DNA from: an uncultured Holophagales bacterium | Lineage (GTDB): Bacteria > Acidobacteriota > Thermoanaerobaculia > Multivoradales > UBA5704 | DNA: 64,000 nt | NCBI GenBank assembly: GCA_963842525.1 | Contig: CAWJGT010000014.1 | Location: 32,001-96,000, forward strand | Direction of reading: 5' to 3' | Part shown: positions 1 through 64,000 of the stretch, in pieces | Numbering within the stretch: the first letter of the stretch is position 1 | How the letters are laid out: each line of letters opens with the position of its first letter | Program-made: the position numbers and the translations under genes | Notes under the pieces: model-generated | What the model was told of the DNA's origin: nothing | What the model saw: the letters and a program-made list of their open reading frames with translations, nothing else | The model's database searches: none

Positions 1-374
1 GACAAGACGGGCTCGAGCTCATTCAGCCAGCGCGGCTCCTTGGCGACGACCAGCTCCGCTTCGTCCACGCTGCGCAGGATCAACAGGCCGCCGAGCTTGC
101 CGGCGCCCACGAGGTCGCGCAGGGCCGTCTCGCTGCGGCCTCCGGCAGGCACGATCCGGACGCGGCTGTCCGGCGGCAGCTCGAAGGGCAGCAGCTCCGG
201 GTGGAGGACTGCCACCTCCGGGGTGCCGCCGCGACGGGCGGCCAGCTCCCGCACTCCCCACCACCCGCCGCCCACGACCAAGAGCAGCAGGAGGGAGACG
301 ACCTGGTCTTTCCACTTGAAGAAGCGGAAGAATTCCCAGCGGGCGACTTCCAACGTCATGCGGAGGCGGCTCAT
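1..374 (-). CDS. ABC-2 type transporter permease (NatB-like), 5' part; runs off the window edge
   Basis: ATG at 374 overlaps the ATPase stop (ATGA). Manual translation is MSRLRMTLEVARWEFFRFFKWKDQVVSLLLLLVVGGGWWG..., an N-terminal TM helix typical of ABC-2 permeases. Not in the ORF track. Confidence 0.8.
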   Translation of the reverse strand, partial: MSRLRMTLEVARWEFFRFFKWKDQVVSLLLLLVVGGGWWGVRELAARRGGTPEVAVLHPELLPFELPPDSRVRIVPAGGRSETALRDLVGAGKLGGLLILRSVDEAELVVAKEPRWLNELEPVL

Positions 375-1273
375 GCGGGCTCCTCGGTCTCCTGCGCGGC
401 GGGCTCGGCCGGCGCAGAGCCGCCGAGCGCGCGGACGTAGACGTCGTGCAGGCTCTGCCGCTCGGTCCGGATCTCGACGATCTCGTGCTCCCGCTCGATG
501 GCGGCGATGAGGTCGGCCAGCCGGTCGCCGTCGCGCGGCTCAATGGCAATGGCGTCCGCCTCGCCCCGGACGGTGACCCAGATCCTGCGGCTGGATGGCG
601 CCGCACCGAGGATCTCCCGGATGGTCCCCGAGAGCACCTCGCGGCCCTGGCCCATGAGCAGGACGCGGTCGGCCACCCGCTCGATCAGCTCCATCTGGTG
701 GGCGGACAGCAGCACGGTCATCCCCCCGGCGCGCAGCTCGCGCAGGAGCCCGAGGAGGACCTCCTGGTTCAGGGGATCGAGGCCGGAGAACGGCTCGTCC
801 AGGAGGGCGAAGCGGGGACGGTGGAGGATCGCGGAAGCGAGCTGGACCTTCTGCTGGTTGCCCTTGGAGAGGGTCTCCAGCCGGTCGCCGGCGCGCTCGG
901 CGAGCCCGAGCCGGTCGAGCCAGACACGCGCCTCCCGCTCGGCGCTCCGCCGGTCCATGCCGCGCAGGACACCGAAGTAGGCCAGGGTGCGGAGGACCGG
1001 GATGTCCTTGTAGAGACCCCGGTCCTCGGGCAGATAGCCGAGGTCGGGCGGACTCGGAGCCCGCCCCGGACCGCCGATCCCGTAGATGATCTCTCCGGCG
1101 TCCGGCCGGAGGATGCCCACCAGCATGCGGACCAGAGTCGACTTGCCGGCGCCGTTCGGACCGAGGAGGGCGAAGATCTCTCCAGGGCGGACCGCGAAGG
1201 AGATTCCGTCGACTGCCTTGACCTGCTCGAAGCTCTTCTCGACCTTTTCGACCCGCACGACCGGCTGGCTCAT
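371..1273 (-). CDS. ABC transporter ATP-binding protein (NatA-like)
   Basis: Walker A GPNGAGKS, signature LSKGNQQK, Walker B LLDEPFSGLDP and H-loop SAH. Likely start MSQPVV at 1273. Confidence 0.93.
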   Translation of the reverse strand: MSQPVVRVEKVEKSFEQVKAVDGISFAVRPGEIFALLGPNGAGKSTLVRMLVGILRPDAGEIIYGIGGPGRAPSPPDLGYLPEDRGLYKDIPVLRTLAYFGVLRGMDRRSAEREARVWLDRLGLAERAGDRLETLSKGNQQKVQLASAILHRPRFALLDEPFSGLDPLNQEVLLGLLRELRAGGMTVLLSAHQMELIERVADRVLLMGQGREVLSGTIREILGAAPSSRRIWVTVRGEADAIAIEPRDGDRLADLIAAIEREHEIVEIRTERQSLHDVYVRALGGSAPAEPAAQETEEPA

Positions 1274-1424
1274 GATCCTCCCGTCGAGGAAGCTTCCCGG
1301 AAAGCTAGCACGAAGCCGAGCGCGTCCGGCGCTCGCTTCCCGCATGCTAGACTCGTTGCCGAAAGCCATGCCCCGGCGCCGCCCGCATTCCGGGCTGGCC
1401 TTTTCCGGGCGAGGTGAGTATCGT

Positions 1425-2261
1425 ATGGCTGCAATTCCCCTATCCCTCGATGTCGAATATCCGGAATCCGACGGGAGGCCCTTGGGAGAGTCTGACCTTC
1501 ACCGCGACGAGATCGTCGATCTCATCGCAGCCCTGCAGGACCGGTATCAGGAAGCCGCCGAGGTCTACGTGGCCGGCAACCTGTTCCTCTACTATCAGAA
1601 GGGCGATCCGAGGGCGGTCGTCTGTCCGGATGTGTTCCTCGTCCGGGGCGTGGAGAAGAGGAAGCGGCGGACCTACAAGCTCTGGGAAGAGGGTCGGGTG
1701 CCGTCGCTGGTCGTCGAGGTCACCTCCCTGAGCACGAGCGACGAGGACCTCCAGGACAAGAAAAGAACCTACGAGCGGCTCGGGGTCGAGGAGTACTTTC
1801 TGTTCGATCCCGAAGGGGAGTACCTGACTCCCTGCTTCCAGGGCTTCCGGCTCGTGAAGGGCCGGTACCGCCCCCTGTCTCCTGGGGTTGACGGCTCGCT
1901 GCCGAGCCGCGTCACGGGCCTGGCACTGCGGCCCGAGGGGGACAAGCTGCGCCTCGTGGATCCTGTGACAGGCGAGCAGTTATCCTGGGTGGCAGAGCTC
2001 GCGCCGGCCCGAAGAGCCGCCGAGGCCCGGGCGGCCCAGGAGGAAGCGATGCGCCGGGACGCCGAGGTCCGGGCCACCGAGGAGGCGGCAAGACGCCGGG
2101 ATGCCGAAGCCCGGGCCGCCGAGGAAGAGGCAAGGCGCCACGATGCCGAGGCTCGGGCCTCTGGGGAAGAAGCCCGGCGCCGGGACGCCGAAGCCCGGGC
2201 GGCGCAGGCCGAAGAGGAGCTCGCCCGCCTGCGGCGCGAGCTCGAGCTCCGCAGCACCTGA
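1425..2261 (+). CDS. Uma2-family (PD-(D/E)xK) endonuclease with coiled-coil repeat tail, copy 1
   Basis: Motifs YPESDGRPLGE, PDVFLV, VVEVTS, K..YERLGVEEYFLFDP. The C-terminus has 14-aa RRDAEARAAEEEAR-like repeats. RBS-like GAGGTG upstream. Confidence 0.88.
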   Translation: MAAIPLSLDVEYPESDGRPLGESDLHRDEIVDLIAALQDRYQEAAEVYVAGNLFLYYQKGDPRAVVCPDVFLVRGVEKRKRRTYKLWEEGRVPSLVVEVTSLSTSDEDLQDKKRTYERLGVEEYFLFDPEGEYLTPCFQGFRLVKGRYRPLSPGVDGSLPSRVTGLALRPEGDKLRLVDPVTGEQLSWVAELAPARRAAEARAAQEEAMRRDAEVRATEEAARRRDAEARAAEEEARRHDAEARASGEEARRRDAEARAAQAEEELARLRRELELRST

Positions 2262-2346
2262 TCCCCACTGCTTCCAACGCGCTGAAGTCGTCCCGCCCCT
2301 CCGGCCGGGTACAATGCCTCCTCCATTCGGAGCGGGATCGAAAGCT

Positions 2347-2948
2347 ATGAGAGTCATGAAGCTCGGCGGGACGTCGGTAGGCAGCGCGGAGCGCATGCGG
2401 GGCGCGATGCGCCTGGTGGGCGCGGCGGTCACGGAGAGCCGGGTCCTAGTCGTGGCTTCGGCGGTGGCGGGGGTCACCAACCTGCTGATCGAGGGAGCGC
2501 GGACCGCCGCCGAGGGAGGCGACGCCGGAGCGGGCGAGAGGTTCCGGGCGGTCCATCGTGGGATCCTGGACGAGCTCGCCGCGGCCGGCACGCTCGTCCC
2601 CGAGGTCCGGGACCAGGTCCTCCGGGCGCTCGACGAGCTTTCGGCCGAGCGGCGCGGCACCGGCGCCGCTTCCGCTACGAGACCAACGTCGGGGCCGGGC
2701 TGCCGGTGATCGACACGGTGCGCTTCGTTGGCACCATCGACGAGGCGGGCTGCCGCGTTGGTCTGCGGGTGGTCGGGCCGGATCATCCCCTGCGCCATAT
2801 CCGGGGCGGCGAGAACGCCTACAGCTTCCTGACCGAGCACTACCGTCCTCGCCCTCTGGTCGTCCAGGGGTACGGAGCGGGACCGGAGGTCACCGCGGCC
2901 GGGCTCCTGGCCGACATCCTCAAGGTGGCCACGAAGGCGGTGCTGTGA
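2347..2948 (+). pseudogene. thrA: Internally deleted bifunctional aspartokinase/homoserine dehydrogenase remnant
   Basis: AK N-terminus MRVMKLGGTSV...VVASAVAGVTNLL (about 100 aa). After a frame change come HSD motifs RFRYETNVGAGLPVIDT and PLVVQGYGAGPEVTAAGLLADIL. Only 600 bp remain of a gene that is normally about 2.4 kb. Lies upstream of thrB-thrC. Confidence 0.85.
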
Positions 2949-3035
2949 GGCTGCGTGCTAGACTCGTTGCCGAAAGCCATGCCTCGGTGCCGCATGCATC
3001 CTGGGCTGGCCTTTCCCAGGCGAGGTGAGTATCGT

Positions 3036-3737
3036 ATGGCCGCTATACCACTGTCCCTCGATGTCGAGTATCCGGAATCCGACGGGAGGCCCTTGGGAGA
3101 GTCCGACCTTCACCGCGACGAGATCGTCGATCTCATCGCAGCGCTGCGGCACAGGTACCAGGAAACTGCCGATGTCTATGTCGCCGGCAACCTCTTCCTG
3201 TATTACCAGAAGGGCGATCCGCGAGCGGTCGTCTGTCCGGATGTATTCCTTGTCCGGGGTGTGGAAAAGAGAAAGCGGCGGACCTACAGGCTCTGGGAAG
3301 AGGGCCGGGTACCGTCGCTGGTCGTCGAGGTGACCTCCCTGAGCACGAGCGAAGAAGACCTCTGGGGCAAGAAAAGCACCTACGAGCGGCTCGGAGTCGA
3401 GGAGTACTTCCTGTTCGATCCCGAGGGGGAGTACCTGACCCCCCGCTTCCAGGGCTTCCGGCTGGTGAAGGGCCGGTACGTCCCGCTGTCCCCAGGGGCC
3501 GACGGCTCACTGCCGAGCCGGGTCACGGGCCTGGCCTTGCGGCCCGAGGAGGACAAGCTGCGCCTCGTGGATCCCGGGACGGGCGAGCGGCTGCTCTGGA
3601 TCGACGAGCTCGCCGACGCCCGGGACGCCGCGGAAGCCCGGGCTCGGGACGCTGAGGCCCGGGCGGCCCATGCCGAGGAAGAGCTCGCCCGTCTGCGGCG
3701 CGAGGCTCCGAACGCCGCAGCTCCTGAGGGCCAGGGG
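3036..3737 (+). CDS. Uma2-family endonuclease, copy 2; no stop codon, reads in frame into thrB
   Basis: Close paralog of 1425..2261, including about 80 bp of upstream leader. The frame continues ...ARLRREAPNAAAPEGQGVRLRAFAPA. Confidence 0.85.
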
Positions 3738-4662
3738 GTGAGGCTCCGCGCCTTCGCTCCGGCCGGCGTGGGCAACTTCGCCGCGGGGTTCGACGTCCTG
3801 GGGGCGGCGGTCGCTCCGGTGGACGGGAGCCTCTGGGGGGATTGGGTCGAGGTCGAAGAATCGGATGCTCCGCGCCTGGTCTGCACGGGTCCCTTCGCTC
3901 ACCTCCTGCCTCCTGATCCCGCCGACAACCTGGTGAGCCTCACGCGCGACCTGTTCGCCGAACGCGTTCCCCTGCCGCCGCTCTCCCTCACGCTGTACAA
4001 GGGGCTGCCGGTGGGGAGCGGCCTCGCCTCCAGCGCGACGAGCGTGGCGGCCACGGCGGTGGCTCTCAACGCCTGGTGCGGCAGCCCCCTCGGCCCCGCC
4101 GAGCTGCTGGCCCTGGCGGGCAAGGCCGAGAGCCACGCCTCGGGCGCGTTCCACCTCGACAACGTGGCTCCGGCCCTGCTGGGCGGGCTCCTCCTCGTGC
4201 CGCCCTCGGGCCTGCCGCGCTCCCTCCCCTTGCCCCCCGATCTGCGGATCGTGATGGCCAGCCCGGCCCTGGAGCTCGCCACCCGCGAAGCCCGGCGCGT
4301 GCTGCCTCGCGAGGTGCCGCTCGCCCTCGCCGTAGACCACGCGCAGAACCTTGCCGGTCTGGTGCATGCTCTGTCACACAGACGACCGGGCGCTCTTGCG
4401 GGTGACCCTGAGGGATCTGCTCGCCGAGCCCTGGCGCGCTGACCTCGTCCCCGGCTTCCGCGAAGCGCAAAGGGCAGCTCTGGAGGCCGGCGCTCTGGGA
4501 GCCAGCCTCTCCGGCGCCGGCCCGGCAGTCTTCGCCGTGGCCGAAGAGCAGGACGCTCCCGCGGTGGCCGCAGGCCTGGTTGGCGGTTTCCAGAGCCGGG
4601 GAGTCGCCGCCGAGGCACGGATCTGCGTCCTCGATCTTCAGGGAGCCCGGATCCTCTCGTGA
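3738..4662 (+). CDS. thrB: Homoserine kinase, with a frameshift near 4373
   Basis: AFAPAGVGNFAAGFDVLG, GHMP motif KGLPVGSGLASSA and HLDNVAP. The C-terminus (AEPWRADLVPG...SLSGAGP) is in another frame. Stop overlaps the thrC start. Confidence 0.88.
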
Positions 4663-5936
4663 TCCTCCAAAGCACCCGCGATCCGCAGGCCACCGCCACC
4701 TTTGGCGAGGCCATGACCCGCAACCTCGCTCCCGACGGCGGGCTCTACGTACCGATCTCCCTCCCCTCCTTTGCGGACGTGGACGACCTGCTCGGGCTTT
4801 CCTGGGAAGAACGGTCGGTCGAGATCCTGGTCCGTCTGCTGGGAGACGAATACGCGGAGGAAGACCTCGTCGGGATCGCCCGGGACGCCTTCGACTTCCC
4901 CGTCCCCCTCGTACCGGTCGAAGACGGCGTCTTCGCCCTGGAGCTGTTCCACGGTCCGTCGCTGGCCTTCAAGGACTTCGGCGCCCGCTTCCTCGCCCGC
5001 ATGCTGCGGCTCGAACAGGAGCGTCCGCTCACGATCCTGACCGCAACGAGCGGCGACACCGGAGCGGCCGTGGCCCTCGCCTTCTGGCACCTGCCCGGCA
5101 TCCGCGTTGTCGTGCTCTATCCGAAAGGCCGCGTCTCTCCTCTCCAGGAGCGGCAATTCGCAAGCCTCGGAGACAACGTCCTCGCTCTCGCGGTCGATGG
5201 CGCCTTCGACGACTGCCAGGCTCTGGCCAAGGCATGCTTTGCGGACCCGGAGCTCTCGCGCGACCTCGGGCTCACCTCGGCGAACTCGATCAACGTCGCC
5301 CGGCTCCTCGCCCAGACCCTCTACTATTTCGAAGGGGTGGCGGCCCTGCGCCGTCAGGGGATCGACGCGCCGCCCGTGATCGCGGTGCCGAGCGGCAACT
5401 TCGGAAACCTCTGCGCCGGCCTCTGGGCTTGGCGGATGGGCCTCCCGGTCCGCGCCTTCGTGGCCGCCACCAACGCCAACACCACCGTCCCCGATTATCT
5501 GGAGACCGGCGCCTATCGGCCCCGCCCAAGCGTCGCCACCCTCTCGAACGCCATGGACGTGGGCGCCCCGAGCAACTGGGAGCGCATCGCTCATCTTTTC
5601 CAAGGAGATTGGCGGTCGCTTCGCGAGGCTCTGCGCTGGGGCAGCCTGGACGACGACGGCACCCGCGCCGCCATCCGCCACCTCGACGCCCAGGGCTATC
5701 TCGCCGATCCCCACAGCGCCGTGGCCTGCACGATCCTTAAAAGCAAGCTTCACCCTGATGAGACCGGCCTCTTCCTGGCATCCGCCCATCCTGCCAAGTT
5801 CAAGGAATCGCTGGAGCCCGTGCTCGGCCGGGAAATTCCGCTGCCGCCCGCCCTGGCCGACCTGATCGACCGGCCGTTGCTGGCGGAGCTGATGCCGAAC
5901 GATCCGGAGGCCCTGAAACGGCGCCTGCGTAGATAA
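4659..5936 (+). CDS. thrC: Threonine synthase
   Basis: LAPDGGLYVP, PLP-lysine motif LELFHGPSLAFKDFGARF, ATSGDTG, ANSINVARL, VPSGNFGN and AHPAKF. Confidence 0.96.
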   Translation: MILQSTRDPQATATFGEAMTRNLAPDGGLYVPISLPSFADVDDLLGLSWEERSVEILVRLLGDEYAEEDLVGIARDAFDFPVPLVPVEDGVFALELFHGPSLAFKDFGARFLARMLRLEQERPLTILTATSGDTGAAVALAFWHLPGIRVVVLYPKGRVSPLQERQFASLGDNVLALAVDGAFDDCQALAKACFADPELSRDLGLTSANSINVARLLAQTLYYFEGVAALRRQGIDAPPVIAVPSGNFGNLCAGLWAWRMGLPVRAFVAATNANTTVPDYLETGAYRPRPSVATLSNAMDVGAPSNWERIAHLFQGDWRSLREALRWGSLDDDGTRAAIRHLDAQGYLADPHSAVACTILKSKLHPDETGLFLASAHPAKFKESLEPVLGREIPLPPALADLIDRPLLAELMPNDPEALKRRLRR

Positions 5937-5969
5937 AGAGGGTGTCTGGAAATTCCTGCGCGAGCCCTG

Positions 5970-6114
5970 GTCCCTCACCCCCGGCCCCTCTCCCATCCGC
6001 ACTCACACCCGCCCGGGAGAGGGGAGCCCCCACCCAGGAGCTTCCTGATCATGCTTTTCTCCCCTCTCCCGGGGGAAGGGAGTGCGGCTGGGAGAGGGGC
6101 CGGGGGTGAGGGGA
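5970..6114. repeat. REP-like palindromic element, class A (CCCTCACCCCCGGCCCCTCTCCC ... GGGAGAGGGGCCGGGGGTGAGGG)
   Basis: Long terminal inverted repeat enclosing two internal CCCCTCTCCC/GGGAGAGGGG hairpins, between convergent genes. Confidence 0.85.
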
Positions 6115-7017
6115 TCACACCGCCTTGAGGCGACGGTTCTCCCTCACCAGCAGGGTGAGCCAGATCCCGGCTGCCACGACGAGGACCCCCACGCCGAGGG
6201 AGAGCAGCAGGAACCAGCGCTTCCAGCGGGCCTCATGAGCCTTCACTCCTTTCTCGAGCTCGTCGAGCCAGGCCCTGCGCTCCGCCGCCGCCACGGCCTG
6301 GAGCTGCTGCAGGAAGGCCTGGCGGTCCTGCCGCAGCACCGCGCCGAGCTCGCCCTGGAGGGCGTCGGCGGCGCCGAGGAGCGCGCCCTCGGTGCCCGCC
6401 CGCAGGGTGTTGGCAAAGACTGCCGATTTGCCGTCGAGCGCCTGGACCGCCGGGCCAAGCTGGGTCTCCACAGTCCGTTGCACCCCACGATCAATCCCGG
6501 TGGCCACGCCGGCCGCGATGGCCCGCGAAATGTCCTCCTGGGTCGACCTGAGCACCGCCTGTGCGATGCCGGTCGTGAAGTCCTCGGCTTTGCGGCGGTT
6601 CTCTGCGGTGAGCACCTTCTCGAAGACGGCCTCGACGCTTCCAGCAAGCTCTTCCCGCACCTTGGGCAGGACGTCGCGCTCGAGGGTCCGGGCGAGGGCC
6701 GGCCCGGCCGCCTCCACCAGCTCGGCCGTCAGCTCCCGCGCCCGTGCCCGCCGCTCGTCCCGCGACAGGTCTTCCCAGGCCGCGTCGAGCACGGCCTTTG
6801 TCACGACCTTGGTCGAAGCCTCGATCTCGGGCGAGGTGAGCAGAGCTTGCAGTGCCTCGCGGTTTTCCGGCTTCTTCAGGGCCCCCAGGCTGCCCGTCAA
6901 CACCGAGCCCGCCTTGCCCTCGAGGTCGAGATAGCGGGAGCAGCCGCCGACGAGGAGACCGCACGCGAGGGCCGCGACGACGATTGCTGTGCTGCCTGAC
7001 CGGACTCGCTGCCACAT
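6115..7017 (-). CDS. Hypothetical helical lipoprotein with a C-terminal TM segment
   Basis: Signal/lipobox-like MWQRVRSGSTAIVVAALACGLLVGGC, Ala/Leu/Glu-rich helical body and C-terminal WFLLLSLGVGVLVVAAGIWLTLLV. Confidence 0.7.
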   Translation of the reverse strand: MWQRVRSGSTAIVVAALACGLLVGGCSRYLDLEGKAGSVLTGSLGALKKPENREALQALLTSPEIEASTKVVTKAVLDAAWEDLSRDERRARARELTAELVEAAGPALARTLERDVLPKVREELAGSVEAVFEKVLTAENRRKAEDFTTGIAQAVLRSTQEDISRAIAAGVATGIDRGVQRTVETQLGPAVQALDGKSAVFANTLRAGTEGALLGAADALQGELGAVLRQDRQAFLQQLQAVAAAERRAWLDELEKGVKAHEARWKRWFLLLSLGVGVLVVAAGIWLTLLVRENRRLKAV

Positions 7018-7251
7018 AGAAAGCCTCCTGGGTTCAGAAGTATCCGGAAGTAAGGGCCGGCGGGCGGACGGTTTCGTTACATCCGCGATCCCTGTAACGA
7101 AGCCTGCCCCGGCCACGCCCAACGGTTACGAAGGACCTACGTCTTGTTAGAAGCTCTTGAAACTTTAGCACGGCGCGCCTAGAATCGACACAAGCACGCG
7201 CCATTCTGAAAACGCCGAAAACGCCCCCGCCGGGCGAGAAGGGATCTCCGA

Positions 7252-8850
7252 ATGGCCCCGACGGACCAGGGTGCCGTTGCCCCCGAGGAGCTGTCCCGCA
7301 GGCGCAGAAAGGCCCTGCTCTTGGGCTTCCTCTTTCTCGGCCTGCCGGCGCTCGTCGTTCTCTGGGCGCTCTTCCGCTTCACCGGCGACCGTCCGGTCGA
7401 GTATGCGGACGACGTCGCGCACTTCAAGTACGGCTCGACCGGCGGCGAGCGCCTGACGGGTATCCCCTACTGGATCTGGGTGGCCCTCCCTGAGGTCTTC
7501 CCCGAGTACCTGCCGGACAAGACCCCCGGCCGCGGCTACAGCTCGTTCGGGATGATCTACGAGAAGGGGAAGGATCCGCGATACGCCCTGCCGGTGGGCG
7601 TGTCGAGGCGCACGGTGCAAGGCATCGAGAGGGTCTACCTGAACTGCGCCGTCTGCCACACCGGCACGGTGCGGGACGCACGCGGCGCCGAGCCGCGGGT
7701 GATCGCCGGCATGCCCGCCAACACCTTCGACATCGGCGCCTGGGGCCAATTCCTCACCGCGATCGCCCGCGATCAGAAGTTCACGCCGCAGCGGCTGCTC
7801 GATCAGGTCCGGGTGATGGAAGACGATCCCGACCGCCTCGTCGGCGAGCCCGATCTGGTCAATCGGCTGATCTTCCGCTACGTCGCCGTCTATCGGATGC
7901 GCGACCAGCTCCTGATGCTGCGCCAGCGGACGAGCTTCATCGATTTCGCGAGTTGGGGCCCGGGCCGGGACGATACCTTCGGCCCCAACAAGGCCTTCTT
8001 CAACTTCCCCATGGACCACGCCGACCCCGCCGAGCTCAACGGCTTCGCCGACTTCCCGTCGATCTGGAACCAGGGGCCACGCCAGGAGAGGAAGATGCAG
8101 CTCCACTGGGACGGCAACAACGACCAGGTCACCGAGCGCAACCTGAACGCCGCCTTCGGCACCGGCGCCTACCCGCCGACGATCGACGCCGAGAGCGTCC
8201 AGCGCACCGCAAGATGGCTCGAAAGGACCGCCCAGCCGCCACCCTATCCCTACGCCCTCGACAAGATGCTCGCGGCCAAGGGCAAGCCGATCTACCAGCA
8301 CTACTGCGCCGGCTGCCACGGCACCCGCGAGCCGCCGTTCAGTCACAACCCACCGCTGCCGAACGAGCACGTGGGAAAGGTAATTCCGATCGCCGCGATC
8401 GGCACCGACCGCCACCGCCTCGATTCCTTCACCTGGCTGCTCGCGGTCAATCTAGGCACCAACTACGCCGGCTACGGGAGAGAGGCGGGGCGAGCCGATT
8501 ACCCGGCGCGCTTCACCCACTACCGCAAGACCTACGGCTACGCCAATACGCCGCTCGACGGCCTCTGGCTGCGCGCCCCCTATCTGCACAACGGCTCGGT
8601 CCCCACGCTGGCGGACCTGCTCGAGCCGCCGGAGAACCGCCCCAAAGACTTCTACCGTGGCGACGACGTCTACGACCCGGTCCGCGTCGGCTTCGTGTCG
8701 AACGTCGCGCGTGAGGGAAAACGCAAATACTTTGCGTTCCATACCCGGAAGCCGGGCAATTCCAATGCGGGTCACACGGGGCCGGCCTATGGGACGGACC
8801 TGCCGGCCGAGCAAAAACGGGCGCTTCTCGAGTACCTGAAGACCTTTTGA
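7252..8850 (+). CDS. Membrane-anchored di-heme cytochrome c, RoxA/MauG-CcP superfamily-like (paralog 1)
   Basis: N-terminal TM helix, CAVCH and CAGCH heme sites, PLDGLWLRAPYLHNGSVPTL motif and C-terminal ALLEYLKTF. Confidence 0.85.
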   Translation: MAPTDQGAVAPEELSRRRRKALLLGFLFLGLPALVVLWALFRFTGDRPVEYADDVAHFKYGSTGGERLTGIPYWIWVALPEVFPEYLPDKTPGRGYSSFGMIYEKGKDPRYALPVGVSRRTVQGIERVYLNCAVCHTGTVRDARGAEPRVIAGMPANTFDIGAWGQFLTAIARDQKFTPQRLLDQVRVMEDDPDRLVGEPDLVNRLIFRYVAVYRMRDQLLMLRQRTSFIDFASWGPGRDDTFGPNKAFFNFPMDHADPAELNGFADFPSIWNQGPRQERKMQLHWDGNNDQVTERNLNAAFGTGAYPPTIDAESVQRTARWLERTAQPPPYPYALDKMLAAKGKPIYQHYCAGCHGTREPPFSHNPPLPNEHVGKVIPIAAIGTDRHRLDSFTWLLAVNLGTNYAGYGREAGRADYPARFTHYRKTYGYANTPLDGLWLRAPYLHNGSVPTLADLLEPPENRPKDFYRGDDVYDPVRVGFVSNVAREGKRKYFAFHTRKPGNSNAGHTGPAYGTDLPAEQKRALLEYLKTF

Positions 8851-8864
8851 AGGGAGCGCGAGCC

Positions 8865-10343
8865 ATGCTCTGGAAGCGAATCGATTGGCGCAAGGTCGTG
8901 ACCGGGATCGTCGTCCTGGCCATCCTCGCGGTGCCCCTGGCCCTGATCGCCTGGTACAAGATCTTCCGCGAGGTACCGCAGGACGCGTGGATCACCTCCA
9001 ATGACCGGAACAACTTCCTCTACGGCTCGATCGGCGGGGAGGAAGAGCTCGGCATGCCGTACTGGATCTGGCTGGTGCTGCCGCGCATGTTCCCCGAGTA
9101 CCTGCCGGGGCCTGGCGGATATGCCTCGGTGGGCATCCCCTGGGAGGAAGGCAAGGAGATGCCGGCAGGCTTCACCAAGCGGACGATCGGCTTCCCGCGG
9201 GTCGGCAACAACTGCGCGCTCTGCCACGCCACGTCCTACCGCACGAAGGAGGAGGAGACCCCGATCGTCGTGCCGGCGGGCCCCGGCAATACGCAGCACG
9301 TCCAGGCCCTCATCGCGTTCTTCATGCGGGCCGCCCAGGACCCGCGGTTCAACGCCGACAACATCCTGGCCGAGATCGATCAGGTCTACAAACTGTCGTT
9401 TGTCGACAGGCTGCTCTACCGCTATGCCTTCATCCCCCGCACCCGCGACGCTCTGATCGAACAGGGCAAGCAGTTCGGCTGGGCGGCGGAGCGCCCGCCT
9501 TGGGGTCCGGGCCGCGACGCGCCGATGAACCTGACGAAGTTCAACTTCCTCAAGATGCACGTCGACAACAGCGTCGACACCACGGACTTCCCGGCGATCT
9601 GGCACCTTGCGGCCCGCGAGCAGAAGGGGCGCACCTACGAGGAGGGCAAGCCTGTCACCGCCCGGACCATGCTGATGAACCTGGACGGAGCCACGACCTC
9701 CTTCCGCTCGGTGGTCATCGACTCGGCCCTGGGCCTGGGGGCCAGGAACACTCCGTTTTTCAACCACCGCATCCCCGAGATGCTGGAATGGCTGAAGGTC
9801 TTCAAGCCGCCCGCCTACCCGCTGCCCGTCGACCGGCCGAAGGCGGCGCGCGGCCAGCTCGTATTCGAGGCCCAATGCGGCTCCTGCCACACCCCCGGCC
9901 GCGACAACCGCATGGGTACGGTCATCCCCATTGCGGAGGTCGGCACCGACGTCGAGCGCCTCGACACCTGGCGAGGGACTGGCGCGGCGAAGCGCGCCAA
10001 CGAGAGGGTCGCGTCGATGGGGATCACACGGACTCCGATGATCGAGACCGACGGCTATATCGCCGTGCATCTCGACGGCCTCTGGCTGCGCGCGCCGTAC
10101 CTGCACAACGGCTCGGTGCCCACGCTGCGGGCGCTGCTCGACTCGCCGGACCAGCGGCCCAACACCTTCTACCGTGGCTACAACGTGCTGGACCCGGTCG
10201 ACGTCGGCTACGTCAGCACCGGACCCGAGGGCTGGCGCTTCGACACTGCCCAACGAGGCAACGGCAACGGCGGCCATCTCTGGGGAACGGCGTTGGCGCC
10301 GGCCGAAAAGGACGACCTGCTCGAGTATCTGAAGACGCTGTGA
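8865..10343 (+). CDS. Membrane-anchored di-heme cytochrome c, RoxA/MauG-like (paralog 2)
   Basis: CALCH and CGSCH heme sites, LDGLWLRAPYLHNGSVPTL and DLLEYLKTL. Collinear with paralog 1. Confidence 0.85.
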   Translation: MLWKRIDWRKVVTGIVVLAILAVPLALIAWYKIFREVPQDAWITSNDRNNFLYGSIGGEEELGMPYWIWLVLPRMFPEYLPGPGGYASVGIPWEEGKEMPAGFTKRTIGFPRVGNNCALCHATSYRTKEEETPIVVPAGPGNTQHVQALIAFFMRAAQDPRFNADNILAEIDQVYKLSFVDRLLYRYAFIPRTRDALIEQGKQFGWAAERPPWGPGRDAPMNLTKFNFLKMHVDNSVDTTDFPAIWHLAAREQKGRTYEEGKPVTARTMLMNLDGATTSFRSVVIDSALGLGARNTPFFNHRIPEMLEWLKVFKPPAYPLPVDRPKAARGQLVFEAQCGSCHTPGRDNRMGTVIPIAEVGTDVERLDTWRGTGAAKRANERVASMGITRTPMIETDGYIAVHLDGLWLRAPYLHNGSVPTLRALLDSPDQRPNTFYRGYNVLDPVDVGYVSTGPEGWRFDTAQRGNGNGGHLWGTALAPAEKDDLLEYLKTL

Positions 10344-10386
10344 AACAGAAGGCCGAAAGAGGCATATACCGCAGGAGGGTTCAAAC

Positions 10387-12801
10387 ATGAGGACGACGAT
10401 CAGGATCGCCGGTGCGGTGCTGCTCCTGGCGCTCGCCATGGCCGGCAGCCCCGCGCACACCGAGCGTCTCTATAGCGACGAGGACCAGGGGTTCCGCCTC
10501 TCCGAGAAGGGCCTGAGCGACAAGGAGATGGCGGGAGCCGAGCTCTGGTACAAGGCGACGGCCGGCACCTCGCGCTTCACCACCTACGTGTTCCAGCAGC
10601 GCATGGGAGTGCTCATCGACTGGTACCGCGTGCTGCGCGCCGACCAGCGCGGCGAGCGCTTCAAGATCTGGGGCCTGATGCACGATCCCGGCTGCTGCGT
10701 GCCCGGCTCGCCCGGCTGTCCGGCGAAGAGCCTGGATGAGACCTACGGCTTCGAGTGGTGCCCCGGGGACAAGGAGCTGCTGCAGCACGTAGGCAGGACC
10801 GGTTACCGCGATCCGGGCTGCGACTTCAAGGACCCGGACGGCCCGGGCGACAAGCAGAACCCGTGCGACCTCGAGTTCGGCACCTCGACCGGCGCCCTGG
10901 GGTTCCGCAAGTTCCCCAACCCGCGTTTCGACGCCGAGAAGTGGCGCAAGGTCAACGGCGGCCAGCTCGGCACCTGGGAGGGTTACGCCCGCCGCTTCCC
11001 CTCCGGCGACGGCTCGACCGCGATGGTCAGCCATCTCGCCGATCCGTCGATCGAGCCGCCGTTCCTCATCGGCATGGCGTGCAGCGCCTGCCACGTCTCG
11101 TTCAACCCGGCGAACCCGCCGAAGGACCCGGCGAGCCCCGAGTGGGAGAACCTGAAGCTCCTGGTCGGCAACCAGTACATCCGCTCCTCCGAGATCATGG
11201 CCTCGGGCATGCCCACCGACAGCCCGGAGTGGCAGCTCTTCTCCCATGAGCGGCCGGGCACGGTGGACACCTCGGCCATCCCCAACGACATCGTGCACAA
11301 CCCGGGAACGATGAACGCCATCATCAACTTCACCCAGCGCCCCACGTTCGCCAACGAAAAGGTGATGAAGTGGCGCAAGACCCAGAGCTGCCCCGCCGGG
11401 GCCGCCGACACCTCCTGCTGGTGCGAGCCGGGCAAGCCCGGCAAGTGCTGGGAGCGCAGCCTCAAGGAGGAGACCGTGCCCCACGTGCTCAAGGGGGGCG
11501 AGGACTCGGTCGGCCTGAACGAGGCCATCCAGCGCGTCTACTTCAACATCGGCTCCTGCTCCGAGGAGTGCTGGCTCAACCACCTGACCGACCTGCGGCA
11601 GCTCGACCCGCAGGCCCGCAACTTCGGCCAGACCCCGTTCGACATCGGCCAGTGCCGCCGCGACTGCGCGGGCTTCCGCGCCATCGAGGACCGCCTCGAC
11701 TTCATCGCCTCGTTCCTCCTGTCGGCGCAGCCCACGGACCTCTACCAGGCCCGCAAGCTCGACGACCGTGGCGACCTGGTCGAGCAGCTCGACGCGGAAT
11801 TCGGCCAGGGTGCCGTGGCCCGCGGCCAGAAGGTGTTCGCGGCCAACTGCGCCCGCTGCCATTCGAGCCAGCCCGAGCCCTTCGAAGGGCGCGACTTCCT
11901 GGCCGAGAAGAGCGGCCACCGCATCGACTGGCTGGGCAACGACAAGGCGACCCCCGTCTCCGAGGTGGGGACGTATCGCTGCCGCTCCCTCCACTCGAAC
12001 CACATGAAAGGGCATGTCTGGGACGAGTACGGCTCCGAGACCTACCGCGAGCGGGCGGGTGACCCGAATATTCCTGACGTATCGGGAGGCGGCCGGGGCT
12101 ACTACCGCAACATCTCCTTGATCAACGCCTGGGCTTATGCCCCCTTCCTGCACAACAACTCCATCGGCCCCGAGGTGTGCGGCAAGCCGTCGATCCCCGG
12201 CACCGACCTCTATCGCTCTCCCTATGTCGAGCCGGGCTCCTACAAGCGGGTTGCGAACGCGCCCGACTGTTGGGAGTACGACCCCAGCGTGGAGGGGCGC
12301 TACAAGCTCTTCAAGGCCTCGATGGAGGACCTGCTCAAGCCCCCCGCGGAGCGGGCTCCGAAAGCCAGCCTCCTCGACGACGACATCCGCATCGAGCTCG
12401 GGCCGCGGACGTTCCGCCATCGCAAGGCCCGGACCTTCAAGATCAGCGTTCCCGAAGGGCTACCCGCGGGCCGGCTCGTCAGCCTGGACTTCAAGCCCTT
12501 CGTCGCGGACATGGTGCGCGCCAGGACCGACCGCGCAAATCTCAAGAAAGAGCTCACCACGCGCCTCGGCTCGGGGCAGGAAGCGAACAAGCGGATGCGC
12601 TGGCTCAACCAGATGCGCCGCCGCATCCTGAAGAACGCGGTATTCACCCAGAGCCTGCGGCTCAGCCCCGAGGATGCCACGGCCCTCTTCAAGATGTACG
12701 ACACCTGTACCGCTGATGTCGAGAACGCGGGGCACCCGTTCGGCACGAGCCTTTCCGCCGAAGACAAGAAGGCGCTGACCGCCTTCCTGGCGACTCTGTG
12801 A
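10387..12801 (+). CDS. Large secreted Cys-rich di-heme cytochrome c, RoxA-like (804 aa)
   Basis: RBS GGAGG, signal peptide, CSACH and CARCH, RNISLINAWAYAPFLHNNSIG, C-terminal DKKALTAFLATL and many additional Cys. Confidence 0.82.
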   Translation: MRTTIRIAGAVLLLALAMAGSPAHTERLYSDEDQGFRLSEKGLSDKEMAGAELWYKATAGTSRFTTYVFQQRMGVLIDWYRVLRADQRGERFKIWGLMHDPGCCVPGSPGCPAKSLDETYGFEWCPGDKELLQHVGRTGYRDPGCDFKDPDGPGDKQNPCDLEFGTSTGALGFRKFPNPRFDAEKWRKVNGGQLGTWEGYARRFPSGDGSTAMVSHLADPSIEPPFLIGMACSACHVSFNPANPPKDPASPEWENLKLLVGNQYIRSSEIMASGMPTDSPEWQLFSHERPGTVDTSAIPNDIVHNPGTMNAIINFTQRPTFANEKVMKWRKTQSCPAGAADTSCWCEPGKPGKCWERSLKEETVPHVLKGGEDSVGLNEAIQRVYFNIGSCSEECWLNHLTDLRQLDPQARNFGQTPFDIGQCRRDCAGFRAIEDRLDFIASFLLSAQPTDLYQARKLDDRGDLVEQLDAEFGQGAVARGQKVFAANCARCHSSQPEPFEGRDFLAEKSGHRIDWLGNDKATPVSEVGTYRCRSLHSNHMKGHVWDEYGSETYRERAGDPNIPDVSGGGRGYYRNISLINAWAYAPFLHNNSIGPEVCGKPSIPGTDLYRSPYVEPGSYKRVANAPDCWEYDPSVEGRYKLFKASMEDLLKPPAERAPKASLLDDDIRIELGPRTFRHRKARTFKISVPEGLPAGRLVSLDFKPFVADMVRARTDRANLKKELTTRLGSGQEANKRMRWLNQMRRRILKNAVFTQSLRLSPEDATALFKMYDTCTADVENAGHPFGTSLSAEDKKALTAFLATL

Positions 12802-12818
12802 TGCGGAGGAGAACGACG

Positions 12819-13727
12819 ATGCGAACCCACCTGAGATTGGCAATCCTCGCCGCCGCTCTGCCGCTCCTCGCCAACTGCGCAAGCGGCGGTGGCACGACGA
12901 CGACCCCCGCGGTGACCGCCGCGCGGCCGAACATCCCCTTTGCCGCCGTGGACGGCAAGGGCTACGCCGGCAAGCCGGATTTCGCCCGCGTCGAGCGCCT
13001 GCACCCCCTGACCCCGGAGCAGCGCGCGGCGCTGACTCCCGAGAGCCTCGCGACGCTCACCCACGAGGAGCTCGACCAGCTCTATGCCCGCCTCACCGCC
13101 GGTCCGATCCCGGAGGGTCCCTACCAGGGGACGGTAATCTTCGGTGCCGGCGGCGGCCTGCGGCGCCTCAAGGAGATCCTGGGCGGAGGCGTCAAGGGGT
13201 TCCTCGCCGACCGCGCGGTCGACGACCTCCAAGAGGCCGCCGAGGCGCTGTGGAAAGGGAAGGTCTTCTACCGCGACCAGATGGAGCTGCGCAACCAGAT
13301 CACCAACCGCAAGAGGCTGGCGCGCCTGCTCAAGGCCGACCTCTCGAAAATACGTACGGCGACGATCGAAGGCCGCGAGGTGGGCCTGCTCTTCCCGGCC
13401 AAGCTCTATTGCGGCCAGAGCCTGCTCGACAGCCGGCGCGAGTCGGTGATCATCGACTACTTCTTCGGCGACGAGATCGACGGCTACATCCCCGAGATCG
13501 ACGAGCTCGCCGGACGCAACGGCCTCCAGATCCGCGACGAAATCCGCATGGTCCGTCCCGGCTTCTATCTCGGCCGCGCCTACGTGGGGAAGATCTTCCT
13601 CCTCAACTTCACGCTCTACAAGAAGGACGTGGCCGAGGGCGGCAAGGCCGAGTTCGCGAGCACGGGTAAGGTCCACGAAGACTGCCGGCCGGGCGCCCAG
13701 CAGGTCACCCGGACCGCGGGCCGTTGA
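12819..13727 (+). CDS. Conserved-looking hypothetical lipoprotein in the cytochrome cluster
   Basis: RBS GGAGGA, lipobox LLANC, and motifs WKGKVF, LFPAKLYCGQSLLD, IRDEIRMVRPGFYLGRAY. Confidence 0.75.
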   Translation: MRTHLRLAILAAALPLLANCASGGGTTTTPAVTAARPNIPFAAVDGKGYAGKPDFARVERLHPLTPEQRAALTPESLATLTHEELDQLYARLTAGPIPEGPYQGTVIFGAGGGLRRLKEILGGGVKGFLADRAVDDLQEAAEALWKGKVFYRDQMELRNQITNRKRLARLLKADLSKIRTATIEGREVGLLFPAKLYCGQSLLDSRRESVIIDYFFGDEIDGYIPEIDELAGRNGLQIRDEIRMVRPGFYLGRAYVGKIFLLNFTLYKKDVAEGGKAEFASTGKVHEDCRPGAQQVTRTAGR

Positions 13728-13766
13728 TGGAGATGTGGACCCTTGGCGCCGGCAGTCCGCAACCGC

Positions 13767-16031
13767 ATGGCCCGGATCATCCTCGGCGCCGGGGTCCTCG
13801 CTACAGCCGGCCTCCTCTGGTTGCAGACGGCCCGGGGTGACGTGCCACCCCGGGGTCCGGTCTTCGAACAGGCTGCCCTCCCGGCCGGAGCGGCCTGGGC
13901 CGTGGATCCTCAGGACCCCGGCCCCAACCTTCCGCCCGCCGGCCGCTCCCTCTTCGACCTCCTGACCACCCATCTGGAGACACCGGAAGGGACGGCCCGG
14001 GTCCAGCGGGTGCCCTTCCCCTTCTCCGACCTCCTCGCCGCGATCGAGGCGCGGCTCGGGCGGCGGCCCGGCGAGCCCTCGCCCCTCAAGGGCGTCTTGA
14101 TCCCGCTCGGCCGCTCCCTCCAGCGCAACGCCGCCGGCACCGAGCTCTTCCGCTACCCCCGCGCGGTCGTGGCCGTGGATACCGAGGCCGCGGAGGGCGG
14201 GCTGTTCCTCAAAGACCGTCTCTACCTCGGCTATCACGAGAAGGCCGAGATCCTCGAGGTCCTCAGCTACAACGAGACGGCCGGCAGGTTCGAGTTCCAG
14301 ATCGTCCGCGACTACCGTCCGGGCGGCGAGGCCCGAGTGGTCTATGCCAACCGCGCGGTCTGCACCGCCTGCCACCAAGGAGGCGGACCGATCTTCGCCC
14401 GCCAGCTCTGGGACGAGACCAACGCCAACAAAGAGGTGGCACAGCTCCTCGCCGCCGAGAGGCGCGACTTCTACGGCCTGCCGGTCGGCCAGGGAGTCGA
14501 CATCCCCTACGCGATCGACGTCGCCACCGACCGGGCCAACCGCCTGGCCGTCTACCAGCTCCTCTGGCGCGAGGGGTGCGGCAACGGCGAGAAGGCGATC
14601 CGCTGCCGGGAGGCTGCATTCATCGCGGCTCTCCAACGCCGGCTCTCCGGCGGGGTCCTGCACGATACGGAGACGGAGAGCTTCCGCGAAGGCTTCGTCC
14701 GCACCGCCCGGAGCGCCTGGGAGGCACGCTGGCCCCAGGGGCTCGCCATTCCCGACCCGGACCTCCTCAACCGCGATCCCCTGACGACGAAAGGATCGGG
14801 CCCCGTGGCCGTGAGCGTGCCGGCGACCCTCCGCCCGGACGAGGCACAGCGGCTGGGCGGCCTCGTGCAGCGCTCCCACGTGCCGGCCATCTTCGAGCCG
14901 CTCAATCCCCGGCCGCCGCTGGAGGTCTGGACGGCCGCGGGCGCGGACGACAAGGGGCCAGGCCGCCTGATCTCCGGGCTGGGCGAATTCCTCACCTCCG
15001 AGGAGGTCCGGAGGCTCGACCAGCACCTCTTCGCTGCCGGGAGCCGGCCGGCGAGCCCGCGGGAGAGCATCACCGCTCCCTGCGAGGTGGCGGTGCAGAG
15101 GCGGGAGGGGGCCGCGGAGAGGGTCAAGATCAAGTGCTCTGCCGCAGGACGCCTCGCCCTGGAGGGACGATTCTTCCTGGACGGGGGCCGGGTGACGGGC
15201 GGGACGATCGAGCGCCTGGAGACCACCGGAGGCGTCCTGCGCGACCTCGACGTGACCGGAGGGACGGTCACGGCAGCGGACGGGCGCCGCGAGGTCGAGG
15301 CCGCGGTGGCCCAGAAGCTCTCGGGCCTCCACGCCCGCAGGGCCGACGGCAACGCCCTGGAGCGACTGCGGCTCACCTGGCGGGACGGCGAGGCGGCCGG
15401 CGAGGTCACGGCAGGCTTCCTCGCCGACTTCGACGCCGCCGAGGCCGTGATCGGGAAGCTCGCGGACCGCACGGAGAGCGGCGCAAGCGACGCCTTCTCG
15501 TCCCTGCCCTTCCGCCGCGCCGCCACCCTGGGCCCCCTGTTCGCCGGGCTCGGAATGGAGCCCGGCTCCTGCTGCCTCGACGAGTCCGGGCTGCCACCCC
15601 CCGTCCTGGAGCCGGACGGCGCGGCCGGGCCCGACGACTTCCCCGAGCCGGCGGTCAAGGCGCTCTACAGCTATTGCGCCCGCTGCCACGCCACGCCCGA
15701 GGTCTCGCCGCCCAACTTCCTCTACGGCGACGCTGCGAGCGTCCGTTCGAACCTCGCCCACTGCGCGGAGCGGATCTTCTTCCGCCTCGATGTCTGGCGC
15801 CTGCCTGCGGCAGAGCGGCCCAAGACCCCGATGCCGCCGATCCACTCCCTCGCCGGCCTCGGCCTGGCCACCGAGAGCTGGCCCGACGATCCCGTTCTGG
15901 ACCTCCTGCGGCAACACGCCGCCGGCCTCCTGCGTACACAGATAGGGGCCGCCCCACGCCTGGAAGCTCTGGAGGCGCGGGGCTACGAGAACCTGCAGAG
16001 CTGTTTGCCGCCGGCGCTTGCGGCGCGGTGA
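13767..16031 (+). CDS. Secreted protein with two CxxCH heme-binding motifs
   Basis: Signal peptide MARIILGAGVLATAGLLW, CTACH and C-terminal CARCH followed by PMPP (candidate axial Met). Confidence 0.75.
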   Translation: MARIILGAGVLATAGLLWLQTARGDVPPRGPVFEQAALPAGAAWAVDPQDPGPNLPPAGRSLFDLLTTHLETPEGTARVQRVPFPFSDLLAAIEARLGRRPGEPSPLKGVLIPLGRSLQRNAAGTELFRYPRAVVAVDTEAAEGGLFLKDRLYLGYHEKAEILEVLSYNETAGRFEFQIVRDYRPGGEARVVYANRAVCTACHQGGGPIFARQLWDETNANKEVAQLLAAERRDFYGLPVGQGVDIPYAIDVATDRANRLAVYQLLWREGCGNGEKAIRCREAAFIAALQRRLSGGVLHDTETESFREGFVRTARSAWEARWPQGLAIPDPDLLNRDPLTTKGSGPVAVSVPATLRPDEAQRLGGLVQRSHVPAIFEPLNPRPPLEVWTAAGADDKGPGRLISGLGEFLTSEEVRRLDQHLFAAGSRPASPRESITAPCEVAVQRREGAAERVKIKCSAAGRLALEGRFFLDGGRVTGGTIERLETTGGVLRDLDVTGGTVTAADGRREVEAAVAQKLSGLHARRADGNALERLRLTWRDGEAAGEVTAGFLADFDAAEAVIGKLADRTESGASDAFSSLPFRRAATLGPLFAGLGMEPGSCCLDESGLPPPVLEPDGAAGPDDFPEPAVKALYSYCARCHATPEVSPPNFLYGDAASVRSNLAHCAERIFFRLDVWRLPAAERPKTPMPPIHSLAGLGLATESWPDDPVLDLLRQHAAGLLRTQIGAAPRLEALEARGYENLQSCLPPALAAR

Positions 16032-16086
16032 GGCCTGCCCTCATCAGGGCTCCGTCAAAATCATCGTAGCGGGGGCCTCCCTCCGC

Positions 16087-16240
16087 ACCCTCACCCCCCG
16101 TCCCCCTCTCCCATCCGCACTCACGCCCACCCGGGAGAGGGGGCGCCACCGCCCAAAGCCTTGAAAAAACGAGCGTTGGGGGTTCCCCCTCTCCCGGGAG
16201 GATGGGCGTGCGGATGGGAGAGGGGGTCAGGGGGTGAGGG
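16087..16240. repeat. REP-like palindromic element, class A
   Basis: ACCCTCACCCCCCGTCCCCCTCTCCC ... GGGAGAGGGGGTCAGGGGGTGAGGGT; same architecture as 5970..6114. Confidence 0.85.
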
Positions 16241-16365
16241 TCTTGGGGCGGGGGAAACTCCGTCTCCCCCCGACTTTGACCGAGCCCCGGCCCCCGCCCG
16301 TCTGGGCTTGACGTGCGGCCTGGCGTCTCCGAAGATGAGGCATCACGATCCTGCGGAGGTCTCAC

Positions 16366-16821
16366 ATGCGGCTCCATCGAATGGCTCTCCTCGTCTTCCT
16401 GACCTCCGTCCTGGCGTGCGGCGGCTCCGGCGGCTCCTCCCCCACCGAGCCGCCACCGTCGTCGAATCCAGTCGCCCTGGAGGGATCGTGGAGCGGGAAC
16501 ATCACGGTCACGACTCCCGGCAATGCCGCGACCACCTGCACAACCCGCCTGACACTCTTTCTCGACCAGCAGGTCTACCTGGGGAACTGGGAAGCCCAGT
16601 GCGCGAACGGCACCGAAGGGCGGGGGGTCGCAAACGCCATCCTCGGCCCCTTCGACCTGGCGATCGTCAGCGGCCTCCTGGGCCAGACGGTCTTCGGCGG
16701 CTGTGGCTGGGGGTCCACCGCGATCCGCGAGGGCAACCGTCTCCGGGGGGAATGGAGCACGCCGGAGAACTGCCCGACCGGGCCCGTCCTGCGTGGCCGG
16801 ATCGAGCTGACGAAGCAGTAG
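16366..16821 (+). CDS. Hypothetical beta-rich lipoprotein
   Basis: RBS GGAGG, lipobox VLAC followed by a Gly/Ser/Pro linker, then GSWSG and paired Cys. Confidence 0.75.
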   Translation: MRLHRMALLVFLTSVLACGGSGGSSPTEPPPSSNPVALEGSWSGNITVTTPGNAATTCTTRLTLFLDQQVYLGNWEAQCANGTEGRGVANAILGPFDLAIVSGLLGQTVFGGCGWGSTAIREGNRLRGEWSTPENCPTGPVLRGRIELTKQ

Positions 16822-17054
16822 GATTCTGGCTCTGAAGCGACAGAGCCGCCGGCAGCGTCGCGCGGGTGGCGGGTGTCCATGAGAAAAGATTGGGCTCTCG
16901 CCGGGGCTCTGGCGACCTCCCCACGGCCTGAACTTTCACGCGCCGGCTGAATTCTCCCACGCGCTAAGTTATCTGGAGGTGTGGCCACGGCCGGGCCGAG
17001 CCTCCTCTGACGCATAAGAACTTCCCGTGTGCCTGAGAGGTTTTTGGGAAGTTG

Positions 17055-17253
17055 AGCCCCGCAGGGGCGGACGGAATTAGCCCGGGCATTCATGCCCGGG
17101 AAGGGAAGGCCAAATCCTCCATCCAGCCCCGTCAGGGGCGGCAGGAGGCCTGTCAGCCGGATTCCTGTCGCCCCTGGCGGGGCTCCGGGAATTTTGGATG
17201 CCTGATTCCCGGGCATGAATGCCCGGGCTAATCCCGGCCGCCCCTGCGGGGCT
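17055..17253. repeat. Long palindromic element, class B (AGCCCCGCAGGGGCGG ... CCGCCCCTGCGGGGCT)
   Basis: About 200-bp inverted repeat with nested arms TTAGCCCGGGCATTCATGCCCGGGAA / TTCCCGGGCATGAATGCCCGGGCTAA. Confidence 0.8.
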
Positions 17254-17590
17254 GATTTCCAGACACCCCTGAAACGCCAAGCGCACGTAAGGTTGGATGC
17301 GATCTGCCCAACCTCCTTCGCTTGTCGAGCATGACGTAGTTGCGACTTTCGCGGCACAGGGCTCCAGAATGCTTCTCCAAGTGCCTCGCCGGCCTTGACG
17401 CAGGTTAGAAAGAGGTGTAGAGTGCCGCTAAGTCGAAGAGGATAAGCACCTTGCACGCTCGACACCCTGGGACCGGCCGTGGAGTCAACCCGCAGGTTTT
17501 GTCGTATTGGCCTGCGAGCGGGGTGACGGCGAATATGTGAGGCAGGGGTTCGCCGCAAGCTAGGTACGAGCGATGCTAACTGATGGGGGA

Positions 17591-18304
17591 ATGATGAACC
17601 GGCGACCACGTGAAGTCATACTCGCTGCTCGGATCTCCTTCTACCGTTTTGAAGAGAACCAGAGCGGTTACCGCGACAAGGTCGAGTTTAAGAACCTTGA
17701 GGCTCCAAGAGACCACTTAGAGCGAGAGGTGCGACGGACAATCGAATCAGATTTGCCGGCTGAGCTCGAGGCTATTTATGGGCTCCGAGTAAGAACGCGG
17801 TTCATTACCACTCGGCCAGGGAGCGTTATTGCCTTTTTCGCGGTGGTGGTTGAGGCGCTGGGTATTTTTTCAAGCTACTCGGACTTTTTCGAGAGTATAT
17901 CTCTTGTGCGTAAACATTCGGCCGCTCTCCTAGAGCGCCTAATGGAGGAGCGGTACACGCCAGGTCCGAGCCTAACCTCAGATGTTTCGGTGACTGTCGA
18001 ATACCCACGCGTGCCTGATCCTGATGATCTTCATCCGGGTAGGCGGTTTTGGAAGAGATTCGGTCCTGAAGCTGACATGATGTTCGCCGCCGGTTGGAGT
18101 GGCTCACAGCCCCGAGTTCGGCGTGATGGCCTATTCTGGTGGTTGGTGATATGTAACCTCCTTTTTGCCGTTGCTCTAGGGGCCCTTGTCGCGGCAGCAG
18201 TCGTGAGGACATACTTCACTGTTGAACGTGGCCTCCCAGGAGGCTTTCACAAAAGCTCAGGAGCTGCCGAACCGGCAGCCGCATCGGAGAGGATCCAGAA
18301 CTAG
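17591..18304 (+). CDS. Hypothetical membrane protein, visibly lower GC than its flanks
   Basis: Open frame with protein-like composition and a TM segment LFWWLVICNLLFAVALGALVAAAVV. Start uncertain (17573 or 17591). Confidence 0.65.
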   Translation: MMNRRPREVILAARISFYRFEENQSGYRDKVEFKNLEAPRDHLEREVRRTIESDLPAELEAIYGLRVRTRFITTRPGSVIAFFAVVVEALGIFSSYSDFFESISLVRKHSAALLERLMEERYTPGPSLTSDVSVTVEYPRVPDPDDLHPGRRFWKRFGPEADMMFAAGWSGSQPRVRRDGLFWWLVICNLLFAVALGALVAAAVVRTYFTVERGLPGGFHKSSGAAEPAAASERIQN

Positions 18305-18414
18305 TCAGTATGCGAGTCGGCGGCGAACCCCCGCTTCCACCGGACGGCCGGCTTCGCCGTCCGCACGGTGAAGCGTCAAGGCGTTGGCCGTCTGCCTGCC
18401 GCCGGCGCTGAATG

Positions 18415-18820
18415 CCGCGCTGAGGGGCAGTGGTCCCGCGGTAGTGCCAAGGTTCCCCGCGGGACTATGGACGTTCACCGCAGCGCCGCGCAGTGGTCCC
18501 GCGGCACCGGCAAGGCTCACCGCGGGACCATGGACGTTCACCGCGGCGACTCGAAGTGGTCCCGCGGCAGCGGCAAGGCTCACCGCGGGAGCATGTAGCT
18601 TCCCCGCAGTGGGGTGAAGTGGTCCCGCAGCACCGCCGGAGCACACCGCGGGACCATGCAAGGTCACCGCGGCGCGGTCCAATGGTCCCGCAGGACCGCC
18701 AGTTCACACAGCGGGACCGTGCACGTGCACCGCGGGGAGGTCAAGTGGTCCCGCGGGACCGCCAGGCGGCACCCCGGGACCATACGCGTCCACCGCAGGA
18801 CCGTCACTCCCATTCGCGGT
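18415..18820. repeat. Tandem array with 21-bp phasing and six 63-bp hairpin units
   Basis: CCGCRG recurs every 21 nt (18436, 18457, 18478, 18499 ... 18793). RTGGTCCCGCRG starts at 18430, 18493, 18556, 18619, 18682 and 18745. Confidence 0.9.
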
Positions 18821-18877
18821 GGCCGTCTCGACCACCTGGAGCTCGATGGCCGCCACGGCTGCCGTGCTCACAGCCAC

Positions 18878-19201
18878 CTAGGCCTCAGGACGATAGCTTT
18901 CAGGCTCGCAGCGGCTCTCGACTGCCAGCAGGTCCTCCACTTCCCGAGCGGGGCCCGCCTGCTCGGGATCCGGGAAGACGCCGCGAAAAAAGTTCGCGGG
19001 GGGAATACCTGCGGCCTCCAGAACCTCCAGAACCTGGGTCATCTTAAGATGCCGGGTGCCAGCGAAGAGCCGGCTGAGATAGCCACTATGCTCGCTGAAC
19101 CCCATGCGGCGCTCGATCTCGCGGTTTGACAGACCGCTCAGGTGGAGGGCGACCTGAAGCAGACGACGCACTCTTGCCTCGTGCTCCTCGGCGGAAGTCA
19201 T
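18878..19201 (-). CDS. XRE-family helix-turn-helix protein
   Basis: LSNREIERRMGFSEHSGYLSRLFAG...VLEVLEAAGIPPANFF; RBS AAGGGG upstream. Confidence 0.75.
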   Translation of the reverse strand: MTSAEEHEARVRRLLQVALHLSGLSNREIERRMGFSEHSGYLSRLFAGTRHLKMTQVLEVLEAAGIPPANFFRGVFPDPEQAGPAREVEDLLAVESRCEPESYRPEA

Positions 19202-19398
19202 CAGTTTGTCCCCTTCAGGAAAGTCACAAAAAACTGGCCGGGCCGGACTACTCTCGACAATCCCCGTGGGCAGGCCCCAGGAGGGTCAGCTCCAGAGGGA
19301 CCCGGGGAGATGCCGACCACCGCACGGGAGAGGCTGCCCGCCTTGATCTCCCCCAAACCTCGCCCGACCCGACCAGACTCAAAACCGGTCCTCATCGC

Positions 19399-19695
19399 TC
19401 AAGATGGGAAAGCAGTCTTCATCTCGAGCCTGTATGCGACTGCTGGTGTGAAGCCTATAAGTCCGGCAAATTCCACGGGATCGTTGCGTGCAATTTCCGC
19501 CATCGCTTCTCGCGCACGTAACCCTGCCTCAGCGGGTGACTGGAAGACCAGCCAATCCACATCGGTCGCGTGAAGCACAGCTCCATGCTCACCCTCGTCA
19601 AGCTCGACTTCAACGATCTCGCCCTCGATTTGAATCCATCCTTGAGACTCCTGCGGGAGCAACTCTTCGTTGCCTACTTGGGGCGGCGCGATCAT
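19399..19695 (-). CDS. Small acidic hypothetical protein or gene remnant
   Basis: Protein-like composition unlike shadow ORFs. AAAAGGAG abuts the ATG with unusually short spacing. Confidence 0.35.
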   Translation of the reverse strand: MIAPPQVGNEELLPQESQGWIQIEGEIVEVELDEGEHGAVLHATDVDWLVFQSPAEAGLRAREAMAEIARNDPVEFAGLIGFTPAVAYRLEMKTAFPS

Positions 19696-19863
19696 CTCCT
19701 TTTGATGCTCCTCTCTACCGTGGCGAGGCCGCTACGACCCACGCAGGCGAGAGCAGCGACTGTTCCTCCGGGAGGCTCAGCATCCGAATTGGATGTTTTG
19801 GCCTTCTGTCCCGAAAACGTGCCCTGCGGCTACTTACTTGATGGATGGAGGGTCCTTTCGATC

Positions 19864-21351
19864 ATGGAGAATCGGCTTGCGGCTAGGGAAGAGACCACTC
19901 GGCAGAATTCTTCACAGATTGGCTTTGCCCTGGATCTCCTGATGCGCGGGCACGGCTGGACCGGGAAGAAGCTCGCTGAGGCCGCGGGCATCGCCCCCAC
20001 CACGATTTCCGCTTTTGTCAACGATGGCTTGAGCCGGGAGCGCCTGGAGGAGCTGGCCGAGCTCATGGGCCTGAGCCCGCAAGAGGTCGAGCGCGCCGTC
20101 CTCGCCGCCCGGCTTGTCCTGCCTCCCCAACCTTCTCCCCGCACACCGGTGGACCCCACACCCGAGGAGCGCCGCATCGCCGAGAAGGCCGCGGCCCTGG
20201 CTGCCTGCGAGGTGGCGGACCTCGTCCTGGACCTGCGCCTCCGGGAGATCCGGCAGGAAAACACTCGCCGTGATCTTGAAGAAGGAAGGAGGCTCGCCCA
20301 GGAGCTGAAGACCTACACGTCCGCCGACCAGCGCGTCCTGATCGAAGGAGCGCCGGACTACCAGCACTGGGGATTGGCCGTCGCCCTGTGCGAGGACAGC
20401 GAGAAAGCGACGCCGCGAAACCCAGATCACGCGCTGGCGCTGGCCGAGCTGGCCCTCTTCGTTGCCGAGCACGTGGAGGACAGCGCCTTCAAGCCCCGCC
20501 TCCAGGGCTGGTGCACCGGGGTTGGCGCGAACGCTCAACGAGTGCTCGGCCGCGACCTTCCCGGCGCTGCCACAACCTTTGCCCGCGCCTGGCGGCTCTG
20601 GCAAGAAGGTGAGGACTCGGCGGGCCTTCTCTCCAAAGCGCACCTACTCCATTTGGAGGCCTCACTACGCAGGGCTCAGCGGCTCTTTCCCAAGGCGCTG
20701 AAGCTGCACGACGACGCCCTGATGCTGGCCCGGCCCGAAGAGGAAGGCTCCATCCTGCTCAATAAAGCTGTCACTCTCAAGGAAAACGGCGATCCTGAGG
20801 ACGCCCTCCAGATTTTGGCACGGGCGGCCCGGCTCATCGACGCCGAACGGCAGCCACGGCAGAGATGTGTCCTGCGATTCAACCAGGCATCGAACCTGCT
20901 CCTGCTGGGTCGAGCCGCGGAGGCGGCACCGATCGTGGCCGAGGTCCGGGAGTTGGCCGGGCGGTTGCGCAACGCCGAGGACCTGGTGAGAACTCTATGG
21001 CTGGAAGGGAACTGCGCTGCCGGCCTGGGACAGAGTGAGGAGGCTCTCACCAGGTTGGAGCAGGTGCGGCACGAGTTCCAGGTGCGGGACAACCCCTTCG
21101 ACTACGCATTGGCGAGCCTGGACGTGGCGCTGCTCCACCGGCAGGAAGGCCGTTTTGTGGAAGTCAAGGTTCTGGCCGACCAGATGCTTGAGGTCTTCAA
21201 GGCTCAGAAGGTGGACCGGGAAGCCATTGCTGCCGTGATCCTGTTCCGCGAAGCCGCCCAAAAGGAGCAGGTCACCGTGGGGCTGGTCCGGCGTCTCCAG
21301 GACTACCTCTCCAAGGCGAGGAGCGATCCACAGATCCGCTTCGAGGGATAG
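19864..21351 (+). CDS. XRE-HTH plus TPR-repeat regulator, copy 1
   Basis: N-terminal HTH WTGKKLAEAAGIAPTTISAF, then TPR-like helical repeats (ILLNKA...GDPEDAL, LRFNQA...GRAAEA, LWLEG...GQSEEAL, YALASLDVA). Confidence 0.82.
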   Translation: MENRLAAREETTRQNSSQIGFALDLLMRGHGWTGKKLAEAAGIAPTTISAFVNDGLSRERLEELAELMGLSPQEVERAVLAARLVLPPQPSPRTPVDPTPEERRIAEKAAALAACEVADLVLDLRLREIRQENTRRDLEEGRRLAQELKTYTSADQRVLIEGAPDYQHWGLAVALCEDSEKATPRNPDHALALAELALFVAEHVEDSAFKPRLQGWCTGVGANAQRVLGRDLPGAATTFARAWRLWQEGEDSAGLLSKAHLLHLEASLRRAQRLFPKALKLHDDALMLARPEEEGSILLNKAVTLKENGDPEDALQILARAARLIDAERQPRQRCVLRFNQASNLLLLGRAAEAAPIVAEVRELAGRLRNAEDLVRTLWLEGNCAAGLGQSEEALTRLEQVRHEFQVRDNPFDYALASLDVALLHRQEGRFVEVKVLADQMLEVFKAQKVDREAIAAVILFREAAQKEQVTVGLVRRLQDYLSKARSDPQIRFEG

Positions 21352-21417
21352 TTGTTCGGCTGCTGACTTGCGAAGAGGAGGGAGGGGTTCGTTACCCCTC
21401 CCAAGAAAGTTGTGGCC

Positions 21418-21744
21418 TCAACTTCCGGGCAAACAGCCGCCGTGGGGATCAATCCCGCAGCCTTCACCCGTTGTGGGCTGCGAGACCGCGGCGCAGCCGC
21501 CGTTGGGGTCGAGATTGCAGCCCTCATCCGTTGTGGGCTGCGCGACTGCCGCGCAGCCGCCATAGGGGTCGATCATGCAACCATGCTCCGTCCAGACGGC
21601 CGTGAGGGTGCCCCAAAGGCGTGCGAGGATGTCTAACATGTGCGCCTCGGAAGAGGACCGGCTTGGCGTTGCCCAGGCGGGTGCGCACAACAGGGTGGTG
21701 ACCAGGAAGACGAGGAGGATACGGGCAAGTCGGCGATGGGACAT
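21418..21744 (-). CDS. Small secreted propeptide with three GCx[IL]DPxGGC repeats (108 aa)
   Basis: RBS AAAGGAG, signal peptide MSHRRLARILLVFLVTTLLCAPAWA, and repeats EHGCMIDPYGGC, DEGCNLDPNGGC, GEGCGIDPHGGC. Confidence 0.85.
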   Translation of the reverse strand: MSHRRLARILLVFLVTTLLCAPAWATPSRSSSEAHMLDILARLWGTLTAVWTEHGCMIDPYGGCAAVAQPTTDEGCNLDPNGGCAAVSQPTTGEGCGIDPHGGCLPGS

Positions 21745-21886
21745 ACCGGCTCCTTTGGCGGAGGCGGCCTTCAGGACGGCCGCCATGGCCGCGAAGACGC
21801 CCCCGATCCCTCCATGGTGCCCGGACCCGGTGAATTTATCCAACTCGGGCCCACAGCGGTGTGGGCCAAGGCGGTAAGAGAAAGCC

Positions 21887-23386
21887 ATGGCGCGCGACGA
21901 GAGCGAGCACGACGATCAGCACGAGAAGATCCTTTTCGGCGACTTCATCTCCTTTCTTCGCTGGCTGCCGGGGAATTGGTCCCAGGCCCACTTCGCCAGG
22001 AAGGCCGGGATCGACCGCAGCGACCTCTACTCCTATGAAAAAGGAAAAAAACGGCCGCGGGAAGCGACGTTCCAGTTGATCCGGTCGGCAGCCGGCGTGC
22101 CCCAGCGGCTCATTGGTTTTCTCCGCTGGTGCCACTGGCTGGTCCGCAGGGCGCTCGCCCTGGGCCAAGTGGACACCGCTCCGGCCACGGCGCCCCTGCG
22201 TGAAGCGACCCGGGCGGCCGTGTGGGACATCGTCGAGCGGGCGCTGGCCCTGGCCCGCGCGGAGCAAGCGCTGTTGCGGAACGCTCCGCGCCGGCTCGGC
22301 CCTCCGACACAGGAAGACCAACAGCGGGTTTCCGCGCTGTTCGAGAAGCTGAAGAGCTATCCACGGCAGAAGCGGCAGCTTCTCGTTCAGGGCGCGCAGG
22401 CGTACCGTGATCCTTTGCTCTGCCTACATATTTGCCAGAAAAGCGAGGACGCCGCAGCAAACGATCCGGGTGAGGCCCTGGTGCTGGCCGAGTTGGCCCT
22501 GTTCGTTGCCGATCATGTGGAGGAGGGCGTCTTCAAGCCCAGCCTCCAAGCCTGGTGCACCGGGGTCCTCGCAAACGCTCAACGAGTGATTGGCCGGGAC
22601 CTTCCTGGCGCTGCCACAACCTTTGCCCGCGCCTGGCGGCTCTGGCAAGAAGGTAAGGACTCGGCGGGCCTTCTCTCCAAAGCGCACCTACTCCATTTGG
22701 AGGCCTCACTACGCAGGGCTCAGCGGCTCTTTCCCAAGGCGCTGAAGCTGCACGACGACGCCCTGATGCTGGCCCGGCCCGAAGAGGAAGGCTCCATCCT
22801 GCTCAATAAAGCTGTCACTCTCAAGGAAAACGGCGATCCTGAGGACGCCCTCCAGACTTTGGCACGGGCGGCCCGGCTCATCGACGCCGAACGGCAGCCA
22901 CGGCAGAGATGTGTCCTGCGGTTCAACCAGGCGGCGAACCTGCTCTTGCTGGGCCGGGCCGGGGAGGCGGCGCCGATCGTGGCCGAGGTGCGGGAGCTTG
23001 TCGAGCGGCTGCGCAACGAGGTGGACCTCGTCAGAACTATATGGCTGGAAGGGAACTGCGCCGCCGGGCTGGGCCGGCGTGAGGAGGCGCTCACCAAGCT
23101 GGAGCAGGTGCGGCACGAGTTCGAGGTGCGCGAGAACCCCTTCGACTATGCACTGGCAAGTCTGGACCTGGCGATGATCTACCGCGAGGAGGGCCGCTTC
23201 GCGGAAATCAAGGCTCTGGCCGACCAGATGCTGGAGATCTTCAAGGCCCAGAAAGTACACCGGGAAGCCATTGCTGCGGTGATCCTGTTCAAGGAAGCCG
23301 CCGAGAAGCAGCAGGTCACCGCGGAGATGGTCCAGCGGCTCCAGAAGCAGCTCTCCAAGGTGAGGTGCGAAGTAGTGCCACCATAG
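21887..23386 (+). CDS. XRE-HTH plus TPR-repeat regulator, copy 2
   Basis: HTH WSQAHFARKAGIDRSDLYSYEKGKKRP; TPR region very similar to copy 1. Confidence 0.85.
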   Translation: MARDESEHDDQHEKILFGDFISFLRWLPGNWSQAHFARKAGIDRSDLYSYEKGKKRPREATFQLIRSAAGVPQRLIGFLRWCHWLVRRALALGQVDTAPATAPLREATRAAVWDIVERALALARAEQALLRNAPRRLGPPTQEDQQRVSALFEKLKSYPRQKRQLLVQGAQAYRDPLLCLHICQKSEDAAANDPGEALVLAELALFVADHVEEGVFKPSLQAWCTGVLANAQRVIGRDLPGAATTFARAWRLWQEGKDSAGLLSKAHLLHLEASLRRAQRLFPKALKLHDDALMLARPEEEGSILLNKAVTLKENGDPEDALQTLARAARLIDAERQPRQRCVLRFNQAANLLLLGRAGEAAPIVAEVRELVERLRNEVDLVRTIWLEGNCAAGLGRREEALTKLEQVRHEFEVRENPFDYALASLDLAMIYREEGRFAEIKALADQMLEIFKAQKVHREAIAAVILFKEAAEKQQVTAEMVQRLQKQLSKVRCEVVPP

Positions 23387-23442
23387 ATCCGAGGGCGGGG
23401 CTGCGACCCGAACGGCTAGTTCTACTTTGGCTTTGTAGATTT

Positions 23443-23518
23443 GCTGGGAGCGCCGGCATCCCTGCCGGCCGGCTAACCAAAGACGAAGAAGGCCGGCAAG
23501 GATGCCGGCGCTCCCAGC
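23443..23518. repeat. REP-like inverted repeat, class C (GGGAGCGCCGGCATCC ... GGATGCCGGCGCTCCC)
   Basis: About 27-bp inverted arms between convergent genes; a second copy lies at 24119..24259. Confidence 0.8.
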
Positions 23519-23540
23519 GGGGTCTGCAGGAAAGTCGCTG

Positions 23541-23866
23541 TCAACTTCCAGGCACGCAGCCGCCGTTGGGATCGATTTTGCAGCCCTCATCCGTTGTGGG
23601 TGCCGAGACTGCCTCACAGCCGCCATGCGGGTCGAGCATGCAGCCATGATCCGTCGTGGGCTGCGATGCCGCGCAACCGCCGTGTGGGTCGATGTGGCAG
23701 CCTTCCTCCGACCAGACGGCCGTGAGCGAACCCCAGAGGCGTGCGAAGATGTCGAGCAAATGCGCCTTGGAGGAAGACCGGCCTGGCATTGCCCAGGAGG
23801 GTGCGCACAACAACAGGGTGGCGACCAGGAAGACGAGGAGGATACGGGCAAGTCGCGATGGGACAT
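23541..23866 (-). CDS. Small secreted propeptide with three GCx[IL]DPxGGC repeats, copy 2 (1-bp deletion around codons 4-5)
   Basis: RBS AAAGGAG followed by ATGTCCCATCGCGACTT, versus ATGTCCCATCGCCGACTT in copy 1. Repeats EEGCHIDPHGGC, DHGCMLDPHGGC, DEGCKIDPNGGC. Confidence 0.8.
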
Positions 23867-24118
23867 GCTGGCTCCTTTGGACGTGGCCGTCGAAGGAATA
23901 GCATAACCCCAGGAGGGTCCTATGTATTGTTCCCGGATACCACCACCAGAGCAGTGGGACAAAGTCGAGAAAGGTCACCGCAGGACGTTCCGCTGTACCC
24001 ACCACGGTCTACCCTTCCGAGTGTTCTGCGGGAAGCCAGCAGTGGCGCTGGTGGGTGCCGATCCGCGCTGCGCGGAGCACTTCATCCAAAGTAGGCGCTA
24101 ACTTTCGCCGGAGGGAAA

Positions 24119-24259
24119 CCTGGGAGCGCCGGCGTCCCGCCGGCCCGGAGCTTCGCCGGCCGCTTGGGCACCGTCAGACACCACCACCGCTCCAGCTCTA
24201 GGCGGCCCCATCTCCTCCACGGCCTCGTGGAGAGCCGGCGGGACGCCGGCGCTCCCAGG
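24119..24259. repeat. REP-like inverted repeat, class C
   Basis: CCTGGGAGCGCCGGCGTCCCGCCGGC ... GCCGGCGGGACGCCGGCGCTCCCAGG. Confidence 0.8.
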
Positions 24260-24429
24260 GCCACCCTCCCCGACCCGGCTGTCACACAGGTGGACGAGGC
24301 AAAGTGAGCGCCTATGCCCGCCAGCTCCCCGGGAGAGGGGCTCGACCGCGTTGTACGCGGTCCCCGGTTGCCGTAAAATGTCTTCCGGGTTCGCGATAAA
24401 TACGAATCCCGTCGAAAGGGAGGTGTCCA

Positions 24430-24693
24430 ATGACCATGTTCCGCAAGGTCCTGACTGCGAGCGCTGTCGCCATTGTGCTTGCCTCCGTGCCCTCGCATCT
24501 AGCGGCACAGGATGGGCCAGCCGCGACCGAGGTACGCGCCTCGATGCTCGGGTGGTTTACCAGTATCTGGGGTGATCTCACCGCCTGGCTCGCTGGCGAA
24601 GTGGCGCCGGCTCCGCCTCAGCCCGAATGGCTTTCTCAGAGCCAAGCCGACAACGGGTGCATTGTCGACCCGCACGGCGGTTGCGGCGGTTAA
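24430..24693 (+). CDS. Small secreted propeptide with one C-terminal DNGCIVDPHGGCGG motif (87 aa)
   Basis: RBS GGGAGG, signal peptide ending LAA-Q, amphipathic WFTSIWGDLTAWL segment, and the same core motif as the other two peptides. Confidence 0.85.
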   Translation: MTMFRKVLTASAVAIVLASVPSHLAAQDGPAATEVRASMLGWFTSIWGDLTAWLAGEVAPAPPQPEWLSQSQADNGCIVDPHGGCGG

Positions 24694-24742
24694 AGCAAGG
24701 GCTTCTCTCGGTAGAAGCTTTTGGGCTATCATCCACGGGCTT

Positions 24743-25768
24743 ATGGCCCAACACCCGGGAGTGGGCGTGTGCTTGCCACCCTTCAGCAGCCCGGCGGCTG
24801 CGCGCCTCAGCTTGACCAACCAGCCGAACCCGAGTCGGATTCTTGCCGTCGCCGAGTACGGTTACAGCCTGAGGTTCGTGGATCCTCCTGCCGGGGTTGA
24901 GTGGTGCCGGGTCGCCGCAGACGTGTTCACCGACACCCTGGACCCGAGCCTACGGGGGCGGGTGGTTGGCTACTTCGGCAACAGTCTTCGCGTGGTGGGC
25001 AACTACGATGAAGCCAGGGAGGTTCTCCGTCTCGCGCTCGAGGTCCTTCCTGGCGACCCGCTCCTCCTCGAATTCAAGGCGTCCCTGCACCGAGACGTCC
25101 GTCAATTTGAAGTAGCTACCGAATGCCTGCGCGACGCCGCCGGGATCCAGCGGGCTTGTGGTGACGTGGCAGGGTTCGCCCGTACGCTGCTCATTACGGC
25201 CCAGGTGATGGACCTCGCTGGAAAATCGCAGGGAGCGGCCGGGCTTTGCCTCGAAGCCTTGGACCTTTTGGACAGCGCTGTTGACCCAAGCCGCAATCTC
25301 CTGCGGACTGCCGTCCAGAATTATGCGGGATACATGTGCCATGCTGGAAAGCCGCTGGCGGCACTGCGGGCTCTGCGAACGGCGGAGCCTTTGCTCGCTA
25401 GCGAGGAGCCGTACTTTAAACTTCGTCTCGAGTGGTTGTTCGGCCAGATCGCTGCCGCACTCGGCGACGAATCGGCTGAGCGTCGATTGGAGTGCGTCCG
25501 GCAAGAGTTCGCGAAAGGTGGCCTTTACCATGAGGCAGCTATCGCTACGCTCGACCTGGCCAGGTACTTCGTGCTCCGCCGGGACCCCCGCGCTGCACCC
25601 GTGGCGCTGTCAGTTGCCCCACTTCTCGAGTCTTTGGGGATCGATCGCGATGCTCGGGAAGCGAAGCTTCTCGGTGAGCTCGCGATGGCTGATTCGAACG
25701 TCGAGCACCTTATCGCCGAGCTCTATGAGGCGATCGTGTGGCGCCCCGCGGCGCGGCAGGTCGCCTAA
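24743..25768 (+). CDS. TPR-repeat protein without an HTH
   Basis: TPR-like YFGNSLRVVGNYDEAREVL, LEFKASLHRDVRQFEVA, LRLEWLFGQI and AAIATLDLA, homologous in pattern to the TPR part of the two HTH-TPR proteins. Start uncertain. Confidence 0.75.
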   Translation: MAQHPGVGVCLPPFSSPAAARLSLTNQPNPSRILAVAEYGYSLRFVDPPAGVEWCRVAADVFTDTLDPSLRGRVVGYFGNSLRVVGNYDEAREVLRLALEVLPGDPLLLEFKASLHRDVRQFEVATECLRDAAGIQRACGDVAGFARTLLITAQVMDLAGKSQGAAGLCLEALDLLDSAVDPSRNLLRTAVQNYAGYMCHAGKPLAALRALRTAEPLLASEEPYFKLRLEWLFGQIAAALGDESAERRLECVRQEFAKGGLYHEAAIATLDLARYFVLRRDPRAAPVALSVAPLLESLGIDRDAREAKLLGELAMADSNVEHLIAELYEAIVWRPAARQVA

Positions 25769-26133
25769 CGACCGGCAGCGCCACCGCTTTCGTCTTCGTC
25801 GTTCAGCCGCGGCCGAAGCCCGTAGCGTTCCATTGCGCGAAGGAAGCGCGTATCAAAGTCGTCGTCCGCGTCGCGGAATCCCTCTTTCCCATAGATGCTG
25901 GCGAAGAAATCGGCTGGCTTCAGGCCAAGCGCCAGGAGCACGGTAAAGATGTGCTCGGCGGTCACGGCGATGCGCCCCTTGAAGAGGTGGGTGAAATAGC
26001 CGTCGGCCCTGCCGGTCCTGGCCGCAAGCTCCTTGAGGTCAACTCCGCTCCGGTCCACCGCCTGCTGCAGGGCCTCGCGGAGCACTTTCGTCATCTCCTT
26101 TGCCTCGCGCTGAACTCGGGCTGGGCTGCGCAT
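25765..26133 (-). CDS. XRE-family helix-turn-helix protein
   Basis: GVDLKELAARTGRADGYFTHLFKG...LLALGLKPADFF; paralogous in pattern to 18878..19201. Confidence 0.75.
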   Translation of the reverse strand: MRSPARVQREAKEMTKVLREALQQAVDRSGVDLKELAARTGRADGYFTHLFKGRIAVTAEHIFTVLLALGLKPADFFASIYGKEGFRDADDDFDTRFLRAMERYGLRPRLNDEDESGGAAGR

Positions 26134-26193
26134 GTGCCTAGGATACGCCCCCCGCGCGGGGACCGTCAACTGAAGCGACTTCAATTTGGGGTG

Positions 26194-26222
26194 TTGACAA
26201 TCTCAGTTTGCTGTCTTATCCT
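26194..26222 (+). promoter_or_regulatory. Sigma70-like promoter TTGACA-N17-TATCCT
   Basis: Perfect -35, 17-bp spacer and 4/6 -10 match, in an AT-richer region divergent from the HTH gene. Confidence 0.6.
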
Positions 26223-26374
26223 TCAGTCATGGACATCAAGAGGCTCTTCCAGATGCCCGATCCGAGCCTCATGGATCGACTGAGGATTCTGAAGAAGCTG
26301 ACGTAGGAACAGCGCGCATTGAGTCACCCTTCCGGAGCCGATCGAGGCCCGGAATTTCCGAAAGGAGAAGCAGT

Positions 26375-26689
26375 ATGGTTACTCAGCAAGCAGTCGAGAC
26401 GAGTCTGAAGCCGGAGCGGGTGCAGGAGCCGTTCGCGACCGGAGCGGCGGCGCTCACTGCCGGAGGGCTGGTCATCCAGCTCAAGGCGGAGCGGGTGCAG
26501 GAGCCCACTCTGGCCGCGGCGGGAGCCACCGTCACCTACACCTACGAGCTCGCGGTCAATCAGCCCCAGGTTGTGGAGATCGAGCTTCCCATGGCGATCG
26601 TCACCCTTCTGGGTAGTCCCGCCTGGGGGGCTCCCGAGGTCGTGCCCGCTGCGGGCTGTCCCGCAGGAAAGGAGGAAAACAATGCCTAG
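26375..26689 (+). CDS. Small hypothetical protein with a duplicated LK[PA]ERVQEP motif
   Basis: RBS AAAGGAG; the motif occurs twice; stop overlaps the next gene. Confidence 0.65.
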   Translation: MVTQQAVETSLKPERVQEPFATGAAALTAGGLVIQLKAERVQEPTLAAAGATVTYTYELAVNQPQVVEIELPMAIVTLLGSPAWGAPEVVPAAGCPAGKEENNA

Positions 26690-27098
26690 AGCCAGTTCGT
26701 TTGCCCACGTCATACGGGACTGGGAGAGTCTGCTCGCTGCCCTCAACCAGCATGCAGAGCTCCAGGTCACTCTCGAAACCGAACGTCTGGCCCTGGAGAC
26801 CGACTTGACCGAGGCGCGGGCTCTCAAGACGCAGCAGGAGACACAGAATGCTGGCCGGCAGGAGCTGACGCAGCGGATCAAGACGGTGGTGGCCCACGGC
26901 AAGGACGTGGCCATTGCGATCCGGGCCGTGACCAGGGGCAAGATCGGTTTCCGCAACGAGCGGCTGGTCCACTTCGGAATGACTCCGTTCCGCAAGCGGG
27001 TGCGCAAGCTGGCGGTCAAGCCGGAGGGCGAGGAACCGGGCGACGAGCCCACCGGGCCGGAAGCTTCGGCGGGTGGAGCCAAGACGCTCGACTCCTGA
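26682..27098 (+). CDS. Small helical hypothetical protein, paralog A (…G..NE.L..FG..P.RKR)
   Basis: RBS AAAGGAGG; MPRASSFAHVIRDWESLL...; followed by an intrinsic terminator. Confidence 0.8.
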   Translation: MPRASSFAHVIRDWESLLAALNQHAELQVTLETERLALETDLTEARALKTQQETQNAGRQELTQRIKTVVAHGKDVAIAIRAVTRGKIGFRNERLVHFGMTPFRKRVRKLAVKPEGEEPGDEPTGPEASAGGAKTLDS

Positions 27099-27115
27099 AC
27101 AACTCAACACACCCT

Positions 27116-27145
27116 GGGGGCGTGCTCCGGCACGCCCCCTTTTTT
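27116..27145 (+). terminator. Rho-independent terminator
   Basis: GGGGGCGTGC-TCCG-GCACGCCCCC followed by TTTTTT. Confidence 0.85.
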
Positions 27146-27181
27146 GGAAGCCAACGCCGTTTCTATAGAAAGGAGAGGATC

Positions 27182-27550
27182 GTGTCGAAGCCGAATTCAT
27201 TCCGGGCTGTGCTCGCAGACTGGGAAAACCTGCTCAGCGCCGTCGGAGCTACGTCGTACGACATTCCTGACATCGCTTCCATCCGGAACGAGCTGGAGGA
27301 TGCTGTCCAGAAGGCCCGGGCGCACAAGATCCAGCAGGTTGCGCTCCAGATCGCCAGCCAACAATCGACGCGCCAGGTGAACGAGGCCTTGGCGCACGGC
27401 CGGGAGGTGGTCTTGCGAATGCGCAGCTTTCTGAAGGGTCGTCTCGGTCCCCACAACGAGGAGCTGCTCCGCTTCGGGGTCGCCCCAATCCGCAAGCGCG
27501 GGTCGCGCCACACGCTTCTGCCGCGGGCCGTGGAATCCCAGGTCAACTGA
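27182..27550 (+). CDS. Small helical hypothetical protein, paralog B
   Basis: RBS AAGGAGAGG and GTG start. SF..V..DWE.LL.A and G..NE.L..FG..P.RKR are shared with paralog A. Confidence 0.8.
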   Translation: MSKPNSFRAVLADWENLLSAVGATSYDIPDIASIRNELEDAVQKARAHKIQQVALQIASQQSTRQVNEALAHGREVVLRMRSFLKGRLGPHNEELLRFGVAPIRKRGSRHTLLPRAVESQVN

Positions 27551-27589
27551 AGCTCTCACAACTCCCTTGGGGGCGTGCTGCGGCACGGC

Positions 27590-27815
27590 CGGCCTGCGCG
27601 TCCCCGAGCTTCTGCACGATCTGACGGGCGGCACCGACACCAAGCACTACCAGCACCTGACCCGCAACGTCTATCGCTTCATGCCGATCCCTGTCACCAG
27701 CGAGGATCTGCCCCGCCTCCATGGCACGAACGAGCGGGCGGGTGTCCAGGACTATGGCGGAGCTGTCCGTTTCTACGCGCAGCTCCTGCGCAACGCGGCG
27801 GGCCAGCCTATTTGA
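27590..27815 (+). pseudogene. C-terminal fragment of an M20-family peptidase
   Basis: GGTDTKHY...NVYRFMP...LHGTNER matches the M20 C-terminal metal-binding region. There is no N-terminus, and the fragment starts at a broken terminator. Confidence 0.7.
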
Positions 27816-28245
27816 ACAGCGCGTCGAAGGCGGCGCGGGCGTCTCCCGGGGCTGGCTTGTCGGAGTCCTTGGCGAACTCCTGCGCCACCTTGGGGGTGAA
27901 AAGCGTGCACTCGTTGCGGGTGCTCTTCTTGAGGATCTTCGCCGGGATCGCCTCGAACTGGCGGCACTCCCAGCGGGCCGAGGTGTCGAAGTGGATGCAG
28001 TTCGAGCAGGTGTGGAGGTCCATGCCGCATTTGGCGCAGGTGGCGTCGACGGGGACCTCCTCGGTGAGGACCCGTTTCTCGCCGCACCTGGCGCAACGGA
28101 AGACGCTCTCGGTGGGGGCTCCCATCCCCCGGCCCCGCGGCGGCCCGTCTTTCTTCTCCCGAGGCGGCGGCGGACCGGGACGCGGGCTGCCGCGGTCGCC
28201 CGAGTCCTGGTAACCGCGCTGGCGGTATTTGCGCTCATCGGACAT
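27808..28245 (-). CDS. Cys-rich putative zinc-binding hypothetical protein
   Basis: RBS GGAGG; CARC, CAKC, CSNC plus two further Cys; ends ARAAFDALFK. Confidence 0.78.
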   Translation of the reverse strand: MSDERKYRQRGYQDSGDRGSPRPGPPPPREKKDGPPRGRGMGAPTESVFRCARCGEKRVLTEEVPVDATCAKCGMDLHTCSNCIHFDTSARWECRQFEAIPAKILKKSTRNECTLFTPKVAQEFAKDSDKPAPGDARAAFDALFK

Positions 28246-28308
28246 GGAGAGGTCCTCCAGCACGCAGTGTAGCCGAAACCGGCCCACGCCTGGGATGGCC
28301 GGGTTAGG

Positions 28309-28623
28309 ATGGCGGGCATGGAGAAGCTCACGGGATCGCAGCGAAAATGGCTCCGGGGGCAGGCGCACAGCCTGCGGCCCCTCGTGCAGATCGGCCAGAA
28401 GGGGTTGACCGAGGCCGCTCTCCGGGAGGTCGCCGCCGCCCTGGACATCCACGAGCTCATCAAGGTCCAGGCGCCCGGCCCCAAGGAGGACAAGCAGGAG
28501 ATCGCGCGCCGGATCGAGGAGGAGCTGGGCGCCGAGGCGGTGGGCCTGATCGGCCACAGGATCATCCTCTACCGCCAGAGCCCCGATCCGGAGCAGCGCA
28601 AGATCGAGCTGCCCGGTGACTGA
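28309..28623 (+). CDS. yhbY: CRM-domain RNA-binding protein YhbY
   Basis: LTGSQRKWLRGQAHSLRPLVQIGQKGLT...HELIKV...IGHRIILYR. Start could be 28318. Confidence 0.93.
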   Translation: MAGMEKLTGSQRKWLRGQAHSLRPLVQIGQKGLTEAALREVAAALDIHELIKVQAPGPKEDKQEIARRIEEELGAEAVGLIGHRIILYRQSPDPEQRKIELPGD

Positions 28624-28674
28624 CCGCAAACCTCCGGCCCTCCGTTGCGTATTTCGTACCGGAGAGCCGAGCCG

Positions 28675-31137
28675 GTGACGAATCGCTGGAAGGACGAGCT
28701 ACGGCAGGACGTGCGGTTCGGGATCCGCATCCTCCGCAAAAGCCCGACCTTCGCCCTGATGGCGACCCTCTCCGTGGCCCTGGGCGTCGCCGCCAACGTC
28801 ATCGTCTTCGGCCTCCTCTACGCGGCCCTGCTCCGGCCGCTCCCCTTCAAGGACTCTGGCCGGGTCGTCGCCGTGCAATCCAAGGGGCCCGAGGACACTC
28901 CCGGGGAAGGAATGCTCTTCTCCTTCCCCGACTATCAGGACCTCCGCCAATCGAACAGGGCGAACAGGGCCTTCGAGGAGACCGGCGCCTACCTGCTCGG
29001 ATATGGCCTCACGCTGAGCGGCAGCGAAGGGCCGGAGCGCGTGGAGGCGGGCCTGGTCTCGGCGGAGCTGTTTCCCCTGCTCGGCGTCGACCCGATCCTC
29101 GGCCGGCACTTCCACAAGGACGAAGACCGTTGGGAAGAGCCGCCGACGCTCCTGCTGAGCCATGAGCTGTGGCAAACGCGCTTCGGAGGCGATCCGCAGA
29201 TCGTCGGGCGGCAGGTCCTGGCCAACTCGATTCCCCACACCGTCGTCGGCGTGATGCCGCCAGGGTTTCGCTTACCGTACAACCGCTACATGGCATGGGT
29301 CCCGCTGAGGACCCGGATGGAGCCGACGGCCCAACGGGCTCTGCGCAACCTGACCGTGCTGGCCCGTCTACGGCCGGGCGTCACCCTGGAGGAGGCGCAG
29401 AAGGAGGTCTCGTCCCTCGCGGGAGACCTCGCTCGCAAGTACCCTGACTCGAACGCTGGCTGGAGCGCGACCGTCGTACCGGCGCGCAAGGCGATGCTCG
29501 TGCCGCAGCTTCAGGTCATCCTCCTGTCCCTGATGGGGGTGGTCTCCTTCGTCCTCCTCATTGCGTGCGCGAACGTGGCCCACCTGGTCCTGGAGCTGGT
29601 CATCGAGCGAAAGCGGGAGATCTCGATCCGGGCAGCCTTCGGAGCCGGGCGCCGGCGGCTCGTCCGCCAACTCCTCACGGAGAGCATCCTGATCGCCCTG
29701 GCCGGTGGTCTCCTGGGAACTCTCGCCGCAGCCTGGGGGCTCCGGGGCGTCGCGAGGCTGCTCCCCGAGGGAATCGCCCCCTATTGGCTGTGCATCCGGC
29801 TGGATACGCCGGTCCTGGCCTGCGCGGCCGGAGCCACGGCTGCGGCCTGGCTCCTCTTCGGGATGGCGCCAGCGCTTCAGGCCTCGCGGCCCGATCTCCA
29901 TACGGCGCTCAAGGACGGCGGGCGCAGCGCCGGGAGCACCCGGGCGCGGCGAGCCCGCGCCTCCCTGATCGTCGCCGAGGTGGCGGTCTCGACGGTGCTC
30001 CTCGTCGGCTCCGCGCTGCTGCTGCGCAGCTTCCTGGCCCTTCGCGCCGCCGATCTGGGGATCCAGACGAAAGGGCTCGTGTCCCTGTGGATCTACCTGC
30101 CCGGGGACACCTACAAGGATCAAGCAGTGCTGAAAGCGGAGCGTGTCGCCGAGGTCGTCAGCCGGCTCCGGGACATCCCCGGCGTGGATTCGGCAGCCGC
30201 TTCGAATAACGTGCCTGTCTACGGTGGCTCGAGCACCAAGCTCGACGAAGTCGAAAGCGAGGGATGGCCGGCCGGCAAGCCCCGGGACGCCGCGACCTCG
30301 ATCTTCGTGACTTCGGGGTTTTTCCAGGCGGCGGGAGCTCGCCTGCTCCAGGGCCGTGATCTCACGCCGGAGGAGGCCGTGGATGTCTCGGGCGTGGCAG
30401 TGGTGAACGAGACCTTCGCCCGGCGCTTCTGGCCGGACAGAGACGCGGTGGGCCGGCGCTTCCAGTTCCACGGTGGCTCGACCAGTGACTGGCTCACGGT
30501 GGTCGGCGTCGTGCGCGATCTGCGCGACCAGAGCGATCTCCGCAACGCCATCATGCCCTGCGCCTATGTCCCCTTCGCCTACAACCGCGGCCGCCCCGCC
30601 GCGATCCTGCTGCGCACGCAAAGAGACCTCAAGGTGCTACTTCCCAAGGTGAGGGAGGCGGTCCGCGCCGTCGATCCCAGCTTCCCGGTTTTCCGGGTCG
30701 CCACCATGGAGGAGAACCTGTCGGAGGCCCTCCACCTCGACCGGCTGTTCAGCAGCGGATTCGCTCTCTTCGGTGCCCTGGGATTGCTGCTCGCCGCGGT
30801 GGGCGTCTATGGGGTCCTGTCCTATGCTGTGAGCCGGCGGCTGCGGGAGATCGGGATCCGGCTGGCCCTGGGAGCGCGGCGCTGGGACGTGCTGCGCCTC
30901 GTCGTCGGCCATGGCATTCTGCTGACCATCGCAGGCATCGTCCTCGGGTTGGCGGGAGCCGCCGCCGTCTCCGGCAACATCACCGAGGCCCTCACCCTCT
31001 ATCAGGTGACTTCCACCGATCCGGTGAGCTTCGCCGGCGTCTCGATCCTTCTCATCGAGGTCGCCTTCTTCGCCAGCTACCTGCCCGCCCGCCGCGCCAC
31101 GGAGGTCGATCCCATCACGGTGCTGCGCGGCGAGTAG
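28675..31137 (+). CDS. ADOP-type (duplicated MacB_PCD/FtsX) ABC permease
   Basis: QDVRFGIRILRKSP, LLRPLPF, VLLIACANVA, EISIRAAFGAGR, EIGIRLALGA and YLPARRA..VDP...LRGE. Confidence 0.9.
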   Translation: MTNRWKDELRQDVRFGIRILRKSPTFALMATLSVALGVAANVIVFGLLYAALLRPLPFKDSGRVVAVQSKGPEDTPGEGMLFSFPDYQDLRQSNRANRAFEETGAYLLGYGLTLSGSEGPERVEAGLVSAELFPLLGVDPILGRHFHKDEDRWEEPPTLLLSHELWQTRFGGDPQIVGRQVLANSIPHTVVGVMPPGFRLPYNRYMAWVPLRTRMEPTAQRALRNLTVLARLRPGVTLEEAQKEVSSLAGDLARKYPDSNAGWSATVVPARKAMLVPQLQVILLSLMGVVSFVLLIACANVAHLVLELVIERKREISIRAAFGAGRRRLVRQLLTESILIALAGGLLGTLAAAWGLRGVARLLPEGIAPYWLCIRLDTPVLACAAGATAAAWLLFGMAPALQASRPDLHTALKDGGRSAGSTRARRARASLIVAEVAVSTVLLVGSALLLRSFLALRAADLGIQTKGLVSLWIYLPGDTYKDQAVLKAERVAEVVSRLRDIPGVDSAAASNNVPVYGGSSTKLDEVESEGWPAGKPRDAATSIFVTSGFFQAAGARLLQGRDLTPEEAVDVSGVAVVNETFARRFWPDRDAVGRRFQFHGGSTSDWLTVVGVVRDLRDQSDLRNAIMPCAYVPFAYNRGRPAAILLRTQRDLKVLLPKVREAVRAVDPSFPVFRVATMEENLSEALHLDRLFSSGFALFGALGLLLAAVGVYGVLSYAVSRRLREIGIRLALGARRWDVLRLVVGHGILLTIAGIVLGLAGAAAVSGNITEALTLYQVTSTDPVSFAGVSILLIEVAFFASYLPARRATEVDPITVLRGE

Positions 31138-31224
31138 GCAGGTGCCCGGAGTCAGCTCAGGCCCATCTCGTCGATGGACTGCACCATCATGATTTGTTGC
31201 CGGATCGAGCTAGCCCAACTTCGG

Positions 31225-31923
31225 CTAGAACCCAGGCACCGTGAGGCTCCTGCCGCTCTCGGCGGGACCGAGGGCGAGGAGGAAGGGGGCGGCGCGCTCG
31301 GCCCAGCGCTCGGGGCCGGGATAGCTCTTGGCGGACTGCCCATACCAGCTCTCCAGCAGGGTGGTATGGACCACCCCGGGGTTGAGCGCGACCGCGGCCA
31401 TGCTGCGGGGTAGCTCCTCGGCCAGGGCACGCATCATGCCCTCGATCGCCCACTTGGTCGCGCTGTAGGGGGCCACTTCCGTGGCGCCCGACCGGCCCCA
31501 GCCCGAGTTGAAGCTCACGACCACGCCCTGCCCGCGCTCGACCATCGCAGGCAGGAAGCTGTGGATCACGTGATAGGTCCCCTTGAGGTTGATGTCGACG
31601 ATGCGGGCAAACTCCGCGTCGGGGACCTCCCAGAGGGGTGCGTTGGCGTTGATCACGCCCGCGTTGTTGACCAGCAGGTCGATCGGTGGATGCCGCGCGA
31701 GGACGTGCTGGGCCCAGGCTTCCACCTCGGCGGCAGAAGATACGTCCACCACCGAGAAGCCGTGCGGCTCGCCGAGGGAGGCCTGGAGCGCCTCGATCTC
31801 CGCGCGGGTGCGCCCGCAGCCGATCACCACGTGCCCCAGGCCGGCCAGGCGCACGGCGAGCGCCCGGCCAAGGCCGCGGGTGACGCCGGTGAGGAGGACC
31901 GTGCGACTCTCGCTCACCGTCAC
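31225..31923 (-). CDS. Short-chain dehydrogenase/reductase
   Basis: TGVTRGLG, NNAG and catalytic YSATK. Confidence 0.92.
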   Translation of the reverse strand: MTVSESRTVLLTGVTRGLGRALAVRLAGLGHVVIGCGRTRAEIEALQASLGEPHGFSVVDVSSAAEVEAWAQHVLARHPPIDLLVNNAGVINANAPLWEVPDAEFARIVDINLKGTYHVIHSFLPAMVERGQGVVVSFNSGWGRSGATEVAPYSATKWAIEGMMRALAEELPRSMAAVALNPGVVHTTLLESWYGQSAKSYPGPERWAERAAPFLLALGPAESGRSLTVPGF

Positions 31924-33749
31924 GCGGTCTCGGACAACGGGGTCACCAGAGGCAGCTCGTCCTCCGTGGGTTGGAAGAAGGCGGCGCCGACCGTACCCGG
32001 GCCGCCATGGGTGCCGACCACCGGGCCCATCTCGGCGACGATCAGCTCGTGGACGTCGAAGCTCTGCTGGACCAGGGCCCGCAGGCGGTCGGCCCAGACC
32101 GGCGCCTTGGCGTGGGCGATGCTCACCACCACCGGACGCCGGGGATCGACCCGCTGCCGGAACAGCTCGATGAGCCGCGGCTGCGCCGCCCGGCCGCCAC
32201 GCACCTTGTCGACGGCCGCCACCTCGCCGTCGACCACGCCGAGGATCGGCTTGACCCCGAGGAGGTTGCCCAGGAAGGCCCGCCCCTTGCCGATCCGGCC
32301 GCCGCGCGCCAGGTAGTCGAGCGTATTGACCGCGAAGAGGACGTGGACGCGCCCGCGCATCGTCTCCAGGCGGTCCACGATCGCGTCGGGGTCGAGACCC
32401 CGCCGCGCCATGCGGGCGGCGAAGAGCGCGAGCATGCCGAGCCCGAGGCTGACGCTGTTGCCGTCGACCACCCGCAGCACGGCCGGCTCGGCCGCTCCGC
32501 GCGCCTGCTGGATCTCGGGGAGGCCCTCCTCCGCCGCCCCGCGCGCATGGACCACGGTCTGCGAGAGCTTCTCCGAGATGTGCACCGAGACCAGGTCCTT
32601 GTGCGGCGCCAGCGCGCGGTAGACCTCCAGGAAGTCGGCTTTGGGCGGCGGGCTGGTGCGCGGGTGGACCGCGCCCGATTCGAGCTGCTCGTAGAACTCC
32701 TTGGGCCGGAGGTCGACTCCGTCGTGATAGACCCGGTCGCCGAAGTGCACCAGCAGCGGCACGACGTGAATGCCGTGGGCGCGCGCCAGCTCGGGCGGCA
32801 GGTCGGAGGTCGAGTCGGTGACCACGCGGACGAGGTCCTGCGGCTCATCCAGAGCGACGATGCCGAGCTCGCGCAGCCCCAGCAGGTCGCGGAGCACCTC
32901 GCCGTCGGTCGCCGGCAAGGCGTCGATCAGGCGGCCGACGCTGCCGCAGCTCGGCACCGCCACGAGCAGCTCTTGCTGGCGCGGGCTGAAGCTGCTCTCG
33001 AAGAAGGTGGGACCGACCTCGACGCGCACGCGGGAGCGCGGGTCGGGCGCGTCATGGACGTTGTCTTCCAGCGCCAGGATGACCAGCGACGTGAGATCCA
33101 TGCGGATCTCCTGGTCCGCCTTGACCGGACCGGTCAGGTCGGGAGGCCGAAGCTGGACCCAGAACGGTCCGGTGCCCAGATGGCTCAGCCGGCAGAAGGC
33201 CTTGAGCGCGGTGGCCCGGCCGGCCTCGGCCGCGATCACCTCGCCGTCCTCCAGCGTGATCTTCCCTTCGGCACAGACCATGCGCCCGGTGGCGCGGGCC
33301 CTCTGGAGGCCGCGCAACAGCTCGAGGAGGGGGAGGAGCGAGAAGTCGCCGACCAGCGATTCCAGCCGCTCGTCCGGCTCGAGACCGATCTCACGTCCGA
33401 GGAGAACCAGGTGGATGCGACGCACCAGGTCGGCGGCGTCGAGCCCGCCGGCCTGGAGGAAGAGGATCTCCTCCGGGAGGTCCCGCCCCTCCTGCTCGTC
33501 ATGGCCGAAGAGGAGCAGGGTCTGCTGGTGACCGTTGGCCGAGAACCGTTCGATGACGGGAAACCCGCCGTGGGCGGCCAGCTCGGCCGGCGCCACGACG
33601 ATGCCGGGCCCGAGCTGTTCGAGGAAGAGCAACCCCTGCTGCGCATGCACCGCCGGGACGACCTCATACCCGAGCTCCGTCAGGCCGTGGGAGATCTCCT
33701 TGCGGCGGGACGCTTCGGGATCGACGACCAGGACGGCGGGACGGGGCAC
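31920..33749 (-). CDS. DegV-family fatty-acid-binding protein with N-terminal receiver-like and DUF4388-like domains
   Basis: C-terminal VVTDSTSDLP, PRTSPP, HISEKLS, LDYLARGGRIG and VGTHGGPG. N-terminal VLVVDP receiver-like fold and GDFSLLPLLELL...TG...GEVIAA. Confidence 0.85.
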   Translation of the reverse strand: MPRPAVLVVDPEASRRKEISHGLTELGYEVVPAVHAQQGLLFLEQLGPGIVVAPAELAAHGGFPVIERFSANGHQQTLLLFGHDEQEGRDLPEEILFLQAGGLDAADLVRRIHLVLLGREIGLEPDERLESLVGDFSLLPLLELLRGLQRARATGRMVCAEGKITLEDGEVIAAEAGRATALKAFCRLSHLGTGPFWVQLRPPDLTGPVKADQEIRMDLTSLVILALEDNVHDAPDPRSRVRVEVGPTFFESSFSPRQQELLVAVPSCGSVGRLIDALPATDGEVLRDLLGLRELGIVALDEPQDLVRVVTDSTSDLPPELARAHGIHVVPLLVHFGDRVYHDGVDLRPKEFYEQLESGAVHPRTSPPPKADFLEVYRALAPHKDLVSVHISEKLSQTVVHARGAAEEGLPEIQQARGAAEPAVLRVVDGNSVSLGLGMLALFAARMARRGLDPDAIVDRLETMRGRVHVLFAVNTLDYLARGGRIGKGRAFLGNLLGVKPILGVVDGEVAAVDKVRGGRAAQPRLIELFRQRVDPRRPVVVSIAHAKAPVWADRLRALVQQSFDVHELIVAEMGPVVGTHGGPGTVGAAFFQPTEDELPLVTPLSETA

Positions 33750-33940
33750 GTGACAAATCCTTCCTCGAAAACGCCTCTGACGGAGTTGACCCTGGCTGCC
33801 GGGACGTAGGAAGCATAAACCCTCCAGGGCCGGATGGTAAGAGTCTTCACCCGCAGAGAGCCGGCCTGGCTGGCAGCTCTTGACCAGCATAAACCCGGCC
33901 GAGGGCGGGCGCCCCCGGCCAGGGACCTACCGGCGGGCGC

Positions 33941-34375
33941 CTACTCCTCCGGAGGGAGGAAGAAGCCTTCGGCGACCAGGGTGATGGTGGCGGCGGTGGT
34001 CGACTTGATCGAGATGTCGTGGAAGCACTCGCCCAATGGAGCGCAGAGCCGCGGGACGGCGAACGAGCTCTCAGTACCATTGACGTAGCTAACCACGGAG
34101 GCCGAGGGCTCGACGCCGTCGTACTGCCACAGCTTGAGAGTGCCGGCCGAGCTGGACGTGATGATCACGGCGACCTCCACGGCGGTCGCCTCGTCGGGGA
34201 TGGCGCAGACGCCACGGACGTCGATGTCGGTAGTGGTATTGGCAGTGAGCGAACCCGAGTGCACCTGGCACGGGTTCAGAGCGACGTGGAGGCTGGGCGC
34301 TGCATTCGATTGCGCCTGGACGGCCGAAGTGGCCGCGAGGGTCAACAGCAGTCCTACTACCAGGAATCGCTTCAT
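33941..34375 (-). CDS. Small secreted beta-rich hypothetical protein
   Basis: RBS GAGGAGG, signal peptide ending VQA, and LNPC...VRGVCAIPDEATAV. Confidence 0.75.
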   Translation of the reverse strand: MKRFLVVGLLLTLAATSAVQAQSNAAPSLHVALNPCQVHSGSLTANTTTDIDVRGVCAIPDEATAVEVAVIITSSSAGTLKLWQYDGVEPSASVVSYVNGTESSFAVPRLCAPLGECFHDISIKSTTAATITLVAEGFFLPPEE

Positions 34376-34538
34376 ATTTCCTCCTCGTGGTTCGGAAGTC
34401 GGGAAAGTCCGGCCCCGAGTCTAGCCTTGCATAGCCATATCAGTATACGTCAACAGCCTTTCAACCGTCGTGGCCCGGGAGCTCCGGCGGCGCTCCTGCC
34501 GGAGAGAGGAGAGGATCAGGGGACAGGGGGGTGAGGGT

Positions 34539-35276
34539 CTACCGCACTTCGAAATCGGCGATCACAGGCAGGTGGTCGCTGGCCACCCGGCTGACCTTGA
34601 GCAGGCAGCGGCGCACCCCGGCGAGCCGGAGGGGGCCGCGGTAGTAGATGCGGTCGAGGGGACCCTGGGGAGAGAAGGACGGGTAGGTCCGGATCGTCCG
34701 CCGCCGGCCGTTGCCGCCGTCGGTGGCGCACTGGAAGCCGAGGCCGTCGGTGAAGACCGGCCAGAGGAGCGAGCGCCAGTCGTTGAAATCGCCGCCCACC
34801 AGCATGGCGGTGCCCGGAGCCATGCCGCCGAGCTCGTTCGAGCGCGCCAGCAGGCTCACCTGCTTGAGGCGCTCGCGGGCGGACAGGCCCAGGTGCAGGT
34901 TGAAGACCTCCAGGCTCCGCCCAGCCTTCAGCTCGATGCTGGTGTGCTGGCAGCCGCGGCGGATCCAGCTCTCGGCCACCGAGAGGTCGATGTTGCGCTC
35001 GCGCAGGATCGGGAACCGGCTGAGGGTGGCGTTGCCATAGCGCCCCCGGCGCAGGCTGACGTTGTGCCCGACGGCGTAATGGGGATATTCCGAGGCCTCG
35101 GCCAGCTCCTTGGCCAGGTCGAGCTCGCGCGAGCGCGGCGCGCCTTCGTCGACCTCCTGCAGCAGGACCAGGTCCGCGTCGTAGTGACGAAGCACCTCGA
35201 CGATGCGCTCGGGGCGAAAGCGGCGGTCGACACCGATCGCCCGGTGGATGTTGTACGTCAGGATTCTGAGCTGCAA
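34539..35276 (-). CDS. Endonuclease/exonuclease/phosphatase family protein (YbhP-like)
   Basis: TYNIH, LQEVD, YGNATLSRFP, HLGL, GDFNDW, LDRIY and ASDHLP. Confidence 0.92.
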   Translation of the reverse strand: MQLRILTYNIHRAIGVDRRFRPERIVEVLRHYDADLVLLQEVDEGAPRSRELDLAKELAEASEYPHYAVGHNVSLRRGRYGNATLSRFPILRERNIDLSVAESWIRRGCQHTSIELKAGRSLEVFNLHLGLSARERLKQVSLLARSNELGGMAPGTAMLVGGDFNDWRSLLWPVFTDGLGFQCATDGGNGRRRTIRTYPSFSPQGPLDRIYYRGPLRLAGVRRCLLKVSRVASDHLPVIADFEVR

Positions 35277-35508
35277 ACCGACGACTCGCCTCCTCGATGT
35301 CCGGGCCGGATGCCGGCCCGCAGGACTCCGACTATAGTAGCCGGATGCCGCCCCTCTACACGATCGGAGCCCTGGCGGGGGCCGGAATCAAGTATATGCA
35401 CGAGCCTGGCCTGGGAAGCCGGAGGACGCCCCGCCCCGATTCGCCGAACACCGCCTGGCGGGTGGAGGGGCGGCTGGTCTATAGCGGGCCGCAGGGAGGG
35501 CTGTTCGA

Positions 35509-37824
35509 GTGAAGCCCTCACCCCCCGGGGTGAGGGCCATCCTCGTCCTCGCTCTCCTCCTCTGGGCGTGGGTGAGCGTGCCGACGTTGCTGGGACAGCG
35601 GACGTTCTACCTGCGCGACGTGTTCCTCACCCACCTGCCTTTCAAGGCGTTCGGAGCCGAGCAGCTCCGGGAAGGGCGCATCCCGGCGCTCAATCCCACC
35701 TGGGGGCTGGGGCAGGCCTTCCGGGGGAACCCCAACGCGCTGGCCTTCTATCCAGGCAACCTGGCCTACCTGGCGCTGCCGTTCTGGAGCGCCTTCAACC
35801 TTCATTATGCCCTGCACTGGCTGATCGCCTTCCTGACCATGCGGGCGCTGGCGCACGGCCTCGGGCTGGGGCGCGCCGGGGCGCTCATGGCGGCACTGAG
35901 CTGGGCGGGCTCGGGATGGATGCTCTCCGCCCTGACCTTCTACAACTCGCTCACGGTGGCCGCATGGTGGCCGCTGGTCCTCCTCGGCGCCGTCCGGGGT
36001 GGCCGGTCCGGCATCGCCCTGGGCGGATTGGCCTGCGGGCTCGCCCTGCTCGGCGGCGAGCCGGTCCTGGCGGCGCTCGGCCTCGTGCCTCTCCTGGCGC
36101 TGGCGGTCCAGAGCCACGGCGGACGCAAGGGGCTGGGGACCGCCGTGGCAATCGGAACCGTGGGCCTGCTCGTCGCGCTGCCGCAGGTCGTCGCGACCGC
36201 CCGGATCCTGCCGTTCACCTTCCGCGGGAGCCAGGGCGTGTCCGCCGAGCAGGCGGCGGACTACACGCTGCATCCGCTGCGCCTGCTCGAGCTGGTCTTC
36301 CCATTTCCATTCGGCCTGCCCAACTTCGTGGGCAGCCAGGGGATCTGGACGTCCTCGATCCTTCCGGGCATACCCCTGTGCTTGACCCTCTACTGCGGCG
36401 TCGTCGCTCTCTGGCTGGCCGCGTCCGCGATGCGCCGCCACCGTCTCTGGGCATGGCTGGCCGCGGCGGGCCTGGTCCTGGCGATCGCGGCCGGCTCGTG
36501 GGGTGAGCTGCTGGTGACCGCCAGCTTCGGTCTCTTCCGCTTTCCCGAGAAGTTCCTTTTCTGGTACGCATTAGCTCTCCCCCTCCTGGCCGGCTGGGGG
36601 CTGGAGCGGGCGCTCGCGGGCGATCTGGGCGATTTCAGAAAGTGGAGACGGCTTGCGATCGTGGCCGGCGGCCTCGCGCTCGTCCTGGCCGTGGCCGTCC
36701 TCGCCGCCGGACCGGTGTTGGTCCGGGGTGTCTCGGGCCAGCTCGCGAATGCGCCGGAGGAGCAGCGGAACGCGGCCCTGGACGTCCTCTCCACGCAGGT
36801 CGCGGCCTGGGCTCTCGGCTGGGCCATCGCCGGCGCGGCGCTGCTCCTGGCTTTTCTCGCGACCGGCGGCCGGGTGCAGGGGAAGCCCTGGCAGCCGGCG
36901 CTGCTCCTGGGCCTTCAGCTAGCGACCCTCCTCCAGCTCCGGCCGCTGGTCCACACCGACTCGACCGCCCCGTACCGCGATCCGTCGCCCTGGGCCCGCC
37001 GGCTCGGGCCGGGCACCGCGGTGGTCCACGAAGGGCAGCTTTTCCCGACCTGGATCAAGGATCCTCCCTATCGGGTCCCGGGCGGGCCGCGAGCGGTGCT
37101 CGAACAGGTCACGGCGCTCGACCTCGACTTCGCTCCGGGCATCCTGCACGGCCTGACCTACCCGCTGGTGCCCGACCTGGAGGGCATGCAGACGCCGCTC
37201 TTCCCGCCGATGCTCCATGCCATGGCCGAGCTCGGCTGGGACGGCCGTGTCCGCTGGATGCGTTCCGTCGGCCTCCAGGCGGCCGTGCTCTTCGAAGACC
37301 CACACACGCCCGGCCTGCGGCTGCTCGACCAGGTGGAGCGCTACGGGGTCGACACCCGGCTCTACGCCGTGGTCGCCCCCGCGCCGAAGGTCTGGTGGCC
37401 GCGGGAGCTGATTCCGGCTCCCATGCCAGCCGACGCCGTGCGCGTGGTGAGCACGCTCCCCGATCCGGTCGCCGTCGTTGCGGCCCCGCCCTTTGCAGGG
37501 ATCGTCCACGATCCGGCCGGCCGCGTCCGGCTGCTCGCCGAGGAGCCGGACCGGATCGAGGTCGAGGTGGAGGGCCGCGGCGGGATCGCGGTTGTTCGCC
37601 GGGCCTTCCATCCACTCTATGAGGCTCGCGCGGACGGGCAGAGGCTGCGGACCTTGCCGGTCAACCTCAACCTGCTGGGCCTGGCCGTGCCTCCCGGGAA
37701 GCACCGGGTGGTCCTGGACGTCTCCGCGGGGCCGGAGATCGCGGCTTCCGTGATCGGCCTGGTGGCGGTCGCGGCGGCTCTCGGCGTGCTGTGGCGGGGC
37801 CGCCCCCTGCGGTCCTTGCAGTAG
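35509..37824 (+). CDS. YfhO-like polytopic membrane protein (GT-C-like)
   Basis: GRIPALNP..GLGQAF..NP....FYP, many TM helices, FRFPEKF and a C-terminal VPPGKHRV domain plus TM. Start uncertain. Confidence 0.8.
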   Translation: MKPSPPGVRAILVLALLLWAWVSVPTLLGQRTFYLRDVFLTHLPFKAFGAEQLREGRIPALNPTWGLGQAFRGNPNALAFYPGNLAYLALPFWSAFNLHYALHWLIAFLTMRALAHGLGLGRAGALMAALSWAGSGWMLSALTFYNSLTVAAWWPLVLLGAVRGGRSGIALGGLACGLALLGGEPVLAALGLVPLLALAVQSHGGRKGLGTAVAIGTVGLLVALPQVVATARILPFTFRGSQGVSAEQAADYTLHPLRLLELVFPFPFGLPNFVGSQGIWTSSILPGIPLCLTLYCGVVALWLAASAMRRHRLWAWLAAAGLVLAIAAGSWGELLVTASFGLFRFPEKFLFWYALALPLLAGWGLERALAGDLGDFRKWRRLAIVAGGLALVLAVAVLAAGPVLVRGVSGQLANAPEEQRNAALDVLSTQVAAWALGWAIAGAALLLAFLATGGRVQGKPWQPALLLGLQLATLLQLRPLVHTDSTAPYRDPSPWARRLGPGTAVVHEGQLFPTWIKDPPYRVPGGPRAVLEQVTALDLDFAPGILHGLTYPLVPDLEGMQTPLFPPMLHAMAELGWDGRVRWMRSVGLQAAVLFEDPHTPGLRLLDQVERYGVDTRLYAVVAPAPKVWWPRELIPAPMPADAVRVVSTLPDPVAVVAAPPFAGIVHDPAGRVRLLAEEPDRIEVEVEGRGGIAVVRRAFHPLYEARADGQRLRTLPVNLNLLGLAVPPGKHRVVLDVSAGPEIAASVIGLVAVAAALGVLWRGRPLRSLQ

Positions 37825-37860
37825 GATGGCCCCCTGCACTTCTCTGGAGGAATCAATCCC

Positions 37861-38367
37861 ATGGGTATCAGTCAGACGTTGCTGCCGGAATACGACATCG
37901 AGATGGCAACCACCCGCAAGCTGCTCGAGCGGGTTCCTGAAGACCGCTTTTCCTGGCAACCGCACCAGAAGTCGATGAGCCTGGGCCGGCTCGCCACGCA
38001 CATCGCCGAGCTGCCCGGCCTGGGCCATCGCGTCGTGACGCAGGAGTCGGTCAACATGGCCCCGCCGGGAGGCGAGGGCTACAAGCCGAGGACCCTGGAG
38101 ACGCGGCAGGAGGTCCTGGACCTGTTCGACAAGAACGTCGCCAAGGCGCGCGAGGCGATCGAGGGCACCGAGGACCCGGCGTACTCCCAGCCCTGGTCGC
38201 TCCTGCGCGGCGAGCAGACGATCTTCACCTTCCCCCGGGCCGCCGTGCTGCGCAGCATGCTGTTCAGCCACATCATCCATCACCGCGGGCAGCTCAGCGT
38301 CTACCTGCGGCTCAACGACATCCCTGTGCCGTCGATCTACGGGCCGTCGGCAGACGAGACGATGTAA
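37861..38367 (+). CDS. DinB-family protein
   Basis: RBS GGAGG; WQPHQKSMSLGRLATHI and HIIHHRGQLSVYLR...VPSIYGPSADE. Confidence 0.92.
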   Translation: MGISQTLLPEYDIEMATTRKLLERVPEDRFSWQPHQKSMSLGRLATHIAELPGLGHRVVTQESVNMAPPGGEGYKPRTLETRQEVLDLFDKNVAKAREAIEGTEDPAYSQPWSLLRGEQTIFTFPRAAVLRSMLFSHIIHHRGQLSVYLRLNDIPVPSIYGPSADETM

Positions 38368-38469
38368 GGACCTCGCCCCCTCTGTCCCCATCGCCGCGAG
38401 CTTTGCGCCGAAGGAGTCCTGGGACGGAGAACGGCACAGTCCGGCCATAGGGGCCCCGGTCCCTGCGGC

Positions 38470-38690
38470 CGGGACCACAAGACGCGTCCGGGTTTCGCGA
38501 TCCGTGTTGCGGGGACCGCTCAACGCGTGACGCGGACCGTGGCCCCTGTGACCGGAGGAGTGGTCCCTATGGCTGGGACCGGGGTCCCTGCAGCGCGGAC
38601 CGCGAAAGGCGGTCCGGACCCGCGAGCCCAGTCACACGGACCATGGCCCGCAGTCCGCGTTGCGTGGTCCCCGCGACGCGGACCCCTTCC
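38470..38690. repeat. Degenerate ~21-bp-phased GGACC array
   Basis: GGACC at 38472, 38513, 38534, 38576, 38597, 38616, 38638 and 38680. Confidence 0.5.
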
Positions 38691-38789
38691 ATCCCCCTCC
38701 GGGAGAGGGGGAACGTTGATCGAGAATTCTCCCCTCTCCCGGGGATGGGAAGGGTGGGAGATGGGAGATGGGTCGGGTGTGAGGATCTA

Positions 38790-39350
38790 CGGCTGCGCCA
38801 CCACGAGGGCTTTCGAGCTTCCCGCTCCTGCACCGCAGCCGCAAGTTGCCGCAGCAGCGAAGGGACGATGCTGAGAAGGCAGGTGACGCCTTCCTCCGCC
38901 ATGCGGTCTTGTAGGGCCTCAGGATCGCGCGCCACATCGTCAGGGACGACCACGAGCCGCGCCCCGGCCGCGAGCGGCCCGAAGGTGTCACGCAGCGATG
39001 CATCGAAGGTGAGGGGTGCGAGCTGCAGCACCACGTCGGCCTCGGTGATCCCGTAGGTCTCCAGGATCCGCGACAGGTAGTCAGCCGCCCCACCATGATG
39101 GGCCAGGATCCCCTTGGGCCGGCCGGTCGAGCCGGAGGTGTAGGTCACGTAGGCGGCATCGAGCGGTCCAGCGACGGGAGAGGGTCGCTCTTCCGGCTCA
39201 TCCGCGAGCGCGTCCGGGACGAGGCTCGCGGCAGAGGCAAGCGACCGGGACGTTGTAGAACGCGCTCCCCGGCTCCAGGCGGTCGAGCACCCAGAGGCGC
39301 TGCTGCGCGAAGGAGAGCGCCGAGGATCTGGGGGATGGGAAAGCTCCGCC
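38790..39350 (-). pseudogene. Collapsed NRPS module remnant (C-domain start joined to part of an A domain), flanked by class A REP pieces
   Basis: LSFAQQRLWVLDRLEPGSAFYNVP is followed within about 100 bp by AYVTYTSGSTGRPKG...TFDASL...LSIVPSLL. REP pieces lie at about 38692-38783 and 39398-39452. Confidence 0.75.
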
Positions 39351-39452
39351 CGTTAGATCCTGACATTCGTGGGCTCGCGCAAACCGCCTCAACGACGTCC
39401 CCCCTCTCCCGGTCGGAGGGAGGGCGATGGGAGAGGGGGACAGGGGGTGAGG

Positions 39453-40818
39453 CTACACAGCCATCGCGGCCCGGCTCGCGTAGCGCGGCACGGTGTGCAG
39501 GCGGCAGAGCTCCCGCACGCGGGCGATGACTCCTTCGCGGACCGCCCCGTCCAGCTCGTATTCGCGATCGCCCAGCGGACGGACGGCGGCGAGCACGCGG
39601 CGGACCAGGGCGGCACATTCCTCCATCTCCGGCGGCCCCATCTCACGCAGGGCCACGCTGTTGGTGCCCAGGCGCACGCCGCTGGTGATCACCTGGGCTC
39701 CGGGTATCCCCCGGAATGCGGTTCTTGTTGACCACGATATGGCACGCCTCCAACGCCCGCTCGGCCACGATGCCGGTCACCCCGGCGCTCCTGTGGACGT
39801 CCAGGATCACCAGGTGATTGTCCGTGCCGCCCGAGATCACCTCATACCCGTGGGCGGCGAAGCACAGCGCGAGCGCCTTGGCATCGTCCACGATCCGCCG
39901 CGCCAGACCGCGGAACTCCGGGGTGGTCAGCCGCGCCAGGGCCCGCGCCTTGGCGGCAATCACATTGAGCACGGGCGCCCCCTGGAAGAGCGGAAAGATC
40001 CCCTTCTGCATCGACTCGGCGAGCGTGCGGCCGAGCGCGCCGGGCGACGGCGCGTCCCAGTCCTTCCCCATCAGGATCAGGCCGCCCCGCGGGCCGTAGA
40101 GCTGCTTGTGCGTACAGGTGGTCGTGATGTGTGCATGATCGATCGGGCTGGGATGGAGCCCCGCCGCGACCAGCCCCGCAATATGCGTGATATCGGCGAG
40201 CAGCCACGCCCCGACCTCGTCGGCGATCTGCCGGAAGCGGGCGAAGTCGATGGTCCGCGGAAAGGCGGTCGTGCCGCAGATGATCAGCTTCGGCCGGTGC
40301 TCAAGGGCCAGCTCCCGCACCCGGTCGTAGTCGATGGCGCCGTCCGGGGTGACACCATACCCGACGGCATCGAAACAGCGGCCCGAGATCGAGACCTTGG
40401 CGCCGTGGGTCAGGTGCCCGCCCGCGCTCAGGTCCATGCCCAGCAGGGTGTCCCCCGGCCGCAGCAGGCTGAACATGACCACCTCGTTGGCAGTGGTCGC
40501 CGAATGGGCCTGCACATTGGCGTAGCGAGCGCCGAACGCGGCCTTGGCGCGGTCGATCGCCAAGCTCTCGATCTCGTCGATGACCTCGCAGCCGGCGTGG
40601 AACCGCGCACCCGGATACCCTTCCGCGGTCACATTGCCCGCCACCGTGGCAGTGCAGGCCAGGACGGACGGGTCCATCACACTGGAGGCCGCAACCAGGG
40701 TCAGGACCTCGCTCTGGCGCTGCAGCTCGCGCTCCAGCAGATCGGCCAGGAGCGGATCGTCCTGATACAGGAGATCGACCCCATTGGCGATGAAATCCCC
40801 CAGGCTCGTATCTCTCAT
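39453..40818 (-). CDS. Cluster-associated serine hydroxymethyltransferase-like PLP enzyme (GlyA paralog), frameshift near 39693
   Basis: AEGYPG, GGHLTHG, TCTHKQLYGPRGG, GGTDNHL, VNKNRIPGD, then TSGVRLGT in another frame. ATG overlaps the NRPS stop. Confidence 0.88.
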
Positions 40819-43800
40819 GGCCTCGCCTCCTCCAGAGGTTCTCCTTCGCGCTCCACCCGCTCCCGCTCCAACAGCATCCTCTGCACGTCGTCCTCCGACA
40901 GCTCGCTGAGCTGGAGGACCATGGCCGCGATCTCCTCCAGCTCGATCCCCTCGCTGCGACCGAGCGCCTCGGCCGTCGCCGCCACACCCGCCACCGTCGG
41001 GGCTTCGAGCAGGGCGCGCAGCGGCAGCTCGATCTGGAGCAGCGAGCGCAGCCGCGAGACCGCCTGGGTCGCGAGCAGCGAGTGCCCCCCCAGCTCGAAG
41101 AAGTTGTCCGTGGCCCCCACCTGCGGCGCCCCCAGGAGGTCGCTCCACACGCCGGCGATGACCGTCTCAATCGCCGTCCGCGGCGGCACGGGCTCGCGGG
41201 CGCCGGCCTGCACGGGCTCGGGATCCGGCAGGGCGCGGCGGTCCACCTTGCCGTTGGGCGACAGCGGCAGGGCGTTCAGGACAACCCAGGCCGTCGGGAC
41301 CATGGCCTCGGGCAGCCGGCCGCGCAGGAACGCCGCCAGATCGGAGGTCTCCACCGGCCGGCGCGGCACCACATAACCGACCAGCCGCGGCGCGCCGCCC
41401 GGCCCCGGCCGGGCCGTCACCACCGCCTCCTGCACCGCTTCGTGCTGCGCCAGGGCCGCGGTGATCTCCCCCAGCTCGATCCGTACGCCGCGCACTTTCA
41501 CCTGAAAATCGAGCCGCCCCAGCAGCTCGAGCTGGCCGTCCGGCCGCAGGCGCGCCAGGTCGCCCGTGCGATAGAGGCGGCTTCCCGGCTGGCCGCCAAA
41601 GAAACATCCAAAAGCATCGGGGACGAACTTCGAAGCCGTCAGGTCCGGCCGGCCGAAATAGCCGTGGCCGACGCCGATGCTGCCCAGCAGCAGCTCACCC
41701 GGAACGCCGACCGGCATCGGCTGCAGGAGCCGGTCGACCACATGCGCGCGCTGGTTGGCCATCGGCCGGCCGTAGGGGATGCTGCTCCACTCCGGCCGAA
41801 CTTCCTCCACGTTATAGATCGTGGAGTCCATCGAGACCTCGGTGGCACCGCCCAGGCTGATCACCGTGGCACCAGGCGCGAAGCGGCGAAGGCGGTCCGG
41901 CAGCGACAGCGGGATCCAGTCGCCGCCCAGCAAAACCAAGCGGAGATCGAGCCCCTCACTCCCTGCCCCATCCTTATTGTCCTTGACGTCCTTTGTGTCC
42001 TTTTGGCTCTCCAGATGCTGCACCAGCAGCTCCAGAAGCGCCGGCGCCGAGTGCCAGAGGGTGACCCGGTGCCGTTTCAGAAGCTCCGCCCAGCGCGCCG
42101 GATCGAGAGCGTCCGCGGCCCGCGGCAGCACGATCGCGGCGCCGGCCGCCAGGGTCCCGAAGACGTCGTAGGCGGTCATGTCGAAACCGAGCGAGGAAAC
42201 GGCCAGCAGCCGGTCGCCTGGCTCGACGTCGAAGCGCCGGTCGAAGTCCAGGAAGTTGTTGACCCGCCCGCGATGATCCAGCATGACCCCCTTGGGCGTG
42301 CCGGTCGATCCGGAGGTGTAGATCACATAGGCCGGGCTCTCCGGCATCGCCTGGGTCTCCAACGCGGTCGGTCCCTCCTGCCCCTCACTATTCAGAGTGT
42401 CGAGGCGGAGGACCGGCGCGCCATTCAAGAGCCCGCTTTTAAGCTTCGTTTGCGTGAGCAGTACAGCCGCCCGCGCGTCCTCTGCCATCAGAGCCAGCCG
42501 GGCCTGCGGATAGGCAGGGTCGAGTGGCACATAGGCGCCGCCAGCCTGCGCGATCCCTACCAGGCCGGCGACCATGTCCGTTGAACGCTCGACATTGATC
42601 CCTACCCGGTCGCCCGGCGTGACGCCCATCGAGCGCAGATGGCGGGCCAACTGGCTCGCCCGGTCCCGCAGCTCGCGGTAGGTCAGGCTCTCGTCCGCGG
42701 ACAGCACGGCCAGCGCCCCTGGGGCGCGCTCGGCCTGCTCCAGGAACAGGCTGTAGAGGGTGGCGTCCTCCGGGAAGTCGGTCCCCGTGTCGTTCCACTC
42801 GACACCGAGCTGATGCCGCTCCCCCGCCGACAGTAGCGGCAGCTCGGAGGCCGGCCGGTCCGGCTCGGCGAGAGCCGCGGTCAAAAGAGCCTCCCAATGG
42901 CCGAGCCAGCGATCGACCGTCGGCGCGTTCGAACAGGTCGGCGCTGTGCTCCACGCCGCCGCCCAGCCCTCCCTCGTTCTCGACCCCCATCAGGTCGAAA
43001 TCGAACTTGGCCGTGCCGCTGTGGAGATCGAGGGACGACAGCTCCAGGCCCGGCATGCGCAGCGGCGCAGCCGCCGGGGTGTTGTGCAGGGCGAACATGA
43101 CCTGGAAGAGCGGGTTGTGGCTGACGTCCCGCTCCGCGGTCGCGGCCTTGACCACCTCCTCGAACGGGAGGTCCTGGTGCCCGTAGGCGCCCAGCGTGAC
43201 CTCGCGCACCTGCTCCACCAATGCGCGGAAGCCGGGATCGCCCGCGAGATCGGCCCGCAGCACGAGCGTGTTGACGAAAAACCCGATCAGCCCCTCGATC
43301 TCGGCGCGGTTGCGGTTGGCGATCGGTGTGCCCACGGACAGGTCGGTCTGTCCGGTCAGGCGGTGGAGCAGCACGAAGAAGGCGGCGAGGCCGGTCATGA
43401 ACGGCGGCGCGCCCTGGCGCTGGCCGAGCTCACGGGCCGCGGACCACAGCCGCGGACCGATCCAGACCGGCCGGCGCCCGCCACGGAAGGTCGACACAGC
43501 CGACCGCCGCCGGTCCGCCGGAAGCTCCAGCACCGGCGGCGCGCCTGCCAGCCGCTTGCGCCACCAGGCGAGCTCGCGCTCCAGCGTCTCCCCCTGCAGC
43601 CGGCCGCGCTGCCAGACCGCAAAGTCGGCGTACTGGACCGGCAGCTCCGGCAGGCCGTGCCGCCGGCGCTCCCGGAAGGCCTCGTAGATCGTCGCGACCT
43701 CGCCGAAGAGCACGCCCACGGACCAGCCGTCCGCGGCGATATGGTGCAGGTTGACCAAGGCGATGTGCTCCTCAGGGCCGGTCCGCACGAGGGAGGCGCG

Positions 43801-45597
43801 GAAGAGAGTGTCCCGGGCCAGATCGAACGACCGCCCGGCCTCCTCCTGCGCCAGCCGCCGGACCTCGGCCTCCCGCGCCGCCTCCGGGACTTCCCGGAGA
43901 TCGATCACCGGCACCGCGAGATCGGGCGCGGCAACGATCACCTGGCGCGGCTGGCCCTCGGCCTCTGGAAACGTCGTACGGAGCGCCTCATGCCGGCGGA
44001 TGATCTCGCCGAGGGCCGCCCGGAAAGCCGGCACGTCGAGCGTGCCGCGCAGCCGCGCCGCGGCCGGGATGTTGTAGACCGGATTGCCCGGCTCCCACTG
44101 GTCCAGGAACCAGAGCCGCTGCTGCGCGAAGGACAGCGGCAGGTCGCCGTCGCGGGAAGCGCGCGGGATCGGCGGCGTCCCACCGTCCTTCTGCGCCGCC
44201 TTCTTGCGCAGCCGGAGCATCAACAGCGCCCGCTGCTCCGCCGTCAGCCCCGCCAGATCGCCTGGAGCCCCCTCCCCCGACCCCTCCCCCGCGCGGCCGC
44301 CACCCGCCACCCCGAGCGGGAGAGGGGCGCCACCATTCAACCCTCTCTCCTTCCCCCTCTCCCGTTCGGGGTGGCGGGCCGGGGGACGCACGGGAGAGGG
44401 GGCCAGGGGGTGAGGGCTCCGCCGGTCCGTCCGCTCCAGGATCGCCTCGAAAGGCTCCACGCCGAGGCCGACGACGAACCGGTGGGCCGCCTCGCGCGCC
44501 GCGGCCGACTGCCGGGCATAGAGGCCGGGATCACCGAGCAGCCGCGAGAGCGCCTCGCGCCAGGGGCCGATGTCCTGCGCCGGCACGACCGGCTCGGTGA
44601 CCTCGTTGGCATCCTGCCGATCGGTAAACTCCTCGATCGGGCGGACCGGTAGCACGAAGTCGGTCCCCAGCTTCGCCTCGGGCAGACCGCCGACGTCGCT
44701 CGCCAGCACCGGAATCCCCCGCAGCATCGCCTCGACGGCGGTGACGCCGAAAGCCTCCTGCCAGAGCGAGGGCATCAGCAGGACCCGGGTGCGCGCATAG
44801 ATCCGATCCACGTCATCAGCGGGCTCGAGCAGCGTGACGTTGGGCAGGGCTTCGAGCGCCTCCCGGTCCGGAGGCGTCGTCCCCCACGTCGGCACCGCCG
44901 CGAAGCGCACCCCTGGGAGGCTGCGAGCCAGCTCCAGGAAGATCGGCAGCCCCTTCACCGCGCAGGGATTGATCAGGGTGACGAAGCCGTCCGCATTGTC
45001 CTGCCCGAAGTCGGGAAACGGCCCGGAGCCGTAGATCGGAAAAGGAAAGACCTCGGCCTCCATCCCTCCCCACTGCCGGATGTAGCCGGCCACGAACCGG
45101 CTGACCGCCACGATCCGGTCCACCTGGCCGAGCATCCGGCTCCGCCGCTCGCTGGGATAGAACGCCTGCGGCCCGAACGGCAGGAAAGCCGGCGTATGGG
45201 AGAGATAGACGACCGGAGCGAGCTGCGCCTTGAGCGCCGCATCCAGCAGGTTCTGCGACGGGTCCTCCGATGACACCAGCACCCGGTCCGGCGCGAAGCT
45301 CCGGAGCCGCTCGACCAGCTCGGTCCGCAACCGCGCAGGGTCGGCCACCGCATGGACCTCGACGCCGCCGGAGCGGAACACATCGACGCCCTCACCCCGC
45401 TCCACTGCAATCCCCCGGGCCTCCAGCTTCGCAAGCACTTCCTCGCGTGTCCACCGGGACGGCACGGCCAGAGCCGGCACCACGGCCCGCACCACGTGAC
45501 CGCGTGCCGCAAGCCCCTCAGCCAACGCCCGGTTGCACTTGTTCGCCCCTCCTACAGCGGGGAACCACGGCAGATTCATGGTGAACAGGATCTTCAT
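40815..45597 (-). CDS. Glycosyltransferase (GT4-like)-C-A-T NRPS fusion, one frameshift at ~42928
   Basis: GT-B motif PSLWQEAFG..AVEAM..GIPVLASDVGGLPE; C domain HHIAADGWS; A domain YTSGSTGTPKG and LYRTGDL; PCP FFELGGHSL. Removing one base at 42928 gives EHSADLFDAPTVDRWLGHW and joins the two track ORFs. Confidence 0.85.
44264..44420. repeat. Class A REP element in frame within the GT-C linker
   Basis: Terminal inverted repeats and two internal hairpins; translated as SPHPLAPSPV...GEGSGEGA. Confidence 0.8.
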
Positions 45598-45806
45598 CGT
45601 TGCGGTCTCGGTGCGGACTTCCCTGCGGAGCGGGACACCAGGGTGTCCCGTCCGGTGCGGGGAGAGGCCGTCCCCCCGGCGGAGTGGGCGAAACAGAGTA
45701 CCACGGTCGTGCCGCGGATTGGCTGGGGGTCAGGATGGAGCCGACAGGTCTTCAGGGCCGGGTTCGATCGATAGGAAGTGCACCCGGCCGGACTCATCCC
45801 CGACGA

Positions 45807-47300
45807 TTAGCCTTCCAGTCTCCGGGGAATAGGCCACCGAGCGCGGAGGTACCGAAGCGTCCCATCGGACGAGCCGGATACGATGCAACGGCAGTTCACC
45901 AACGCCACCGCGCTGACCCCACCGGTGTGCCCTTCGAGGATGCCGAGAGTCTCGCCGCTTTCAAGGTCCCATAACCGAAGCGTCTTGTCAGACGAGGCGG
46001 ACACCGCGCGACGGCCGTCTACCATCGCCACCGCGTTGACTCCAGCGGTGTGCCCTTCCAGAATGCGCAGGAGCTCGCCGCTTTCAAAGTCCCACAACCG
46101 CAGCGTCCTGGCCGAGACGGATACCGCTCGACGGTCGTCTACAACCGCCACCGCGCGGACCCCAAAGGTGTGTCCTTCCAGAGTGCGCAGGACCCTGCCG
46201 CTTTCCAAGTCCCATAACCGGAGCGTGCTGTCGTCCGAGACGGACACCACGCGACGATCGTCCACCACCGCCACCGCTCTGACCCAACTGGTGTGCCCTT
46301 CGAGGCTGCGCAGAGTCTCACCGCTTTCTAGGTCCCACACTCGAAGTGTCTGGTCGGACGAGGCAGACACCACACGGCGGCCGTCCACCACCGCCACTGC
46401 ATTGACCCAAGCCGTGTGCCCTTCAAAAGTGCGGATCAGGGGGCCTCCCGGGGGTGTCAGGTTTGCGTGTTTCGGCTGCAGCCAGATTCCGTGATTCCCA
46501 TCCCGAGATCTCCGTAGCAGTCTCTGAATCCCAGGCTCCTCCCGGTCCAGAAGCCGGCCGAGCAGCTGAGGAGCGAGCTGCGGTTTATCTCTCGCCAGGA
46601 CATGTGCCGAGAGCCGGAGGGCTCCCTCGACCAGCCGCAGCTCTTTGTCCTCCTCGCCCCGGAACCAGGAGTAGTCCGCGAGTATTTTCACTACACCGCC
46701 TCCAGATCGTCGTGAATCTCCTGGAGCGCCTGCGTCAGGGAGACCCCATCTTCCTCCACCAGCTCGCGGAGCTGTCGGTTCACGATCTTGAGAAGCAAGG
46801 GCCACTCGCCGAGCCGAGCAGCAAGGACGTTGAAGCTGGCCATATTGCCGTCCGCCAAGCCTGTGCCGAGGAGGGCTACTGCCTCAGAGCTGGCCATGGC
46901 ATCGACCTCGATGGAGATGCGGTCCGGCGGCAGAGTGCGGCTGTCCCGAGTGGTCACGAGCAGGGCAAAGCCGGAGCCGATCCCTCGGAAAGGCTCGATG
47001 TCCTCGGGCCGCCAGACATCGTCGACCACGAGAAGAGCTCGATTATCGGTCAGCACCTCGCGGAGCTTGGCGCCCGCAGTTGTCGCGGTCTCGAAGGCGG
47101 GCGGCTCTTCGTTGCGGCCCGGGTGGCACCCCTGAATCCCGCAGAGAAGGCGGTGGAAGGCATCAGCATCCTTCAGGCCAGACCGGAAGTCCACCCAGAT
47201 GAGACGGCGCAGGAAGCGGGGAAGCTCCGGCTTGTCAGGCTGGCGTGATCCAGGAAGGAGCACCGGAATGACGCGGAAATCCCCGTTGCTTACCCGCTCG
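45807..47300 (-). pseudogene. Degenerate TIR-like/NB-ARC/WD40 (NLR/STAND-like) gene
   Basis: VIPVLLPG...WVDFR (TIR-like tail); LLVVDDVW, LLVTTRD and GEWPLLL (NB-ARC without Walker A); LRLSAHVL...QLLGRL; five WD40 repeats LEGHT..V.AVAVVD.RR.VS.S.D.TLRLWDLESG. Internal deletions and frame breaks present. Confidence 0.8.
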
Positions 47301-47304
47301 TCAA

Positions 47305-47665
47305 GCGCTCGTGCGCGGGCCGCACGGGGTCCAGCGGCTGCCACACGGGGTCGTGCGGCGGCGGCACGGGCTCGTGCGCGGGCTGCACGGGGTCGGGCGG
47401 CGGCGGCACGGGGTCGGGCGCGAGCCGCGCGGGGTCGGGCGGCTGCGGCACGAGGTCGAGCGGCAGCCACACGGGGTCGGGCCGCAGCCGCACGAGGTCG
47501 GGCCGCAGCCGCACGGGGTCGGGCGGCAGCCGCAGGGGGTCGTGCGCGGGCCACACGAGGTCGGGCGGCTGCCACACGAGGTCGGGCGGCAGCGGCACGA
47601 GCCCGTGCGGCTGCCGCTGGAGGTCGTGCGCGAGCGGCACGAGGCCCGGCAGCGGCCGCGCGAGG
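47305..47665. repeat. 21-bp tandem repeat array (about 17 units, consensus GCACGRGGTCGGGCGGCAGCC)
   Basis: CACG at 47323, 47344, 47365, 47386, 47407, 47449, 47470, 47491, 47512, 47554, 47575, 47596 and 47638. Confidence 0.9.
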
Positions 47666-48024
47666 ACGCGTTCCTGGCACTGGCTCCCCTGCGGCTCGCA
47701 CGACATGGCCTCGTTCTCCTCAGCAAGCCTGCCGATGTGCATATTCTCCAGGATTCACATCCAGACGTCAACCAGATCTCTAGACATCCTCTGCCATGTC
47801 CAGTAAGCTACAGCATATCGAGCCGAGGCCGACACACTGTTTTGTCGCTCGGGCCAAGCTCTTTGACAATTGAAGCAAACGATAGAAACGGTTCGGGCCG
47901 TGGCCCGCCCAAGCCAGGCCCGAGCTTTTTTTAGCACCGCGGCCGGACACCGTCTTTCGACCTTGGGTCAGAAGTGCGTCTACCGCACCCCTCGGGCTCC
48001 GGCGTTCTGTGTACAATCCGGTGT

Positions 48025-48240
48025 ATGGTCAGGAGCTACACGGCGAAGTACTCGAAGATTGACTCCGGCTATCTGGGGCAGCTCATTGAGTGGCCAGAGG
48101 TGGTCACCGAGGGCGGCGACATCGAAGAGTGCCGCTCGATGCTGCAGGACGCCCTCCGCGAGATGGTCCTGGCATAGCAGCAGCAAGACAAGCAGATCCC
48201 CCTGGTCAAAGATCTCCTCGAGCAGGTATCCGTGGGCTGA
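48025..48240 (+). pseudogene. HicB-like antitoxin with a premature TAG at 48175
   Basis: YTAKY...GYLGQLIEWPEVVTEG..IEECRSMLQDALREMVLA*QQQDKQIP; the frame continues to TGA at 48240. Confidence 0.7.
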
Positions 48241-48269
48241 CGCCGAAATTCTGAGATCTCCAGGTCACC

Positions 48270-50682
48270 TTGCGAGAGATCCGACAAGCCATCCGCCGGC
48301 TCGTCCGTACCCCTGGGCTGGCGGTCGCCGCGATCCTCTGCGCCGCGCTGGGCGTCGGCGCCGTAGGAGCGAGCTTTTCGCTCGTCGAATCCGTCCTGCT
48401 GCGTCCCCTCCCCTATCCAGAGGCCGGACGCCTGGTGATGGTGTGGGAGCGGGCTCTCGACGGCTCCGCCGAGCAGATCGTCTGCTCCTGGGCCAATTTC
48501 CTCGACTGGCGGGAGCGGAGCCGGAGCTTCGACAGGTTCGCCGCCTTCAACGTCTGGTTCCCGAGCGTGACCGGGACCGACCGCCCCGAGCGCCTGCTCG
48601 GTGCCGAGGCTACTCCGGAATTCTTCTCCGTCCTGGGCGCCAAGCCTGCCCTCGGCCGGCTGTTCCACTCCGAGGAGGGGCAGCCAGGGCGCAATGCCGT
48701 GGTGGTGCTCGGCTACGGCCTCTGGCACAGACGGTTCGGCGGTGACCCACAGGTGCTCGGACGGCGGATCGAGCTGGATGGTGCTCCGTACAGCGTCGTC
48801 GGAGTGCTGTCTCCGGGCTTCCGGCACCCCGAGCCGCTCTACTTCGACGAAACCACGGAGCTCTGGAAGCCGCTGGCCATCGAGGCCGGCACGGTGCCCC
48901 GCAGCAGCCGCTTCCTGCGCACGATCGGCCGCCTCGCGCCGGGGGTCGCACTGGACGCGGCGCAGGCCGAGATGGATGGGACCGCACGGCAGCTCGAGCG
49001 GGAGCACCCGTCCGACAACGAAGGGCTCGGCGTGCGGCTCGTCCCCCTCCACGAGCAGGTGGTGGGCGAGGTCCGGCCCGTCCTGCGGCTCGCCTTCGCG
49101 GCGTCGTTCCTGGTCCTGCTCATCGCCTGCGCCAACATCTCGGGCCTGCTGTTGGCTGCTGCCATCGGCCGCTCGCGGGAGACCGCGGTGCGCGCCGCCC
49201 TCGGCGCCGGCCGTGGACGCCTCGCGGTCCCGCTCCTTCTCGACGCCCTGCTGTTGACGCTGGCGGGCGGTGCGGCAGGGCTGGCGGTCGCGTCTCCGGC
49301 GATGCGCCTGCTCCTGGCCCGGAGCCCCAAAGCCTTTCCGCGCGCCGAGGAGGTCGGGATCGACGGCCGCGTCCTCGCCATGGCGTTGGGAGCATGCCTC
49401 CTCGCGGCCGTGCTCGCGGCCCTGGCGCCGGCCCTGCGCGCGGTCGCGCAGCCGGCCGGCCGAGGTCCTCCAGGAGGGGAGCCCCGGCGCGGGGAGCGCG
49501 CGCGGCGGACGGCTGCTGGCCCTGCTGGTGGTCCTGGAGACCGCGCTCGCCCTGCCGCTCCTCGCCGGAACGGGCCTGCTGGCAAAGAGCCTCGCCGGGC
49601 TGTCCCAGGTCCCCCTCGGGTTCGCGGCGGAGGACGTGCTGACGCTGCGCCTGGAGCTGCCGGCCGGGACCTATCCGGAGGCGGCGGATCGGCGGGCCTT
49701 CGCCGAGCGCCTCCTGGAACGGGTCGCCGCGCTGCAAGGCGTCCGGTCAGCCGGGCTCACCTCGACTCTTCCCCTCTCGGGGCTCTATGACATCAGCCGC
49801 GAGGCCATCCTCGATCCGCCGCCGCCCCAAGGGCCGGCTTCGATGCAGGCGGGATACCGGTCCGTCAGCCCCGGCTATTTTCAGGCTTTGGGCATCCCCG
49901 TCCTGGCCGGACGGCCCTTCGGCTCGGGGGACGGTCCCGAAGCGTTCGACGTGGCGCTGGTCAACCGGGCCTTTGCCAAGGCCGCCTGGGGTGACGCGAG
50001 CCCGCTCGGCCGAAAGGTAGTGCTGCGGAGCACGTCCGGCGACGTGACCCGGGAGGTCGTAGGCCTGGTCGGCGACGTGCGCCACGAAGGTCCGGCCGTG
50101 GAGCCGAAGCCGGAGATCTTCGTGCCGCAGTCCCAGAGCCCGACCCGCTTCGCGGCGTTGGTGGTGCGGGCCGAGGGGAGGACCGAGGCTCTGGCCGGCG
50201 CGCTCCGGAATGCGGTCCGCGAGATCGATCCGGATCTGCCGGCCGAGATTCGACCGATGGCCGAGCTGACGCACGGCGCCACAGCAGGGCCGCGCTTTCA
50301 GCTTCTGGTCGCCGGTCTACTCGGCACGGCCGCCGTGATCCTGGTGGCCGCGGGGATCGGCGGCGTAACCGCCTATTCGACGGCGCGGCGGACCCGCGAG
50401 ATCGGCATCCGCATGGCGCTCGGCGCCGGGCGGCGCGAGATCCTCCTCCTGGTGCTCCGCCGTGCTCTCGGGCTGACGCTGGCCGGCACGGTGCTCGGTC
50501 TGGCCGGCGCCCGGATCCTCACCCGCGGCATCGCCGGAATGCTTTTCGGGGTCGAGCCGGCCGACCCGGCAATGCTGGCCGCCGCGGCCCTGCTCCTCCT
50601 GCTGGTCGGTCTGGCCGCCGGCTGGCTCCCGGCCCGCCGCGCCCTAGGGGTCGATCCCGCCTCGGCACTGCGGTCGGAGTGA
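48270..50682 (+). CDS. ADOP-type ABC permease, frameshift near 49445
   Basis: LLRPLPYPEAGRLV, VLLIACANI and ETAVRAALGAGR. The second half (EIGIRMALGA, WLPARRA..VDP..ALRSE) is in another frame. Confidence 0.85.
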
Positions 50683-50683
50683 G

Positions 50684-50887
50684 GCCTCACCCCCTGTCCC
50701 CCTCTCCCATCGCCCTCCCACCAACCGGGAGAGGGGGGACGTAGCTCGGGCTTGCAGGCGAGGTCGAGGCTTTTTCATGAGGGAGCCCCTGAGGAGCTCC
50801 GGCAAGCTACCTCCTCAGAGCAGCAACCACGTCCCCCCTCTCCCGGGGGAAGGGAGGGAGATGGGAGAGGGGGACAGGGGGTGAGGA
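50684..50887. repeat. Class A REP element (two hairpin halves)
   Basis: CCTCACCCCCTGTCCCCCTCTCCC ... GGGAGAGGGGGACAGGGGGTGAGG between convergent genes. Confidence 0.85.
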
Positions 50888-50890
50888 CAC

Positions 50891-51670
50891 CTACCCCACG
50901 AGATACCCCGCCGCCCGCATCTCCTCGAACAAGCCGGCCGGCAGCCCCGTGCGCGTGCAGAGATCCTCCACGGAGCTCTCTCCGTCGCACGCGGCAAGCG
51001 CCCTCCCCTGCCCGGCGGGGATCGACTTCATCGCCACCCGGCCCACGCCCGAGGCCGTGAGGAGCAGCCAGTGTTCCCCTTCCGGCAGGCCGTCCGGAGC
51101 CTGCTTCGCATCGAGAGCCTGGAGCACGGCGTCCGGATCGTGCCGGTAGCGGACCACCCGGCAGAGAGGATGGAGACGGAGGACGCAGGCGTCCGGAGCG
51201 GCGGTGGAGGGGGGCTCCGCGGGCGGCTGCCAGGCGCCGCCGGCTCGCCCCAGGTGGAGCATCGCCACCTCCGTCTCCAGCACCTCCTTGACGAAGCCGT
51301 TCACCAGACTGCCGTCGCGGAGCCGGGCGACGAGAAAATCCGCGAAGCTCAAGGCCTCGCGCAGGTAGATCTGCGTCTCCGGGGGGTGCTCGCTCCAGTA
51401 GGCCTGCACCATCTCCTTGAGCCCGCGCGGGCCGAGCACCCGGCAGGTGCGCGGCAGGGTGTTCGAGAGCATGCTCAGGCGGTTGGCGCGGTGGAGCATC
51501 GTCCCGGTCCGCAGCCTCGGGTCCTTCGCCAGCGTTTCGAGACGCCGCCGCTCCCGTGCGGAGAGGTCGAACGCGGCGAGGCTCTGCTCCGGGTCTTCGG
51601 CGACCCGCGCCCGGAAGGCGGACGACATCACCAGCTCGGAAAACGCCTGCTGGAAACCTTGGAGAGACAC
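50891..51670 (-). CDS. Putative MNIO partner protein (DUF2063/HvfC-like RiPP-recognition chaperone)
   Basis: Directly downstream of DUF692. MSLQGFQQAF...LSNTLPRT..VLG.....MVQAYW..HP......EA..FADFL pattern and a winged-helix-like C-terminus. Confidence 0.7.
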   Translation of the reverse strand: MSLQGFQQAFSELVMSSAFRARVAEDPEQSLAAFDLSARERRRLETLAKDPRLRTGTMLHRANRLSMLSNTLPRTCRVLGPRGLKEMVQAYWSEHPPETQIYLREALSFADFLVARLRDGSLVNGFVKEVLETEVAMLHLGRAGGAWQPPAEPPSTAAPDACVLRLHPLCRVVRYRHDPDAVLQALDAKQAPDGLPEGEHWLLLTASGVGRVAMKSIPAGQGRALAACDGESSVEDLCTRTGLPAGLFEEMRAAGYLVG

Positions 51671-51679
51671 CGGATGCGG

Positions 51680-52586
51680 TCAGGCGCGGCGGTCGAGGGC
51701 CTCCCGGGCCTTGCGCAGCTCCTGGCGCAGCGGCTCGGGGCCGATGCTGGGGAAATAGTTGCCGAACATCTCGAAGACCACCCCCGCCAGGTTCGGCGTC
51801 CGCGGCAGGGTCTCGTCGAGCATCCGCCATACCTCTTCCGGACAGGGGCCGCTGTGCGCGTCGAGGTACACGCCGTCCACCTCCATGCCGCCGCCGAGGT
51901 GGACCTCGACCACGCGCGTGAGATCCAGCCCGTCCAGGAGCTCCATGGGATCGAACCCGTGATTGCGGGCATTGACATAGACGTTGTGGAGGTCGAGCAG
52001 CAGGCCGCAGCCGGTCCGGGCCGACAGCCGGTTGAGGAACTCCGCCTCGCCCATCTCCTGCTCGGGGATGTCGAAGTAGTAGACGTTGTTCTCCAGCAGG
52101 AAGGGGACCGGCACCTCGGCCTGGACGTGCCCGACCCGCTCGCTGAGCATGTCGAGCACCGCCTCGTCATACGGCACCGGCAGGGTCAGGCCGACGTCGA
52201 CCGAATGGCCCGACGGGCTCTCCAGCCGGATGAACGAGAGGTGGTCGCTGTGCCAGGGGAATCCGTAGCGCCGCTGCCAGGCGGAGATCTGGTCCACGTG
52301 CCCGGTGTTCGAACCGGTCTGCGCTGCCGATCGACAGGCCGACACTGTGGGCCACAATGGGCTTGTGCTCCGCGACCCGGTCGAGAAACGGCTTCGAGTC
52401 CGGGTTCTCGCGATAGCGGCCGGGCGTCCCGGTCCCCTGGTCGGTCCAGAAGATGTCGGGGATGATCTCCAGGAAGTCGAAGCTGTCGAGGTTCTCGAGG
52501 ACGAAGTCGCGCAGCGGTCCCTGGTAGGAAAGGCCCACGCCGAGCTTCGGCAATGCGTCGAGACGGTTGTTGGGGAGGCTGGACAT
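51680..52586 (-). CDS. DUF692 multinuclear non-heme iron-dependent oxidative enzyme (MNIO), frameshift at ~52308
   Basis: GVGLSY, DFLEI, HSVGLSIGS, WHSDHLSF, LLENNVYY, LLLDLHNVYVNARN, EVHLGGG, YLDAHS and VVFE. Confidence 0.9.
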
Positions 52587-52643
52587 CAGGCTCCTGGTGT
52601 GGAACGCGCACGCCCGGAGGCGTGCGCGCATCACGGCCAGTCG

Positions 52644-52799
52644 TCAGTCGAAGAGGGCTTCCTGGAAGCCGCCGTCGCCGATGATCGTCGGATCGACGCC
52701 GGACAGGCAGGTCGGGCAGCTCTCGGTGGGGACCTTCGTCAAGTGCTCGGGGGCGTTGACCTCGGCCTTCTCTTCGACTTCCATGACTCTGTTCTCCAT
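52644..52799 (-). CDS. Putative RiPP precursor peptide 2 (51 aa): MENRVMEVEEKAEVNAPEHLTKVPTESCPTCLSGVDPTIIGDGGFQEALFD
   Basis: Manual translation; RBS AAAGGAGG; paralog of 52877..53032; immediately upstream of DUF692; below the ORF-track length cutoff. Confidence 0.88.
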   Translation of the reverse strand: MENRVMEVEEKAEVNAPEHLTKVPTESCPTCLSGVDPTIIGDGGFQEALFD

Positions 52800-52876
52800 C
52801 GGCTCCTCCTTTAGGGGCTCGGGCGTTCTACTTTCTTTAGGTGCGCGGTTGCGATCTTTCCGGGACCAGCCGGTCG

Positions 52877-53032
52877 TCAGTCGACGAGAGCTTCCTGGAA
52901 GCCGCCGTCGCCGATGATCGTCGGATCGATGCCGGACCTGCAGGTCGGGCAGCTCTCGGTGGGGACGATCGCCGCGAGCTCGGGGGTGTTGACCTCCGGC
53001 TTCTCTTCGACGTTCATGACCTTGTTCTCCAT
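52877..53032 (-). CDS. Putative RiPP precursor peptide 1 (51 aa): MENKVMNVEEKPEVNTPELAAIVPTESCPTCRSGIDPTIIGDGGFQEALVD
   Basis: Manual translation; RBS AAAGGAGG; C-terminal half nearly identical to the other copy. Confidence 0.88.
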   Translation of the reverse strand: MENKVMNVEEKPEVNTPELAAIVPTESCPTCRSGIDPTIIGDGGFQEALVD

Positions 53033-53116
53033 GCGAAACCTCCTTTGGCAGGGCTTATGCGCCCTACCCTCTCTAGGTGCACGAAGACGCCCTTTCCGGG
53101 ACCGGCCAGGGCGTTC

Positions 53117-64000
<10,884 letters not shown>

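Follow-up and report, generated by a model that had tools for sequence, protein, structure and literature searches.

TPR regulator and putatively secreted propeptide genes form an expanded, lineage-specific cassette family in Acidobacteriota with a possible RRNPP-like signalling role

Gene-encoded peptide pheromones read by cytoplasmic TPR receptors count as a hallmark of the Bacillota, and a detection tool as well as reviews are framed in this way (PMC10075063). The systems retained here for comparison were those of the RRNPP/RRNPPA set, i.e. Rap-Phr, NprR-NprX, PlcR-PapR, Rgg-SHP, PrgX and AimR-AimP. Some RRNPP receptors, e.g. Rap, are devoid of HTH, and SHPs are small, hydrophobic and not known to carry a Sec signal. 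Two other systems were considered for their overall resemblance: Streptomyces WhiJ-type XRE regulators, which adjoin small DUF397/BldB-like genes and form many paralogous cassettes per genome, and the RGSGR peptides of PatS and HetN, which act on HetR in heterocystous cyanobacteria. Multi-copy propeptides have been described among RRNPP systems, according to two reports (PMC9765709; PMC11343458). In Streptococcus pyogenes, the paralogous receptors Rgg2 and Rgg3 have opposing outputs and respond to the same short peptides, according to one study (PMC3150281).

The window analyzed here is a stretch of 64,000 nucleotides from the genome of an uncultured Holophagales bacterium (Acidobacteriota). 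Its gene anatomy was as the sequence-only reading had described it: three TPR genes, two with an XRE-HTH and one without, and three small ORFs were all found at their places (Table 1). Each small ORF combined a signal peptide, a Trp-rich helix and GCx[ILV]DPxGGC cores; the seven cores (3 + 3 + 1) and their variable residues (M/N/G/H/M/K/I and Y/N/H) also matched the earlier listing. In pep1, whose ATG lies 7 nt after an AAGGAG, the signal peptide (ending in ...APAWA, followed by TP) and the LARLWGTLTAVW helix precede the cores GCMIDPYGGC, GCNLDPNGGC and GCGIDPHGGC. The paralog pep2 carries GCHIDPHGGC, GCMLDPHGGC and GCKIDPNGGC. It retains the RBS and ATG of pep1 and shows a 1-nt deletion after codon 4; because of this missing base the remainder of the ORF is not in frame with its ATG, and pep2 is either a pseudogene or the product of an assembly error. 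None of the public contigs consulted spanned this position. Tandem units of 60 bp and 57 bp were independently reported by TRF within pep1 and pep2. The third ORF, pep3, has a GGGAGG 5' of its ATG and encodes a signal peptide, the WFTSIWGDLTAW helix and the core GCIVDPHGGC, after which only GG precedes the stop codon; its close paralogs were located at C1:560974 and C34:233930.

Table 1. Cassette genes and associated features of the window
Feature	Coordinates	Strand	Description
sHTH1	18878..19201	-	Small stand-alone XRE-like HTH gene; weak Pfam HTH_3/HTH_31 matches
TPR A	19864-21351	+	A-type XRE-HTH + TPR regulator; convergent with pep1
pep1	21418-21744	-	Propeptide of 108 aa, three cores; HMM E 1e-52
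Palindrome	21848..21867	.	Perfect, GGCCCACA-N4-TGTGGGCC; in the 142-bp divergent intergenic region of pep1 and TPR B
TPR B	21887-23386	+	B-type XRE-HTH + TPR regulator; divergent from pep1, convergent with pep2
pep2	23541-23866	-	Paralog of pep1, three cores
pep3	24430-24693	+	Propeptide of 87 aa, one core; HMM E 1.4e-21
TPR C	~24743-25768	+	TPR module alone, without HTH; downstream of pep3, same strand
sHTH2	25765..26184	-	Small stand-alone HTH gene; convergent with TPR C, abutting

Comparison with Pfam identified HTH_3 and TPR_12 in both TPR A (E 1.7e-6 and 1.1e-8, respectively) and TPR B (E 1.8e-5 and 6.9e-9). TPR A, in which no transmembrane stretch was seen upon inspection of the sequence by eye, ranked first in a family for which 758 representatives were counted (E<=1e-30). 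Identity between A and B reached 86% in the TPR module and 17% in the N-terminal 170 positions, and a near-identical 300-bp block was common to both genes. TPR C produced TPR matches only, the best of which (TPR_12, E 3.6e-5, 24.3 bits) lay below the Pfam cut-off of 30.1 bits, and the Pfam search revealed no HTH in it; by hhalign (probability 98.9, E 1.6e-17) it proved homologous to the A/B family over positions 190-465 of the latter. Its start codon was picked by analogy with paralogs, within an ORF open from 24512. As for the small HTH genes, sHTH1 belongs to a family of 19 members recurrent near cassettes, 14 of the 19 paralogs being located <=3 kb from a TPR ORF. The start of sHTH2 is uncertain (TTG 26184 or ATG 26094), and the pairing of a TPR-alone gene with a small HTH gene, as in TPR C/sHTH2, recurs at C34:232441-233864. 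An Acido-Lenti-1 RNA was also present in the window.

The earlier count of three pairs gives too low an idea of the family, which has ~60 to 100 members per genome. The 9.95-Mb genome contained 45 peptide ORFs detected with the peptide HMM and ~100 TPR loci. A C-terminal xDPxG combined with a hydrophobic stretch was found in 60 ORFs, 38 of which belonged to the HMM set; among the remaining 22, 13 were situated <=700 bp from a TPR gene that otherwise seemed orphan, and these 13 regex-only candidates were added to the 45 HMM ORFs to form a set of 58 peptides. Linkage between peptide and TPR genes, on whose absence the sequence-only reading was to fall, was very strong: a TPR paralog lay <=1 kb from 42 of the 45 HMM peptides and <=300 bp from 35 of them, while random placement gave a mean of 0.69/45 within 300 bp and a maximum of 4 (200 trials). 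In other genomes, a TPR gene stood beside the peptide at 14 of 15 loci, 12 of which were triads. Conversely, 56 of the 100 TPR loci had no HMM-detected peptide <=300 bp away, a count that leaves the 13 regex-only candidates aside. Peptide ORFs started with ATG (40/45) or GTG (1/45), mostly after an AGGAG-like SD; for three others an upstream TTG was chosen by the script, but an SD-preceded ATG is internal. A crude signal-peptide heuristic was passed by 42/45.

The distribution of the peptide family was narrow. Among the genomes sampled, it was detected in one family of acidobacteria and a small number of adjacent families within the same order, with matches in 24/24 genomes of one bacterial family and up to 38 per genome; the relatives bearing a name were MAGs of Holophagales, Acidobacteriota and Thermoanaerobaculaceae. 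Comparison with plasmids gave no match, and the peptide family had no match in Pfam, NCBIfam or the literature searched. The three pairs of the window belong to a cassette family that is specific to the lineage and massively expanded in this genome of Acidobacteriota, a phylum abundant in soil and hard to culture.

The conservation pattern of the peptides was analyzed on 142 cores from the 58 peptides. The general core reads [DE]xGCx[IL]DPxGxC, with 1-4 tandem copies per propeptide; the D-P-x-G scaffold was invariant and positions -5, -2, x and +1 were variable. In 55 of the 58 peptides the C-terminus was reached 0-6 aa beyond the last core. The disulfide-closed C-x7-C loop proposed earlier does not hold as a general feature, 35 of the 142 cores being without Cys. 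The most conserved element of the peptide was the Trp-rich helix, with W44 invariant and W51 >=90% conserved. Nonsynonymous divergence (dN) was highest at variable sites (0.77), intermediate in the leader (0.17) and lowest at scaffold sites (0.07), for dS values of 0.25-0.54; dN/dS at scaffold sites was 0.14. Between pep1 and pep2, 13 of the 18 nucleotides of the six variable codons differed, as against 40/302 elsewhere, these positions having been chosen from the same data. As regards receptor-peptide covariation, at A/B-pep1/pep2 the variable codons all differ while the 300-bp TPR block is near-identical, and therefore no obvious covariation exists there.

Many cassettes are triads formed by an A-type TPR gene, a peptide gene and a B-type TPR gene. 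In seven triads of this genome, the partner was the closest TPR-module paralog for 12 of the 14 proteins (among 83-97 comparable ORFs), and for the other two, rank 1 was held by a duplicated or fragmentary version of the partner. For the N-terminal 170 positions, the triad partner ranked only 2-27 of about 32. With relatives included, 11 of 13 triads displayed the same TPR-module-by-locus pattern. The regulators are mosaics, their HTH and linker parts tracking type and their TPR modules, which have evolved in concert, tracking locus. Such a pattern fits one ligand shared by both regulators of a triad, although concerted evolution of neighbouring paralogs can also be neutral gene conversion. 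The TPR module occurred in three contexts, joined to an HTH, joined to a ~45-aa H-x3-C-x2-C module or by itself, each of them with an adjacent peptide gene. The RHLLxGCxxC motif occurred in 23 ORFs, of which 10 were fusions with ORFs of the TPR family. The H-x3-C-x2-C module may resemble the N-terminal domain of ZAS-type (zf-HC2) anti-sigma factors; eight proteins compared with Pfam gave no zf-HC2 match at E<=0.01.

The RRNPP-like reading stood as far as layout and linkage are concerned; sequence homology of the receptors to RRNPP, on the other hand, was not found. The likeness consists of a cytoplasmic TPR-repeat receptor, with or without an N-terminal XRE-type HTH, and of an adjacent small gene for a predicted exported propeptide with its core at or near the C-terminus. 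Of 85 receptor-family members, 79 matched HTH_3 and 79 TPR_12, and RNPP_C did not appear among the 25 Pfam families that these 85 matched most often. None of the TPR loci of the genome matched the RNPP_C model, which also missed the Bacillus subtilis control. Likewise, PDB profile matches of the receptors included designed TPRs, IFIT, OGT and HipB-type HTHs and no RRNPP chain. The cassettes further differ from RRNPP systems by their host, an Omp85-encoding acidobacterium instead of Bacillota or their mobile elements, by a new peptide family with an invariant DPxG, often in a predicted disulfide loop, and a conserved Trp-rich pro-helix, by triads in which two receptors surround one peptide gene, by a third output module (H-x3-C-x2-C) and by the ~60-100 copies per genome. 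The logic of two receptors for one peptide proposed for the A/B triads is that of Rgg2/Rgg3-SHP, except that the putative shared ligand is suggested here only by the concerted evolution of the TPR modules. In WhiJ-type systems, many paralogous cassettes likewise combine an XRE-HTH regulator and a small partner gene, but these systems belong to another phylum, their partners are cytoplasmic and lack a signal peptide, and neither a TPR module nor a repeated C-terminal core is known in them. PatS/HetN also involve a diderm and a gene-encoded short peptide motif acting on a cytoplasmic DNA-binding regulator; however, the receptor fold is another one, and no adjacency rule, expansion or Sec-type propeptide with tandem cores is known there.

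Convergent RRNPP-like signalling between receptor and propeptide appears to be the best reading of these sequence data, and it is put forward tentatively, its probability falling somewhat short of even. The cassette would consist of a TPR sensor, fused to an XRE HTH or to H-x3-C-x2-C or standing beside a small HTH gene, and of a propeptide. We infer that the latter is exported and cut to short core peptides, disulfide-closed where Cys is present, which would re-enter the cytoplasm, for example via an Opp/Dpp-type permease, and be bound by the neighbouring regulator(s) through the TPR module, thereby altering transcription. In triads, one peptide would be read by both the A and the B regulator, whose DNA-binding parts differ. 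RRNPP-like signalling would then have been arrived at independently. Candidate machinery is encoded in the genome: Opp/Dpp-type components (three SBP_bac_5, OppC_N and oligo_HPY), four Thioredoxin_4/DsbA-like proteins and five Omp85. Given Omp85, a released peptide would either have an outer membrane to cross or exert its action from the periplasm. The pheromone-like design of the peptide, with its invariant scaffold, variable positions and C-terminal core, counts for this reading, and the occurrence of the TPR module with a peptide under three N-terminal outputs seems to bring new support to the receptor role. Against it counts that, with DPxG invariant and the helix conserved, few positions are left to confer specificity on about 60 channels.

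The alternative that survives best, although we consider it unlikely, is that of a local regulator and its target: the HTH-TPR protein would control the adjacent gene, the secreted protein would have a job of its own (antimicrobial, multi-headed protease-inhibitor-like loop array, metal binding or surface modification) and the TPR module would sense something else. Divergence of the peptide and B-type genes from a short common intergenic region with a palindrome is typical of local regulators. This palindrome, a candidate operator, was the sole copy without mismatch in the genome; a copy with one mismatch was found at the paralogous C19 locus, and its conservation may be through descent only. 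In addition, 9-residue disulfide loops with a hydrophobic residue before Asp resemble the reactive-site loops of small inhibitors, and the conservation of helix and linkers suggests a possible role for the pro-region as a whole. However, the peptide gene persists under three outputs, including HTH-less TPR proteins unable to bind DNA, and some 60 private regulators for some 60 near-identical effectors are hard to rationalise. The number of cores varies and many of them are Cys-free, and therefore there is no fixed fold. Finally, comparison of the neighbouring genes yielded no enzyme, immunity or transporter partner that recurred.

An improbable reading, analogous in its logic to the chaperone/co-activator circuits of secretion systems, is that the TPR module binds the unexported precursor in the cytoplasm, at its helix or signal region, and that export frees the regulator, re-import being dispensed with. 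This would remove the outer-membrane and re-import problem and would suit the conservation of the Trp-rich helix (W44, W51), TPR domains being frequent binders of helices. Yet a near-invariant helix would give no channel specificity while TPR modules are strongly triad-specific, Sec export is constitutive, which makes the sensed quantity hard to name, and the hypervariable C-terminal cores would be left without a role. Very improbable is a RiPP or bacteriocin, in which multi-core precursors would be modified by enzymes encoded elsewhere (e.g. Cys-Asp cross-links) and the TPR proteins would be regulators or recognition partners. A leader-like conserved helix followed by hypervariable multiple cores speaks for it, as does a similarity to the cross-linked QH-AmDH gamma subunit that Pfam gave for pep1, but this match (E 0.7) is at chance level and not significant. 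Cys-free cores are common, and a Sec signal peptide is uncommon in RiPPs that are modified in the cytoplasm. In agreement with the earlier statement that no modifying enzyme is adjacent, no enzyme family was detected in the flanking ORFs of the window, and no enzyme cluster was recurrent near the 45 cassettes in a clustering that was noisy at high GC. An artefact of DNA with 65-70% GC, where many ORFs are spurious and the cores are DNA tandem repeats, is effectively refuted by the usual strong SD and ATG, the signal-peptide-like starts (42/45), the protein-level conservation across genera with synonymous change and the matches in all 24 genomes of the bacterial family.

A more ambitious version of the RRNPP-like reading can be considered, in which each genome of one family of Acidobacteriota would hold 58 or more private channels, each an exported DPxG-core peptide, in many cases a disulfide-closed loop, with paired cytoplasmic TPR receptors that differ in their DNA-binding heads, the first RRNPP-type system outside Bacillota and in a diderm; it is a rather doubtful proposal at this stage. 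The A/B triad would be activator/repressor-like, other TPR modules would be wired to other outputs, and the system would have originated independently from a TPR sensor; in other members of the class this sensor bears another N-terminal module and lacks a partner peptide. If RRNPP-like signalling is confirmed, its logic would extend to diderms and would offer a genetic handle on the social and regulatory behaviour of Acidobacteriota. The dozens of paralogous channels with their paired receptors would then represent a natural experiment on the diversification of peptide-receptor specificity. Even if the peptides are not ligands, the large secreted-peptide family and the mosaic evolution of the regulators are new within the literature and databases searched.

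ORF listing and translation bore out the arrangement proposed in the sequence-only reading, in which TPR genes are paired with small ORFs of a common layout. In the small ORFs pep1, pep2 and pep3 alike, an N-terminus resembling a signal peptide precedes a Trp-rich helix and GCx[ILV]DPxGGC cores (three, three and one, respectively), and tandem units of 60 bp and 57 bp were seen in the peptide DNA (TRF). One base is missing from pep2 after codon 4 (23855-23866), leaving no in-frame start near the signal peptide as assembled; pep2 is a pseudogene, or else the assembly is wrong here. Contigs of one public DNA run (share 0.10) covered 14 of 30 bins, with the frameshift site outside them. TPR C aligned with positions 190-465 of the A/B family (hhalign, probability 98.9, E 1.6e-17) and is therefore a sensor module devoid of HTH.

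Regulator, peptide and small HTH genes of the window
Feature	Position	Strand	Description
TPR A	19864-21351	+	XRE-type HTH and TPR repeats; HTH_3 E 1.7e-6, TPR_12 E 1.1e-8
TPR B	21887-23386	+	XRE-type HTH and TPR repeats; HTH_3 E 1.8e-5, TPR_12 E 6.9e-9
TPR C	~24743-25768	+	Sub-threshold Pfam TPR matches alone; best TPR_12 E 3.6e-5, under the curated cut-off
pep1	21418-21744	-	ATG 7 nt 3' of AAGGAG; 3 cores
pep2	23541-23866	-	RBS and ATG as in pep1, frameshifted; 3 cores
pep3	24430-24693	+	Preceded by GGGAGG; 1 core
Small stand-alone HTH genes	18878-19201, 25765-26184		One on each side of the regulator block

The regulator block lies within a stretch of lower G+C content (0.63-0.66 at 16000-28000, versus 0.68-0.73 over most of the remaining window). 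A 63-bp tandem repeat at 18422-18798 (six copies, 77% matches; a 21-residue period if translated) sits between a membrane-protein-like ORF (17573-18304) and a small HTH gene. Two Acido-Lenti-1 RNA motifs (Rfam) were found in inverted orientation about 110 nt apart, at 17055-17100 (-) and 17208-17253 (+), with 46.8 and 45.9 bits, above the gathering score. A tandem pair of paralogs at 26571-27098 and 27122-27550 belongs to an uncharacterised family; phmmer gave 33 and 23 matches in the genome, and 8 of the 33 were located within 3 kb of a TPR ORF. The PADLOC search for defence systems returned weak HTH matches for TPR B and nothing else, and TPR A had no match among plasmids (tblastn). The palindrome at 21848-21867 was rejected as a family-wide operator, as it recurs at one close paralog alone.

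Genome-wide adjacency of peptides and TPR genes had been put forward as a check on the proposed pairing. An HMM based on 15 peptides (alignment A1) was searched against the 121,887 stop-to-stop ORFs of the 9.95-Mb source genome and identified 45 peptide ORFs (E<=1e-3); phmmer searches with TPR A, B and C (E<=1e-5) gave 113 TPR ORFs, merging into 100 loci. A TPR paralog was found within 300 bp of 35 peptide ORFs and within 1 kb of 42 of the 45; in 200 trials of random placement, 0.69 of 45 fell within 300 bp on average and never more than 4. Among the three unlinked ORFs, one is close to a contig end (about 750 bp away) and another lacks a start codon. A screen relying on the motif only (C-terminal xDPxG and a hydrophobic stretch) yielded 60 ORFs genome-wide, including 38 from the HMM set; as 13 of the other 22 were within 700 bp of a TPR gene, the peptide candidates number at least 58. 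Start codons of the HMM set were ATG in 40 cases and GTG in one, mostly with an AGGAG-type SD; for three of the 45 an upstream TTG had been chosen by the script although an SD-preceded ATG lies inside, and three, including pep2, had no usable start. A crude heuristic of our own classified 42 of the 45 as signal-peptide-like. The three pairs in the window are members of a very large cassette family. We consider it very likely that TPR module and peptide work together as a single functional unit. Identical peptide ORFs were present on two contigs each (C9:2480-5977 and C18:938-5668; C8:907-1215 and C10:32941-33249), with similar flanking TPR genes and often near contig ends; they reflect either very recent duplication or redundancy of the assembly (contamination estimate 3.4%).

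Two layouts were distinguished. In the triad, an A-type TPR gene is followed by a convergent peptide gene on the opposite strand and by a B-type TPR gene divergent from the peptide; the window triad is A-pep1-B, followed by the degenerate pep2. Among 15 loci from other genomes, selected as best-scoring pep1-like matches and thus biased to that subfamily, a TPR gene adjoins the peptide in 14 and triads were found in 12. In the co-directional layout, exemplified by pep3 and TPR C, the peptide gene lies upstream of a same-strand TPR gene, whose product had no HTH in the cases examined. Such an HTH-less gene can abut a small HTH gene (25765-26184 in the window, and on contig C34), and 14 of 19 members of this small-HTH family occurred within 3 kb of a TPR ORF. 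Alternatively, the co-directional TPR protein carries an N-terminal module of about 45 residues with RHLLxGCxxC, present in 23 ORFs and fused to TPR family ORFs in 10 of them. No zf-HC2 call was obtained for this module with Pfam, so that any likeness to an anti-sigma domain is tentative. In a relative (G024 C4:221000-228500), peptide and TPR genes alternate at least three times in a tandem array.

The core comparison covered 142 cores drawn from 58 distinct peptides, 15 of which came from relatives and the rest from this genome. The core unit can be written [DE](-6)-x-G(-4)-C(-3)-x-[IL](-1)-D-P-x-G-x-C(+2), where the search itself makes D-P-x-G invariant. Of the 142 cores, 126 have G(-4) and 114 have I or L at -1, with high variability at positions -5, -2, x and +1. 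Both Cys were present in 97 cores and neither in 35. Peptides contained one to four cores; in 55 of the 58 the last core is followed by just 0-6 residues, and 14 peptides ended right at DPxG. Between pep1 and pep2, 13 of 18 nt differed in six variable codons versus 40 of 302 elsewhere (Fisher p 8e-8), a comparison that is illustrative rather than a clean test since the positions were chosen from the same sequences. Among four close paralogs, dN was 0.77 at variable, 0.07 at scaffold and 0.17 at leader codons, and synonymous divergence outside variable codons was 0.25-0.54; dN/dS of the variable codons alone was discarded as unreliable because pS was saturated at 0.73. With respect to export, a lipoprotein reading of 'LLC' was rejected by eye, since Leu precedes the Cys and an AxA site comes after it, and Tat export was rejected since the paralogs do not conserve the RR pair. 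A run of about seven TPR paralogs at C9:424000-437500 has a distinct peptide subtype in between, ending C-I-D-P-x-G-x-P-x-P-C with a longer Cys loop, which was found by the motif screen and missed by the HMM.

Analysis of the distribution showed peptide HMM matches in all 24 genomes of the same bacterial family (up to 38 listed per genome), in 8 of 16 genomes from other families of the order, and, when the best 15 candidates per genome were scored in an even phylum sample, in 2 of 301 genomes, both from the same family. Assemblies of several relatives (G007, G011 and G024) are near-complete. The TPR family was detected in 38 of 41 relatives, with at least 38 matches in many, and in 8 of 151 genomes of the phylum sample, all from the same class. 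At five examined loci of that sample the match begins at family position 64-120, two start with an H-x3-C-x2-C-like module, and no DPxG peptide was found nearby. Protein searches gave 758 relatives of TPR A at E<=1e-30 (1.84 billion representative proteins) and, by word-seeded search, 13 of pep1 (5.8 billion proteins). Named relatives were MAGs of Holophagales, Acidobacteriota and Thermoanaerobaculaceae, and the homologues were called 'tetratricopeptide (TPR) repeat protein' at source or bore no name.

No Pfam or NCBIfam family fitted the peptides (15 members at E<=1), matches such as QH-AmDH_gamma (E 0.7) and PA1571_fam (E 0.049) being at chance level, and the receptors matched generic HTH and TPR models alone. 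Sequence and profile searches of the PDB retrieved designed TPRs, IFIT, OGT and HipB-type HTHs, and no RRNPP receptor. RNPP_C had no match at the TPR loci, a weak negative, given that this model did not detect Bacillus subtilis in the controls either. Literature searches on RRNPP-type peptide systems in Acidobacteria or Gram-negative bacteria, and on TPR-HTH/signal-peptide paralogs of Acidobacteriota, gave no paper describing a system of this kind. Peptide systems are described as typical of Bacillota in one article (PMC10075063), and propeptides with several peptide copies are mentioned in another (PMC9765709). The likeness of the cassettes to RRNPP is one of logic, and membership of that family by homology is not supported by the sequence comparisons.

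The genome encodes five Omp85-family matches, and an outer membrane is therefore present; LpxC had no match at E<=1e-10 in this 96% complete genome. Four DsbA-like thioredoxin-fold proteins and Opp/Dpp-type parts (three SBP_bac_5, one OppC_N, an oligo_HPY ATPase) were also found. Because these parts are encoded, Sec export, disulfide closure and re-import of the peptides are possible as judged from gene content. A TPR locus lies within 5 kb of two of the three SBP_bac_5 genes, and the one examined shares an operon with a dCache histidine kinase; this proximity was not counted as evidence linking an Opp-type binding protein to the cassettes. At C9:398000-411000, an SBP_bac_5 gene that precedes a dCache-HAMP histidine kinase has a small HTH gene, a peptide gene and a TPR gene at distances of 1-3 kb.

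The receptors themselves are mosaics. Over their first 550 nt, TPR A and TPR B share about 45% DNA identity, and 20601-20900 of TPR A matched ~22630-22940 of TPR B at 295 of 300 positions, a block suggestive of recent gene conversion limited to the TPR module. Seven triads of this genome (14 proteins) were compared with 83-97 comparable ORFs over the TPR module (family positions 200-480). The closest paralog was the triad partner for 12 of the 14 proteins; in the two exceptions, the closest sequence was a second identical partner copy located on a different contig or a further piece of a partner gene that is broken. Over positions 1-170, the partner ranked 2-27 of about 32 and the best match was a same-type protein of another triad. 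With relatives' triads included, 11 of the 13 triads that had data showed a within-triad A-B identity of the TPR module (0.53-0.95) above that of the best same-type match. DNA-binding halves therefore follow type, and sensor halves follow locus.

A ligand shared by A and B and encoded between them would select for sensor halves that follow locus; the other explanation is neutral gene conversion between adjacent genes. As for the role of the cassettes, the main rival, rather unlikely in our judgement, is that the TPR protein locally controls the gene for a small secreted protein. An RRNPP-like reading, in which the peptide would be the ligand and the TPR module its receptor, is tentatively preferred, at something short of even confidence.

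What the first reader, a model, noticed from the sequence alone, without database searches (positions are those of the whole stretch)
50891..53032. MNIO (DUF692) RiPP locus with two unannotated tandem precursors carrying an internal S-C-P-T-C motif
Seen: two 51-aa ORFs with strong RBSs, missing from the ORF track, sit directly upstream of a DUF692 gene and a DUF2063-like partner on the same strand. Their N-terminal halves are acidic and variable. Their C-terminal halves are almost invariant (VPTESCPTCxSG[IV]DPTIIGDGGFQEALxD). Established: MNIOs such as MbnB, TglH, ChrH and HvfB modify precursor peptides, mostly at Cys, with a partner protein, and ChrH acts on a C-terminal CPAC-type motif. Inference: these peptides are the MNIO substrates. 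An internal CPTC followed by a 20-aa conserved tail and no signal peptide matches no precursor family I recognise, so the chemistry may be new.
Basis: partly seen in the sequence, partly recalled or inferred. Interest (0 to 1): 0.88.

Follow-up and report, generated by a model that had tools for sequence, protein, structure and literature searches.

The report
Uncharacterised MNIO peptide-modification operon, CxxCxSG precursors
A soil acidobacterium carries a small operon in which an iron enzyme and its helper protein probably modify the cysteines of two tiny peptides, and the peptide family it belongs to occurs in several phyla but has never been studied chemically.

Summary
On the minus strand lie two 51-aa ORFs with strong ribosome-binding sites (52877-53032 and 52644-52799), a DUF692/MNIO gene (51680-52586) and a DUF2063-type partner (50891-51670).

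The MNIO is split by one extra base at 52308. Contigs of relatives in 4 of 4 metagenome runs lack that base. The assembly shows about five times more frameshift-like breaks than three comparison genomes, so an assembly error is likelier than a pseudogene (about 70:30).

The peptides are not orphans. In 24 of 24 loci of this MNIO clade that have upstream DNA, a homologous small ORF precedes the MNIO; 23 carry C-x-x-C-x-S-G and one carries H-x-x-C-x-S-G. The clade spans Acidobacteriota, Gemmatimonadota, Actinomycetota and Pseudomonadota records. The partner follows the MNIO in 28 of 28 loci.

A three-chain model supports binding (ipSAE 0.73, best control 0.00). It places the conserved acidic C-terminal tail on the partner's helical domain.

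The enzyme scores below every curated cut-off (BufB, HvfB, ApyH, ChrH, MbnB), so the chemistry cannot be read from homology. My best guess is oxidative cysteine heterocyclisation. A 2025 survey's "adjamnio-7" group (CxxC, no signal peptide) may be the same superfamily. I rate this a new variant of a known kind and a good experimental lead.

The parts
52877..53032 (-). Precursor peptide A1, 51 aa (stop codon included). Acidic variable N-half, then C-P-T-C-R-S-G at residues 28-34, then a 17-residue acidic tail.
   Evidence: ORF and translation. AAGGAGG lies 6 nt upstream of the ATG. It matches 28 homologues in the 5.8-billion-protein set. Invariant family columns are M1 E2 C28 C31 S33 G34 D36 P37 F45 L49.
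52644..52799 (-). Precursor peptide A2, 51 aa, a tandem duplicate of A1 (78% aa identity) with its own Shine-Dalgarno sequence.
   Evidence: the DNA alignment of the two units includes the SD. Contigs of relatives join across one copy (joints 52812>53064 in X1 and X5, 52867>53114 in X2). The two-copy state is therefore a recent duplication.
51680..52586 (-). MNIO (DUF692, PF05114) gene, about 302 codons, interrupted by one extra base. The N-part reads to ..SIGSADRFE and the C-part resumes at TGHVDQISAW.. in another frame.
   Evidence: Pfam hits on the two pieces cover profile positions 1-68 and 65-261 of 263. It is the only MNIO gene in the genome.
52308..52309 (.). Site of the single-base insertion (one extra T on the + strand, A on the coding strand) that breaks the MNIO frame.
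   Evidence: One base is 'left out' at 52308 in the covering contig of each of 4 of 4 runs laid. Removing it restores ..DRFDTGHVDQ.., which aligns with DPFDTEHVEQ and DYFDTAHVEQ of the orthologues. My GC3-phase scan finds the break independently, at 52315.
50891..51670 (-). Partner protein (a PME: DUF2063 helical domain plus a C-terminal winged-helix/RRE-like domain), 259 aa, GTG start 9 nt after the MNIO stop.
   Evidence: Pfam DUF2063 29.6 bits against GA 27.2; NCBIfam HvfC 3.1e-7 and ApyI 1.4e-6, both far below cut-off. AF2 model pLDDT 91.7. Foldseek: TglI 8hi7_A E 8.8e-7, TMq 0.63; NGO1945 3dee E 7e-5. A homologue follows the MNIO in 28 of 28 clade loci.
50685..50886 (.). Inverted pair of a 24-nt G-rich repeat element directly downstream of the partner. 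It marks the end of the operon and separates it from the convergent permease gene.
   Evidence: Exact copies at 50685-50708 (-) and 50863-50886 (+). There are 7 copies in the window against 0 expected. Contig depth at this element is very high in the metagenomes (1623 against about 16 in X2).

Best explanation
This is a minimal three-component MNIO RiPP operon with gene order A1-A2-B-C. It belongs to a small, uncharacterised MNIO clade found in several phyla.

Shown or strongly supported:
- The clade's substrates are small peptides or small proteins without signal peptides. They share C-x-x-C-x-S-G followed by an acidic tail of 11-32 residues.
- The partner is a TglI/NGO1945-like two-domain protein.
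- The gene order is fixed.

Inferred from a predicted complex and from the conservation pattern:
- The partner grips the conserved C-terminal tail, which acts as a 'follower' rather than an N-terminal leader. The grip uses two helices of the partner's DUF2063 domain.
- This places the CxxCxSG loop against the MNIO segment D243-A-H245 and N277/Y278. I take these to be part of the iron site; that residue mapping is recalled, not computed.

Inferred chemistry, about 0.4 on its own:
- The multi-iron centre uses O2 to carry out a four-electron oxidation of the second Cys, the one in C-x-S-G, and possibly of both Cys.
- The product is a 5-thiooxazole-type heterocycle, giving a compact N/S metal-binding site on an acidic peptide.
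- No protease or exporter is conserved beside the operon, so the product may act at full length.

In this assembly the MNIO carries a one-base insertion. I take it to be an assembly error (about 0.7) rather than a real pseudogene.
For: Domains.

Co-occurrence: the search for related loci with the MNIO gave 28 named loci. Of these, 24 have at least 300 nt upstream. In 23 there is at least one SD-preceded small ORF with CxxCxSG within 13-625 nt upstream on the same strand. The 24th, L024, has a clear homologue reading H-P-G-C-L-S-G. A partner homologue lies directly downstream in 28 of 28.

Motif: in the 30-peptide alignment only M1, C, C, S and G are invariant. All 122 family proteins gathered have C..C.SG and 120 have exactly two Cys. 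That count is partly circular, because they were found with profiles that contain the motif.

Co-evolution: peptide types map onto the MNIO tree with 6 changes, the minimum possible; shuffled labels average 14.3 and reach 6 in 0 of 200 trials.

Binding model: ipSAE 0.73, 0.77 and 0.72 in three runs; best of 3 controls 0.00. The tool states that 58 of 80 solved complexes and 2 of 110 mismatched pairs reach the mark. Runs share at least 74% of contacts and the peptide pLDDT is 55-58. Confident contacts are peptide residues 18-20, 29-36 and 38-48; partner residues 54-89 and 102-103; MNIO residues 133-135, 235-246 and 277-278.

Partner fold.

Frameshift as artefact: relatives' contigs lack the base in 4 of 4 runs. 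Six ADOP permease genes are split into adjacent pieces in different frames, beside about 25 intact copies. An NRPS module is split between its C domain and its A-T domains at about 42.9 kb. There are 255 phase-switch candidates per 6.15 Mb of confident coding sequence, against 5 per 0.63 Mb in samples of three other genomes (binomial p 1.4e-6).

Hint for a metal-ligand role: the only substitution of the first Cys is to His (n = 1).
Against: - No experiment bears on this. The chemistry is a guess.
- The enzyme is about equally distant from BufB (170 bits), HvfB (137), ApyH (127) and TglH (PDB 136 bits), which catalyse different reactions.
- Thiooxazole-forming MNIOs so far go with Sec-signal precursors and clear PME-type-1 partners (PMC12452194, section 19). 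Here there is no signal peptide and the partner passes DUF2063 only narrowly.
- The motif looks more like ChrA's CPxCGxG than like EGKCG.
- The complex model could pass from memory, because TglHI and MbnBC structures are solved. Cys24 and Cys27 themselves are not among its confident contacts, and the peptide pLDDT is only 55-58.
- The model used an orthologous trio (L011), not the window's own broken enzyme.
- The frameshift is not in a long homopolymer (T to TT). No run holds this strain (at most 13% of words), so a real pseudogene is not excluded.
- The comparison genomes for the frameshift scan are few, 0.8 Mb in all.
Confidence: 0.75

Rival explanations
1. ChrH/DybH-like chemistry. The two Cys of C-P-T-C-x-S-G are joined: the second Cys is oxidised to a thioaldehyde, the backbone rearranges, and the first Cys closes a macrocycle. 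This would be a -4 Da product rather than independent heterocycles.
For: The motifs resemble each other: CPxCGxG in the ChrH subfamily (PMC13056109, passages) against C-P-T-C-x-S-G here. CPTC is the commonest form, in 49 of 122 peptides. Both Cys are kept in 122 of 122 peptides. Myxobacterial ChrA-like peptides also carry the motif internally (same paper).
Against: - The NCBIfam ChrH score is the second-lowest of the five models (69 bits against a cut-off of 600).
- ChrH-family enzymes carry an extra C-terminal helical bundle of about 7.8 kDa and mostly lack a DUF2063 partner (PMC13056109). Here the MNIO ends with the Pfam domain and always has a partner.
- The residue after the second Cys is Gly in ChrA but variable here.
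- One clade member has His in place of the first Cys.
Confidence: 0.2
2. The locus is dead in this strain. The frameshift at 52308 is real, the MNIO is a pseudogene, and the peptides are unmodified relics.
For: The break stands in the assembly. It is not in a long homopolymer. It is the genome's only MNIO gene. Some ADOP copies also carry in-frame stops, which indel errors alone would not produce.
Against: - Both peptide genes, their SDs and the partner are intact.
- A2 is a recent duplicate whose conserved half is kept.
- The assembly has about five times the comparison rate of frameshift-like switches, and 3 split genes in this 64-kb window.
- Relatives in 4 of 4 runs are intact at the site.
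Confidence: 0.3
3. The RiPP cassette is a working part of the surrounding NRPS gene cluster, a hybrid pathway, and not an independent operon.
For: It starts 84 nt after the stop of a >3,600-aa NRPS gene on the same strand. No terminator-like site lies between them. The same NRPS C-terminus precedes it in two same-genus genomes. A second NRPS gene lies 5 kb downstream on the same strand.
Against: In another same-genus genome the upstream neighbours are a conserved small ORF and a methyltransferase-like ORF, judged by eye from its sequence. In another genus the upstream neighbour is an unidentified opposite-strand ORF. Across 29 loci nothing but the MNIO and the partner is conserved.
Confidence: 0.08
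4. The small CxxC peptides are not substrates. They serve the enzyme as a metal or redox accessory, or act as regulators.
For: A lone CxxC is a common metal or redox motif (CPHC occurs in 2 of 122 peptides). The long forms of the family are predicted to be folded small proteins (pLDDT 85).
Against: In every characterised MNIO system the small gene upstream of the enzyme is its substrate (PMC12452194, sections 13 and 17). The peptide gene is often present in several copies. The model places the peptide across both enzyme subunits.
Confidence: 0.05

Closest known systems
ChrA/ChrH(I) and DybA/DybH (chryseobasin-type MNIO RiPPs)
   Same: A two-Cys substrate motif with Pro after the first Cys and Gly at +3 from the second (CPxCGxG against CPTCxSG). 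An MNIO acts on Cys near the C-terminus. Some members have the motif embedded in the peptide.
   Different: The enzyme is only distantly related (ChrH model 69 bits against a cut-off of 600). It has no C-terminal helical-bundle extension. A DUF2063-type partner is always present. The precursors have no Sec or lipoprotein signal. The motif is always followed by a tail of 11-32 residues, and position +1 after the second Cys is variable rather than Gly.
Bufferins, oxazolins and captophorins (BufABC, HvfABC, FonABC)
   Same: Same gene order of precursor, MNIO, DUF2063/RRE partner. The best profile scores of the MNIO are to BufB and HvfB. Cys is the presumed target. Tandem precursor genes also occur in those systems.
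   Different: Scores are about half the curated cut-offs (170 of 310; 137 of 360). There is no Sec signal. No DoxX gene appeared among the conserved neighbours, though I did not search for it specifically. The Cys context is different (CxxCxSG, not EGKCG or DUF2282). The partner does not match NGO1945 by sequence, only by fold.
TglHI (3-thiaglutamate / pearlin pathway)
   Same: The partner's best structural match is TglI (8hi7_A, E 8.8e-7). TglH is one of the two best PDB sequence matches of the MNIO. The precursor has no signal peptide.
   Different: TglH acts on a Cys that a PEARL enzyme adds to the C-terminus. No such enzyme is encoded here, and here the Cys residues are encoded in the gene and internal.
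'adjamnio-7' putative precursors (Antoine et al. 2025, Microb Genom, PMC12452194)
   Same: They are described as signal-peptide-less putative precursors with a CxxC motif beside MNIOs of a small sequence cluster (#7). The representative has a folded AlphaFold model, as the long forms found here do.
   Different: They are defined only bioinformatically. Their alignment (Fig. S3) is in a supplement I could not open, so identity with this superfamily is untested. The paper's main text does not mention Acidobacteria, and I saw no mention of the S-G part of the motif or the tail in the sections and passages I read.

Membership tests
MNIO / DUF692 (Pfam PF05114 MbnB_TglH_ChrH) | Match to the family profile above the gathering score over its full length | tested here: met
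   The two pieces score 30.7 and 168 bits (cut-off 25) and cover profile positions 1-68 and 65-261 of 263. Intact orthologues are 301-303 aa.
MNIO / DUF692 (Pfam PF05114 MbnB_TglH_ChrH) | Uninterrupted reading frame in this genome | tested here: not met
   One extra base at 52308 splits the frame. It is probably an assembly error but this is not proven.
MNIO / DUF692 (Pfam PF05114 MbnB_TglH_ChrH) | Conserved His/Asp/Glu iron ligands | tested here: inconclusive
   H81, H113, D115, H116, E166, D199, H201, E228, H230, D243, H245 and E273 are invariant in 25 clade members. Which of them bind iron is recalled from MbnB/TglH structures, not computed here.
PME partner of MNIO enzymes (DUF2063 + RRE-type domain) | DUF2063 signature and a two-domain fold like NGO1945 or TglI | tested here: met
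   PF09836 scores 29.6 bits against 27.2, so it is borderline between 'type 1' and 'type 2'. The AF2 model has pLDDT 91.7, with helices 3-142 and a beta/alpha domain at 163-253. Foldseek: TglI E 8.8e-7, 3dee E 7e-5. There is no PDB hit by sequence profile.
Bufferin / HvfB-type thiooxazole maturases (NCBIfam NF050167, NF003818) | Score above the curated equivalog cut-off | tested here: not met
   On the intact orthologue: BufB 169.8 against 310; HvfB 137.4 against 360.
Bufferin / HvfB-type thiooxazole maturases (NCBIfam NF050167, NF003818) | Precursor with a Sec signal peptide and a DUF2282, 6/12-Cys or EGKCG signature | tested here: not met
   The N-termini are acidic with no hydrophobic stretch. 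No Pfam or NCBIfam family reaches its cut-off for either window peptide; the best is a chance-level E 0.083. No family reaches its cut-off for 10 other clade peptides either; four have chance-level Pfam matches at E 0.022-0.92.
ChrH/DybH subfamily (NCBIfam NF050165) | Equivalog score; C-terminal helical-bundle extension; CPxCGxG at the peptide end | tested here: not met
   69.4 bits against 600. The MNIO ends at profile position 261 of 263 with no extension. The motif is CPTCxSG with 17 more residues after it.
Methanobactin MbnB/MbnC | MbnB equivalog score and an MbnC partner | tested here: not met
   19.1 bits against 325. The partner has a DUF2063/TglI-like fold, not MbnC.
ApyH (aminopyruvatide) | Equivalog score; C-terminal Asp substrate | tested here: not met
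   126.8 bits against 400. The window peptides do end in Asp, but the C-terminal residue varies across the close family: D, V, L, R, K, M and S occur.
adjamnio-7 (Antoine et al. 2025) | Sequence membership in their precursor alignment or MNIO cluster #7 | not testable with these tools
   Only the verbal description was readable: CxxC, no signal peptide, next to an MNIO. Supplements are closed, and the representative accession could not be fetched.

The most novel reading that the evidence does not exclude
This MNIO clade performs a reaction not yet seen in the family on an invariant C-x-x-C-x-S-G loop, with the invariant Ser-Gly taking part. It recognises its substrate through a C-terminal follower that binds the DUF2063 helical domain, not through an N-terminal leader on the RRE. 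Its ancestral substrates are folded proteins of 65-90 aa, and the 40-55-aa peptides, including the two here, arose from them at least twice by loss of the N-terminal domain. The product would be a new kind of small metal-binding or redox cofactor-like peptide made by soil Acidobacteriota and Gemmatimonadota.
Probability: 0.3. Interest if true: 0.8.

Novelty: new variant of a known kind. Interest (0 to 1): 0.6.

Why it matters
By the papers listed, most MNIO clades examined so far have given a new peptide reaction: oxazolone-thioamide, beta-carbon excision, hydantoin macrocycle, thiooxazole, aminopyruvate, ortho-tyrosine.

This clade is small. Twelve of 6,153 MNIO-like representatives score above 300 bits with its profile. 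It is well defined and has a minimal three-gene cassette, a sharply conserved seven-residue target and short substrates. That makes a co-expression and mass-spectrometry experiment straightforward.

It also offers two tests. One is whether an MNIO partner can read a C-terminal follower. The other is a natural series running from folded-protein substrates to peptide substrates.

The phyla that carry the clade here were not linked to MNIOs in any paper my searches returned.

Tried and rejected
- A single-sequence search found only 5 proteins. Matches in relatives were confined to one genus: 3 of 5 other same-genus genomes and 0 of 55 in other genera. Profiles were needed to see the wider family.
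- The phylum scan with the close-family profile found 4 of 401 genomes, counting the window's own. The two weak matches (G252, G302; E 0.003-0.004; loci L009, L010) carry C-x-x-C-x-S-G-like strings. I did not check whether an MNIO lies beside them.
- Pfam and NCBIfam gave nothing above cut-off on the peptides.
- The ESM Atlas gave no usable hit: best 0.86 for the window peptide, none for P0083.
- The search of earlier findings returned nothing.
- Foldseek on the long-form precursor model gave no PDB match better than E 0.21.
- The partner matched no PDB chain by sequence.
- Neighbour-gene clustering found no conserved protease, transporter or DoxX across the clade. A convergent ADOP permease follows the operon in 4 loci (the window, L011, L014, L015). 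This genome holds about 30 ADOP genes, so I do not claim a link.
- The 80-aa ORF that sits between the NRPS and the precursor in three same-genus loci is not in this genome (E 0.88).
- pN/pS between A1 and A2 rests on too few differences to use.
- Sequencing runs: none holds more than 13% of the sampled words, so the source strain could not be checked.
- The promoter and terminator scan gave nothing useful.
- Literature searches for MNIO with Acidobacteria, CxxC, Gemmatimonadota/Longimicrobium/Thermoanaerobaculia/Holophaga, or DUF692 with CPTC found no paper on this family apart from the 2025 survey.
Full report
WHAT IS THERE

The locus reads on the minus strand. From upstream to downstream it holds four genes.
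- Peptide A1 (52877-53032) and peptide A2 (52644-52799). Each is 51 aa and each has an AAGGAGG-type ribosome-binding site 4-6 nt before its ATG.
- A DUF692/MNIO gene (51680-52586).
- Nine bases after the MNIO stop, a 259-aa gene with a GTG start (50891-51670).

Pfam places the MNIO in PF05114, but as two pieces in different frames covering profile positions 1-68 and 65-261 of 263. It places the last gene in DUF2063, just above the cut-off (29.6 against 27.2 bits).

The two peptides are 78% identical. Only 3 of their last 29 residues differ. They are strongly acidic, have exactly two Cys and have no signal-like hydrophobic stretch.

THE FRAMESHIFT

Alignment with intact 301-303-aa orthologues from same-genus genomes puts the break between ..SIGSADRFE and TGHVDQ...

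I laid contigs of four soil or rhizosphere metagenome runs from four studies on the region. The covering contig in each of the 4 runs lacks one base at 52308. Without that base the gene reads ..DRFDTGHVDQ.. in one frame. Those contigs are relatives, not this strain; one is about 91.5% identical over 1,972 bases. No run held more than 13% of the sampled words. The insertion is therefore private to this assembly or lineage.

Three observations suggest the assembly is prone to indels.
- Six ADOP permease genes are split into adjacent pieces in different frames, beside about 25 intact copies. One of the six is the convergent gene just downstream of this operon.
- An NRPS module at about 42.9 kb is split between its C domain and its A-T domains.
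- A GC3-phase scan that I wrote recovers the MNIO break at 52315. It finds 255 such switches in 6.15 Mb of confidently coding sequence (41.5 per Mb), against 5 in 0.63 Mb (8.0 per Mb) in samples of three other genomes of the phylum (binomial p 1.4e-6).

I put an assembly error at about 0.7. The site is not a long homopolymer and the comparison set is small, so a real pseudogene stays open. This is the genome's only MNIO gene.

THE PEPTIDE FAMILY

The window peptide alone finds 5 proteins among 5.8 billion. A profile of close relatives finds 28. In that close family M1, E2, the two Cys, S-G, D-P, F45 and L49 are invariant.

The more informative route was through the enzyme. A scan of one genome per species with an MNIO alignment returned 28 loci at 48-100% identity. 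Their record titles name:
- Thermoanaerobaculia, Holophagales, Solibacteraceae, Acidobacteriaceae and other Acidobacteriota;
- Longimicrobium and Gemmatimonadales;
- Solirubrobacterales;
- one gamma- and one beta-proteobacterial MAG.

Four of the 28 loci lack upstream DNA. In 23 of the remaining 24, one or two SD-preceded small ORFs with C-x-x-C-x-S-G lie just upstream on the same strand. The 24th (L024) has an obvious homologue reading H-P-G-C-L-S-G. A homologue of the partner follows the MNIO in 28 of 28 loci. No other gene is conserved across the 29 loci compared.

In an alignment of 30 such peptides, only the initial Met and C, C, S, G are invariant. The motif is always followed by a mostly acidic tail of 11-32 residues, typically 15-20.

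A profile of these 30 peptides retrieved 99 proteins at E <= 0.1. With those found earlier this makes 122 family proteins. All are named hypothetical or have no informative name, and one comes from a cultured Chitinophaga. All 122 have C..C.SG and 120 have exactly two Cys. That count is partly circular.

The clade-wide signature is CxxCxSG plus some acidic tail.

LONG AND SHORT FORMS

About half of the family are proteins of 65-90 aa. An AF2 model of one of them (pLDDT 85) is a small beta-beta-alpha ... beta-beta-beta fold. The motif sits on a loop and the tail forms strands. The model has no significant PDB neighbour.

On an MNIO tree the short types each form one or two groups, while the long type is scattered through both halves of the tree. 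The window's type, together with its sister short type, is one clade (support 98/95) next to a long-form group. The root is only a midpoint root, so the direction of change is an inference. The simplest reading is that short peptides arose from long forms more than once.

THE ENZYME AND PARTNER AGAINST KNOWN GROUPS

On an intact orthologue the curated NCBIfam models score as follows:

| Model | Score (bits) | Cut-off (bits) |
|---|---|---|
| BufB | 170 | 310 |
| HvfB | 137 | 360 |
| ApyH | 127 | 400 |
| ChrH | 69 | 600 |
| MbnB | 19 | 325 |

With the clade profile, the best PDB chains are 3bww (145 bits) and TglH 8hci (136 bits). MbnB is far behind. In a library of 1.84 billion representatives, 6,153 proteins match the clade profile at E <= 0.001 and only 12 exceed 300 bits. 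The clade is a small separate branch, roughly equidistant from enzymes with different chemistries.

The partner has no PDB match by sequence. Its AF2 model (pLDDT 91.7) matches TglI (E 8.8e-7, TMq 0.63) and NGO1945 (E 7e-5).

DO THEY BIND?

I sent one three-chain job: the MNIO, partner and 49-aa precursor of locus L011, each with an alignment, and with the peptide as the scored chain.
- The score was 0.73 (runs 0.73, 0.77, 0.72). The best of 3 controls was 0.00.
- The tool's calibration gives 58 of 80 solved complexes and 2 of 110 mismatched pairs reaching the mark.
- The runs agree in at least 74% of contacts, and the peptide pLDDT is 55-58.

The model supports binding but does not show it. 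TglHI and MbnBC complexes are solved, so part of the pass may reflect likeness to them.

The least-error contacts join peptide residues 35-45 (the ..LFQEAL.. tail) to partner residues 54-89. In the AF2 model of the window's partner, which aligns residue for residue with L011's over this stretch, these are two helices of the DUF2063 domain. Peptide residues 18-20 and 29-36 and MNIO residues 133-135, 235-246 and 277-278 are also in confident contact. The first 17 residues of the peptide make no confident contact.

This fits the conservation pattern of a variable N-half and a conserved C-half. It suggests recognition through a C-terminal follower. That reading is an inference from a model.

CHEMISTRY

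Nothing computed here fixes the reaction.

For a thiooxazole-type heterocycle:
- the nearest profiles are BufB and HvfB;
- the partner is of the DUF2063/RRE kind;
- the one natural replacement of the first Cys is His, a conservative swap for a metal ligand (n = 1).

For a ChrH-like crosslink:
- the motif resembles CPxCGxG (PMC13056109, passages; PMC10214503, abstract);
- both Cys are strictly kept.

Against the ChrH-like reading, the ChrH model's score is the second-lowest of the five, the helical extension is missing, and a partner is present.

The invariant Ser-Gly has no counterpart in any described MNIO substrate that I read about, which leaves room for something new. My split is about 0.4 heterocycle, 0.2 ChrH-like and 0.4 other.

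LITERATURE

I read the following:
- the outline, abstract, sections 13 and 17-19, and passages of Antoine et al. 2025 (PMC12452194), plus passages of its preprint;
- passages of PMC13056109 and PMC13097082;
- the abstract of PMC10214503;
- the abstract and opening of PMC13733907.

Other titles I saw only in search listings.

The survey names 'adjamnio-7': signal-less putative precursors with a CxxC motif beside MNIO cluster #7, with a folded model for a Novilysobacter representative. This may be the long form of the same superfamily. The alignment is in a supplement I could not open.

The same paper reports that signal-less precursors go with 'type 2' partners. The borderline DUF2063 score here fits that trend loosely.

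My searches found no paper that links MNIOs with Acidobacteria beyond a single mention in the bufferin paper. None linked MNIOs with Gemmatimonadota, Longimicrobium or Thermoanaerobaculia, and none linked DUF692 with CPTC.

CONTEXT

The cassette begins 84 nt after a >3,600-aa NRPS gene on the same strand. The same NRPS end precedes it in two same-genus genomes. It does not in a third same-genus genome, in another genus or elsewhere in the clade. I treat the NRPS as a neighbour.

VERDICT

This is a real MNIO RiPP cassette, probably intact in life. It has an uncharacterised precursor superfamily found in several phyla. It is a new variant of a known kind and a good, cheap experimental lead. It is not a demonstrated new chemistry.

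Noticed in passing
window 16089-16112, 16216-16239, 39429-39452, 44392-44415, 50685-50708, 50863-50886, 53683-53706: A 24-nt G-rich repeat core occurs 7 times in the window (0 expected from shuffles). Two pairs are inverted. One copy lies inside the NRPS reading frame, in a linker that differs from the orthologues. Contigs carrying the element reach very high summed depth in soil metagenomes.
   Followed up: partly
window 48270-50682 (+), break near 49444-49451: The convergent ADOP-family (MacB-like) permease downstream of the operon is split into two frames. Five further ADOP genes elsewhere in the genome are split the same way. An ADOP gene also lies convergent downstream of the cassette in L011, L014 and L015.
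   Followed up: partly
window 40815-45597 (-), break near 42.9 kb: A second NRPS gene (GT4 glycosyltransferase, then C domain, then A-T domains) is split by a frameshift between the C and A domains. With the large NRPS at 53117-64000, the RiPP cassette therefore sits between NRPS genes on the same strand.
   Followed up: partly
L005:1180-1422, L006:1790-2056 (-), L007:1173-1400: A conserved ORF of 75-88 aa (..LLR.VLRKRQPSSLW..LTPAQRDSI..) sits between the upstream gene and the precursor in three same-genus genomes. It has no NCBIfam match and is not found in this genome. One metagenome relative has 803 extra bases at the same place.
   Followed up: partly
window 51520-51670 (-), partner residues 7-51: The partner's N-terminal helices give weak matches to NHLP-type RiPP leader families: Pfam Frankia_peptide E 0.0012; NCBIfam Os1348 family E 1.7e-4; Foldseek 6lk7_C Os1348 with TMt 0.77 but E 0.73. 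This hints at a shared helical module between DUF2063 domains and NHLP leaders.
   Followed up: no
L024:3000-4060 (+), frame 2: One clade member, in a Solirubrobacterales record, has His in place of the first Cys of the motif (H-P-G-C-L-S-G) in an otherwise typical long-form precursor.
   Followed up: no
L021, L028, L029 upstream of the precursor; L024, L030 downstream: Subclade-specific neighbours. A trypsin-like protease ORF lies upstream in the L021/L028/L029 group. An ABC ATPase plus UPF0014 (FetB-like) permease lies downstream in the two Solirubrobacterales loci.
   Followed up: partly
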